Shown: positions 1-62,454, numbered from the whole stretch's first letter. The stretch is DNA of 62,454 bases, filler included, from Sphacelaria rigidula (GCA_964200075.2; 10 parts of 10 records of this genome joined end to end with filler, not necessarily neighbours in it); one strand, 5' to 3'. The notes: generated from the sequence alone by a model not told the origin. Program-made: numbers and translations.

Positions 1-202
1 ACGGATTTTTGTTCAGCGGCCAATCTCGAAACCTCGGAGCCAAGCGAATCTGAAAAGCAGAGTAGGCTCCTCTCTGTGGGATGATGCAAAGTGTCCGAGA
101 CGTGGGTTGGCGGTTTTCTTGGTCTGGGGGTCAAAAGGAAGGTCAAACGTCTCAAAAGTGACAATCCGTGGGCCAAAAATCTGTTTGCCATAACATCCGG
201 CC

Positions 203-555
203 TGAGAACCCGGAGAATTAAAATCTTCGTATCCACACCAAATCTTCGAAATACGGTTCCATTTCTTCACTTGCTGGTGGCCACTGACAACTTCTACGCG
301 CCATACAAATTTGGATGTCGATAACCGTAATGTTGGAGTCTTATAATAGGTGGAAAACCAATTTTGGGGTCCGATCGGATCACCAAAATTCCCCGGAATT
401 GGTTTTTCACCTACTTGGAACTTAACAGTTCGGTTTTCGAAATCCAAATTCGTATGTCGTGTAGAAGTTGTCAATAGCTACCAGCAAGTGAAGAAATGGA
501 ACCATTTTTCGAAGATTTGGTGTGGATACGAAGATTTTAATTCTCCGGGTTCTCA
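203..555. mobile_element. Foldback/MITE-like long inverted repeat
   Basis: TGAGAACCCGGAGAATTAAAATCTTCGTATCCACACCAAATCTTCGAAA... from 203 is the reverse complement of ...TTTCGAAGATTTGGTGTGGATACGAAGATTTTAATTCTCCGGGTTCTCA ending at 555. Arms are about 160 bp and imperfect; no TSD identified. Confidence 0.7.
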
Positions 556-747
556 TCCCCAATAAAAAATCCATCCTCAATTTGTACAATCCCGTTCTGT
601 AACATCGGAAACGAGACAGCTCCACGTGTACCCTGGGAGAGCAGCTTCGTCGAATTTCGAGTGACTACAAGACGGACGGGTATGAAGTAAAATGCTTTTG
701 TAAGTAGTCCAGCGCACACTATGAATCAATGTCGTCATGCTTGGATC

Positions 748-935
748 CAGTGGGCTTTGAAGAAGGTTTCGGCGAGACACCCCCACGAAGCAAGCTTTAT
801 GGGAAATTTTGGTGGGCTTCAGAAAAAGTTTCGGCAAGACACACGAACGAAGAAGAGCTTCATGGGACATTCCAGTGGGCTCTACGGGAAACGTTTCGGC
901 AAGACATACAAACGAAGCCAAGATTCATGGGGCAT
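748..935. repeat. Degenerate tandem repeat, about 62-bp unit, about 3 copies
   Basis: Recurring GTGGGCT...GTTTCGGC(A/G)AGACAC...ACGAAG...ATGGG. Confidence 0.6.
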
Positions 936-1311
936 GATGGAAGTTTGCTTTTCTCGGTGTATATTGGCGGTCACCTTTATTGGGCTCTTATATACCCGCA
1001 ACTTGCTCACAATGCCAACATTTTCCGATCACCAATTGAATCACGTACTCATGATCTTGCATGCCATATTCATACGAACATTGACCTTGCATCCCTACAG
1101 AAGCCGGGGTGGAGCACGCCGGGCTTTTGCCGGACCAGGCTCGTATTAAATCGTGTGGGGGGCATTAACCAACGCCAGGAAGTATAATATTCGCCAGACA
1201 AAAGATTGCGAGGGTGTCCCTCACTATACCTACAAGTAGTGTTGAAAACACTGTTAACTAATGGATGCAAACAACAACGTTGAGGCACACCGATCGAAAT
1301 CCTGGGTACGC

Positions 1312-1934
1312 TCAATGTGCTACTGTCGCGGCTCCATATGCAACAACAATATCTGGATCTATCTCAACATTTAGTCGATCAACAAGGAGGTGTTCCTTCA
1401 GCAACTCTCGCACGCGCGGTGTTCGCGTCATCCCCCCAACCATGACAACTTCATCAATATCATCCGGGGTAAGATCTAGGCGATCAAGAAGGCGAGACAC
1501 GGGAGCCAAACCACGACTAAATAGTGATGTGCACTGCTGCTCGTACTCAGTTCTTGTAAGCTCCAAATTCGAAGGTTCCCACAATCCACAGTCTTGCGCT
1601 CTACCCCGCTGTGGGCCGTTGGCTTCGGCTGTTGTTCTCAAGCCGCCCCCTCCCGCAAATTCCTCTGAATTTGTGTCTGTCGTTTCTGACCGTAAGCTTC
1701 TTCGCTGCCGGCTGGCAGATTTATCGTCTAAGAATGACATACACGTGACCCTTGACGTCTCGCTGTCCGTTAGCTGTCGGCGTGTCGCTTCACTCAGGGG
1801 GTAGAGGTTATGAAGAGCACACGTGGGCGTGTCAAAGTGGCACGGAATAGCATCCGCAGCATCCTCCAGCGTGACCAAGCTCCCTTGCAGCTTGTCCGCC
1901 AAAACATGGGCGACGCACTGATCGAAATCAGAAC
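1312..1934 (-). CDS. Hsp70-family protein (HSPA13/STCH-like), terminal exon
   Basis: Acceptor gaacag|GT TCT GAT TTC GAT (G|GSDFD). Motifs DIDEVVMVGGMTRTPRVRELL and EIDPDIVVAYGAA; stop at 1312-1314. Confidence 0.9.
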
Positions 1935-2177
1935 CTGTTCGTAGACATGAAGCAGGAGCTCATCATACACAGTTTTCTATGCTGGAGACAACGTAACCTC
2001 GGCAGAAGTTATGGTTTGGAGTAACCTTGGGCACACAAATCGCTTACACCAACCCCAGTATTGCATTGCCGTGGGAAATCAAAACTAGTGCAATTTTGCA
2101 CGACGTAAAATCATAGCAAGTATACGAGTAACACAAAGGTGCATCATAGCACCGGCAATCTGTGCTTTAGCCCTTAC

Positions 2178-2358
2178 CGCCCAGATTGTCATCTCCGTCG
2201 CTGCCGATGACCTCCACCGACCCGTCGTTGACAAATAAAAGTGAAACATCAAGTGTTCCACCTCCCAAGTCGTATACGAGAATGTGGTTCACGTTCGATT
2301 TTCGGTGCAGACCGAACGCCAGAGCTGCCGCTGTTGGTTCCTCGAGTGTCCGGATCAC
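2178..2358 (-). CDS. Hsp70-family protein, internal exon
   Basis: [17 protein letters not shown]...[16 protein letters not shown]...GDDNLG. Acceptor ctgcag, donor gtaagg; splice phase 1 matches the 1312-1934 exon. Confidence 0.92.
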
Positions 2359-4220
2359 CTGCAGCAAACAAGAAAGATAGGCTCGCCTCTTTACGGACAT
2401 TTGCTCGCCTCTTCACGGACATTCTCTAGCATGCTCCCTCTTTATCATCGGCGAGACCAGATAGAGCTGTTCTTGAATTAATATGTTACGAGAGGGAATG
2501 CGCATTGAATCATTTTGGTTCACTTCGTGTGTGAAGGTGACGGAGAGTGGCCCACGCGACCTAAGCCTTAGCCCTTCAGGCACGTAGGGCTGAGCTGTGT
2601 TTTGAAGGTCACTCGATGTGTCCCTCGCTGACTGTAGGTCGAGACACAAATCACAACTTGGCGTGGTTCAGATGTGGTTCTATTTAGGAGTTCCCATTGA
2701 ATTCCGGCGTAAGTCCCCACGATAAAGATGGCAACAGATGAGATCTATGGCGGGTGACTATGTTTCAAAGAATGAATCTTGCGAATGTGACTCGACTTCA
2801 TCTGACTCTACAAAATTGAAGGCAAAACACAGAGCACTACACATTCGTCCTACTCCTGCGTTCACGTGACACCGACATACTATTCTCCCCAGCTTCACGT
2901 TGTCTACGACGAAGACACAACTACGCTGCTACTCTAATCTGATTAAAACACTATGAAATCAGTCGACGCCTATGAAAATGTTTAGAGCATGATCCAGAGC
3001 AACGAGTTCGATGTTGAACCAAGCTGGTTCGCCCAAGGGACGCAAGGATCGTTCAACAAAACTCTATTCGGCACGTAAAAATAGAAGTGGTGGCTCAAAA
3101 ACATCCACTCGATGAGCAAGCAACATGAACACAATGCCGTGGCTTGATTTGCCCTACGACATTTTCCCCCATTGCGACACAGAAAATTGTACTTCTGAGC
3201 CCGAAATCAATCGTTTTGCCTTGATTTGCACCAAAATGGTCATATTCCAAGTATGGAAATCTTGTGCAGTACATGAACCCCACAAAAGTACATCTGCACA
3301 AACACCCTCACACGTGAAAACACGCAGGTACAAAACACGTGCTGCGTGCGCTGTTGTCGCAGTGCGGTGAAGACCAGTGAAGTACAGTACACAGTGCAGT
3401 CAGTCGTGTGAATCTTGTTTTTCAAGTGCGAGATCAAACTGGCAAATTATCATTCGAAAGCATTCACTGCAACCACCGAGATCAACATCCCCACCGAGGG
3501 GCCCCACATCGGGATATCCATGCACCACCCCCTCTTTCGCCGCACAAACCTTATTCTGGGGGTGGAGGAGGGGGGGGGGGAGGGGTACACGATTTTATGA
3601 GGGGGGTACCCCCTGATCACTGGATGATGGCGATAGTAGTTGCTGTACTGCACCGCATGTATTTGCCGGTAACGTCGGCCTGCGCCGGGTGTACCGAAAC
3701 GGTAGGTGGTACTGTAGGGGTAAGTCGAAGCAAGTAGAGAATAACATGTCCGCAGAAGCAGGGAGTGAAGATCAAAGCGCTGAGGGTACCGGCGCTGGAA
3801 CTATGCCGCAGATTCCAGAGGTCTTGCAAGGGGTGAACGTGAAGTGGGCACGCACGCCTGGCACCTAGGAGTTTGCATGGATCTGCCCTTGCGGGCATAA
3901 TTTAACAACGTATGTATATCACGTGAAATACATTTCATGACTGCGGCTACCTCGATGCTGGATATTCTTTTTCGCAACACCACGGCCATAAAATTCCCCT
4001 TCGCAACCTCTCCCTCTCTTGTGTCGCAGTGCAGTATGAATTGCGACATGTACATATCGGCGTTGTACGAACACGGCTGTCTGCCTAAACGCGGGCAGAG
4101 TACGTGATTCTGTGCAACTCACACATTGTGCACGTCTATAATATCAGAACATTTTCGTATCGGCTGGTGACACCACACAGTCAACTTACTGCATGTACGT
4201 TTCGGTCACTCAGTAGAGCC

Positions 4221-4468
4221 GGTCGCCCCGGTGGCTCAGTTGGTAACCTCGAAACCTCTTAACAGTTGGGTCGTGGGTTCTCGGAGCGATCTGGGATTTT
4301 TTCTCACACAATGCTCAACAGTGGAGAGCGACTATGTCGTGGGTACACGAAATTCGACCTAACGGTCGACGAGAGAAAGGGACTGCTAAATCCCTCTCGC
4401 AATAAAAAATGAAGGCCTGCACCGCAGAAGGACGGTGGGGTACTAAAAACAAATGAAAAAGAAAAAGA
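4221..4468 (+). mobile_element. tRNA-derived SINE, family A, copy 1
   Basis: Pol III A box TGGCTCAGTTGG at 4232, degenerate B box, a body shared with the copy at 5976 (GGGATTTTTTCTCACACAATG...GAGCGACTATGTCGTGGGTACAC...GGTCGACGAG...GGGACTGCT) and an A-rich tail. Confidence 0.75.
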
Positions 4469-5463
4469 TCCTGTGTTGACCTTCCTGTGTGACCCCGGCT
4501 GGTGCGCCCACATGTACCGAAAGGTGTAGATCGGCGCCCAGAATAGATGAGATGGCAACACACCCAACACAACACAGCGGCAGTACAGAACTGTTCGTCG
4601 TGCACCGCCCTCCTTAGCATGGCGGCCGTATCACTGCGATTGTGCCAGGGCGGTAACAACCGGTCTTGCAAAAGCCAGCGGGTCTCGGCATTGATGATCC
4701 AGTGATCACCGCGACTCAAAAGTCATTTTCCAGCCGGCGAATTGCTCACCGATCGCCACAAGAACAACTGACACACCAAAACTCCTCGGTTTTGGGCTGC
4801 TCACGTTGAGACGAACCTGGAGATATCTAAATGATCGTTGAATTCCGTATACTAGTGGAGAAATAGGAATAATAAGGTTTTCCCCAAATGGATTTGGCAT
4901 TTTCCTCATTCTCGACCGCGGGTAGGGGGGGAGCGGTGGTGCATGGATTTCCCGATATGGGGCCCCTCGCTTGACATGCAGTACACAGGGTGAATAACAG
5001 TGGTGGAGTACATCTATCCTTACCCTAATCCAGAAAGTCCCAGGAAAGTCCACGTTATTGCGGCAACATATCGTCCCTCCGTGTGTTTCCTGGAGTGTTC
5101 TTGTGGAAAAGATGTCCCGTCATCACCTCGGGCCTTCGTCCATCTCTGTCAACCGATAATACTGCCATACACCGTGGGTATTGCAGACTATAGGTGTGCC
5201 CTCTCCCCGCCCCCTTCACTTGCCCTTTTGCACCCAAAGCCACCTTTACACACACACAGGGGGTCATCGCCCACTTCTGTCACCGGAGAATTGTCATACG
5301 CCGAAGATGGTGCAGACCATAACCCTGCCCCATACCCGTCACTTCTTCTTCGCACCCGAGTCCACGTCTACACCCACACACTGAAGTATGACACACAATC
5401 TCGCGCCTCCCCCCGTACCTCGGGGGTTGTTACGTCAAAGATCGATGCGTTCTTGCAGCAATG

Positions 5464-5464
5464 C

Positions 5465-5527
<63 letters not shown>

Positions 5528-5536
5528 AACAACAAT
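5464..5536. repeat. (CAA)n microsatellite
   Basis: About 24 CAA/AAC units; source of the spurious poly-N and poly-C ORFs. Confidence 0.95.
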
Positions 5537-5975
5537 TAAGTTGTCCAGTTGATGCTGAGGTCCAATTCCACTGCCATTGGTTCAATGTCATGGGCCAGGG
5601 GGGAAGTGCCGTCCAATCAATCGTGTTGCTCAGAATCCTCGCCCTTACCACTGACGTGCTGCACCGGATCCCTCTCCTCCATCCCAGCTCGCACCACCGG
5701 GATTGTTGTCAGGATCTTGAAACAGCTCGTGCTGAAAACATGACGAGAGAACGACAAGTTTCGAGAGATAGACGAAGGGTTATGCATGGACGCTATCATA
5801 ACACACTGTTCACTTGAACCGATCGCAACGAGTGATCACAGGGTGTAGAAAGTTTCAAAACAGAGACAAACGGCTCGAGCTCATGTGTACAACGGAGAAC
5901 CACAGCTCAGAAGATATAGATCATATCGTCTTGCGGCTCAAAAATGCGGCAAGGGGTTTTGGTGACGCCTTACGT

Positions 5976-6156
5976 GGTCAGCGCGGTGGCTCAGTTGGTA
6001 ACCTCGATACTCTCTGACGGTTGGGTCGAGAGTTCGAATCTTGGAATTAACTGGGATTTTTTCTCACACAATGTCCAACAGTGGTGAGCGACTATGTCGT
6101 GGGTACACAAAATTCGACTTAATGGTCGACGAGGGAAAGGGACTGCTGAACCCCTC
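5976..6156 (+). mobile_element. tRNA-derived SINE, family A, copy 2 (truncated by contig end)
   Basis: A box TGGCTCAGTTGG, B box GTTCGAATC, body homologous to 4221-4400. Confidence 0.75.
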
Positions 6157-6256
6157 NNNNNNNNNNNNNNNNNNNNNNNNNNNNNNNNNNNNNNNNNNNN
6201 TTAATTAATTAANNNNNNNNNNNNNNNNNNNNNNNNNNNNNNNNNNNNNNNNNNNN
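6157..6256. other. Artificial contig linker (N44-TTAATTAATTAA-N44), first of nine
   Basis: Identical 100-bp linkers at 6157-6256, 12413-12512, 18669-18768, 24925-25024, 31181-31280, 37436-37535, 43691-43790, 49946-50045 and 56201-56300. The segments between them are 6156 (x5), 6155 (x4) and 6154 bp, so these are size-sorted unplaced contigs. Confidence 0.98.
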
Positions 6257-6699
6257 CACTACTGCTTATACTGTGGTCTTGTGTGTACGGTCAGTGCGGT
6301 CCTGTCCCCACAAGTCTTAGGTGCGTGGGCAGTCTGTACTGCATCGCGAGTGCTGTTCGCATCACGCTGCATGCACAGACCTGAAATGCTAGCCATAATA
6401 CTGTCTGTGCAAACTACACATAGAGTGTACAGCACTCGTCATTGACCCTGTCCTGTGCTGTTCTCATGGGGTAAAGAGCTACCATGATACCGGCGAGCGA
6501 AAGTCAATGAAGCAACACGCTGACTACCCGCGAGCACCAGCGACAGCAGTGGTGATGGCAGCCAAGCCACCCATGGCTGCTGTCGTGGGCTGGAGGATGT
6601 GTTGGCGTGCGGCGGGATCTCAAACGCGTTTTCTGATCACATAGGAAGCGGGTTATCAGAAAACGCGTTTTTTTGGAAAGTTTTTTTCATGCATGATAG

Positions 6700-7040
6700 G
6701 TAGCCGACGGGTCACCGTCAGCGTCACGTACACGGAAACATCACGCGTTGAACGGCACGTTACAACGCCTTCAACACTGGTGAATGAGCCACGACATGCA
6801 CAGAATGAAACGTTACATTCGAACGTTACACGTGTCAACGTAACGTTATATTAAACGTTACACGTGAAATTGAAACGTTTCATATTAAGTTACATGTAAC
6901 GAAACGTAACGTTAATTTTTTTTTACGTGATGAACGTAACGTTAAATTTTCACATGAAACGTTAACGTAACGTTCAAATTCATTTAACGTGACATCCGTA
7001 ACGTAACGTGAACGTGTAACGTGTAACGTGTAGACCCCTG
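6700..7040. repeat. ACGT/TAACGTTA-rich subterminal-like repeat, possibly the end of a non-autonomous hAT-like element
   Basis: Dense GTAACGTTAC/ACGTGTAAC motifs ending in TAGACCCCTG at 7040 (CAGGGGTCTA on the minus strand). The partner terminus was not found. Confidence 0.4.
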
Positions 7041-7876
7041 GAAAAATTGAAAAATGCAAACGCTTGAATTCGAAAAAAACGTCTTGTGCCCGAAGAAGGA
7101 CCGAAATACACAGAAAAAAAAAAATCAAGTGGATTGACCAATCGACAAACGTTCCACACCTTGGACATTCAATACATGATCAATATATGCAATAGACAAA
7201 AAATGTACTGCATCAAGTATAGGTATATTGCAACTGTCGGCCGGCAATAAATAGGTGCAATAGACCTATACTTTAGGCAGTACACTTTGTCTATTGCATA
7301 TTTTGACCGTGTAACACCGAAACGAAGGCACAACATGCTATGAGCTGGGACGCCGAAGTGTTCCTATAGACACGGTTGAACAGCTTTACTCTGCCACAGC
7401 TTAGAAGCTGGGAGCTCAAATATAATCAATCAAGAAATGCTTGTTGGGATATGATTTTTATTTTTTGGGCTCGGGGAAAACAATATATTGTCCAGGGTGT
7501 AAACGTTTCCGACGAACATATGCGCATGAAATAATTCATCTCTATATATACATATGTATACAGGTACGCGTATGGAAGAGGCCGGCCGACAACGTGCGAT
7601 TAAACAGGAGATTTGGGGAAAGGAGGGAGGAGATGGAAGAATGCGTAACCAGCTGACACCGAACTGAACATGGCAGAAGTGGCAGGACTCCCATTATCTC
7701 CCCTTGTATTATTTTCTACTAACTGCTGACTCCACCGCATCCTTCCCCCCGAGGTGGTGTGTGTTGTTATGTGGTGATGGGGCCTGCCTCCAGTAGCGCG
7801 AATGGTCGCATATGACATCGGAACTTACAGGGCTAGCAGTAAAATAGTCCTTTTCCCCCTCTTTTCTTCTTTTTTA

Positions 7877-8355
7877 GGCCGCTCCTTGTAAAAGACAAGA
7901 ATAAAAATCTGGAAAAGTGCCTTTTTGGAGCTTTTCCGTCGTTTTACGCCCCAAAAGAGAGCTAGGCGGAGTTTGACACCCTGGAATGACTTGCTTTACT
8001 AGTTGAGGCGGTTCCACGACATCTTTCCGCTTTCCGGTGGCCGCAGTTTTGTATTTCGGCCGATTTTTTTTTTTTGTCCAAGAACGGTAAAAACAGCCAA
8101 GTCCAGAGAAAAGTGGTGATTTTTCCTAGATTTGACTGTGTTTACCGTTCTTGAACAAAATTTCTTGTTCGGCCAAAATACAAAACTGCGGCCACCGGAA
8201 AACGGGAAGATGTCCTGGAACCGCCCAAACTAGTAAAGCAAGTCATTCCAAGGTGTCACACCCCGCCTAGCTCTCTTATGGGGCGTAAAACGACGTAAAA
8301 GCTCCAAAAAGGCACTTTTCCAGATTCTTGTTTTTGTCTGTTACAAGGAGCGGCC
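7877..8355. mobile_element. PIF/Harbinger (Tourist-like) foldback MITE
   Basis: 479-bp near-complete hairpin with termini GGCCGCTCCTTGTAA...TTACAAGGAGCGGCC, flanked by TTA at 7874-7876 and 8356-8358 (3-bp TSD). Confidence 0.8.
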
Positions 8356-9703
8356 TTAGTATTTCTATTTAATTGATGTTTTTTATACTTTGTATCGCAT
8401 ATGTGTGAATTGTTCTTGGGTTCGATTTATTTTATGATTTAATATTTTAACCTAGCTTTGGGGTAGTTAGCCTGTGACCACGGAATGCGTCCGCATCAGA
8501 TGTCCTGTACAGAGTACTGCGCAGATATCGGAACGGTTTTTAATGTGAAGACAACAACAGTATGGACCATACAACACACCACACACTGGACAACAGATTA
8601 CATTGTCAAAAAATGTCCTGCGTAGGCTATGGGATATACCGTCTATTGCAAGGGACGCAATAGTCGATACTGTACGCAGCACAGTTTTGATGGTGTGATG
8701 TATTGCCATTATCCAGGGTGTGAAAATGATTATACACAGAGGTGGATCCATTTTAGACGACATAGCGACAAAACAAAGATTACCCGCCTTAGCCGTAATT
8801 CCCCCCCTCTCCCGCCCCTGCTCTAGTTCGAAACAAGACGAGTGGATTCCCGCTATACGTACTGCGGGTCTTAGCACTAAAGGCGACTGCAAAGAAACGA
8901 TGACGATCATGTCTAACAGATGAAAAGATTTTTGTACGTGAGTGTGACACGTGCAAAGCAGAGAGCCCCACAGTCCATCCCAGCGTATGAATAATATGCC
9001 GTGGTATGTCATTTTTTGTGGTTGTGACGCCTTTTCTTGCCAATTGCCATTATATGAGATATAATACTCCGGTAAACGAAGATATTCCTTTTTTTATGGC
9101 GATAAGAAGAGTGATTTTTTTCTTGTTACTCCCCTGCTTTGAATTACACCGACAACAAAGGTGCCTTTAGTGCCGACCCATCACTTAAGAAAAGAAGCAT
9201 CTATCACGTGCTGCCGCCTTGTAATATATGATTTTTCGACTGTATTGCCAGCCGTGGATCCGCACGAGCAGCGATCAGAACGACCCTCACCTTTACACGA
9301 GAGCCACGTTTCGAATTGATCGAAATCTAGGGACGCGATCACCCCGATCGATGAACAAATGCGCCGAAAAAACAGCAATGGGTCGAAACAAAAAAAAGAA
9401 GACGAAAAAGAATCCGAGGGAACAAGTCATGACCTCGTAAAAAAAAAGTGAGACCAATCAAGATTTTACCCCGTGGGTAATAACCAAGCACAGCCAGCCC
9501 CAACAAACTCTGATAAATCCGTCTGGCGCACAATCAAAGGTGATAACCAAAATCCGACGGAAACAAGGACGGCACGGAACGAAACGGAACAAAACGAGAG
9601 AACACATTGTTTAACCGCCGAAAAAACAATTGATCGACGGCTCTCCAATTCCGTCCATCCGCCCGTCTCCCTCTCTCTTATTTGTCACGGCGTCCTTCCT
9701 TAC

Positions 9704-9867
9704 CCGGCTGCTGTCGTCATTGCTGCGGTTGCCCCAATAGCCCCACGTCGACTCCTATGTCGCCGCTCGAGGGTACTGGCGAAGGTGGCAATGGATAACG
9801 CCTCCTCAATTAGATCGCTGCGAACACACGCGTCCATTAATTGCGGCACCTCAAGCAGCTCCACCAG
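9704..9867 (-). CDS. COG8: Conserved oligomeric Golgi complex subunit 8 (Dor1), internal exon
   Basis: LVELLEVPQLMDACVRSDLIEEALSI matches the Dor1/COG8 LLE(I/V)PQLMD.C.R motif. Acceptor cacag, donor gtaagg. Confidence 0.88.
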
Positions 9868-10223
9868 CTGTGCCGTTTTGATTGGATAACACGAGAAAAG
9901 ACACACACACACACATGTACACACAAGGAGGACAAATAATAAACTACGACAGGACCCAACGTGGTGGCGCTGTGGGGAGCGGGAAGAGAAAGATTGGGGA
10001 GAGGAAGGGTATGAAAGGGGTGAATATTCATCATCTTCAGCCTATTGTTGTATCAAGAATACATGCCCTACGTGTGTCCGGCGTTCACATAAATCCTGAA
10101 ACGCAAAATTTCCTTTGCGCTTCAAGATCGCATGACTTTACCCTCCACAAACCAGCTCATTTCTTGTTTTTGAAGACACTAAGCGCGTGCTCTACTTGCT
10201 TGCGGCAATGTTCTCATCATTAC

Positions 10224-10445
10224 CTGCATGTGGTGCTTGAGGGTTTGTCTGTTACGCTTGTGTCCACCCACGAGCTCGGAGGCCTCCCTCTGGAAAACCG
10301 AAAACTCGGATCCCAAGCCATGGACCTCAGAAAGAAGCGCGGACAGGTGCTCGTCCATCTGTTGACCTTGCGCCCTCACGTGCCGGACACACTCCTGATT
10401 CTGGATGAAGACTCGGTAGTGGTCCAGGCTCAGTGAATGTAGGGC
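10224..10445 (-). CDS. COG8: COG8, upstream internal exon
   Basis: ALHSLSLDHYRVFIQNQECVRHV...RNRQTLKHHMQ. Acceptor acgcag, donor gtaatg; phase 0 joins the 9704-9867 exon. Confidence 0.85.
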
Positions 10446-10546
10446 CTGCGTATTGTGCGTGAGTGTGTTGATGTTTTCGTTCTCAAGTTCCACATGAAAT
10501 TTCGTCACGGTCAGGAATATAAACAAGCGTTTTGATTTCGATCCGA

Positions 10547-10860
10547 TGTGTTGTACATAGCCCCTGCAAGCACCGCGACTGGTGTCACTGAGCTAGCTGA
10601 CCCAAGGGATGAAATTGTTCAACAAGGCAGAGCCTACCTCAACATAGTTAACCCCCCCCCGTCCCTCAGGGGAAAGTTGATCAATTTTCTGCACGTGTTT
10701 TAGTCCGAGGGCTTGCTGTCGGAACGCAAGTGAGCACGATTGAATTGCCACATCCACACGAGCGGCGAGTGCTAAAATGACGCATAGTATCACGTTGTAA
10801 CCCCGAATGCGACATCTAGAGGGCCGGTGGTTTAGGCCAAACTACATCGCCCCCCCCTCC
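10547..10860 (-). mobile_element. Possible polypurine tract and 3' LTR of a decayed LTR retrotransposon
   Basis: Minus strand reads a G-run polypurine tract (10860-10847) directly followed by TGTAGT..., with a candidate ...ACA end near 10547. No partner LTR or recognisable pol. Confidence 0.3.
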
Positions 10861-13800
10861 GAGTGCCGCGCCCAAGTTATGACGGGACCGACATCTTGAG
10901 GTGAAGTTCACCTCGGCCCGTCTGAAAACTTTATGATTAAACCATGCTCGTTCTTACCGAACTCGAACCCGGACCCGGCCCGAATCCGGACCTAACTCCA
11001 AGGTATACGGTGAGTCCTCGGGAAAAAGAGGTGTAGAGGGTGCTCTAGGGAACGTGTGCGTTGGGGAAGCTCGACGCCGATACGGACGAAATTGCGTGCT
11101 GCGCACGGTGGGGAGCACCTATACAGCTGTTGCTGTCAGTCCGCAAAAAGACCCGAATGTGATAGCCCAGTCTGAAACCAAGTATGTTGTAATAGTGGAA
11201 TTTGGCGACAGGCAAGGGTTAGCTGTACTCAAGGTCTTCGCTGGTCGAAGCACATACTACATGCGCCGCCATGGCGGGACCGCCATTGTCGGTGCTGCCA
11301 AACATGACGACAGTATCAGGCTTCGGCCCGCATCGGTGCTTTGTTACGGTACGGCGGTTCTCCTTGCGTTTACTCTGAAGGTACCAAAAGAGCATAGAAC
11401 AGCGCAGGTAGACACCAATCTTCGAAATCCTTCCGCCGGGTATTCAAGCGCGTTCGCCGTTCAATTGCTCCCCGGCCGACTGAGTCCCGCCAGTTTGCAG
11501 AGGATGGCAGTAATGTATCAAGGTTATTGCGATCTTCTTGGTCGAAAAAAACTGCGTAAAATCGTTATAGCGCCCGAGCATCCTGCTAGTGTCTTCCTCC
11601 TCTACAAGATTGCCATCCTCCGCAAGACCGTCAGGAGCCGCAGCAGGTCGCAGGCGCTAAAAAAGTTACAACGTGGGGACACGATCGAAACAGCTCTCCG
11701 TACTATACCACATTACTTCGTTTCCGGGACAAATCAGACACGAAGCCTCCAGCGTATTTGCACGTTGTAACAGTACGCTGAAACACGCCTTGCCGTTTTG
11801 TAAATCCTTCACCACCCGATGATTTACAGGGGTATGGATATCGCGGGTACTGACTGGGCATCCCCATTCAGTACAGCTTGGTACATTAGCAGAGTATCCG
11901 TATAGGCTGTCTACTCGTAGCAAGAATTGTTATCGTACCGACGAAGACTCCCCTCTAGGCTTGCTCCTTTGATAGTAGTGTAGGCTCTTGCGTCTCGAGA
12001 AAACCAATTTTGAGCAGGGGCATCAGGGAGTGCGACAACAAGGTGCTGTTGGGGGGTATAACTAGTGTGTACGCGCTCGATTGCAAGTACGCACACCGCG
12101 TACTGTTCCCCTCGAGGGCTACGGTCACGGGGTAAGCGATCCGTTTCAAGACAGGAAGAACTGAAAAGGGTACAGCAGCGGTGTGTCCGCTGTGTACTTT
12201 AGTGACATTAGAGGGATGCTGCTCAGCAGTTGCCTGTCTGCCGCATCCACTGCCTTACCAACCGTAGAGCACTTGTACCGTAACTGATATTGGAAGAAGC
12301 ACCATCAATCGTTTACGGTTAGGACAAATCATCACGACTCAAAATCACCCAACTCACGATTTCTTCGGCCTGATTGCCCAAAAGGGAGAATAAAGCTGAT
12401 CGCTGGTCCAAGNNNNNNNNNNNNNNNNNNNNNNNNNNNNNNNNNNNNNNNNNNNNTTAATTAATTAANNNNNNNNNNNNNNNNNNNNNNNNNNNNNNNN
12501 NNNNNNNNNNNNCTAAAAAAAAAAAAGGACGGGGGGGAAAATAATCAATTTTTAAATTTTGACTCTCCGAAAATTGACATTCTCCCTGCTGGGGGCGGGG
12601 GGGAGTCAACATTTCGAATCCACAGAAGCCCCGGGGTACACACAGTGCAGGCTTCCCTCCCCTATGCGCTCAAATTCCTAGAAATGATGCGCGCGTGCTA
12701 AGTTTGACATTCATACGTGGTTGAAAAAGGAGTAGAATGCACAAAAGGTGCAAGAGGGAGAGGCCTGCCGCGGTAGGACACACTGCACTTTACAGTTTCG
12801 TTGGGATCACTCGGATGAAGGTCAAATACGGGCGGTCACTCTGGTCCATTCAATGTGAAGTCAATGTGCAAGGGGCATTTATCTATTTACCGGTTGTGAC
12901 TATCGAACGTTTCAAGAGTGCAGCCGACTCTAATCCCTCCGCTGTTTGATGATGCTTCACCATGCTACCACCCCGTTCTACTTCAGGCTGAACTGCATCC
13001 AAACGGACCACAAGGCCGTCATGACCAAGCTAGAGAAATCGCTTCATGCTCTACACGAGGTGATGCTACAGCAGGCTTCTGTCTGCCCACCTTTCGTTCT
13101 CCTGTACGAATAAAGCAGAAGGAATTCCCTTCAAGCCACCACATCTAAGGCACTCATGCAGTAATCGTTTCTCCCATGAAGCAGTCGGGGCGTCGCAACA
13201 GACGAGCTAGCAAGCTATGTTCCGCATGCCAAGCAACTGTCAGAAGTCTGCGGTTGACTATATTTAGCCCCCTCACGACGTTTAGTCGGCAACATGTATG
13301 TATTGAAAAAACCCATCGTTTCGCTGCGTCCGCCCCTCGTTGATACTCGATGCACGCATGGAAAGGCTCAAGCAGCCCGCACACCAACGCTTTCCTCGTC
13401 TGTTGGATCTACCGCGAGTGTCACACCGAGAAGGGCGAGCGGTGCTGCTGTTGGCCTCGGTGTGACTGAAAGAGGTACCAGCCCCGGAAGTATTCCAATA
13501 TTGCCACTTGCCAAGGTTAATGAGGTGCGAAAGAAGGAGTGCAGGCTTTGGGGGGCAGTGTTATGTTTGACCAATCCGTTGAAATGTGAAAAGGGCAGAG
13601 TTGATGACATTTCACTGGCAAGCAGGGTCCGATGTCGCAGTTTTCATCTGCAAGGTTGTGCTCGCTACCGCATGGACCACATTCAAGTTTGATCCTGTAG
13701 TTCGGAAGCTCCGGTGACTAGGAAGGTACAACACCTGTACGTGAAGTCGCTGATTGTACATCGCCAATACGAGTTGCGTGTTGGTCTGAGTCTTCGTCTT

Positions 13801-14228
13801 CGAGTCTCCTCTCCTTATATTACAACTTGCGATACAGTTTCGGCTCCCGACAAAGAAGAGGGTGAAAAACAAACGAGGGTGAGATCTCGAAAAATGTAAT
13901 AAGGTCTCCAGGCTGGGCACTGCCTTCAACTCCAGAAAGCTGACCCATTTCTCTGTCCTGGCCAAAGACACCAAGCTCGCTCGCATAGGAGAAAGTAAGG
14001 CTGAGCCTGTTTTCTGGACTCTTGTGAAGTGACCGATGCTACGTACGAATTTTCTTGCACGTGTCCTCTTGAGTGAGCGAAGAAAGATACCAGATGGAGA
14101 AAATACCCCGGAAAACTAGGGGATGAGCCTCGTAACCGCACAGTACCAGCTTGAACTTAACCCCACTTTTTGTAGACAACCCTCGCTGAACCCCCAACAT
14201 TTCCGTAAACGCTATTTTGTGTTGTCAG

Positions 14229-14489
14229 GTATCAGAGGGGTCGCCCGCAGCAACAGCAGGACTCACAGTAGGCGATCTCATATTGCGGTTCGGGAGCGTA
14301 GACATCTCACACCCCAAAGGAATGGGCGGTGTGGTGGACGTTGTGCGAGAAAACGAAGGACGCGAGGTGCCCGTCACCGTGCTGAGACACGCAGGCATGG
14401 GCGGCCAGTCTGGTGTCAAACAACTCAGTCTTGTGCCAAAGACGTGGGGCGGCCGGGGTCTGTTGGGCGTGCACCTGCTCCCACCTTGA
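14229..14489 (+). CDS. PSMD9: 26S proteasome regulatory-particle chaperone PSMD9/Nas2 (p27), terminal exon with PDZ domain
   Basis: Acceptor gtcag|; VSEGSPAATAGLTVGDLILRFGSV...LSLVPKTWGGRGLLGVHLLPP*, the typical Nas2 C-terminus W.GRGLLG. Confidence 0.9.
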   Translation, partial: VSEGSPAATAGLTVGDLILRFGSVDISHPKGMGGVVDVVRENEGREVPVTVLRHAGMGGQSGVKQLSLVPKTWGGRGLLGVHLLPP

Positions 14490-16154
14490 CCATGCGTTTG
14501 GCCTGTTCGCACAGCGAGATTTTCCGTAGCTGGAGAGAGAGCGCAGAGAAGTTCGGCTGCTCTTGACTGTATATATGTCCCCTCTCTTTCGAGTGCATGT
14601 CAACCCGAGTGGTGCCACATGTTCGATTTGTTCTACAAATCACGTCGACAGGGACAGGCCAGTAAACGAGACATGAATCCATGATGTGGTAATGGTAACA
14701 TTTTTGTGAGTCATGCTTGCGGCCGCATTTCATCGCGTGTCAATCCGTGTGCGCGGCAATGTGGAACCTGTCCGTCTGCTCTAAATTTTTTTCTTACTTT
14801 CAAACGACACCGGTAATTATGGATACAGAGGACTCTGCAATAGTTTTCTCCCTTATATATACCGATACTGGATCTACCAAAGACAAGGATACCCATATCC
14901 ACACCTTATCATCCATGTCCGGTAGCACCTCCGCTCCAAAGGACTGTGAATGACGTAAGACGTAAACTGAGGGTTATTGGTCGATCTGGGTTCACGCAAG
15001 TTATATTCCAATCATCTATTTAAGCGTACTGCAGGTGCGTGCTTCTGTCCAGTTGCTCCTCGGAAGCGACTCGATCGTACCTGCTCAGGTAGTGACGTGC
15101 AGAGTGGAGCATTGGTTCAGGTACCCTCGAAGACAGGCACAGCACTGCACACACCTATTTCCATAGTGTCATGAAGCAAGAGATAATCCAGATCGATGCG
15201 TTGCTGTAAAAATGTTGCAGTCACTCCATTCACGTACCACGGATCACGTTCTATAAGTCACTTTCAGGATAACACCGACACTGGGACTCGTCACATGCCT
15301 TCCTATCCCCTCTTTGATGTAAAAATTGATACGCTCTTGGTTGGTGCCAGGGTGCCTAAATGGGCCTGGATTTTTGCTGCCACCTATCAGCTCGCATCCT
15401 CAGCCGAGAGGACCTACACAATAAACAGTATTACGGGGAAATTCACATGTGAGGGTGAAGCAAACACCCCTATTTAATCCCGACGCTCACTACTTCCAAC
15501 ATTCAAGGAGAGAGCTCCCGAGCAACCACGAGGGTACTTCCACTACCACAATCTCGGCAGCGTCGCCAAGGCGCCTCTGGGTAAGTGTGAGACACCCAAC
15601 GCCAGGTGGGGCTGACAGCGCGACCCCTCCGGAAGAAAAATAACAGGAAAGTCGATATCAACTCACAACTCAACATCACGATACGATACAACTGTGTACT
15701 CCCCCAAAAGGCACTGACCAAAATAATCGCGACGGATCGCCGTCGTTACCCTCTTTAGCTCATCCAACCATAAACCATGCACAAATATCCTATTTACGCG
15801 AGATGTACTCCCCCATGCTAGAAGCGTATCTTCACCTCATGACAACACGCAAGGAACTACCACATCCAAAAAGCACCCGCCCCCTCCCCCACCTCCTGAT
15901 GAAAAAGCAAAAGGCAAATACGACGAGCTCAAGGAAGCACCACAACCACTACGGACACCACAGCACGAAATACCCGAATACCCAGTGGGGTAAAAAACAC
16001 ATCCAATACGTTCTTCTTTCTTCTCATTCAAGTTCACACGGCCGCAGCAGAAAAACAGGCTGCGCTTGCTGCCCTCCAGCAGCAGACAAGCCCGACAACA
16101 TCGGACGGGAACAAACAACATACTCCAAAGTAACTCCACAGTCTCAATTATATT

Positions 16155-16460
16155 TCAAGGCGCTCCCATGCCATGATTCGCGTCAGGGTACTCTGCGCTT
16201 CCCCCCGTTGCCGGAGCCGTCTCGGGTGTGGCCGCAAATAAATCCCCTCCCAGGCCAGCCCTGTCCTTCTTAGCTCTCCTCTTGTACGTGTAACCAATGA
16301 AGTCGTTGTCGCGGTCTCGCCTTTGAGCTACCCTTGCTGCCTTTTCCCAGCGCACCTCCCCGTTATCGCTGAACTTATCGAAGTTGGACGTTACGGCATC
16401 GATCGCAGTCGGGCGGCGGGGATCAGTCGCGTCCATTTTGGCGAGCTCCGCTAGTAAGTC
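16155..16460 (-). CDS. NDR/LATS-type AGC Ser/Thr kinase, terminal exon
   Basis: Acceptor acaacag|; TSNFDKF (AGC C-tail NFD motif) and hydrophobic motif DFIGYTYKR typical of NDR kinases. Convergent with PSMD9. Confidence 0.8.
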   Translation of the reverse strand, partial: DLLAELAKMDATDPRRPTAIDAVTSNFDKFSDNGEVRWEKAARVAQRRDRDNDFIGYTYKRRAKKDRAGLGGDLFAATPETAPATGGSAEYPDANHGMGAP

Positions 16461-16576
16461 CTGTTGTAATGACAAAGGGGAAGTTGCGGGGAACAAAGAA
16501 GTCAAACAACAAATGGATCTCGTTCGCTGCATGTGCACGACCAGTGGTGAAACATATTTCACGCAGTATGATGCTT

Positions 16577-16856
16577 GGGGGAGGAGGGGGGGCGTACTCA
16601 TTTGTTGCTTGCCTTAGTCGTCTGACCATTGACCACGCATCCCTTTCGAGACGGAGGCGGGGGTTGTACTCATGATCATGCATGCCATAGTCAGAAGACA
16701 ATTGACCTCGCATACCTACAAAGCCGGGACGGAGCACATCGGGTTTTCGCCGGACCAGGCTCGCACTCGATCACCAAGCGCGAAGCGCCGTGGTGTGATG
16801 TTTATTCGGCGAGTCGCATGAAGGGTGTGCTGCATCTTACTAAGATTGTTCGGCCT
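16577..16856 (+). mobile_element. High-copy dispersed repeat with a poly-G head and dimeric body (unclassified)
   Basis: Most complete copy. Homologous pieces at 1044-1145, 18575-18668, 18769-18830 (minus), 24520-24712, 24833-24924, 37381-37435 and 50046-50140. Core motifs TTGCTTGCCTTAG..GACCATTGACCACGCATCCCTTTCGAGACGGAG and GGGTTTTCGCCGGACCAGGCTCG. Confidence 0.8.
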
Positions 16857-19021
16857 ACACATGACTTTAGTCGGGAGTATTGAATACGTCACCCACACTA
16901 GATGGTTCACACCCGTCACCCAAGATTGTGTCGTCAGCAAGTGCGTTCCGCATACCAACCCAATAATCGTAGTAGTACTACTAATAGTAAGATGACATTC
17001 GCGGATTTTCGTTCAAGGCCGTAGGGGTGGCGCCAAGATCGAAAATGCACTTCGAACAATCAGCAGTTTTCCAAATATTTGAAATGAAAAATACGATTTC
17101 CCAACTCAGTTTCTACCCGAATTCCGCATGTTTCAAGTCGCGGTGACCACCATGAGCTCGTGGATCAAACAGGGAAAACAAATTTCAAAATGGTCAGCAA
17201 TCGAACGAATGATACCCAGGTATTTCGGTCATGTGTGATATAAGCTTTTGGCGTCGTCGAATTTCCTCTCATGATATGCATCAAAGACCCAGTAAACCTC
17301 CTGATGGTTGCCCTCATGTTTGTCGTCAAGCAGTTCATATCACCCTCAAACTTGGCAGTTCGGTAGGTATTGATGTCTCAACAGGAAATAATGTATAATT
17401 GAAGAGTATTTCGAGGTTTCAGCTATTTCCACCGCATTTGACGGGTCTCCGCGTTTTACCGGCTTCCGGGGGTTACGCGTGGAGACCCTCGGAAGCCGGT
17501 ACCGAACGCCTCAGAGTGATCCCAGGAACATATGTGCAAAGTTTTGTTGCGAAACACAGGAACCTGATGCGTCCTTCATCGTTTCGACTGCCAAAAGGTG
17601 TGTCGGTACTAGAATCAAGTAGTTGGGAGTTTGTTCCTTTCAAGCTCACTTTATCACATCAAACACGCAAAAGTTTACGCTGATTTTCGTATTGAAATCT
17701 GACAATTTACACACAAATACTGTGTATCATTCAAAAGCTTTGAATGAATGAGATCTTTCTATGTCTTTGTTTTCGCCAGCTATCGGAGATCCTAAAATGC
17801 CTTGTGATATCCAGAATCCCCGAAAGCCCTTGGACTTCAGATAATTGGCAAAAAAAAAAGAAGCGCGGTACCTTACTCATCAAATGCTTCGTGGTGTTCC
17901 AGAGTACATGTGCACGTTTTCAGGGTGTAACTCCAAGACAAGAGTTGGCGTGAACATTTGCGGTTGAACGAATATTGAGTGAAGAGCGTGAACCAGCTCG
18001 TGAGCGTACGTGTATCGGTAAACTGCAATGCACATATGAAGGAGCGGTATGGCGACGCCGTTGAACTTTCGTGCTGCACTGTACCCGTCGAAGGTATCCA
18101 GAGAGACAAGTAAATGAGATAAATGACGAGGTAACAAAATACATCAGTCGAGGGGTAGCCTCTAGATTCCCTGCCGCTGCGGGGGGAGGCACGACCATCC
18201 AATAGTATGCCATTGGGAGCATACTTTCATGGTACGTGACGGAATATACAGTGTATCGACATATCCCCTTATCCTGGTCTGTGCTCCTTTTGTTGGACAG
18301 GCTGTCGTCAGAACATAACCTCGTTTCAGCCACGTGCAACGTATGCGTCGTGTGCGAGTAAATGTTACAGTATGCGCTCTGAAGCGTGCGACCTTTTCAT
18401 GCAAGTTTCACAAACATTTCGCCAACACAAAACAGCACAAAAAGATATTGGGTACAATGAAATCACGAAGAACCTCAACGTGACTTCAAGAGCGCAGCCT
18501 ACGCCTGAGAGACTTCACGAAATTCAAAGTCAAGAGCTGAACTCTCACCCGTAACTACATCTGTGATCTCAAAACGGGGGAGGGGGGGGGGGGGGGGGTA
18601 ATTCTTTGTTCTTTTCCCCAGGTGTTTTGCCATTTGCTCACGACCCCCTTCGCGCAGGAGGCAAGGAANNNNNNNNNNNNNNNNNNNNNNNNNNNNNNNN
18701 NNNNNNNNNNNNTTAATTAATTAANNNNNNNNNNNNNNNNNNNNNNNNNNNNNNNNNNNNNNNNNNNNGTCAACGGCCAAACCACTAAGGCAAGCAACGA
18801 GAAAGCACCCCCCCCGCCCCACCCCCCTCCCCCTCTTCCCTGTGGTAGCATAACTCGATGCCACCCGCCTCCAACTTCAGTTGCGTCGTGATTCGATCGC
18901 GAGTTGTAGTCGAGGTTTCGAAAGAGCTTGTGCACCAAAAACTGGCATAGCCACCTGCAACGATATATATCGACACCAGATCAGCAATCGTCGGCCCGTG
19001 CTGCACAAGCTATGTACTCAC

Positions 19022-19434
19022 CTCGTACATGAATTGGTCGTACAAATAGTCAAGTACGCCGTACTCGCAAGTTGGTGGGCCGGCCCAGGAGTTGGAGTGG
19101 ATCTTGGCTCCCGTGGCGAGTGTCGACCACCAAAGGAAGTTACCAACTAAACCTGGAAGCAGCGTGTCGCGACTGTTGAAGTATAAGACGTCAACTATGG
19201 CGAGTTTCGCGCCGGGTGCCACGCCGTTGTTTTGAATGAGATTATCTGAGACGCTTTCACCCAAACAGTTGGGCGAGTAAACACTGCCGCCGTCACAGCT
19301 GAAGACGGGGCAATAGGTTCTGATGTCAAAAACTCCGTTGACGACGGAAAGAAAGGCTTCCGCCGGCGTCATGCATTGGCCCGAACAAGCCCGTACTTCG
19401 TCATCGCCGCAGGCCTGTGTCAGGAACGGACTGC
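19022..19434 (-). CDS. Subtilisin-like S8 serine peptidase, internal exon
   Basis: Cys-rich insert followed by NNGVAPGAKLAIVD...GAKIHSNSWAG...YDQFMYE. Acceptor cgacag, donor gtgagt; phase matches the upstream exon. Confidence 0.9.
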
Positions 19435-20221
19435 CTGTCGTTTTGTGGAGAGGTAGTTCGAGAAATATTCGATCATTGCCATTTCAACCGGTCGCATGAA
19501 CTCTCAGTCTGGCATGCTTCACCACGCGACGTTGCACCGCGAGGAGGTTCAAGTTGAGCACTATCTTCGCTGACATGAGCGGATCAACAAGTAATACTAG
19601 AGTATGACTTTGTACTTTGAGGGCGTGGTCTTGGGCTCGAGCCAAGGAGCACGTTCTCGCGCAACGACTGTACTCTGTTTTGGCGTAGATGTACACTGAT
19701 GTTGAACACAAAACGCTGCGGTTGTTCCCGGTAACCAAACCCGTTAGTCCGAACACTGCGTATCCCTAATTCACATACACCGGGAGGAGAGGCATATCAC
19801 GCAATGCTGCGAAATATCCGGGGATAGGGGTAGTGCCGCCGTCTCTCTCCCCCTCCCCTCTTCCCCATCCCTTCCCCATCCCCCCAAACCACTCCCAGAA
19901 TCACAACGATGAGGATGACCATTGAGCGCTTGATAGCTGGTTTCAGACCCCATGAAGCGCCTCGTATGGGCGACGCTGGTAAAATCATCGTTGAGCGTGG
20001 GAGTTCCTAGCTGCTCGGCGTGCTGGTATTTCGTCATTTTGAGTCGCTATGTTCTGCTTTCTCAAATCGGCCACCCTTCAGAGGGGGGCTGTCGCGATAT
20101 CATTTCAAGTATTTTTCTACGAGACACTCTTGAGTCCTCGACCAGGTATTACTCTACATGAACAGGTGCCAAGTGAAGCAAAAACAGCCTTCAACGGCAA
20201 TTTTCACGAGATCAACCCTAC

Positions 20222-20352
20222 CCTGATATGTTGCACCAGCAGCCGTTCCAGCTGTGTGAGTCCCGTGACCGCTCTCAGCTCTATCTCGATCGTAGCCTCT
20301 CGTGATCGTCGTGGTTGACTCGGACGGAGTGGAGGATGACGCTGCTTCCTCA
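20222..20352 (-). CDS. S8 peptidase exon with the catalytic His
   Basis: DRDRAESGHGTHTAGTAAGATYQ. Acceptor tcgcag, donor gtaggg; phases 2 and 1 fit the neighbouring exons. Confidence 0.9.
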
Positions 20353-20733
20353 CTGCGAGGTGATGCGAAACAAAAGAAGAAAAATAAGCGGTGCACGATA
20401 ACGGACGGACGATCAAGAACATCCGGGTGATATTCAGACATGTTACTCTTCAATAGAAACGTGCGCTGGCGAAATATCGTACTCTGTTCGACGTGTTGCT
20501 CCGATGACGTCTTAGACACCATGACTACGCGCCGGAAGCTGGGGACAGCTGGGAGGGTAACAAGACTTAGGGTAGGGCGGGGGACGTACTCCTTCAACAA
20601 TTTATATTAAGCAAAACATGAGAAAAAGCTTTCGAGAAAACACCTCTCGAGAGACATGTAACAGAGAGCACCCCACTCCGTCAGATACACAAATGTCGAT
20701 ACATCTACGTGCCCGACGCGTCCGACAACTCAC

Positions 20734-20845
20734 GAGCCGTCCTCGTACATGTAGCTGTACCAAGCGTCTAGATCGTTCAGGATCATCCCGCACTCCGAGT
20801 CATCGGGGTACGTGAACTGCCAAGATGGAATCTCCTCCTCTGATG

Positions 20846-20876
<31 letters not shown>

Positions 20877-21014
20877 GTTGAACGATGTTGTGGGCGAACT
20901 TGTGGCGTAGTTTTCTTCGATGTACTCGCTGTAGTACATGATGGAATCGGCCACCGTTCTAGCGTCGTCGTCGTCTTCCTCTTTCTCCTTGACCAATTCG
21001 ATGTACTGCACCAC
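20734..21014 (-). CDS. S8 peptidase exon (VVQYI motif plus acidic insertion)
   Basis: VVQYIELVKEKEEDDDD...DDDDDDDDD...YMYEDGS. Acceptor atgcag, donor gtgagt; TC|T completes Ser with the next exon. Confidence 0.75.
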
Positions 21015-21854
21015 CTGCATCCCCCGTATCACCGAACAAAGCACCGGCAAAGCATTTTTTCCTTTACCATCACTGGGAGATCTAGCGATATTCATCGAAG
21101 ATATTGATCAGAGTTGACGCGTCACCATTGACCTCCACGGTACGTTCTTTGGTGAAATCCTCGCGTCGCTATCACGGTACACACCGTGACGCTATCATAA
21201 CGGGATCGTGATGGATCTCATGAACTTCATGCGGGGGTACGTAGTCACTGATTTCACGGATGTTTTTAGGGTCTATGAGAAGAACCTGTGTCCCGCGAAA
21301 CGTTCACGTGGGCTGATGTGGAGTGTACAGCTTTGTCATTGTTGTCCGCAGATCTCATGCAGAACCGCGGCCGTTGTGATTGCTTAGATATAATTCTATG
21401 CTCGCAGGCAACGCCTCATCACCCACGATCCTCATCCATCATCACCGTGACCTTGACCCCAGCAAAAAACTGAAATTAACAGCGATCCTGATTCCAAAAC
21501 CATGGACCTCAGGCGTGGGTCGGTAAAATGTGCAGCTGAATGATATGCGTTATTGGTGAGGTGCCCTGTGACCTACTTTCATTGACAGGCTGTATATATC
21601 TGGACGATACGCGTTGACGGGGTGTACATCCGGGCTATGTGCATGGATCTGAGTTTCACACGTCGGATAACTCCGGAGTGCACTCAGGCATGTCGTATAA
21701 CTCAGCGGCATAAAATTGCACGGATGAGTTATGATGTATGACTCACCCCACTAGAATATGCACGGATGAGTTTATGCTGTACAACTCACCAGATTGTAAC
21801 ATGCACCGCCAAGTCAAGGCACTATAACTCATAGGTGAGATATGGGGAAAATAG

Positions 21855-22059
21855 CAAGGGCGGGTCGAGTGGAGTATACTCAATTGCGGGGTATTTTGAA
21901 AGACGTACTTGGGGTCCTCAAATTAGGGCAGAGTGTTGGGAGTCGTACCCGAAATAGAAGTACAAAGCGATTCCTGAAACCCGACCCCCAATTTGTGTAC
22001 TTCAAGTACGACTTTCAAAATACCCCGCAATTGAGGATACTCTACTCGACCTACCCTTG
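21855..22059. mobile_element. MITE with about 60-bp TIRs
   Basis: CAAGGGCGGGTCGAGTGGAGTATACTCAATTGCGGGGTATTTTGAAAG...CTTTCAAAATACCCCGCAATTGAGGATACTCTACTCGACCTACCCTTG. TSD unclear. Confidence 0.75.
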
Positions 22060-24086
22060 ATACATTGTCAAAACGTGTACCGCGTGCAGTATCGACTATT
22101 GAGTCTACTGCAACATACAATTTATTCCATACTGTATGCAGTACACGTTTTTGACAACGTAATCCACTGTCATCATCCACGGTGTGATCTATTGCGGTAT
22201 GTATACTCAGATGCCAAAACAATTTCAGGCATCAGGGTGACTGACAAGAAGAACCCATTCAAATCAAATAAGCAGGGGTTATCAAGACAGCAAAAACGAG
22301 AGGGGGCTTCAGAGGAGGGCCAATGTACGCGATGGACGACGTCTTCTACATCTACAGCTCAACCCACCCTATAAACACACATCATACCTACCCTTGATAT
22401 CTAGTCGGTGAGCTTCGTTTTCCGCTAAGATACCGTACCGTAAGACGTGGAGCACTGTGCCAAAAACATGGGTGCGTGCGTGCGTGCATGTGTGTGCGTG
22501 GGAGGGGGTACCTGTACTAGTTGGTCGGTCACGTACACCTTAACGCAACATGCGGTGTTAACCGTACCGCCACGAGAGCACACACGAATGGATACAATAG
22601 AATGAAGTATTTTGCATCTCTCGTGCAAATTGTTCCCTCGAGGAGTAGTCATTCTCCAGTGAGCCCACGTATTATCGTGTATACGCCAACGCGAACGTTT
22701 GTTACTCAATCTGACACACGTTCGAAGGGTCCTGCTGCAATACAAAGCCCCAGAAATCATCGCAGTCCAAGCGATGGGGAGAACTTGAAATGCGACCACG
22801 AAATTAAATCCTCCCACAGTAGGCCTGACCAACTAACCGACCACATACGGCACGCCCGAAGTATGCACGTATCACAGCACGTACGGATATGAAACAAACG
22901 AAAAGCTAGAACTGTTGCACGACGTAGTCAACGGGGCACCACACGCCCGGCCTTTCGGACGGCGAGTTTTCGCACCTAGCGACGGTAACTCGCTATTCGT
23001 AAACCCGCAGACGGAAAAAGGGGGGCGGGAAGTAGATTCTCTTGGAGAAATTCATGAATACTTCGACGGAGAGAAAAAAGTTCAAGAAACGTGAATTGCG
23101 TGCAAAATACAAAATACCACACCCTGGACATTAGGTGGTCAACACTTACACCATAATAGAATAGAGTGTTTTGCGTAAAGTATGTTGAGCATAGACTATT
23201 GAGCCTCTTGTTGACAATACGCGCAATAGGCTCAACAATAGGCACAATAGGCTGCACTTCACGCAGTACACTTCTTCTATTGCAACTATTGACCACCTAC
23301 TGTCCAGGGTGTCCAGCACATACAACACATACGACTCATACAGCTATTAATAATGCACACTCGTCCTCACCCCTGTGCCGTCCCTCCCCGCGCTCGAGTG
23401 TCGAAAGTAAACGTCCCAGCTCTTGTGCACGCTTGAAGGGTCAGCCTTCCAGGCTGCGTACATCTCCTCCACGTACACACTTTATTTCCCCGCCCCCCCC
23501 CGCAAAAAGCAATCACGCCCCCCAGCATGCATGTCATTTTGATTTACAGAATGGCGCGGGAAGTCGTTATCCACAGAGGGAAAACAAACACGAACACGAG
23601 AGGCACTTGAATAAAGACAGCCAAATATAGAGGAACATGAGTTTTTGTATTTCATGATTATTTTCGTTTATTATTTGTTACGAACTTCAGAGTATCATCA
23701 TGTACGACGAAGATCACGATTATAATTATAACAGTTGGTAAATATGATGATCAGCAGACTCTCATCATACCACCACAACCGTATGGATCATATGTCTCCA
23801 TCACAAACCTTGCGTGCTCCACTTCACGCCAGTTTGTACTCAACCGTCTACGAAGAATAAACAAACAATTAAACTTTTAAACAGCTCACTACACTTGATC
23901 TACAAACACTGCATCGCGAGCCCTTTTCGATTGTCCGTGTGTTCGAGATGTGGAAATCAGCCACAGAGATAGGTTGATCCCTTGAGACCATTAGACCACG
24001 GACTTGTCCCGAGGAGGGGTGGGGGGAGGGTTCAAAATGCGACAAATAAAATACGTATGATAAAAATATAAAAAAAACGTACCTAT

Positions 24087-24156
24087 GACGGTATAGCTCG
24101 CAGGCATGAGCGCTCCGCATGCGAAATGTCTGGGGTTCAATCCTCATACCTCCACC
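24087..24156 (+). pseudogene. Degenerate tRNA-Ala-like sequence (pseudo-tRNA or SINE head)
   Basis: GGTATAGCTC...GAGCGCTC..GCATGCGA..GTCTGGGGTTCAATCCTCATACCTCCA resembles eukaryotic tRNA-Ala, but the D-loop and anticodon arm are damaged. Confidence 0.5.
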
Positions 24157-24184
24157 ACTTTTGCCACTCCCCAGTGATTTAATG

Positions 24185-24510
24185 ATATGGTACTATAAAA
24201 CCGACTCCAAATAGGGTGTGAAGAACGCCGGTTCGATTCCCGCTAAATCCATATTTCTATAGGTTGCCTTTTTTTCTTTGAAGGAGCTGATTCTTGCCGT
24301 CGAAAGCCTGAGGGCGTGAGCAGTGAAAATCGGATTGTTCGACTGAGTTCGCTTGAGGAGAGTCGACGCGGTACGGAAGTGTTCAGTCATGATCCAATCC
24401 GCGAGACCAAAAATGCAAAGCGTGTGTGCGCCGGGGGGTAGATGGGTTGATGCCTTGAGAACACGGATTTGTCCCGAGGAATGGGAGGGCTGAAAATGTG
24501 AAAAAAAAAA
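24185..24510 (+). mobile_element. tRNA-derived SINE, family B (5'-truncated second copy at about 23920-24075)
   Basis: B box GGTTCGATTCCC near 24230. The 3' end GGTTGAT.CCTTGAGA..CACGGA.TTGTCCCGAGGA..GGGAGGG.T.AAAATG plus an A tail occurs twice in tandem. Confidence 0.55.
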
Positions 24511-25024
24511 GAAGGGAGGGCGGGGTGTACTCGTGATCTTGCATGCCATAGTCATCTGACTATTGTCCTTGTATCCCTGCAAAGCCGGGATCGAACGCGC
24601 CGGGTTTTCGCCGGACCAGGCTCGCAATCAATCATCAAGCGCTAAGCGCCGTGATTTACTCGGCGAGTCGCATGAAGGGTGAGCTGCGTCCTACTAAGAT
24701 TGTTTGGCCCGAAACGTATCAATTGTCTTGCATATGGATGACAGCCTCCAACCAGTTGCTATATTCTCTGGTATGGCCACTCTCAGAGACAAGCATGGGT
24801 CACGCATTGTCTCATGGGTGTCTCACCATAAAGGGGGTGGGGGGGGGGGGGGGCGTTCTCATTTGTTACTTGCCTTAGTCGTTCGACCATTGACCACTCA
24901 TCCCTTTCGAGACGGAGCACAAAANNNNNNNNNNNNNNNNNNNNNNNNNNNNNNNNNNNNNNNNNNNNTTAATTAATTAANNNNNNNNNNNNNNNNNNNN
25001 NNNNNNNNNNNNNNNNNNNNNNNN

Positions 25025-28000
25025 TTGAACATCATCTTCTGTCTACACTCCAAAGCAGCTTGTCTGCTTGCTTGGCTTAAGTGCCATTGCGCCAACTCTA
25101 GCGATCACGTCAAAGGGTTCATCGCGACACTTTTCTAACAGATACTTCATAGTTCAAACTGTCAGCAGCTAACTCCTCCCCAACCATCGGAGTGGGAGGC
25201 CACGTATTCTGCAGGTACCCACATGCCGAGAGAGAAGCTGTCTCGCGGTATTGTGTTGCTGCCTCTACGTCTATCCACCGCAGGGCACACGGGTGGCCAC
25301 TGGGGTGCCTTAACCTCAAATTTGGACGTCACAGACCTTGCACAAGGTCTGTAAGGTCCAAATTTGAGGTTACAGGCACCCCAGTGGCCACCCGTGCACA
25401 TGTTAGCCCAGACGTCCACAGGGCGTCGGGCCCCCTTGTAGTTGAGCATGTTTATTCCACTGTGGATCATGACCACAGGGAACCCTTGCTTTCCGTTGCT
25501 CTACGGGTTGGAGAAGGGCCCCCGGCAGTGACCCGGTCGGTACGTCAAGAGCTCACACCGTCACGAATACTCCCGCGAACTCCCCAACAGCGGCAGGTCA
25601 TGACGGTAGGTCTCAGGTAAAGGATGTGCCGCTACCGCCCTCTGCCCCCCCCCGTTGCCCCCTGAGCCGGCACCAACAAAGAGGTCAAGGCGGAACGTGT
25701 TGAGCCACAAGTCCACCCTACCTACTGTCGGTTCGTTGTCGCGTTCACGTGCGGGTCCGCCACTGGCGACCCCACACCACGACAGTTTCACGCGAGCAAC
25801 AGATGACTCGTCTCCTGTAGTTCCAAGTTTGGCCCCCCGACAACGTGTCTCCCAATAAATTCGTGGAGACCATGTCTATTTCCACTGCATATGTTGATGT
25901 TGATGACGTGAGTTCCGCTGGTGCAGCCACCGGAACCACGTCCGACGACGAAAACCCGTCGACCCCGTTGTCCACTGTTGGAGATGGTTCGGCAGACACA
26001 TTGCAGTGCAGGGCTGAAATTTCTGCCGACCCCGAACTTGGGACATCCACTACCAAGCTGGCAGAGCATGCCCCCCCATGCCGAGATCACAGCCGACCCC
26101 GCCTCAACCACAATGGTCACTACGAATAGTCGCACCCCCATAGCGGTTTACGAGATACCTAACCCTGACGCCCCAACATTGGAGAACACCCAAGACCAGA
26201 GCCCATATTCCCAGGCCCCACAAGACCACCCCAGAGTATATTTTAGTGCTAAGCTCAAGAGGTACAGCGAACACGTATCAATTCGTTGCCAAAAAGTGGC
26301 CCGGATCTTACGAGTGGCGTTGTCACCTTAGACGATGCGTCTTTTACAACTAGAGTTGGACGTAAATATAGTGGATCTTGTGCAAGCCATCAACTTGTGA
26401 CCCTGTTATTACCGGACTCGGGCTCCCCTCCGACCGTTCCCACCGCCAGTTGCTGGCAGGACATGCTCTGCACCGGTGCGGCCAATGACAAATGTCTGTC
26501 CCCTGTCCCCCCCACGCACCTTCGGTGGCATCGGGCAGGTTCTACTCTTGAGTACGACCCGGGCTGTGCGATTGAATGTTCAGCTCTTCAAGGACAGGCA
26601 CCCCATGGCGCGATCTTCTGTTTCGGCTTTGATTGTTCCACACAATGCATGGCATCCCGTGTTTTGTTAGGCAGAGGGTAGCTGGTTGCGTTTCCCGACA
26701 CATATGTTCGGACAGGAAGATGTATTTGAGAAGGTCGGACGCCAGCAATGTTTTGACGTCTCTGCATTGATCGAGTACCCGACCAGTTGTTGAGGTATGC
26801 TTCGGCCCCGCTTCTACGTACACCTCTTCTGATATATGTCCCCGCACCAGTACCACTTCCGTAACTGAGGCCGAGCAAAATGCTGATTGTAATGGACCCG
26901 TTTCAGCTGATACATTGGTTGTGACCGCGTCGGATGGCGACGCGGAAACCGACATTCCCAAAACATTGTTGGATTGTTAGCAGCCTGAGCAGCGAGCAAG
27001 TTTTGCGACTATGGAATGACGTTCCACCACCCCTCTGTCACATCACCTTCAATCTCGCCGGTGCTGGTTGGACTGCATCGGTCACCGACAAAACACAAGA
27101 TGTTCTGATCTTCTATCCCACGCGATTTTCCACCGCACCTCTGGATTTGGATCGATGCACGATGGCCCGGTTAAAAATCAACGTGCCATGAGGAATGCCC
27201 CCCATCGCCGCCCGCCCGCCTCGCACAAATCCGCTGTTGGCTGATCAAGTACAAGTAGTCATAATTAGCTACCTAGCGGCGGAGATCATTCGCGTACGCC
27301 TCCAAGACTCCAGGTTTGAGCATGAGTGGGCTGACACCGAAAACAAAACGTCCGGCTTGCGCATGAGTGGGCTGACACCTTCTGCCCCGGAAACGGCGCC
27401 CGGTGGCTTGCCCCCTCGATCCCTTTTCTTGATTTCTGGGAATGCCAACACCAATGCAAGAACCATATTAGGATAGGGCCTTTTCCGTGTGACGAGCTTC
27501 CGTACAAATATTGCCGCCGCACCGGAGCTCATCGCCCCCCCATTCGTTTTCATTGTACAAGTACGCGATCTTATTTCTAATAGAACGAGGGTAAACGAAG
27601 ATATATTTTTTAATTTTTCCCCCCCGCGAAGATAAGGCGCGAGAACAATTAGCCGACCCTACGTGCTGCGCAGCAATACTTCACCTGTTCCAAAATTGCC
27701 CACTTCCATTCCCCTCTGCGGATATCCTCGAACCCGTCGGACGGCGCCGGGCACTCATACGGGGTGAAGTTGTTGAGCTGGCTGCACAAGCAAACTGCAC
27801 ATGGATGATGACGGCATTGTACTTTTAATCCGCAAACCCACGCGGACACCTCAGTCAGACCGTCCTACCGGTAGATGTGTTGAACTACTCAGTCAAGCAC
27901 CTCTTTGCACGTACGTGCCGATGCTGCTGCGACCATGGGTCCTGCACGAGTGCATGTCCAACATTTCGACCGATATGGTAACCATTCGGACGATCAAGTT

Positions 28001-29720
28001 CTACCAGCGATTCTACTGGTGGGTAGGTATCGACCAAAGTGTCTGTTGGTGGGTACGTCGTTGTTTGATTTGTCAGGCGCGCAAGACGTCTTCCCAGACT
28101 TTTCGTTGACCAATCATGTCCATGTCGCTCCCCCATGGGCCCGGTGAAGTTATATCTTGGGAATATTTCGGACCGTCGCCGCTCATGGAGAGTAGCAACA
28201 AGTACATTGGGTTGATGACTGATCGATTCAGTTGTCACTCCGTCATGCATGCCGGACCCTCGGGAGTTATTGTCCGTCGATTGCAAAAACAAATCCAGCA
28301 AACTTTCTACTGCGGTCAGTACACCGTTGGGTTCCCATCGCATCTGTGTAAGTCCGTACCACCTCAACGAACGGTGGAACGGAACGTGTCAACCATACGA
28401 TGGCGCAAATGCTGTCAGTTGTCACAAACGAACGGCAAACAGATTGCGATCTGCATCTGCCCTTATTCGAAGTGAACTACAACAACTCGGTCCACACCGC
28501 CACCGACCTTGCACCAAATGAAATCCACATTGGTTGCATGCCGCGGCCGCCGTGGAAAATATTCGAGCACCGCAACGTGGGCGATCATCTGAGTCTGGAC
28601 CGGGATATCAGGGAGTATCATGACCCTTTGAGTCATCGTCTGCGGTTGGCATATTATTTGGTGCGCAAGCAAAGCCAAATCAATTTGGCAAAAGCGATCA
28701 GTGTCAATACCACGTTGGATGCGGTGGTGCATTAGCGCCCAGTGTGGAAGGTAGGTGCATGGGCGTGGGTGTACAACGATGTATAGACAATTCGCCGAGG
28801 AGCCAGCGCGAGTAAGGATTCGCCGGATGAGGTGTTGAAGGCCAAGCTGTCCCTCAATTGGACCGGGCCGTGGAAAGATTTGGGCTGTGGGCCAAGTACT
28901 ACAGCACCGGATGATCGACCCATCGGGGAAAACCTTTTGTACCTCAATTTCCCCACGGATGAGGCTGGGCCTCGGCAGAAAAGACGCGTGTCTGTCTGGC
29001 GCTGTAAACCTTGGACCGCCCCGCACGATACCACTGATATGCCCAAACAATTGCCGTTGGGACTCAGCCAGTATGTTTTGACGAGGAACGCCACCAAGTC
29101 ACCGCCTTTTCATGTCACGGCTGAAGACGTTCACGCCCCCGTGGAACGCGCGGTAGTCGATCATATCAGCGGACACCAACTGGTCCGCGGTCGTGGTGGT
29201 AAAATAGCAGTGATGTATCAGACGCACTGGAAATGATTGATGCGGGTCACGTGGGAACGGAAAGTCGACTTGCGGCTTTTCCGTAGACAAATTTTGTTGT
29301 ACTCGGTAGGCGATGTTGCACAACACCATGCGTTGAACCGAAGATACAGGTCTATGCCGAAGGGCGCAGCGGCTCGGGAGCTGGCCAGGGATCACTCGGC
29401 CCGGCTCGTCATGGCTGGCTATAGGCTTGTTTCGCGTGCGCAATACTTGCTTCCTTTTCGCAGGAAATATCGACCGAAGGGCGCGTACTTCTGGTACAAG
29501 GCGCAGGACTCACTCTGGTGGCTGGGCAAGATTCACGTACCAGCACCCGACTCCGACAATTCCTACTACATCCGCTTCCTCGATGACCCCGACCCCCTGA
29601 AGCTCATTTTAGACGATGCTTACTACACTGACGCGTCGTCCGCTCGCCGCGGGTCCTGATGTCTCCAGCGTCATGACGACGGCAACATTGATGATGCTAT
29701 TCTCCGGAATACGGACAATT
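25025..29720 (+). mobile_element. Degenerate, internally deleted Ty3/Gypsy retrotransposon (protease, RT start, integrase, chromodomain, PWWP-like domain)
   Basis: Protease-like DSG near 26415; RT start PPIAARPPRTNPLL near 27200; integrase QRFYWWVGIDQSV..WVRRCLICQARK and FGP.P...NKYI.LMTDRFS (27950-28240), WTGPWK near 28860; chromodomain VDHISGHQ..YQTHWK*L..TWERK. Many stops and frameshifts; RT core and RNase H missing. Confidence 0.88.
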
Positions 29721-29826
29721 CATGGAAGGAAGACGAGTCTTGATGCGTTCCGTCCTACTTCCCCCGTACTGCGTTGTCTAGCTGCTTCGACGCCATGGCC
29801 GCAACCCCCCTCCTCCTGTTTGTTGC

Positions 29827-29960
29827 TGTGTGTATGTGTGTGTATGTGTGTGTATGTGTGTATGTGCAGGTGGGGTGTGTGTACGCGCACATGTATGTGG
29901 GTGTATGTATGCGCATACGTGTGTATGCGTGTGCGTGTATGCTTATGTGTGTGTGTGTCT
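29827..29960. repeat. (GT)/(GTAT)-rich microsatellite
   Basis: TGTGTATGTGTG... degenerate dinucleotide tract. Confidence 0.9.
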
Positions 29961-30498
29961 GTTCGCGTTTCCATGTCGTTTTGGAGGCGTCGTATATTGC
30001 AGGTCGGTTTCATCTGGTTCTGGAACTGCGGTGCCCTTGTTTCAACACATTTGTGTCCCCAGACAAGGTGATCCGAGCGCATTGGCACAAGCGTTTTTTT
30101 TCTTTTTCCGTTCCGACGGTTGGCTCGACCAACTGTCCTAGCCCGCCGTAACCCACCTGAAACTGGTGACCGGGTGAATTACCTGAGGACGTGTGTATCC
30201 TCACCGTATGGAGTTGTGAGTTCCGAATATTCCGCAGCTTCACCCTTCTGTCCTCGTTTGGCTCCACTTTTCTGGAGAACTGAGGCCACGTTGCAGTCGT
30301 TCCCTCCACTGTCACCCATTCTGTGCTGAGGTACTCACTACAATTGCTCCTTGCTAGCTGTGAGGGTCTCAGCCACCTTCTTCTCTTGTCCATTGTTTTT
30401 TTTTGTTCCAGCGTCTCTTCGAACTTCCCAGAAGCCACCACCACAGGCGGTTCCAGTAGCCTGTTGGACCCGAGTCGACCCGTTCCTTCTTTCCAGCC

Positions 30499-30980
30499 CA
30501 ACATTTGCGAAAACGGATGGCCGATACTCCAAGGGCTTCCTCAGTAAATACACTGACGTAATCAGCCGCGTGTTCGACATTTGTGCCAACGGATGACCGA
30601 TACCCCAAGGGCTTCCTCAGCAAATTGTCATGTGTCGGTGTCCATCATACTTTTGTTTTCTCTCGTTTCTTCCACTTTTCTCGTTTTTGTTCCTGCGTCT
30701 CCATGACCTTCACTCCCTCGTGGATCGTTGGATCCGAGACACCCCGTCTCTTCTCCTCAACCGAACATTTGCGGAAACGGATGACCGTTTCTCCAAGGGC
30801 TTCCTCAGTGAGTGTTCCTTCATATAATCGGCTGTGTGTTCGACATTTGTGCCAACAGATGACCGATACCCCAAGGGCTTCCTCATCAAACTGTCACGTG
30901 TTTCTGGGTATGATAACTGTGGATTTTGTTTGTCGGCGTGTGCGAAAACGAATGACCAATCCCCCGGGCTTCCTCAGTAC
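30499..30980. repeat. Five copies of a 45-50-bp motif downstream of the Gypsy pol
   Basis: ACATTTG(C/T)G..AACGGATGACCGATACCCCAAGGGCTTCCTCAG at about 30500, 30577, 30765, 30842 and 30941. Confidence 0.85.
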
Positions 30981-31122
30981 GCGTCGCGCGGCGATTATCG
31001 CTGCACGATCCTGGAGCTTCAATCTGCCACTGCTGCCGCTCCTAGATCCTATACGGCGAGCTCTCTCGTTGGTCCTTCCACGAGTATGAGTTTTTGCATG
31101 CACCTCCTCAATGTTGAAAGTG

Positions 31123-31180
31123 GAGCAATGCTACGGTAGGGGTGCACTTTTTTCGCGAAATTTTGTCTGGTTCAGGGGCT
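31123..31180. mobile_element. GAG-ended (Sola-like) MITE terminus at contig end
   Basis: GAGCAATGCTACGGTAGGGGTGCACTTTTTTCGCGAAATTTTGTCTGG. The same terminus occurs in reverse at 37536-37605 and 43791-43863. Confidence 0.75.
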
Positions 31181-31281
31181 NNNNNNNNNNNNNNNNNNNN
31201 NNNNNNNNNNNNNNNNNNNNNNNNTTAATTAATTAANNNNNNNNNNNNNNNNNNNNNNNNNNNNNNNNNNNNNNNNNNNNA

Positions 31282-33174
31282 AGTAGGAAAAGGGAGTTCT
31301 GTGCCGAGCACGCCAGGCCGGGGATGGTCGATGTAATGAACAAGAAGTGTGGCCACAAGGACTGCTCGAAACAACCATCTTACGGTGTAGCCGGAAGTCG
31401 GAAAAGGGAGTTCTGTGCCGAGCACGCGAGGGTGGGGATGGTTGATGTAGTGAACAAGAAGTGTGGCCACGAGAACTGCTTGAAACAACCATTTTACGGT
31501 GTAGCGGGAAGCCGGAAAAGGGAGTTCTGTGCCGAGCACGCGAGGGTGGGAATGGTGAATGTAGTGAACAAGAAGTGCAGCAACGAGGGCTGCTTCAAAC
31601 AGCCATCTTACGGTGTACCGAGAAGTCGGAAGGCGGAGTTCTGTGCCGAACACGCCAGGGCGGGGACGGTCAATGTCGTGAGGAAGAAGTGCGGCAACGA
31701 GGGCTGCTCGACACTCCCGTCGTACGGTGTAGCGGGAACTCGGAAGGCGGAGTTCTGTGCCGACCACGCCAGGCCGGAGATGGTCGATGTAATGAACAAG
31801 AAGTGCGGCAACGACAGCTGCTCCAGACTCCCGTCGTACGGTGTAGCCGGAAGTCGGAAAAGGGAGTTCTGTGCCGAGCACGCGAGGGTGGGGATGGTTG
31901 ATGTAGCGAACAAGAAGTGTGGCCACGAGGACTGCTTGAAACAACCATTTTACGGTCTAGCGGGAAGCCGGAAAAGGGAGTTCTGTGCCGAGCACGCCAG
32001 GCTGGGGATGGTGAATGTAGTGAAGAAGAAGTGCAGCAACGAGGGCTGCTCCAAACAGCCATCTTACGGTGTATCGAGAAGTCGGGAGGCGGAGTTCTGT
32101 GCCGAACACGCCAGGGCGGGGATGGTCAATGTCGTGAGAAAGAAGTGCGGCAACGAGGGCTGCTCGACACTCCCGTCGTACGGTGTAGCGGGAACTCGTA
32201 AGGCGGAGTTCTGTGCCGACCACGCCAGGGCGGGGATGGCAATAGTCGTCAGCAAAACGTGTGGCAACGGGGGCTGCTCCAAGAACCCATCCTACGGTGT
32301 AGCGGGGAACCGGATGGCGCAAATCTCTGCTGATCGGGCCACAGAAGGGATGATCAATGTGGCGAGCAAGAAGCGCGCCAACGAGGGCTGCTCCAAAATT
32401 CCACCATACGGTGCAGCGGAAAGCCGGTTGGCGAAGTTCTGCCCCAAACACGCGAGGGTGGGTATGGTGAACGTAGCGAACGAAAAGTGCAGCAACGAGG
32501 GCTGCCCTGAACAATCATCGCACGGTGTAGAGGGAAATCGGGAGTCGGAGTTCTGTGCCGATCACGCGACGGCGGCGATGGTCAGTGCCGGGAGCAAGAA
32601 GTATGGCAACGACGGCTGCTCGGATCGGCGTGTGCACCACGTTGGTGACGTTGAACAGGGTAACGTATACCAGCAGGTCGTATCTCGAGCAACCAGACGA
32701 GTGCAGCATGGAGACATGTCGGATGAGAATTTCACCCAGGATGGACAACCCAACCTTTCCACTAGTCACGAGGGTGGTGCGGGTGATGACGGGTTCGGCT
32801 CTGTTTTGCTTGTAAGTTTAGATTTTGTTGGTACCGCGCAGCAGGGCGCTGAAGGAGGACCCCTGGGGACAAGGCCGCACGCGAGAGTGAAATCGGAAGA
32901 GTCTGCTCCCCTTCGGCGTCTCAGGCAGAGCCTGCGAAAGAGGGTTGGCGTAGCCACCTACTCTGATGAAGGTGGTGGCAGCAGGATTGGCAGTAATTCC
33001 AACGATAGTTGTGATGGAAGAACGAAGAAGCGAATCCGCAGGACGCCGTCGGTGGTTCATGAGCACCTTCGGCCGGACGATGTTTCTGTGGGTGCTTTTT
33101 CAGTGGTGTCCGAAGGGAAAGAAGGCTTGAAGATGGAGCTGGCAGTTTCGGCTCCGTTGCCCCCCCTTGCGTAA
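31282..33174 (+). CDS. EsV-1-7 cysteine-rich repeat protein (5'-truncated by the gap)
   Basis: Frame is open from the contig start. About 11 tandem 38-aa (114-bp) repeats V.V..KKC....C.K.P.YG..G.RK.EFCAEHA..GM (C-C-C-H), then a low-complexity tail with KKRIRR. No introns in 1.9 kb. Confidence 0.92.
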   Translation, partial: SRKREFCAEHARPGMVDVMNKKCGHKDCSKQPSYGVAGSRKREFCAEHARVGMVDVVNKKCGHENCLKQPFYGVAGSRKREFCAEHARVGMVNVVNKKCSNEGCFKQPSYGVPRSRKAEFCAEHARAGTVNVVRKKCGNEGCSTLPSYGVAGTRKAEFCADHARPEMVDVMNKKCGNDSCSRLPSYGVAGSRKREFCAEHARVGMVDVANKKCGHEDCLKQPFYGLAGSRKREFCAEHARLGMVNVVKKKCSNEGCSKQPSYGVSRSREAEFCAEHARAGMVNVVRKKCGNEGCSTLPSYGVAGTRKAEFCADHARAGMAIVVSKTCGNGGCSKNPSYGVAGNRMAQISADRATEGMINVASKKRANEGCSKIPPYGAAESRLAKFCPKHARVGMVNVANEKCSNEGCPEQSSHGVEGNRESEFCADHATAAMVSAGSKKYGNDGCSDRRVHHVGDVEQGNVYQQVVSRATRRVQHGDMSDENFTQDGQPNLSTSHEGGAGDDGFGSVLLVSLDFVGTAQQGAEGGPLGTRPHARVKSEESAPLRRLRQSLRKRVGVATYSDEGGGSRIGSNSNDSCDGRTKKRIRRTPSVVHEHLRPDDVSVGAFSVVSEGKEGLKMELAVSAPLPPLA

Positions 33175-35169
33175 GTGTTGTCAACACGAACGAGAGTTGG
33201 AGTAACTCTGACATGCTGGCTGCGCGCCGATTCGTAGCTCAGCGCCAGTTTTCCCGGAAGAGTTTGATGGTCCCGTTTCGTGCGTGTGGTCCCGACACGG
33301 TGGAGCTGTTCTTGTGTGACAATGGTGAATGCAAATGTATTCCTTGTGGAGAAAGCAGTTTGCGCTGGTGGGTTTTGTTGTGTTCGCGGGTATGCACGTT
33401 GTAATGCCTGTCATTCTGTTTAACACACGTACAGTGTACCGCAAAGCGTTCGTGCATCAGGTGCTGCTTTGCTGTGTGTACTGTGCAGGCACCCTGGCCT
33501 CTATTTTTGCTGGGGACAAATCCTGTATGGCCATGGAACAACCGGCTTGTCGAGGATGTCACATGTCGGTAGGAGAACGTATGGCGTGTGTACGTGCCAG
33601 CTCCCGAACTGCACGTGTGAGTCAAAGGATCAGACGGCTCAGAGTGTAGTCGTGATTTCGCGTATCAGAGGAACATGCATTTACTGTAGACGATCGGCGT
33701 GAGGGGCGAATAAAGACGGGAAGAAATGCAAAGGATTCGTCACCGAGTTGATAGCAGCTTGGACAGCACTTCCGCGGTTGGAACTGGGTATGCCATCCGT
33801 TCTATATCCCTCGTTGCTACTACCCCGCACCCCTCTCGCTGCTTCTGGCCCTTGTTGGGGCACAACAGAAGTCGGTCAATCTGCATTGATTTCAACGTTC
33901 GGCCTCTGATTGTATCGGTGCTGCAGACCGTGAGGAGGGCCTGGACAGGGTCGCACCTTTTTGCCTCTGGTGGTACCAGCCTGTAGAAGCCTGCACTTTT
34001 GTGGAAGAAAATCGAGTACGGCCTGCCAACCCCTGAATTGAGAAGCAATATTGCAGCTTCATGCTGTGGATAAGAAAACTGGATGAGTAACTGCAACATC
34101 CTCGAGCCGCAGGAAGGATATGCTGCGCGTTCATCAGTTTGATCATGAAGGCATGGATTGAATCCGTTTTAATGCGGTGACAAGGCACATTACTGGCGTC
34201 CTGTTCTCTGGTTTTTTGCTTTCACGTTGCCATGATTGAGCATGTCCAAGGCGTTCGCAGTGGTGATATCGGGTGGCCGATGTAAAATTCGGGCAAATCG
34301 GCTGTGTTGGACTCATTTGTATAAGTACGGATCTCGATTCTGTGGAGACCCCAACTTGTTCGAAATCGGGGGGATTCATGTGCGGAAGTCAGATCCATGG
34401 GGACCAGTTTATTGTCTGAAAGATCTGTGAAATAGTTCTGTACACGTGAGGTCATTTTCTGCATGATTTTAGTATCGCGTACTATTAGTAGTGGAGCTGA
34501 AGAGCAGGCAGGCGGTGAATAATCCCTCGAGTACAGTATGGTGTCCTACCATGGTACCCTAGGGTAGTACGTACAGTACAGAACACTCCCATCATTACAG
34601 TGCACGATGGCATAGTCGGTGTTGCGAGAACAGTGATTGGTGTGCGATAAGAGTTCAGTAGTATAAGTGCAGGCACACCAAGTGTACAGCATGATGCACG
34701 AGACACAACAACGCAACCCCCATCAAACCCCACCTTTGCATTGAATGAGAGTGTGTATTACTGGAAACGTAGTATTTTTTATGGGAACTCTGAACGTTTG
34801 GTACGGCACCTTTCGAACATGGATGAAACTAAATGAGATGAATTTGAAGATGCTCCCAACCTACGGGTATACGCACGCATGGAGCGTGTACCGTTCCTAC
34901 TATACATGATTGGTTGAAGTGCAGGCCGTTGCGTTCGTTGCTCCACCCCAAGGGGTAGGGTTTGGCGGAGGCCGAGCGTTTGCGTAATGGCTTTGAGTAA
35001 TGGTTGCCAATTTTACTTTGAAGAGGCACATGACGCTTGGCGACCCCATCACAAGAAAAAATATCAACTGCAATACATTTTCACTGCCTAGTCGGTAGTT
35101 CAAGAACTGTATGCTGGAGGGTTGGAGACGTACTTGGAGCGTTTTCGAATCAGACCCCCACTCACCAAT

Positions 35170-35422
35170 GAGCAATGCTACCTTAGGGGTGCAGTTTTTT
35201 CGCGAAATTATTTCTAGTATAGGGGCTCCTAACGATTCGAGATGCACAAAAGTGTGGGTCAGGGCACCCCCGTTTGCAAATTCATTCAGGATATCCCTTG
35301 CACATTGGAGTAGTAATCCTGCGTACTTCATATTTTCATAAGTCGTGTTTTGCATGAGATAAAGGGCTCCTAACAATTCTAACCTCAGAAAAAAATTGCG
35401 CACCCCTACCGTAGCATCACTC
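35170..35422. mobile_element. Complete GAG-ended MITE with 4-bp TSD (Sola-like)
   Basis: caat-GAGCAATGCTACCTTAGGGGTGCA ... GCACCCCTACCGTAGCATCACTC-caat; CAAT duplicated at 35166-35169 and 35423-35426. Confidence 0.8.
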
Positions 35423-35812
35423 CAATGCTGCTTCACAAGACAAAGTCCCTCACCCCCGTTTAGTCCACTACGAGCCCAAAAGGGTGAAACAACACCTCCA
35501 CAGTTGGGTTTGTTCAGTCAAATGTGAGAAGCCGGCAAATACGCCACCCTTAGAGGTGGCGTTTAGTCCAGGTCGAGTGTTTGCGTGAGGGTTGGAGGTT
35601 GTCGATGCCGCACGGGCGTCAAACACCAGGGGCGAGAAGATCGCCCTCGAAGTGGTCTAGGGGTAGGCCTGGAGAGTAAATGGGTCGGGCAGACACAGAC
35701 GGACAATCAGACAGACAGAAGGGTGCTTTATTATTTTCCGTCACAAAGACTGGAGTGCACCACTGAAAATATATGAGATCGAGTAACGACCACCATTTGC
35801 TTTCCAGTTTAG

Positions 35813-35983
35813 GAGTTTCTTGCCCACCACGCCGTGGGGGGGGAGGTAAATGTAGTGATCAAGAAGTGTGGCACCAAGAAGTGCTATGCAAAACGAGAAT
35901 CGAAAGGTGCAGCAGGAAACGTGAAGCCAGAATTCTGTGCCAGGCACACGCGCGTCGAAATGGCTTATCTCATGTACCCTTGA
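35813..35983 (+). pseudogene. Isolated degenerate EsV-1-7 repeat
   Basis: EFLAHHAVGGEVNVVIKKCGTKKCYAKRESKGAAGNVKPEFCARHTRVEM..*, preceded by tttag. Confidence 0.65.
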
Positions 35984-37937
35984 GGTATCACGTCGCAAGT
36001 AACCTTGCGTAGAGACGCACAGGCAGAACGCCATTTGTTTTTTGTTTTTTGAGACGGACCGAATCACATGGGCACATCGCTCACCGACCGATACACAACC
36101 ACCAAAAAGCGGTGTCATTAGGAGGACTACAGTGGATGGCCCTTTTTAAGGCACCCCTGGGGCGTCCGAAGAAGTGTGCCCTTAAAAGGGCACGTGCCTT
36201 ATGGTGAAAGTGGCCCCTTTGAAGGCACACGGGCCAAACTTGCAGGCAGCGTGCAACTGCATCGTCAATGTGGAGCATAATGAAATAATGGAGACTTCTC
36301 AGAGCACAGAGGTTTCTAAGTATGGTGTTTTATGTGATCGTTATATTATGTAATCAGTATTAATATTATACAGACAACAGCGGGTTCGAAGCGAATCAGT
36401 AATGTGAGGAAATCAATCGATCAATCAGGCAAGTACTGACTTTATACTGCACTGCTCCTTAGGTAAGCTCACTCCGTACAGTACAACATCAAGCATATCC
36501 CTACGCAGTACAGAGACAGGACAACAAAATCAGCGACGACGACCCCAAGGCGAGAAACATGAACGCAGTGTCCAACAGGGACTCACAAGCGAACCCCTGC
36601 AACTAAAATGCTACGATGGCAACAACAACATTCCAAATTCGTGAAAAAGCCTCAGACCAGACAGCACCACCGACGCGAAATGGATACCAAACAACGTGCC
36701 AAACCACATTTCCTACACAGGGCGACCAAGAAACACAGTTCAGCAAACCCCGCTCCGGTTTTCAAGAAGAAACTCCGCAGAAGAAGCTGCGCATATCGGT
36801 ATGTGGAGAGGGCGGCATGGCGTATGCTTCGATAAAAGCCATCTTGGCCTTGCGAATCGCCGAGAACGAATCCTCAATTTCACACCGTTCAACACACTCC
36901 TAGAAAAATCAACTGGTGGTGGGAAACTATATGGTACGGGGGTGGTGCAGTGTTCCTCGTCTGGCTTTCCTCGTCGGGATTTACGATCGCAATTTCTTCG
37001 TCGTTCTCTTCTTCCTGAACACCATTCTGCACGCGGTCCATGAGATCCTCACGTGCGTCTCTCATCAACGCTTCCCTGACTTCAGCGTCGTCCTCGACCG
37101 TTGCCCACGTCTAAGCCGCGACGATTGCGGTGGGGCTAGGTGTTTGACCCGGGGACAGGTCGAGCGACGCTAATACCCCGACCAGCTCCTCATCTTTCAC
37201 CGGCTGCCCCGAACCCGTCTCATCTCTGATCCCCAAGCTCAAGTTGCCAAGAGCCTCCTCGAGGGCCAGCACGTTAAGGCCTCGGTTTCCCGTACGAACA
37301 CCACGTCCTTCGGCTCCTGCCACGGTGGCCTCCATCTCGGCGGGTAGTGTCTTGGCTTTCAATCAACACCTGTGTGCGCCCGGGGGGTGGTTGTACTCAT
37401 GATCATGCATGCGATAGTCATCAGACCATTGACCTNNNNNNNNNNNNNNNNNNNNNNNNNNNNNNNNNNNNNNNNNNNNTTAATTAATTAANNNNNNNNN
37501 NNNNNNNNNNNNNNNNNNNNNNNNNNNNNNNNNNNATAATCGTTAGGAGCCCCTGAACCAGACAAAATTTCGCGAAAAAAGTGCACCCCTACCGTAGCAT
37601 TGCTCCTTCTCGTTGTTGTTATCGCATTTTTTCATTTCGCTTCACGTGTAGAAGTTCCCTCCCTAAATCAGCCACCTCTTTTGGGGGGGCTATCGTAAAA
37701 AGTGTCGTATCGGTGCCGCTACATAACCGTAGACCGTGGTGTTCCCCATTTCCCGCTTATTCATGGCCAACGGGTATGGGTATCCGGTAGACAATCCAAT
37801 ATGATAAGAAAGAATACTCTTCTAACACCCGCCTCGTGGCTATCTCTCTGGATTCCCCTCTTCCTCGCTGCTTGTCTGTCTGTCTGTCTGTCTCTGTCTT
37901 CTGGACGACACCGACAAAAACCCAGCCCGAACTAAAG

Positions 37938-38312
37938 ATGGACATCTTGGGTACCCTTGTGGGTGGGCAGGGTGGATGCGCCGCCGACGGCACCACCAAC
38001 GCCGGCCGCAACAATAACCCCATCTCTCGTCTGGTAGATACCCTCATGGAAGGCTCCGCCGGAGCTTCGCAGCATAAGGGTCTACCTCGCCGCGCGGCCA
38101 TGCCAGGCCCTCCGCCAGGAGCTATGGCAGCGGGGCCTCGCGCGCACGGGCCTGCAGCGGCGGCGGCGGCGGCGGCGGCGCACGCGGAGCATATGGCCTC
38201 ACGTGATGCAGGCTTGGCGGGACCTATGGGCCCTGGGGCAGGCAGGTGGATGGGGCACGGGCCGGCGCCGGGGTTTGCTGGACATCTTGAAAAGCAGGGG
38301 TTCGCGCAGCAG
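37938..38312 (+). CDS. PEX5: Peroxisomal targeting signal 1 receptor PEX5, exon 1
   Basis: MDILGTLVGGQGGCAADG...NNPISRLVDTL has the conserved N-terminal Cys and NP motif of PEX5. Donor CAG|gtaggg, phase 0. Confidence 0.8.
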
Positions 38313-38984
38313 GTAGGGTGGTTTATGTTAAAATTCAAGTGTTTGTGGGAGGATCAGGCAGGTTTCTTTGTTCTTCACTTGAGATCATGTGGTCTCTTCT
38401 ACCGTGCAAGTTCGTCGCGACTGGCTAAATGCGGAGTGTTTTTTCACGTTTGGTTCAAGGTTGGTGACGTTGCAGCATGTGCGAACTGATTCACGCAATG
38501 GGAGGTGGCTGGTTCCCTCTAACGTTGAGGGGGTTACTCCGTTTGCTATTTGCGAGTATGTATGCGGAATGCGCGATGGCTATAATGGTACCAAAGGCTG
38601 TACAGCGAGACTACTGCTGTGATATGAATCCTACAAGTAGTGCGGGTTTGGACATGACACTGAGGCTAACATGAAACACTTTTTTATTGTTCTGACTGTA
38701 AACTGGGTTGACCGTCGCACATCAAGTGATTCCCGAGGGGCTCAGCCGTGGTCACAAGATGGACGTACAGTACCACAATTGAGCAAAACTCATGTACTGC
38801 TGTATTGTATAGGATGGTCTAACTTTTGAGGGCTGAGAGTGTCTTCCGCGATGCCTCACTCGGCGTTTGAGATTGAGTACAACCTGAGTCGCAGCGATTC
38901 ATACACAGCGAGAAAAAATGGAGGTGGGTTAACCGGAGTTGGGCTACACTCTGCCCATGGTTGATACATATCACAACTATCGCT

Positions 38985-39020
38985 CACCCTAACCCTAATC
39001 CTAACCCTAACCCTTAACCC
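38985..39020. repeat. Interstitial telomere-like (CCCTAA)n
   Basis: CACCCTAACCCTAATCCTAACCCTAACCCTTAACCC. Confidence 0.7.
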
Positions 39021-40257
39021 AGCGAAAGGCATGCCGAGAACCCTCGGGCAAGAGAGGTGCATAGAGTTTCCCACGCAAAGTGCGGCGTTGGTAGACCTCA
39101 AAACGGCGCCGATTTCGACGAAACCGCGTTCGTTCTGCGCACGCGATTATAGGAGCACACGGGACTGTCAAGGCCCACGGAAGATCCGATTTTCGTTGTT
39201 AACACTCGAATCAAGTAGTCCAAATTTGTAGCCCAAATCCGCTTAAATATCCTGGAATAGTAAAACAGATAAAGCAGAATACAGAACGTTACCGTTTTGT
39301 TCATGGCACACGAGAAGTTGGCGAATGTGACGTTTACACTGAAACGAGATGAAGGTTGATTTTTTGGCACGTTTCCGATGGTTTTCAGAGAAAGCTTGAA
39401 GAGGAAACATGCTCTAAAAGTGCGGGGGTAAACGATGCCGTCGTGTAGCTGGGGTATGTGAGGAACACGCACCCACGTTGGTGAAAGGAAATTGACTCCC
39501 CCCCCCCGGTTTTCGTAAGACAACTTGATGGGTTCAGGTGCAGATGTGTTCTTGGTCGCGGAGAACACACATGAAGAATGCAAGTGCATAGTCCACATGG
39601 TGAAAGTTGGTTGCTCCAGAACCAAGAGGCGTGTTGACCAAGTCTAGCTTTCACGTCTTCAACCCTTTTGGATGATTGTTTTTGTGAATCGGCATCATTT
39701 TGACTTGAGAATAACTGAAAATAATGCCGATTCACAAAAAAATAATCGTCAATGGGTTCCAAAAGGGTTAACGTGATGGTTTCCTCGCTGGCAACCGAGG
39801 GGTATGGCAAAATAGACGAGGGTGTGCCCTGACTTCGTCTCGCTTATGGACCACAGGAAATAAACGTATTTTTTCATGGGACTGCAACCGAGGTGGTACT
39901 TGAAATTTCGAGGAGAGGTGAGCATCGACCATTTGAAGGCCATAATCACTGCTACTTCTTTTTTGTGTTAGAGGCCATTTGATGATTATCCGAAAAGAAA
40001 AAATCTGCTTTTATCTCCCGTATTGAAAGAAGAAAACAGCGCTCATGACGGCCATGAAATGGTCGATGCGCACCTCTCCTGAAGATTTCGGGTCCTAACT
40101 CTCAAAACTCGAGTGAAAAATCCAAGATATTTATATTGTGAAGGCCTTGGAAATCTCACAAGTTTTTAGACGTTCCCCCAGAAACATTTGTTATTTGCGT
40201 ACCGTTCGAACGAAGATGAGTTGGGTGCATAAACGGGTATCGATGCTTTCGGCTGGG
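39018..40257. mobile_element. Possible piggyBac-like non-autonomous element in the PEX5 intron
   Basis: ttaa-CCCAGCGAAAGGCATG at left and imperfect GATGCTTTCGGCTGGG at right; the right TTAA is not preserved. Confidence 0.35.
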
Positions 40258-42561
40258 TGTCAGCAACGCGCGCACCACTATTCAGTGCAATCTAGCATGA
40301 ACTCAATTATGTCAACTTTTGCATCAATCCGTCCCCTAACTCCCGCCAGGAAGCTGTATTAGATATGTTATCAAAGGCGCAATATGGCCTGCCGAAAATA
40401 CCGAGTATTCCAGAGTGCCCAAAGTGTTGCAGAGGCCGAAATACTGAACATTCCGGAGTATAAAAAAGTATTGCAGACCGAAATACTGGGTACCCGCACC
40501 CGTACTGTGTAGCGTGTCTTAAGCATCTTTGGATGGTTTAGTACGAAAGGATGGAAGTGCCCGAATCATCAATCGGATTGCGCGGCTTACTCCGGGGCGG
40601 TCATATACGGTGCTACAGTTATTTTGCAGAATATGGCTGGAAATGAAACATGTAAAACAGTACTCAGGGGTACTGCAGTACATCTTTCCCTGTTGAGAAT
40701 CTAAATTTCCTTGCTTGAACGGTTCATACCCGTTCCAATGGACGATTTGTTTCCTCGAAAACCATCCGTCCCTTGACGACTTTCCGTGGGCGCTGAAAAA
40801 AACGGTGTAACTGTTCCTCGTCATATCTTAAGGAAGACCGTGCCAACGCTTTCCCTGACTGGTTCAGAGCCCCTGTGTATGAGAGAGAATGGATATGCTT
40901 CGGAAAACTATACGATGAGAGCCAGCATACTGTTGTATTGTACTATTGATAATAGGAGCTATAAGGTTTGCAGGCAGGAGGCTCACCTACCTGGTGGAAG
41001 CTGCTACATATAGTGTGCAATAGATGGAGCTGTGTCTCTCCCGCACACCTTCTCCTACGAAATGCTGAACACTACTGCAAGTAAGTGATGAAGCACATCT
41101 TCTGCATATATATATATATATATATACACATGGTTGTGCAAAGGTACGAAAATGACGGGGGGTGTCCATGTGTGCTGTTTTTTTTTGCTACCTCATCTGC
41201 GGGTTGTCAATAAAAAAACACGGGTCGCAACTACGCTGCACGATCCAGTGATGCAGCCCACCCCGAAACCAATTCCCAACTCTGCCAGGAAGAAAGTGAT
41301 TATACAAGGCGTGATAGCTGATTCAAACTGGATGAAGCGCCCATGAGAGGCGCTTCAGGCGAAACAACCCCAAGCGTGGGAGTTTCCACCATCTTGCTTT
41401 GTGTGTGTGTCCAGTTTTGGTTTTGTTCGTTTCGCCCGACTGACTGTATTTCCCCCCGGGGCTGCCAGCAGCTTAGTAGACGTTACAGAGGTGCGGTAGC
41501 TCACAATCTTGTCTGCGCAGCAGGCGAGTATCTCGCTGCTACATTTTCCCTGCTCTTCACTTCGAAAATATGCATGCACGCAAACGGCCAGCACCGTAGT
41601 TGCGTCAGCGGCAGTTGCGCGACGGGGACATCGCCCTGTTGCGTGTTCTGTAGCGCTTAGAGACACGGACTGTTGAAAAAATGCCGCACCATGAAGGTGG
41701 TTCTTCTTTTGAACTGCTCATCATAATTAGGCTGCCGTTTAGAAGCTTCTGGGTTAGGGTTGCATGGCCGAAACTGCTTGCGTATCCCGAGCCTATTGGA
41801 CGAAACAAATGAAGTTTCGATGGCGACTTCAATCTCTCCCAAATTATGAACCTCAAATTCGATTCCATGCTGTCACAATTTGGTGTCCGGCGTTTAAGGG
41901 GAGAGGACATGAGTTGCGAAGAAATTCCACGAAAGTCGACGCCTTGCGGGAATATTCTCAATAACAGGCGATCAAGCAGGCCTCGAGGAAGAGGCGGGTT
42001 GATCCTCGAGACTGCGCATCAATCTCAAGAGAAAGTAGGGGTTAACTGTGTGACGAAAAAACAGCAAAGAACAATGAACTACCATCCTTGTCGCCTAGTC
42101 AGCGTAGCTGGAATCAGACCCATGTGCAGACAGTAGCTTCAGAACGAATTCCATCTCTTGAGTATCAAAATCCACAGTAGTGCAGTGTTACTGGTGAAAT
42201 GGGCTGTACCGCACATGAGTGGCGGTAGTAGGAGCAGTACTTTCATATAAAGTTCGCTAATAACACGTACCCCGATCGTACGTGACACCATTCAAGGGAC
42301 AGTGAACACATATACACCACACCACACCGTAAAGGTACTGCCTAGAAACGGCAGCACGCAACAAATTTCTTGTCGAAAACAGTATAGATAGTATAGTACT
42401 GACGATTCAGCTACGGCACAACAGTACTGTACCGTACATGTAGCAACGAGCACCATAAGAAAACGCCATGTCTCCCTTAAACCTAACCTCCCCCTCCCTC
42501 CTCCGACCTCAACTCCTTCTCGACACCCCCCAATCCCCGCTCTTTTCAACACATCGAACAG

Positions 42562-42909
42562 CAAGCCGATAAATGGGCAGGCGAATTCGGAGGCGCAGGA
42601 CCGGGTCCCCACCCCCACCAGCAGCTCCCGCCACACCCGCGAGATTTCGAAGGAGCATGGGGGGACGCGCAACACCGCCCGCCGATGCCGCATCCCCACA
42701 TGGTGGAGGCTTGGGCAAACGATTTCCACGGGCCCATGGGGGCGGGTGCGGGTGCGGGACAATTCGGGCCAATGAACATGCCGCATCCTGCCGAGATGGA
42801 GGCGGCATGGGCGGCTCAACAACATCAGCGTGAGCTGCAACATGGGGGGATGGCGGGGCCATTTCATGGGAACATGCGAGGCGCCGGGGGGGCGCATCCT
42901 CATGACCAG
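42562..42909 (+). CDS. PEX5: PEX5, downstream exon with WxxxF motifs
   Basis: Acceptor gaacag|; QADKWAGEF...VEAWANDF...MEAAWAAQ (Pex14-binding WxxxF/Y motifs). Probable GC donor CAG|gcgagt. Confidence 0.8.
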
Positions 42910-44031
42910 GCGAGTTTTTTTTTAATTCGTGGTCGGGGTTCGGTATCAGTGTATTTTCGAAGAATGTAGATAACGTGAGCCAAGAAATTTCGAGGCTACC
43001 TGCTGAGTGGTTGGGGCGTTTTCGATCTAGTATCAGGACGTGTGGGGTTAATCTAGCCACTTCTGTTGACGCTGGCGTACCTTCAAGCCCTCTTTGCTGT
43101 ATGTAAATCTTGCAATATTCGCTAGTGGTCATGATTGGCTTTGACGCTTGCGGCTGACGCACCAAGTCATTTTGAGGTCTTGATCGTGAAATCAAACGTA
43201 CTGTCTGGACCAAATCACGGGCACCTTCAAACTGTGGACATGGTTGGCCAACAAGGCATGACCAAAAGCGACGCGTGAGGGGCTGATCCCCTTCGACCAC
43301 CAAGGCAGCTTTCGTTTCGATCACTCACGTGTGTCATGCACCACTTGTAACGTGATGCTCACTACCAATAACCTCTATGATCTTACAGTGAGTAATCCAC
43401 ACACACTTCGCCGCGAAATTATTGAAAGCACCGTTCGTACGTCTCTTGTGGTGTGTCCGTACCATGAGTATGTTCTCGCGTGTCTTCACGTTTGCTCGAG
43501 TGCTGTTGGGGCCAGCTTGGTCTCAGGGTCTATTTTACTTGCTACAGAGCACACGAGGGGTAGATCGTGCAATCTACGTACAGGTGCCGTCAGCCGGGGT
43601 GACATTGTAGTGTTTTGCTACGAGCTGGGGCCAGCCTAGAGGCTGCATGAACGTTTGCAGGCGGATGCGCCGGCCAATATTTGGAGTTAGNNNNNNNNNN
43701 NNNNNNNNNNNNNNNNNNNNNNNNNNNNNNNNNNTTAATTAATTAANNNNNNNNNNNNNNNNNNNNNNNNNNNNNNNNNNNNNNNNNNNNTCTAGAATCG
43801 TTAGGAGCCTCTGAACCAGACAAAATTTCGCGAAAAAAGTGCACCCCTACCGTAGCATTGCTCGCCAAGGGAAATATGCCAGATCTCGACCGCTCATAGG
43901 TACCTCTATTAGCTTAGCCGCACTCACCTTGTCAGTCAACGTTGGCCCACAGCATCATCGAACCACACCAATGCTACACAATGTCGTTTACATGTCGGCA
44001 TACGACGGCGGCAAGTTCCAACGGTTCTCAC

Positions 44032-47000
44032 CTGAGCTTCCAACAACCCCGCCCGACTACGCAGGGTTGCAGCCAAGCCAGGATGCTTTGGGCCGAAAAT
44101 CTTCTGCTGCATCGCCTGGCACCGCTCGTAGAGCGGCTCCGCTTCGGCGTACTTGCCCTGCAATGTCGTTAAGGACGCAGACGCAGCGTGAAACGGTCGA
44201 TGTCGGACCTAGCGCGGCGGTGAGGCGCTCGCGCCATCACCCCGCTCAGGTGTGCAGGTGTGCAGCCGGCGAGCGATGTTAACAGGGCCAAGAGTATTGT
44301 GTCCGATCTCGACGGCTTAGAGATATGGGTTGGCCTCGCCGCACTCACCCTCTCAGATAGCGTTGACCACACCGGACCAGCGAGGAGCGTCAACACCACA
44401 CAAGACCGTTCACACGTCGACACACGATTACCGTGAAGACACATCGGTTCCCACCTGAGCTTGCAACAATCTCGCACGGCTGTGTAGCGTTGTGGCCAAC
44501 TTTGGGTGCTCCAGGCCGAGAACCTTCTCCTCGATCGCCTGGCACCTTTCGAAGAGTGACTCAGCCTCAGCGTACATTCCCTGCAATGTAGTACATGACG
44601 CAGAAGTAGCCTGTAACGGTCCAAGTCGGACCCACTACGGCGGCGAGACGCTCTCGCAACCACCCTGCTCCGGTGGGAAGCTCGCGAGCGATATGTGTAC
44701 ACACCCAAGGATACTGTGCCCAGTCTCGATGGCTCAGTGGGCCAACGGGTTCGCCTCACGTCACTCGCACCCTCAGTCAGCGTTGGCCAACAGGACCAGC
44801 GAACACCATCAACACCATACGAAGTCGCTCACACGCCGACATGTGACCATGAGAAAGGTACATCGGCTCTTACCTGAGCCTGCAGTAACCCCGCCCGGTT
44901 GTGAAGAGTTGTGGCCAGGGTTGGGTGCTCCGGCCCGAGAACCTTTTCCAGCATCGCTTGGCACCGCTCGTAGAGCGCCTTTGCGTCCGTATACTTGCCC
45001 TGCAATGTAGACACGCAGAAGCAGCCTACGACAGTCGGCGTCAGACTGAAAACACCGGCGGGACGTTCGCGCCACCGCCCCGCCCAGGTGTGTAGCCAAC
45101 GAGCGATGTGTGTACGCGGCCAAGAGGACGTACTATGTTCGATCTCCACGGCTCAGAGATATGAGGGGTTGGCATTGCCGCACACACCCCCTACGTTGAC
45201 GTTGACCCGCAGGACTAGCAAACAATATCGAAACCACAAAGTATCATTTCCATGCCAAATAATCCGACAACGAGAAAGTTTCATGGGCTATCACCTGGGC
45301 TTGTAACAACCCCGCACGGCTGTTAAGTATTGTGGCCAAGCTTGGGTGCCCCTGGCCGAGCACTTTCTCATCGATCGCCTGGCACCGCTCGTAGAGGGGC
45401 TCAGCCTCGGTGTACTTGCCCTGTAATGTCGTGCACAAGGTAGAGGCAGCCAACAACAGTCGAATTCGGACTCGCCACGGCGACGAAATGTTCCCGCTAC
45501 TGCCCAGCCTTGGTGCGCAACCAACGAGCGATGTTTGAACAGGGTCAAGGGTACTACACCCAATTTTGACCGCTCAGAGGTATGAGGGATTGGCCTCGCC
45601 GCATTTGCCCTCTGAGTCAACGTACGTCAACAGGACCAACCAACAACATCAGCACCACACAATGCCTTTCATACATCGACACACAAATGAGAAATATTTT
45701 CATTGGCCCTCACCCGATCTTGCAACAACCCCGCACGGTTGTGGAGCATGGCGGCCACACTCGGGTGCCTCGGACCGAGAGCCTTCTCCTTCACCGCCTG
45801 GCACCGCTCGTAGAGTGGCTCGGCCTCGGCGTACTTGCCCTGCAATGTAATACATGAGACGGGAGCAGCCTAAAACAGTAAACGGTATACCTTGAGAGGT
45901 GGTGGGACGTTCGGGCCACCGCTCCGCCTAGGTGTGCAGCAGGTGAGCGCTGCGTGTACAGGGCCAAGGGTACCATGCCGTGTCTCGACGGCTCAGAGGT
46001 GCGGCAGGTTGGCATTGTCGCACTCACCCTCTCAGTCAACATTGGCCCACAGGGCCAGCAAGCAACATCTACACCACACAATGTCGTTCACACATCGACA
46101 CACGACTAGGAGGAAGTTCCGTCGGTTTTTACCTGAACTTGCAACAAACCCCGCAAGTTGTGACCCAACAGAGGCAGCGAGACTCGTTCGCTACCACCCC
46201 ACCGACCGCTATGAGTATGTGTACAGGATCGAGGACACTGTGCCCGATCTTGACGGCTCAGAAATACAACAGGTTGGCTCCATGGCACTCACCCTCTAAG
46301 TCAACGATGGCCCACAAGACTATGAACAGCGCACAACATCAACACCACACGATGTCGTTCGAATTTTGACACACAACCACGAGAGAGTGTCAACGGCTAT
46401 CGCCTCAAGCTTCAACAACCCCGCACGGTGATAAAACGTTCTAGTTTAGTCAGAATTCGTCGGGTCGCGACCCTATCCCTATCCCTATCCGTAACCCCGA
46501 CCCTAAACATCACCGCCCTAGCCGTGACCCTAGCCCTAAATCCTGCATCGCCTGGCACCTGAGCTTGCAACAACCCCGCACGGCTTCCCAGCGTTGCCGC
46601 CAATGCTGGGTGCTCCGTCCCAAGAAGCTTCTCCTGCATCGCCTGGCACCACTCGTAGAGTAGCTTAGCCTCGGCGTACTTGCCCTGCAATGTAGGACGT
46701 GAAGCAGTCTGTAATAGTCAACGTCGGACCAACAACGGTTGCGAGACGCTCGCTTCACCGCCCCACCTAAGTGTGCAGCCGGCGAGCGATGTCTGAATAG
46801 GCTCAACATTACTATGTCCGACCTCGACGGCTCGAAGGTTCAACGGGGTGGTCTCGCCGCATTCATCCTGTCAAAGTTGGCCCACAGGACCAGCGCATGA
46901 CGTCCACGCAGCGCAATGCTGTTCACGCGTCAGCAAAAGAGTACGACGATGTTATATCGGCTCTCACCCGGGCTTGCAACAACTTCGCACGGCTATGAAG

Positions 47001-48383
47001 TGTGGCGGCGAAGACTGGGTGCTCCGGACCGAGAACCTTCTCCCTGATCACTTGGCACTGCTCGTAGAGTATCTCAGCCTCGTCGTACTTGCCCTGAATA
47101 TACCCCAGCGCGTCACGTGTCGACAGTCAAGATGCAGTTCACGACACAGAAACAGCCCATAAGAGCCAACGTCGGATCTACAACGACGAGGAGACGCTTG
47201 CGCAACCGCCCCGACCTGAGGTGCTGTCAATGAGCGCTGTGTTTACAGGGCCAAGGGTACAATGCCCGATACCGATGGCGAAGAGGTACGACGGGCTGGC
47301 AATGCAGATCCTGTCGGTTAACGTTAACCCAGAGGACTAGCGACCAACATCAGCACTCACTACACAAAGTCGTTCATACGTCGAGATACTTCTACAACAA
47401 AGTTCCATCGATTCTCACCTGAGCTTGAAACAACCCCGCACGGTTGTCAAGCGTCGCGGCCAAACTCACGTGCTCCGGGCCAAGAAACTTCTCCTCGATC
47501 GCATGGCACCGCTCGTACAGTGGCTCCGCTTCGGCGTACTTGCCCTGCAATGTAGCTAAGGACACAGAAGCGCGTATAGGGGTCAATGTCGCACCTACAA
47601 CGGCGGCGAGGCGCTCGCGCCATCACCCCGCTTACGTGTGCAGGTGTGCAGCGGGCGAGCGATATTTGTGTACAGGGTCAAGAGTACTGTGTCCAATGTC
47701 GACAGCTCAGAGGTATACCGGGTGGACCTAGCCGCACTCACCCTCTCAGTCAGCCTTGGCACGCAGGACCCGCGAGAAACACCAACACCATACGATGCCG
47801 TTCACACGTCGACACGCGACTGCGAGAAAGCCACACCGGCTCTCACCTGAGCTTGCAACAAATGCGCACGGCTTCTCATCGTTGCGGCCAAATCAGGATG
47901 ATTCAGGCCCAGAACTTTCTCCTGTATCGCCTGGCACCGCTCGTAGAGTAGCTCAGCCTCGGTGTACTTGCCCTGCAATGTAGTACACGGCGCAGAAGCA
48001 GCGTATAACAGTTACCGTCGGACACACAACAGCGGCGAGCTGCTCGCACCACGGCCCCGCCCAGGTGTACAGCTGGCAAGCGCTCTATGTACAGGGTCGA
48101 GGGTACAATACCCAATCTCGACCGCTCAGAGGTACAACGACCTGGCTCCGCCGCACTCACCTTCTCGGCTACCGTTGGCCCACAGCACAAGCACAATAAA
48201 AATCAGAGTATCGTTTACAGTAGCACCCGACAACGGTAATGTTCCATCTGTTTTCACCTGAACTTCCAACAACCCCGCGCGATTGCAGACCGTGGTGGCC
48301 AGGCTTGGGTGCTCCGGGCCGAAAACATTCTCTTTGATAATCTGGCATCGCTCGTAGAGAGGCTCAGCCCCGGCGTACTTGCC
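44032..48383 (-). CDS. Kinesin-light-chain-like TPR array, one 126-bp phase-0 exon per 42-aa repeat (probable NB-ARC-TPR type gene fragment)
   Basis: Ten intact exons: 48258-48383, 47847-47972, 47419-47544, 46968-47093, 46559-46684, 45714-45839, 45295-45420, 44874-44999, 44455-44580, 44032-44157. Each is flanked by cag| and |gt; consensus GKYAEAEPLYERCQAI.EKVLGPEHP.LA.TL..RAGLLQAQ. Two broken units at about 46133-46162 and 46404-46558. Confidence 0.92.
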
Positions 48384-48484
48384 CTGGAATAGAAACGACA
48401 GCGAGAGACGAATCTCAGTCCGACTAAGATTTGAGTTGGGTTATGGTGAAAGTACGTTTGAGATAACTCCACCCTTTCGTTAAA

Positions 48485-48560
48485 TCATATGGCGAAACGG
48501 GGATGCCCCGGGCCAAGGGATCCCTCTGTAATGCTATATCGCTTTGGCACGCACTCGAGC
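48485..48560 (-). pseudogene. Highly degenerate TPR exon remnant
   Basis: ITEGSLGPGHPRFAI* resembles EK.LGP.HP.LA. Confidence 0.4.
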
Positions 48561-49686
48561 TGCCTGCTAGTAACTCTCGTGAATACCTTTTGGGTAGAGG
48601 CGTGACTAAGTGTTTTCTCCATCACACTTTCGACCCCTCCCCTTCCTGGGAACAAATCATTGGTATCAAGGGATGAACCCACTCATCTCTCCCCTGGTAC
48701 ACGGCTTGCACTTTGGTCTCGCGGATTGGATCAGCTCCTCCCCACTGCGTCGACTCACGTTAAACAATTCAGTCAACTCTTTCCATTACTGACGTACTCA
48801 CGCTTCTAAAGACGGAAATCAGAGTGGAGATTGAACCCAAACACGTCACGTTTTTACGCGATTTAGCTTCACTAGAGCCAAAAAATACGTCAAAGTTGGC
48901 TCAGTTCCCAAGGGCAAAGCCATAGCGTACTTGACTCGGAATTTAATTTCGAAAGAGTAGCCCATTCAAGTTTCGATCGAGAAAATAGAATCGTCTTTTT
49001 TGGTATTTTGAATTTTCTATCGAGGAAAGTAAAACTGATGCACGAGCCCAGGACTGCTGCTGCATGTTGTTTACTGTCTGTTGTAGCTGTGTGCTGTATG
49101 TAACATACGTAGCCGGTAACGGTAAATAATGGTTTGAAATCATTATCCAAATTTTTCACATTACCATTAGAATGATAGTGGCCAGTTATAACTGGCACCA
49201 TTTCCGAGCTCTTGTAATGCGAGTTTCCACGAGTCAAGGACACTGTACTTTTACAGGCTTTGGTGCGGGTGACGTGCATCGTCACTGACGGTACTCTAGT
49301 GTGTGCCATCTCTCAAGCACCTAGCTATTAAGCACTGCTCGAGAGCGCGGATAGAGCCCACACTTTTGAACAGATGCAAATATTAAGCCATCTACAACAA
49401 ATTTCACAAAATTACCGATCGACTCACACGTGAGCCTGCAACACCGCCCAGTTTCTGTTCCGTCTTGAGCGGCTCTCATGTGAGCCGCCCCGACGCATAT
49501 TATTTCTCTTATATCTGATATCGGGTGCTTCGAAGATCCAAACGGGGGGCGCAGAAAGGCCTCTTGGTTGACTTTGTAATGAATGCACACTCTGGACAAT
49601 GGACACAACAGTAGTCCGCTGCTTCAGCAATAGACGCGGGAGAAAGCCTATCGATATATGTTATCGAACACGACAGATGATGAAAC

Positions 49687-49945
49687 ACACCTGTTAATTG
49701 TGTTATGGGCAACGCACACAAGCCCGAGACAAATGTATTGCGTAACGACAAGCCAGAGACACCTGTATCGTGTTATGGGCAACGCACACAAGCCAGAGAC
49801 ACCTGTATCATGTTACGGGCAACGCCCACAAGCCAGTAACACCCGTATCGTGTTATGGGCAACGCCCACAAGCCAGTAACACCTGTATCGTGTTATGGGC
49901 AACGCCCACAAGCCAGTAACACCCGTATCATGTTATGGGCAACGC
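49687..49945. repeat. 40-bp minisatellite running into the gap
   Basis: ACC(C/T)GTATCGTGTTATGGGCAACGCCCACAAGCCAGTAAC, about 6 head-to-tail copies with no spacers. Confidence 0.92.
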
Positions 49946-52900
49946 NNNNNNNNNNNNNNNNNNNNNNNNNNNNNNNNNNNNNNNNNNNNTTAATTAATTA
50001 ANNNNNNNNNNNNNNNNNNNNNNNNNNNNNNNNNNNNNNNNNNNNGGGCGGGGGGGGGGGGTGTGCCTTCTCCTTTGTTGCTTGCCTTAGCCATTTGACC
50101 ATTGACCACGCATCCCTTTCGAGACGGAGCACGCGGGAGGGGGGGGGTTCCTTGGAGGTAATTCCATCGTATTGCGATGTCTGTGGGATAGGTGTGGGGT
50201 TTTCAACACGAATTCTCAGAATCATTCTCGAAATAATCCTCGTGAGAACTAAAAAAAAAGCCAAAACGGGGTATGTTCTGACCTGATTAGGTATTAAAAA
50301 TGTTTTTTTTTCTTCTCCTTTCTTCATGAGCTTCGTATGCGCTCTATCTTTCCATAGAACCCAACCGCAAGGTCATCGTCAACATTGTTGCACCCCCCCC
50401 CAAAAAAAAACGCCCATAACCGACCAGACATATGGAAGAGAGGAAGTATATACAAGTATCCAAATTTCGCGCTTGCTGCACATGCACACATACCTAAATG
50501 CTCTTCGCTGTGGCAAGCACATTGCACTCAACAACACATTTTCGTGTAGTACACAGCCATCAGTGAGTATTGCAGTTTGATTATTTTTAGAAAAACTGCT
50601 TGAGATTTTTTCCTTCGCACGTGTACGACCAGTACGACGAAAATGGCATAGGGGGAAGGGGGGGGGGGGAGGATGTCATACCGAGCACACCAGGTGGCAT
50701 ATTGTGTGCACCTTGAGGTGACAAAAACCCTCGTCAGAGGACAGCATCTTGGAGAGGTACACGCCAACGTCAAGATACAATCAAGGCACCTGATGGTAAG
50801 AGGTGCGATCCGTAGTGACGATAGCATGCCAAACACTACCGAGAGTATCCGGAAATGGGCAGTTCAATCAACTGTCACGTGATGCCTGAACTTCAGGAAA
50901 AACGACAAAAAAGTCGTTGCACGGGCACTAGTGGAGTATGATTCGGGTGACGTAGGAACCGTGTCCGAAAATACCTTCTGTTCCACGTAAGATGATCCTT
51001 CCGCATAACAATTGATTCCACGACACATGGGAATTTCCCAGGCCTTGTCATAAAACAGAATTGTCTCATGGCATGACGTTTTCAAAAGACGAAAATTTGG
51101 ATGACCCGGGAATGACCATCCAGTGTCACTCGAGTTTCGAAACATTATTCACACCGAATTCATTTTTTTTTTCTTCAAATGTTTTCCGTGTTTTTTACAG
51201 CGCCACATTCCCCCGAAACAAGCTGGTTTAAAAAATACGGTTCTGTCAGGGCTTTCTTCATGCCAAGGGTAGCCAGTACGCTAATTTTCGAGCATGATCG
51301 CAGGTGATCTCCAAACGCTGTGACCACTTTTTCTCTTGGTGAAAATCGGGGGTTCTGCATTTATTTTCGGAATATGGTGCAGACATTTTCCCAACCTAGT
51401 GGGCACGTGCAAGCGCTGTCGGTACGAAAGTGAGAGACTAGGACTTTCTTCTACATCAGTGGAGCCACAACTCGCTGCACAACTCAGAGAATCGCCAAGC
51501 ACCGCAGCAACGGGCTCGACCAGGCTCCAGCTTCCCAAAACTTGCCGTGCGCCATTCCTGGTTATGTCGTTAGCAAATCACATGCTTCCCGTTGTCCTGA
51601 TCCTTCTAATCTTGACGACACTGCATTTGTTTCGCGCATTCTCTGGAACTTTTTTTTTGTCACTGGGAGCGCCTTTCGTTTCAGACTGACCGCGTGAATC
51701 GTGCACCTCGCGTTCCACAGTGTTCTTCATTTCACGAAGGAAAAAACACGTACATGCTTCTATACACCTACGGGCGCTGGATTTCTACGGTGGGAACAAG
51801 GCGGAAATCCTGTGCGGGAACTCAACGGCACATATCATGTTTTTGTCGATACTGACGGGAACCACCGGCGCGCTCGATAGCTCGAATAAAGCACCTTGCT
51901 TTGTGCACAACACAAACCGAACCACAAGCACATTTAGAATGAACAATTATTGGCGGAGTAACGGAGGATTTGACATTCACAGTCCCGGAATTTGGACTAG
52001 ATATCTAATCGTTGAGGGCGCAATGTTTCTTCGAATAAATCCAAGAGTCCAAAAGTGTCGTTTTTTTCGGGTAGATCACAAACCGAACGCATCGGTGAAG
52101 GCGCACCGACCAAGCTCCAAGGGGACGGTCTGTTTTGAACATGACCCTGGCAGTCAGTCAGTAAAGACTGAAGAGTAAACAGGATGTACGGTATAAACGG
52201 CGAGCAGTCGCGGTGATCTTATTCTCATCATTCGTATCGCGTCCCGTTACTTTTTCTTCTCTCTCCCTTTTCCGATCTCGACCATGTTCCTCCCGAAAAA
52301 TTCAAAATGAGCCGATGGGAATAGCACACGCGCATGGTGCTCAGCGGCGCACTACAGATCACGTTGCCGTTCCTCCGCACATGCATCCACGCAAACAGGA
52401 CACGCATAAGAGAACAGCCCAGCCGCTTTCACGAGCACCATACTCCACCGCCTTCTGTACTGCGGTGCTGCAGCATTCACAGCATACAGGAGCATGTACG
52501 ACAGAGCATTCGTCGAGCTGACGCCTTGTACCGTAACACCTTACAAACGAGATCGTACCGCTGGGAAAACAGTGGCGTGAAAAACCGATGCAGTATATGG
52601 CGGCCGCGAACGGACTCGTACACATGCACTTCCTGCCTGAGATACCGTCATGCGCAATTTCCCAAAACGGGATGCAGGACCGAGTACACCATAGCCGAGA
52701 TAATCTCTCCACCACTAGACTGTGACGCCCCAGCGTTTCCATTAATTAAAAACGTGCTGTTGGTGTTGGTAAACACAAGAGCAAAAAGGTACGATTTCCA
52801 GCTGTTGTCATGACTTGTCAGGAGAAAATGGTTACTCGTTCTATGCGGGGAGGGGGGAGAGGGAGTTCAGAGAAATTGTTTGGTTTCTGCACATTTGTTC

Positions 52901-53745
52901 GGCGCCTCATTGTACTTGGATTGATCCGTATTTATTTCTTGATTCTAGTGTGGTCACGGTTACTCAAAATTGCAAACACATAGAAGTTTGCGCAAGGAAC
53001 TCTCGCCGAGAGGAAGGTGAAATCGTGCGCGGTTTGCCGCGTTGCGTTCGGTGACTCGTGAACTAAAGTTCGGGACAGCACGTTCATTCACGCAGGCAGG
53101 CATGCGCTCTTCGTGTTCGATAAACTGACGAAAGTATGGGAATTCCGAACGTTTTGATGTCGTGCATCCACACCACGAGCTGAACGGAATTTTCCTTGTA
53201 TCAGAAACTCCCCTCACACCTCTGCGGAGGCAGGTGTGCCTGGAGCTTCTCAGGACCTACCTTGTCTGGTCTTTGCCAAAAAGCTCACACAACGATTCCA
53301 TACCGAGCGTAAGATAATAGCCACAAATAGTTACGCCGCCTCGGCCCTCGTAACTCGAGATACCAGCTGGCGTCATTGGCACGTGATAAAGGTGAGAATG
53401 GGATCATCGCGACTGCTAGCATGATTGATTGGTTGGTTGGTTGACTGATTGTCGCACATGAACTGATTCAATAGGAACCAGCCATGGTCATTATCCACAA
53501 CATAGACGTACCCATGTCACATAAACGGAAGCAATCGCTAAACATAACTCCAGAAGGGGTACAAGAATCATTCGTACAGCAGGGTAAAGTAGAGAGCAGT
53601 AGGGTACAGTACAATACAACTTTATCGCATGTTTTGCACTGTCTGAACGCGTTCCCGTCACACTCCAAGTTTTTGAATGAAGTTGCCTGACAAAAAAAGG
53701 GGATGGGGGGGGGGGGGGGGGGGAAAAAAAAAAAAAGGGGAAAAA

Positions 53746-55062
53746 CACCACCTTTTTCACCCCACACGCAGGTGCAGGCAACCGCGAAAGTTGGAGCTGT
53801 CCGTGCTAGGCCCGGAGCACTCAAAAATCAATCCCGACACAAAGGCGAGGCACCCACAGCCCATGCAGAGCATGTACACCAACTTTCGCGAAAACAGAGC
53901 TCGATTCAGGGCAGAACGTCACATAGGGAAGCAAGCGCCTCGCAGGGTACCCTACTTTGTCCATAAGGGTAAGTGTACCCAGCAAAAACTACCAAGTTTA
54001 GCTTGTACCTCATTGTGGCTTACGCTGTTTCGTATTACGTCCGGAGTGTACCTCTATTCGACCAATATCGACCTTCCACAGCCGCCGCCCAATCCACCGT
54101 ACGGCACAAGGTCGAATGTTCGACAAACGTTTCCACCCCTCATTTATATTCATGTTTCTACGGCCTGAAGACTCGAGGGCCCACGCTTTTTGTACCTCTC
54201 TTTATGGCCTGGAGAATCGAGGAGCGATGTCCCGAAAGCTCCCCAAGAAAAATGGCTGGTTCGAGGACGCAAATCTTCATGTGACTCGAAATGACAGAAG
54301 CCAAGCACACGGCGAAGCTGGGAACTCCCACGCTTCGCATCGTTTCGGCAATGCCACCCATATGAGGCGCTTTGTACAGTTTGACACCAGCTATCATGCG
54401 CTGCTGTATGGCTACTTTTTTCGTGACAGCCTCACGGCTGGTTTGGGTCGGGGACTATCGCGGCAACACCCCGAGAACCCTACGGAGTGATTGACAAACC
54501 GCCCGACCGATGGCAAACGATACAGCGACATGCAAAAATGTTGTGCGGTTTGCGTTATGATCCGTATTTCGCAGCTTGTTGCGCCGTTTGCCTCCGGTGG
54601 TGCGGTGTATCGATCACTCCGCAGGGGTCTTGAGTCTCCAGACCGTAGAAACGAATAAAAATAAGGGGTGGAAGCGTTCGTCGAACATTCGACTTTGTGC
54701 CGTACGGTGGGATGGACGGCGGCTGTGGAAGGCCGGTATTGGTCGAATAGAGATACACTTTGGATATAATATGAAACAGAGTAAGACACAATGAGGTACA
54801 AGCCAAACTTAGTAGTTTTTGCTGGGTGCACCTACCCTCATCGTCGGACAAAATAGGGTACCCTGCGAGGCCCTTGTTTCCCTATGTGCTATTCGGCCCG
54901 AGATCGAGCTCTGCTTTCGCGAAAGTTGGCGTACATGCTCTGCATGGGCTGTGGGCGCCTTGCCTTTGCGTCGGGATTGATTCTCGAGTGGTTCGGGCCC
55001 AGCACGGACAGCTCCAACTTGCGCGATTACCTGCACCTACGTTTGGGCTGAAATAGGTGGTG
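53746..55062. mobile_element. 1.3-kb foldback element with about 440-bp TIRs
   Basis: 53746-54182 (CACCACCTTTTTCACCCCACACGCAGGTGCAGG...) is an imperfect reverse complement of 54623-55062 (...CCTGCACCTACGTTTGGGCTGAAATAGGTGGTG). The spacer is non-coding; TSD not clear. Confidence 0.85.
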
Positions 55063-55559
55063 ATGAGCCCACTCCTGTCTTTTTTCCAAATGTCCCACCT
55101 CGCCCGTACCCTGATGAATGGGGTGACAGGAAGGATCTATATGGTGCGCGAAGCTAGGTTTTTGAATCAGGCCTCTGCCAATGTTCACGTCCAAACAACG
55201 TGATAACCCTGGGGAAAAGCCGAGTGTAGGATGACCGTTTCCATACTTTCGTTGTTATTTTATCCTTCCAACTCTCATAATTCCTCATGGCCGTACGTAG
55301 GTGCCCTATGATTGGTAGATCCTCATCAGCCACCATTCAAAGCCACCGGTTACAGGATGTAAATCGCAAGTGGCTTTTTTCCCAATGATTTCTCGGGTCC
55401 TGTTCTGCGCGCCCCAGGTAGTGGCATTGGGTATATATTATTTCCAAGCATGATATATGAAAGGGGTGATCCGGAGGTACACCACCACTTGAAGGAGATG
55501 CGTGACAGTCGTCACCATTCGTCAACCCTCAGACTGCACCCCCTCCCCCCCCTTCGCCC

Positions 55560-55680
55560 CGGATCGCCCATGGCACATTGTAGGGCCAGAACATTTGTTA
55601 TCCATTAGACAAAACGCATATTTCATGAACAGGTGGACAAAAGATGCTCTGATCAAATATGGTGCAACAGGTGATGAAAT
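55560..55680 (+). pseudogene. Possible Mutator/FAR1-type transposase remnant
   Basis: PWHIV...AYFMNRWTKDA resembles the post-SWIM YILKRWTKDA motif. Single short motif only. Confidence 0.25.
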
Positions 55681-56359
55681 TCGGAGCGCGGGCAACAAGG
55701 AGGTAGAGAGCGCAAGCAGGCAACGGCTATCTCCTACGACACAGAGCACCCGGCAGCGCGAGTAAGTCCAAAGCTACTTTCGGACAAGCAAGGTTGAGAC
55801 GCTGTACTCGCTATGATGAAGAGCACGAAGCAGTGGCGGCCGCGGCTGCAAGTTGGTGTATCGAAAAAGCGTCTTGAAGTAGTGTGGCGTGTGACCTTTT
55901 GAACAAGGAGTGATTTCATATTTTCTTGAGTTTTGAATCTATTTGACCGCGGGTATCACGAGTACACCAGAACGCTTCAGCCCTTTCTAGTGCATCAGAG
56001 ACGCAGAGGACACGATTCTCGGTGTACTCTGATAGCAATGTTTTCTTCGCTTCGAACCACGTGTTTGGCAAATTCGTGCGCGCAAAACAAATGGTGCTTT
56101 CCGCACAACCGCTCGCCCAATTTTCACACCGCAAGGTGATTATTAGGTTGCAACTGCAAAAAAAAAAAAAATCAACCACCGGCGCGGCCCACCAAAACAC
56201 NNNNNNNNNNNNNNNNNNNNNNNNNNNNNNNNNNNNNNNNNNNNTTAATTAATTAANNNNNNNNNNNNNNNNNNNNNNNNNNNNNNNNNNNNNNNNNNNN
56301 TGACCAGTAAGCCACTGAAACCACAAGCGGATCAATACACTGATAGACGCAGGGACCTT

Positions 56360-57607
56360 TTGATGCGTGTAATGCTGCCTACTTCTGCGACGTATACGGA
56401 GATGACAAGTTGGAGGGAGAACCAAATCTCAGTACCTGGAGTAACAGGAAATTTCATGCGCGTACCGTTTGGAGACGTAACCGCTCTAGAGTGGCTCAGG
56501 AAGCTAGTAGCAGAAGAAGCGAGGATGGGTGTAAGCCGTGCACAGACTGCACTGCACAACATGAAATTACTCAATGAGAGTTATGTAGCAGCAGCTCATC
56601 GGTTGATACTGCTGACTATGGCGGCCACGGTTTCTTCAGCTTCTCCAGACCTCGCAGAGGAAGAATACTTCTGGAGGACAGCCTCGGAAGTATTGGTCCT
56701 ATAGATGTGCAGTACTTTCCATAAGTTGGTAATCCCCGACCAAACTGCACAGATCGTATCACATACGTTACTACAAACACCGAACAAAGCCTTAGAAGAC
56801 GACGTCCGATCCTTACCAGTTCACCATGGAGACCCGTGCAGCCCCGACATGAAGGAGCGAGGGCGCCGCACGAATCATATATATAGTGAATTCGTATCGG
56901 CCATTCAACTTCACTGTGAATGTTCTAGAACATCTACCGAGGCGATGAACAGCACTGCTGCCGCATTAACACGCCCCGTGTCCAAGCCCATCTACGCGGG
57001 GCTGGTAGAAGTTAAGAAACGACTCATGCAGGAAGCAGAGGAGGGGAACCAAGAGCAAGACTTTGACTCTGTTGCTGCCTTCAGCAACCAAAAGGCGTCA
57101 ACACCAAAAGGCGGCACGCCTTTCGGGACATCTTCATCTACTCGTGGAGGACAGAAGCGCCCGAGGGAAGAATCAGCTAAGCCCACCAAGCGTCCAAAGT
57201 TTGACACGCGAGGAGAGGCACCGGCGACAGGGTTCCTCCCTGCCCGCAATGCGCCCAAGGGGGAGCGCGACGTCGCCATCCGTTTGCTAGGGGTGTGTTT
57301 CAACCACGCATATGGACGAGACTGCTACAGCAAGGACTCAGAAGGCGGCTGCAATTACTCCCACGATCAAGATCGAATTCCCTTCGGTCATTACAAGCAA
57401 CCGGAGCAGAAACAAGCAAAGCCCAAGACGAAGAGGGACAGGCTAATGAGCCTACAGCTAGGGGAGTTGTTCGGGTTGATTGACGGCCAGTACGAAGATC
57501 GGGGGTTCAACCACGGACTGGACAAAACGGAAAACGACGTTGAGGAGGAGGGGGTCGAGACGGTTGATGCATTGAGCAACCGTTTCGACGCCACAAGCGA
57601 GGAATGA
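56360..57607 (+). pseudogene. Gag-like ORF with a CCCH zinc finger
   Basis: Two same-frame ORFs (56360-56704, 56705-57607) directly upstream of the protease; CFNHAYGRDCYSKDSEGGCNYSH at 57296-57364. Confidence 0.7.
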
Positions 57608-60429
57608 GGGTACGCCCTGGGGCCGCAGTCCCCGGGGGACAGCGTGTACGTAGATAGTTTATCAGCAGTAAAGGGTGGCGATGCACAGCAACTGTGGGTG
57701 CAAGCTAGAGTTTGGCACCACAGCAAAAGTAGCCACGGTTTACCAGTAACGGTGTTACTGGACACCGGGGCGGGGGGGGGTAGCTATGCATCGAAGCAGT
57801 GGTGGAAATCGTTGGTGACATGGGGTAATATCACAGGCAAGCTGCAGCGACAGGGAGCAGGATTTTTGAGGGCAGCAAACCCTAGTGACAGCCGGACGCC
57901 ACCGATGAAGATTCTAGGGTCAACGGTAATCCCGATTCGGTTCCACCCAAAGGATAGAATAAGGAAAGTATGGGTCAGGGTGGTTGATGGATTGCCGTAC
58001 GGATTCATTTTGGGAGCAAGTTTCTTTAGAAGGAACAAGAGTACGCTGTCTTTTGAAGGCCGATCAGGATTTCGACCTTCGCCGGAGGCTCCGTGGGTAC
58101 GATTTGTATCTAATGATTCACCAAAACTCGGAGCCGTTGACAGCGATGACCTCACAGACCAAGGAGATTTGGCAAGGTGGAATCTCTTCTGTGCTGTCAA
58201 GCCAAAAGCGCTCAGTGACGACCCGACGGGGATGTTGTCGGAAGAGAGCGATCTGGCAGCATGGGATGAGGTGTGGAAGAGCCTTGGAGCGGCGTGGGAG
58301 GACGACGCTACACTTCAGTGGCTTCTGCGGCTGACGGAGGACGCAAGGTTAGAAGGCTTCGTTAGCGAGCTAGGTCCTCAACCGCAGGAACGTCAACTCG
58401 TGTTGATCGAACCGCGAAAGTTGTTCGATTTAGATGAGGAAGCCGAGATAGGGGTAGCCAGGGGAGTGCAGTGGTGGGACCCACAATTACCGCTAGTATG
58501 TAAGGTAGTCAACACGGCCAAGAGTGCTCGCCTAGTGAAGAAAGGTTTGATAGTGGCGAAGGTTGTGGCCGTGAATGTTCGAGATCGCGAGCGGCTGCAA
58601 AATCTTTATGTGGCCGATACGGGTACCACGCTGAAGTCGAGGCTGGAGGATCAAGGGACTACGCCAGCTCCTCACCAATCGCCGCCGGAACCAACGAAAG
58701 TGGAGAAGGACGCAGCCGGAGCCACAGGAGTAGACCTCACGGAGGCGAACATGGGCCAGTTGGGTCTGGTGCAGAAGACCCAGCTGTTAGCTGTGTTGAG
58801 AGACTTCAACGAAGCAGGTTTGTTCGCGGTGGACCCCAAGCGGGTGAAAGCAGCGCGTGGGGAGCCAATGCATTTACGACTGAAAGATCCCAGGTGCCGG
58901 CCATTCACTGCCGGTACTAGACGATACTCGCCGGAACAAGAAACTGCTATACAAGACGAGGTCCAGAAACTCGCGGAGCGGGGGATCATTGAGCCGTCAA
59001 CGTCCGCATGGGCAGCTGCTTGCATCACGGTGCGGAAGAAGGACGGTAGTTTACGGTTGTGTCAGGACTATCATGGACTAAACGAACTTCTCGAGTCATA
59101 TAGTGGTGGTTTGGGGAACATGCAGACCATGTATAGTGGCTTAGCGGGATCTAAGTACTTTACGAGTGTGGATTTAGCAAGTGGGTTCTTCCAGTTGGAA
59201 GTGGCGAAAGAAGACCGACACCTTACCGTCTTTCGCGACGCAAGGGGACACTTATGGCAGTATCAACGCTGTGGATTCGGACTTAAGGTACTACCCGCTA
59301 CATTCCACCGAACGGTATCTGAAGCGTTGTTGCCGCGCGGGGTGTCAAGAACTGGTTGGATGATATCTTGTGGCCTGGTGTGACTTTCGCCAGCCACATA
59401 ACGGGGTTAAGAGTTTTGCTCTATTGCTTGCTGAAGGCTGGCCTCATTGTGAATTTCCAGAAATCACAATGGTGCACTTAGCAACAGGACTTCGTAGGGA
59501 TGACGATCGACGCGTCGGGAATACGACCTTCCCAGTCTAAGATTAAAGCCATCGCCCAATTGAGGGAGCCGCAGAGGGTAGAAGAGCTAAGGTCGTTCCC
59601 AGGTATGACTGGATATCTGCGGAGGTACATAAAGGGGTACAGTAACACGGCAGCACCGCCCACGGACTTGCTGCGTGACCCGAGGTTCGCTTCCAAGCGA
59701 GCACGGAGGATGAAGATTCCGTGGGGAGAACAGGAGCAACAAGCATTCCTAGACTTGAAGAGCGCTTTGATGTCATATCCGATCTTGGCGTACCCGGATT
59801 GGAATGAACGGTTCGTGCTACATTCAGACACTTCAGAGTTCGCAGCAGGGGCCGCCCTGTCTCAAGAGACGGATGAGAGGGAATGGGTCATCGAATACGC
59901 TAGTCATAGATGGTCGCGAGCAGATGAAGAAAGATCAGCATCAGAGAGAGAAGTAGTTGCTGTTTTGTGGTCCGTGGAACGATTAAAATCGTACCTTTGG
60001 GGACTAGAGTTTACGCTGGTTACGGATTGCAGTGCGTTGACATGGCTGTTTCGTAGTCAGAACTTGTCGCCTAAGTTCCACCGGTGGGCGCTAAGATTGA
60101 TGGAGTATGATATGGTCCTCAAGTGGAGAGCTGGACGCGAACACCAGTTGCCGGATGCCCTATCTCGGCTGTAAGGGAGCCAACCTCGGGGAAGTGACAT
60201 TGACGTGTCATTCCCTGACGATGATACCGAAGCTGGACCCGGCGGAGGAGGAGGACCGCAAGGACCCAAACTGGACGGAATGTTGTTAAAGGAGTTGGAG
60301 GCTGAGTATCCGAAAGAATCCGCGGATGTGATGGCATTGGCGTTTAAGGAGGTCAGCGCGTTGTATCCACCGGAAACGAGAAACGGGGTTGACCCAGAGA
60401 ACACTGTGGCAGGACCGGTCAAGCAACGA

Positions 60430-61303
60430 CCCCCTGCTTTGATTGTACATTGTGGAGGCGGGGGAAGCATTCTTGCCGCAGAGAAGTTCTTGAAGGTGGT
60501 GGAAGCTACTGATACAAATTGGAAGGCGCTTGATTGTGTCAGAATGAACCAAATTGGGAAGGGAGTGAAGCTGGTACGTACGACTCCAGGGCACCCTTCT
60601 TTCCACAATTTGGTGAAAGAGGTGCAACCAGGAGTGCTGGTAGGAGATACGACTAGGGTTACTTCCCTAGTTGGAATCAGGAGATGGTGTCCGAGAATTG
60701 GTCGTGTCGTTCCTCTCCTCAGTCCCGACGACAACACTGATCTTGGAAAGTGCGGGTGTGATGGTACACTCTCCGGGTTGGACGGAGAGCGTAGCCCCGT
60801 TGCTGCACAGAGCCGGTTGCTACATTGAGCAGGCTTCTATCTCAGCCGTGCAGGTGGGTGCCCCGTACAGGAAGCGACGGACCTATGTGGTCGCTTTGAA
60901 GGCTGGTCGGCAGGTGGAAGAATCACTACGAGCGTGGAGGCAGCGAGTGGAAGTGTATGCTATTACCTGCCCCCCGTTGGGCCAGCTCTTGAAGCGGACT
61001 GGCACCTATTTCTTGGAGCCTACGGGGCAAGGCAAGGCTATTCACAGTTTCGATGATCCGATGCCCAGGTTAACTCGTTCTCGGCTGATGAAAGGGAAAC
61101 CTCGGCGCGAGGACTTTATACCCCACAAGGCGGACGCGGGGGTATGGGAGGAAGCAGTAGAGTTAGAAAGAGCCGACTTCGTCAGAGTCGCGACCACCAT
61201 CGACCAATACGAGACTCCACCAACGGTAAACCCCGATGCTATGCTAGATCTTGTGGCTAATTTCGTTCATCCGTGGGTGTTAGGGGCAGTCTTATCAAGC
61301 TTG
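60430..61303 (+). pseudogene. DNA (cytosine-5)-methyltransferase-like domain inside pol
   Basis: Motifs in canonical order: I VHCGGGGS; II EATDTNWKA..CVRMN; IV-like PGVLVGDTT; VI-like LILESAG; VII LLHRAGC; VIII ISAVQVGAPYRKRRTYVVA; IX ELERADFVRV..IDQY; X LVANFVHPWVLGAVL. One +1 frameshift at about 60670-60695. Confidence 0.72.
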
Positions 61304-61559
61304 GAAGCGGAAGGTTTGTTAAGCTTGACTCGGATCAAGAGTGAGGACGAAGGTTCAAGTACACTAGCGGCGATATGGCCGCATGAAGATGAGTTGCCAG
61401 AGACGTGGGGAGCCGCAGTAACTCGCTCTTCGGTCCCCGAAGCGGAACATAAGTTGGACCAGGACTCTGGTGGGGGGGAGGCTTCGGTTGGGGAACCAGT
61501 ACCAGGTAAAGGTAACCCCAGAACCGTTCTCAAACAAACGCGGGCGATCCTGATGGACA

Positions 61560-62454
61560 AATCACAACTCGTGTTGTTACAAGAGCGGGACTTCCGTCTG
61601 GGACCCATGAAGGATAGGTTGAGAAAGGAGTCTAAGGGTGAAGGAGCTAGCAAGAGACGGGATGCGTACGTGCTAGATGAAAATGATCTTCTATGGTATA
61701 CCTCCCCTAAGAAGCCAGCCAAGTTGGCTATCCCACGCAGCTTAATGCCAGGGTTGCTGGCGTGGGTGCACACTACGCATGGGCACGCTGGAGTGATGAG
61801 GACGACTGCCGGAGTCAACGCACGGTACGAATGGCCTGATCTTTTTGTCGATATTCGTAAATACTTGTTATCTTGTGGATGTCGTCGACGCAAGCGTACC
61901 AACAGTCACACCCTAGCGATGCGGCCTGATCGATTTCTGCGAGCATGGGAGGTGTTAGAGATGGACATATCGGACATGAAGCAGGTTTCTGCCTCGGGCA
62001 ACAGGTATTTGTTGATCATCGTGGACCGAGCAACGAAGTTTCCCTTTGCTTCCCCATTGGCTGCCAAGATCGCGGTACCCGTGGCGAAATGTCTGCTGAA
62101 GCTCTTCTTGACGTTTGGGGTACCCTACTTTTCGAGGAGTGACGCTGGGGGGGAGTTCACGTCGGAGGTAGTGAACCATGTATGCCAGTGGGTGAAGGTG
62201 AAACTGGACCATGGTCCGGCAGAGCACCCTCGGGGTCAAGGCAGGGTAGAGAGGTATGGAGGATGGTTGCACGACGTTCTGGCCGAACTTTGTAAGCAAT
62301 GGCCGAAAAGGTGGGATGAGTACGTATACCCCGCTGTGTGGATTCACCGTACTACTCCCGATCCTTCGTTACCTAATAACCCGACTCCATTCAAGCTGCT
62401 TTTTGGGCGCGAACCACGCACCCAAATAGACGCTGTGTCACCTGAAGCGGAGTC
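61560..62454 (+). CDS. Gypsy integrase (Zn-binding domain and DDE core), in the open frame that starts at 60671
   Basis: The frame from 60671 has no stop before the window end, so it is missing from the ORF track. LAIPRSL..LLAWVHTTHGHAG..RYEWP..SCGCRRRK; WEVLEMDI; RYLLIIVDRATKF; SDAGGEF; QGRVER; TPFKLLFGREP. Confidence 0.93.

What the first reader, a model, noticed from the sequence alone, without database searches (positions are those of the whole stretch)
43870..48170. Each intron of the TPR array hides a fossil second TPR exon, mostly sharing the same stop codon
Seen: the roughly 295-bp introns are homologous to each other, and their centres translate on the minus strand as a decayed TPR in register with the live exons. 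Examples: from 45609 down, GKCGEANPSYL*AVKIGCSTLDPVQTSLV; near 48160, GECGGARSLYL*AVEIGYCTLDPVHRALA; near 46867, DECGETTPLNLRAVEVGHSNVEPIQTSLA. The live exon reads GKYAEAEPLYERCQAIEEKVLGPEHPSLA. Position 12 is a stop (TGA, once TAA) in about 9 of 11 copies, is CGA (Arg) near 46830 and TTC near 47280. An AG precedes the fossil in several copies. Inference: the amplified 420-bp unit is a live-plus-dead TPR dimer of two subtypes (ERCQAI versus YLRAVEIG). The dead copies could be inert relics, poison exons or a donor reservoir for diversification.
Basis: partly seen in the sequence, partly recalled or inferred. Interest (0 to 1): 0.72.

Follow-up and report, generated by a model that had tools for sequence, protein, structure and literature searches.

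The report
Dead TPR exon inside every intron
In a brown-alga-type candidate immune-receptor gene, every intron of a tandem repeat array carries a decayed copy of a second repeat exon, killed by the same stop codon; dead exons of this kind in such genes have already been described in print.

Summary
On the minus strand of 43864-48383 lie 10 spliceable 126-nt TPR exons (period about 420 nt). There are 11 homologous intron units, and each holds one decayed TPR exon in register with the live ones. Nine of the 11 carry a stop triplet at codon 12 (TGA eight times, TAA once); the other two have CGA and TTC. The likeness beats column-shuffle controls at DNA level (0 of 2000) and profile level (0 of 200). 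A profile built from the fossils alone finds only TPR_12/TPR_10 proteins among 1.84 billion. Single fossils, however, score nothing in Pfam (0 of 11).

The fossil is a dead copy of a distinct repeat subtype (LRA[IV]EI) that is alive in brown-algal NB-ARC-TPR proteins. Its stop sits at the near-invariant Arg12.

Best reading: an exon inactivated before the roughly 420-nt unit was amplified, carried along as intron and decaying since. I found no intact splice signals, no exchange with the neighbouring live exons and no conserved RNA fold. One spliced contig skips a whole intron.

One oddity stays open: the copies differ from each other in a weakly coding-like way (dN/dS 0.44).

Inactivated TPR exons in such introns, and the reservoir idea, were published for Ectocarpus in 2012. 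This is a tidy new instance of a known kind.

The parts
48258..48383 (-). live TPR exon 1 (126 nt, phase 0, ERCQII type)
   Evidence: AG before and GT after. Matches Pfam TPR_10 (5.9e-5) and TPR_12 (1.3e-4).
47847..47972 (-). live TPR exon 2
   Evidence: A contig in X7 and X9 joins it to exon 3.
47419..47544 (-). live TPR exon 3
46968..47093 (-). live TPR exon 4
46559..46684 (-). live TPR exon 5, followed by the rearranged 719-nt intron
45714..45839 (-). live TPR exon 6
   Evidence: Used as the query.
45295..45420 (-). live TPR exon 7
44874..44999 (-). live TPR exon 8
44455..44580 (-). live TPR exon 9
44032..44157 (-). live TPR exon 10 (last in the piece)
48036..48161 (-). fossil exon copy 1; TGA at 48128-48126; no AG directly before it
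47607..47742 (-). fossil copy 2; TGA at 47709-47707, a further TAG at codon 5, later frameshift
   Evidence: The spliced contig skips it.
47190..47310 (-). fossil copy 3; 5-nt deletion at its start; TTC at 47282-47280 in place of the stop
46742..46867 (-). fossil copy 4; CGA (Arg) at 46834-46832; frame open for 44 codons; AG before it; no GT at the phase-0 end
46178..46293 (-). fossil copy 5 (in the 719-nt intron); TGA at 46260-46258
45903..46028 (-). fossil copy 6 (in the 719-nt intron); TGA at 45995-45993
45484..45609 (-). fossil copy 7; TGA at 45576-45574
45059..45188 (-). fossil copy 8; TGA at 45155-45153; 4-nt insertion (frameshift)
44644..44769 (-). fossil copy 9; TGA at 44736-44734 and a second TGA at codon 3
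44221..44349 (-). fossil copy 10; TAA at 44319-44317; 3-nt deletion, later frameshift
43864..43928 (-). fossil copy 11, cut off at 43864 by a high-copy repeat; TGA at 43896-43894, out of frame
46410..46474 (-). 5'-truncated relic of a live-type exon (unit without a usable exon)
   Evidence: nhmmer with the exon profile: positions 56-121, E = 0.0015. Sequence read.
46133..46186 (-). second 5'-truncated relic of a live-type exon
   Evidence: nhmmer: positions 77-126, E = 0.47, weak. Its exon tail followed by GT was read.

Best explanation
The array is the TPR domain of a brown-alga-type NB-ARC-TPR-like gene, in which each 42-residue repeat is one 126-nt phase-0 exon.

Proposed history:
- An ancestral pair of neighbouring exons encoded two repeat subtypes: ERCQAI, and LRA[IV]EI after it.
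- The second exon was lost from the mRNA. Its Arg12 codon CGA became TGA, and it lacks an acceptor tract and a donor. The order of these losses is not known.
- The dead exon and its two short flanking introns then became one intron of about 295 nt.
- The whole 420-nt unit (live exon plus intron with dead exon) was then copied in tandem at least 12 times at the DNA level, presumably by unequal exchange.
- The dead exon rode along as passive intron sequence and has been decaying since by substitutions, frameshifts and extra stops.

Shown here: the homology, the subtype, the shared stop, the star-like relation of the units, the lack of splice signals, and splicing across a whole intron.

Inferred: the order 'death first, amplification second', and the mechanism of amplification.
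For: Homology and subtype: as given under the observation check.

Stop shared by descent:
- 9 of 11 copies have a stop triplet at the same columns, and 10 of 11 have T at its first base.
- The unit tree is star-like. Pairwise differences are 0.29-0.41 for most pairs; the exceptions are 47846/44454 at 0.19, copy 44873 at 0.25-0.28 to these two, and the cut last unit 44031 at up to 0.46. The two copies without a stop are no more distant than the rest.
- Recurrent CGA>TGA is unlikely. Intron CpG observed/expected is 1.05, and at 28 consensus CpGs only 69 of 299 cells are TG or CA.

Decay:
- 6 of 11 copies carry further stops, frameshifts or deletions within codons 1-29.
- Codons 30-42 no longer resemble a TPR: 11 of 39 nt identical.
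- Diversity among copies is 0.326 in the fossil and 0.362 in the rest of the intron (P = 0.12). The third positions of the live exons stand at 0.349.

Not an exon now:
- AG lies before it in only 7 of 11 copies, behind a purine-rich stretch.
- There is no conserved GT at the phase-0 end.
- One contig each in X7 and X9 joins 47543 to 47846. It skips exactly the 302-nt intron with GT..AG ends on the minus strand, with 100 letters on the shorter side. The DNA run X1 has no such joint. X7 and X9 come from one study, and their kind is only guessed to be RNA.

No exchange with the neighbouring exons, at 40 diagnostic sites:
- Departures in the fossils are live-like in 22 cases against 43 other (34%; one third is expected from random change).
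- Departures in the live exons are fossil-like in 24 cases against 42 other (36%).
- No run is longer than 2.

No RNA element: Rfam gave 0 matches at E <= 1. RNAalifold on 10 introns gave -17.9 kcal/mol with a covariation term of +0.63.

[quoted passage not shown] Live relatives show duplicated multi-repeat units, such as P0093 464-548 and 627-711.
Against: The copies differ from one another in a coding-like way in the TPR frame, codons 1-29.
- Single-change codons are 39 synonymous against 52 non-synonymous: 43% against 28% expected, P = 0.0013. The other two frames give 24% and 20%.
- NG86 dN/dS is 0.44 (bootstrap 0.29-0.62). Live exons give 0.31. Four non-coding control readings give 0.64-1.13.
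- Neutral star simulations reach a value that low in 0 of 400 runs (rates taken from the rest of the intron) or 9 of 400 (rates from the fossil itself).
- The signal also lies downstream of the stop (codons 13-29, P = 0.004).
- Fossil codons 1-29 are slightly less diverse than the rest of the intron (0.311 against 0.362, P = 0.04).

This is not expected if all divergence came after the exon's death.

The signal is not robust, however. It falls to P = 0.098 without two near-duplicate copies, and to P = 0.40 when distinct alleles rather than cells are counted.

Other gaps:
- Homology of the two intron halves could not be shown. The best shared motif is matched by 22 of 500 shuffles.
- The spliced contig differs from the window at 10 of 226 letters, so it may come from another strain or a close paralogue.
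- The second joint (45419 to 45713, X9) has only 28 letters on its shorter side, below the 31 the tool asks for.
Confidence: 0.65

Rival explanations
1. The second exon was still coding while the array expanded and its copies diverged. The TGA arose later and spread through the array by unequal exchange or conversion, silencing one repeat subtype throughout.
For: - Coding-like differences among copies: dN/dS 0.44, with 0 of 400 or 9 of 400 neutral simulations as low.
- The 15-nt window with the lowest diversity in the intron (0.233) covers the stop.
- One copy keeps CGA and an open frame of 44 codons.
Against: - The site three bases after the stop (third position of codon 13) varies G/T/C among TGA copies. 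A recent conversion sweep would have made it uniform.
- The two copies without a stop are not outliers in the star-like tree.
- The low diversity around the stop matches the most conserved residues of the repeat (Y-L-R-A), so it needs no sweep.
- The periodicity signal is not robust.
Confidence: 0.13
2. The fossils are kept as silent cassettes that exchange sequence with live LRA[IV]EI-type exons at other NB-ARC-TPR loci. This is the 'reservoir' model proposed for Ectocarpus. Selection on the donated segments would keep them coding-like in spite of the stop.
For: - The same coding-like pattern, which also lies beyond the stop codon.
- The hypothesis is in print for this gene family (PMC3341825, passage in section 28).
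- The live counterpart subtype exists in relatives.
Against: - There is no sign of exchange with the live exons of this array in either direction: 34% and 36% of departures, against one third expected, and no runs.
- 6 of 11 copies have frameshifts or extra stops.
- Codons 30-42 are fully decayed.
- The 2024 ROCO paper states that somatic recombinant loci have not been reported in brown algae (PMC11378527, passage).
- No other locus of this genome was available to test.
Confidence: 0.1
3. The fossil is a regulated poison or alternative exon, or a splicing-control element. Its start also reads as a near-consensus donor (G|GTGAGT). Inclusion would truncate the protein or send the mRNA to decay.
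For: - AG lies directly before 7 of 11 copies, and the GGTGAGTGC start is kept in 6 of 11.
- Diversity is slightly lower than in the rest of the intron (P = 0.04).
Against: - There is no pyrimidine tract before the AG and no conserved donor at the end.
- The juxtaposed AG and GT are one base out of register for recursive splicing (read).
- The only bridging spliced contig removes the intron whole.
- A splicing element would not give three-base periodicity.
Confidence: 0.05
4. The resemblance is a chance effect of G+C-rich intron sequence.
For: - Single copies score nothing in Pfam (0 of 11).
- nhmmer finds 1 of 11 units at E = 0.039.
Against: - 0 of 2000 and 0 of 200 shuffles reach the observed scores, and the match is in exact register.
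- The fossil-only profile retrieves TPR_12 proteins at down to 4.2e-20.
Confidence: 0.01

Closest known systems
Inactivated TPR exons in introns of Ectocarpus NB-ARC-TPR genes (Zambounis et al. 2012, PMC3341825; passages read)
   Same: - One 42-residue TPR per 126-nt exon.
- Dead TPR exons (nonsense codon, lost splice sites, truncation) lie in the intervening introns on the coding strand.
- The nearest proteins to the live exons here are these very proteins (74-77% identity per repeat).
   Different: - Here the dead exon is not scattered. There is one per unit, in all 11 units, with the same nonsense codon, so it was copied as part of the amplification unit.
- The passages I read do not describe such a regular arrangement. 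I could not see the paper's supplementary table 1 or figure 2E.
[quoted passage not shown] 2023, Plant J; seen only as a citation and in passages of PMC11378527; the paper itself is not held)
   Same: Same gene family, and the same question of how TPR exon arrays create variety.
   Different: That work is cited for combinatorial use of spliced exons. Here the fossils show no sign of being spliced in. Its content could bear on the poison-exon reading, and I could not read it.
Silent donor cassettes for gene conversion. The lamprey VLR cassette reservoir is named in PMC3341825; chicken immunoglobulin pseudo-V genes are recalled, not from a call.
   Same: Untranscribed or broken copies of a repeat or segment lie beside an expressed gene. 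Coding-like conservation in spite of inactivation would be expected.
   Different: - No conversion tracts were found in this array.
- No recombination machinery or somatic variants are known in brown algae (PMC11378527 passage).
- The constraint signal is weak.

Membership tests
Brown-algal NB-ARC-TPR genes with repetitive TPR exons | Each TPR is encoded by one 126-nt (42-residue) phase-0 exon. | tested here: met
   10 exons of exactly 126 nt, with AG before and GT after.
Brown-algal NB-ARC-TPR genes with repetitive TPR exons | Repeat signature GKYxEA[E/D]PL[Y/F]...G..., as printed in PMC3341825, and nearest relatives within that family. | tested here: met
   Consensus of the 10 exons. The top hits are Ectocarpus, Scytosiphon, Sphacelaria, Laminaria and Pylaiella proteins, several named NB-ARC and TPR repeat-containing.
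Brown-algal NB-ARC-TPR genes with repetitive TPR exons | An NB-ARC domain upstream in the same gene. | not testable with these tools
   The piece ends 1.5 kb upstream of exon 1, and that stretch is high-copy repeat by DNA depth. No genome is held.
Brown-algal NB-ARC-TPR genes with repetitive TPR exons | Inactivated TPR exons in the introns, on the coding strand. | tested here: met
   11 fossils on the coding strand and none on the other. There is a further relic at 48556-48459.
Pfam TPR_12 / TPR_10 (fossil exons) | A single sequence reaches a match to the family model. | tested here: not met
   0 of 11 fossil-frame translations at E <= 10. Live exons: 10 of 10.
Pfam TPR_12 / TPR_10 (fossil exons) | A profile of the copies recognises family members. 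| tested here: met
   86 hits at E <= 1e-3, best 4.2e-20. 27 of 27 sampled hits are TPR_12 + TPR_10. hhalign against the live exons is in register, P = 8e-5 and 0.0015.
Poison / cassette exon | A usable acceptor (pyrimidine tract plus AG) and donor (GT) in all or most copies. | tested here: not met
   AG in 7 of 11 copies, behind a purine-rich stretch; no conserved GT at the end.
Poison / cassette exon | Inclusion in some transcripts. | tested here: inconclusive
   One bridging contig skips the whole intron. Contigs drop rare forms, and the runs are only guessed to be RNA.
Silent donor cassette (reservoir) | Conversion tracts shared with expressed exons. | tested here: not met
   Within this array only: 22 of 65 and 24 of 66 departures point to the other type (one third expected), with no runs. 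Other loci could not be tested.
Silent donor cassette (reservoir) | Coding-like constraint in spite of inactivation. | tested here: inconclusive
   dN/dS is 0.44 against control readings of 0.64-1.13. 0 of 400 or 9 of 400 simulations are as low. The signal is lost under the conservative count.

The most novel reading that the evidence does not exclude
The dead exons are not simply rotting. Their differences are biased towards synonymous sites in the old TPR frame, also beyond the stop codon. This would fit silent cassettes that still trade sequence with live LRA[IV]EI-type exons at other NB-ARC-TPR loci. It would be the first sequence-level support for the 'reservoir of temporarily non-coding exons' proposed for brown-algal candidate immune receptors.
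Probability: 0.1. Interest if true: 0.65.

Novelty: new member of a known kind. Interest (0 to 1): 0.3.

Why it matters
It gives a clean, datable example of how these repeat arrays grow. The unit copied is exon plus intron at the DNA level, and it carries along whatever lies in the intron. A nonsense codon shared by 9 of 11 copies orders the events, with death before amplification. It warns annotators that every intron of such arrays may hold exon-like sequence.

The weak coding-like signal in the dead copies is a concrete, testable handle on the published reservoir hypothesis. On present evidence it is not more than a lead.

Tried and rejected
- Tandem Repeats Finder did not report the array. 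The copies are about 67% alike, below its usual reach.
- No whole genome is held for the window, so paralogous loci could not be read.
- nhmmer with the live-exon DNA profile found 1 of 11 intron units (E = 0.039).
- Pfam on 66 translations (11 copies in 6 frames) found no TPR match. 7 of 66 had one weak unrelated match (E 0.036-0.24).
- Homology between the two intron halves of the supposed dimer was not shown. The global score of the two halves beats shuffles (0 of 500), but that rests on the exon part. The shared intron motif alone is reached by 22 of 500 shuffles.
- The look-up of sequencing runs listed no RNA holder.
- In the three runs guessed to be RNA, 14, 17 and 13 of the 30 bins had no depth. 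In the array, the bins that hold only intron, fossils included, were among them; so was one bin that holds a live exon (44821-45026).
- The joint 45419|45713 in X9 has only 28 letters on one side.
- Contigs in X7-X9 that run from about 45719 back to 47097 contradict the exon order here. They probably come from paralogues or from assembly across shared exon ends (table 5c).
- The metagenome scan with the live-exon alignment found one weak locus (L001, 58% over 19 residues), which I did not follow.
- Rfam gave 0 matches. RNAalifold gave no covariation.
- The search of earlier findings returned nothing in three look-ups.
- Teng et al. 2023 is not held. A second search found no other held paper on TPR exon relics.
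- Recursive splicing at the AG/GTGAGT junction was rejected because the two signals are one base out of register.
- Frame +1 of the fossil is open in 7 of 11 copies but shows dN/dS of 1.13, so it is not coding.

Full report
**Setting.** The window is ten pieces of about 6155 nt joined by N/linker runs. The finding lies in piece 43791-49945, and no whole genome is held, so all context is 6.1 kb. A single live exon as query found as its best relatives brown-algal proteins, at 74-77% identity per repeat. They include Ectocarpus siliculosus entries named 'NB-ARC and TPR repeat-containing protein', and proteins of Scytosiphon, Sphacelaria, Laminaria and Pylaiella. I therefore take the source to be a brown alga or a close relative; this is an inference.

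**Anatomy.** On the minus strand there are 10 exons of exactly 126 nt with AG before and GT after. Their starts are 409-451 nt apart, except for one gap of 845 nt. All 10 match Pfam TPR_12 (best 7.7e-9) and TPR_10. The introns measure 283-325 nt. The exception is one of 719 nt, which holds two more intron units whose own live-type exons are cut down to their last 50-65 nt. The 11 intron units align over their whole length, with mean column identity 67%. The last unit is cut at 43864 by a very high-copy repeat.

**Is the fossil real?** Yes.
0 of 2000 column shuffles reach that score (z = 4.9).
- The consensus sequences share 47 of 87 nt over codons 1-29, and only 11 of 39 over codons 30-42.
- Profile-profile comparison aligns fossil columns 1-37 with live columns 1-37 (P = 8e-5). 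A cleaned alignment gives P = 0.0015. 0 of 200 shuffles reach either score.
- A profile made only from the fossil translations, run over 1.84 billion proteins, gave 86 hits at E <= 1e-3 and 9 at <= 1e-10.
- All 27 hits that I sampled (the top 20 and seven further down the list) are TPR_12/TPR_10 repeat proteins.
- Against this, single fossils are too decayed for Pfam (0 of 11), and the DNA profile of the live exons finds just one unit.
- nhmmer finds exactly 11 fossil copies in the window, all on the coding strand.

**What the fossil was.** I cut 198 repeats from 23 brown-algal relatives.
- Position 12 is Arg in 161 of them.
- Positions 11-16 read ERCQAI in 40 (the type of the live exons here), LRAIEI in 5 and LRAVEI in 2.
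- The live repeats that fit the fossil profile best are of the PLYLRA[IV]EIGEKTLGP kind, up to 33 bits.
- The fossil is therefore a dead member of a second, still living subtype, and its stop replaces the near-invariant Arg12. The live exons here have CGG at that place, and one fossil has CGA.
- In live proteins this subtype sits next to ERCQAI repeats (P0092, P0095). Multi-repeat units are duplicated as blocks (P0093).

**When it died.**
- The stop triplet stands at the same columns in 9 of 11 copies.
- The units form a star-like tree. Pairwise differences are about 0.3-0.4 for most pairs; one pair stands at 0.19, and the cut last unit reaches 0.46. The two copies without a stop are not outliers.
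- CpG is not depleted (observed/expected 1.05). Only 69 of 299 cells at consensus CpGs have gone to TG or CA, so nine independent CGA>TGA changes are not credible.
- The variable site right after the stop argues against a recent conversion sweep.
- The simplest order is death first, amplification of the 420-nt unit second.

**What it does now.** Probably nothing.
- The AG before the fossil survives in 7 of 11 copies and follows a purine-rich stretch. No GT is conserved at the end.
- 6 of 11 copies have further stops or frameshifts.
- A contig present in two runs of one study joins 47543 to 47846. It removes the whole 302-nt intron with GT..AG ends, and the DNA run shows no such joint. The kind of these runs is only guessed to be RNA. 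The contig differs from the window at 10 of 226 letters, so it may be from another strain or a paralogue.
- At 40 sites that tell fossil from live exon, departures towards the other type make up 34% and 36% of all departures. Random change would give about one third. There are no runs longer than 2, so the two types do not exchange within this array.
- No Rfam family matches and no conserved fold is supported.

**What does not fit.** In the old TPR frame the copies differ mainly at third codon positions.
- Differences from consensus by codon position are 48, 47 and 73 (P = 0.02).
- Single-change codons are 39 synonymous against 52 non-synonymous, 43% against 28% expected (P = 0.0013). The other two frames give 24% and 20%.
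- dN/dS is 0.44 (bootstrap 0.29-0.62). Live exons give 0.31. The four non-coding control readings give 0.64, 0.76, 0.97 and 1.13.
- Neutral simulations from the consensus reach a value that low in 0 of 400 or 9 of 400 runs, depending on where the rates are taken from.
- The signal is also present after the stop codon.
- It weakens to P = 0.098 when two near-duplicate copies are left out. It disappears (P = 0.40) when distinct alleles are counted instead of cells. Part of it therefore rests on variants shared between copies.
- I rate it as a lead. It may be chance, divergence that partly predates the death, or exchange with live exons at other loci. None of these can be separated without the rest of the genome.

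**What is known.**
- Zambounis et al. [quoted passage not shown] They also proposed that such temporarily non-coding exons form a reservoir.
- I did not see that paper's figures or supplementary table, and Teng et al. 2023 is not held. Either may already list regular arrangements like this one.
- The passages I read do not describe what is added here: one fossil per unit, the shared nonsense codon that dates the death before the amplification, the identification of the dead subtype, and a negative test for exchange within the array.

**Verdict.** It is a new, unusually tidy member of a known kind. Interest is modest (0.3), with a small chance (about 0.1) that the coding-like decay points to the reservoir model.

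Noticed in passing
window 1-62454: The window is not one locus. It is ten pieces of 6154-6156 nt joined by N runs around a TTAATTAATTAA linker, with G+C from 0.48 to 0.54. No other piece holds a TPR exon or a fossil.
   Followed up: partly
46471-46540 (minus strand): A degenerate telomere-like run (TTAGGG, CTAGGG and GATAGGG units) sits inside the 719-nt intron. It comes straight after an 18-nt partial copy of the middle of a live-type exon that abuts the end of exon 5. This looks like a rearranged unit with an insertion.
   Followed up: no
43791-43863: A very high-copy sequence: summed contig depth is about 4e5 in DNA run X1 against 20-300 in the array. Many different loose ends lie at 43863-43865. 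A repeat, probably a mobile element end, cuts the last intron unit and its fossil.
   Followed up: partly
48529-49352: High-copy sequence (depth 1200-8800 in X1) begins about 150 nt upstream of the first live exon. The array may therefore be cut off from the rest of its gene by repeat insertions.
   Followed up: no
48459-48556 (minus strand): A further decayed TPR relic lies in the intron upstream of exon 1 (nhmmer E = 0.0028, exon profile positions 31-119). Its peptide reads ...GSLGPGHPRFA... and it is of another kind than the 11 regular fossils.
   Followed up: partly
49687-49945: A tandem repeat of 40-nt units (4.9 copies, 93% matches), nested in an 80-nt period, lies at the end of the piece.
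   Followed up: no
fossil tails, e.g. 45500-45470; alignment A4 columns 233-264: The last third of each fossil, which no longer resembles a TPR, forms a G+C-rich inverted repeat that RNAalifold predicts as a hairpin. Covariation does not support it.
   Followed up: partly
about 45719 and 47097: Contigs in X7, X8 and X9 run from the end of exon 6 back to the start of exon 4, against the order in the window. They probably come from paralogous arrays or from assembly across shared exon ends.
   Followed up: no
45609-45601: One fossil starts GGCAAATGC (Gly-Lys-Cys). It is closer to the live GGCAAGTAC than to the fossil consensus GGTGAGTGC. These are the only two adjacent live-like sites found in any fossil, too short to call a conversion tract.
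   Followed up: partly
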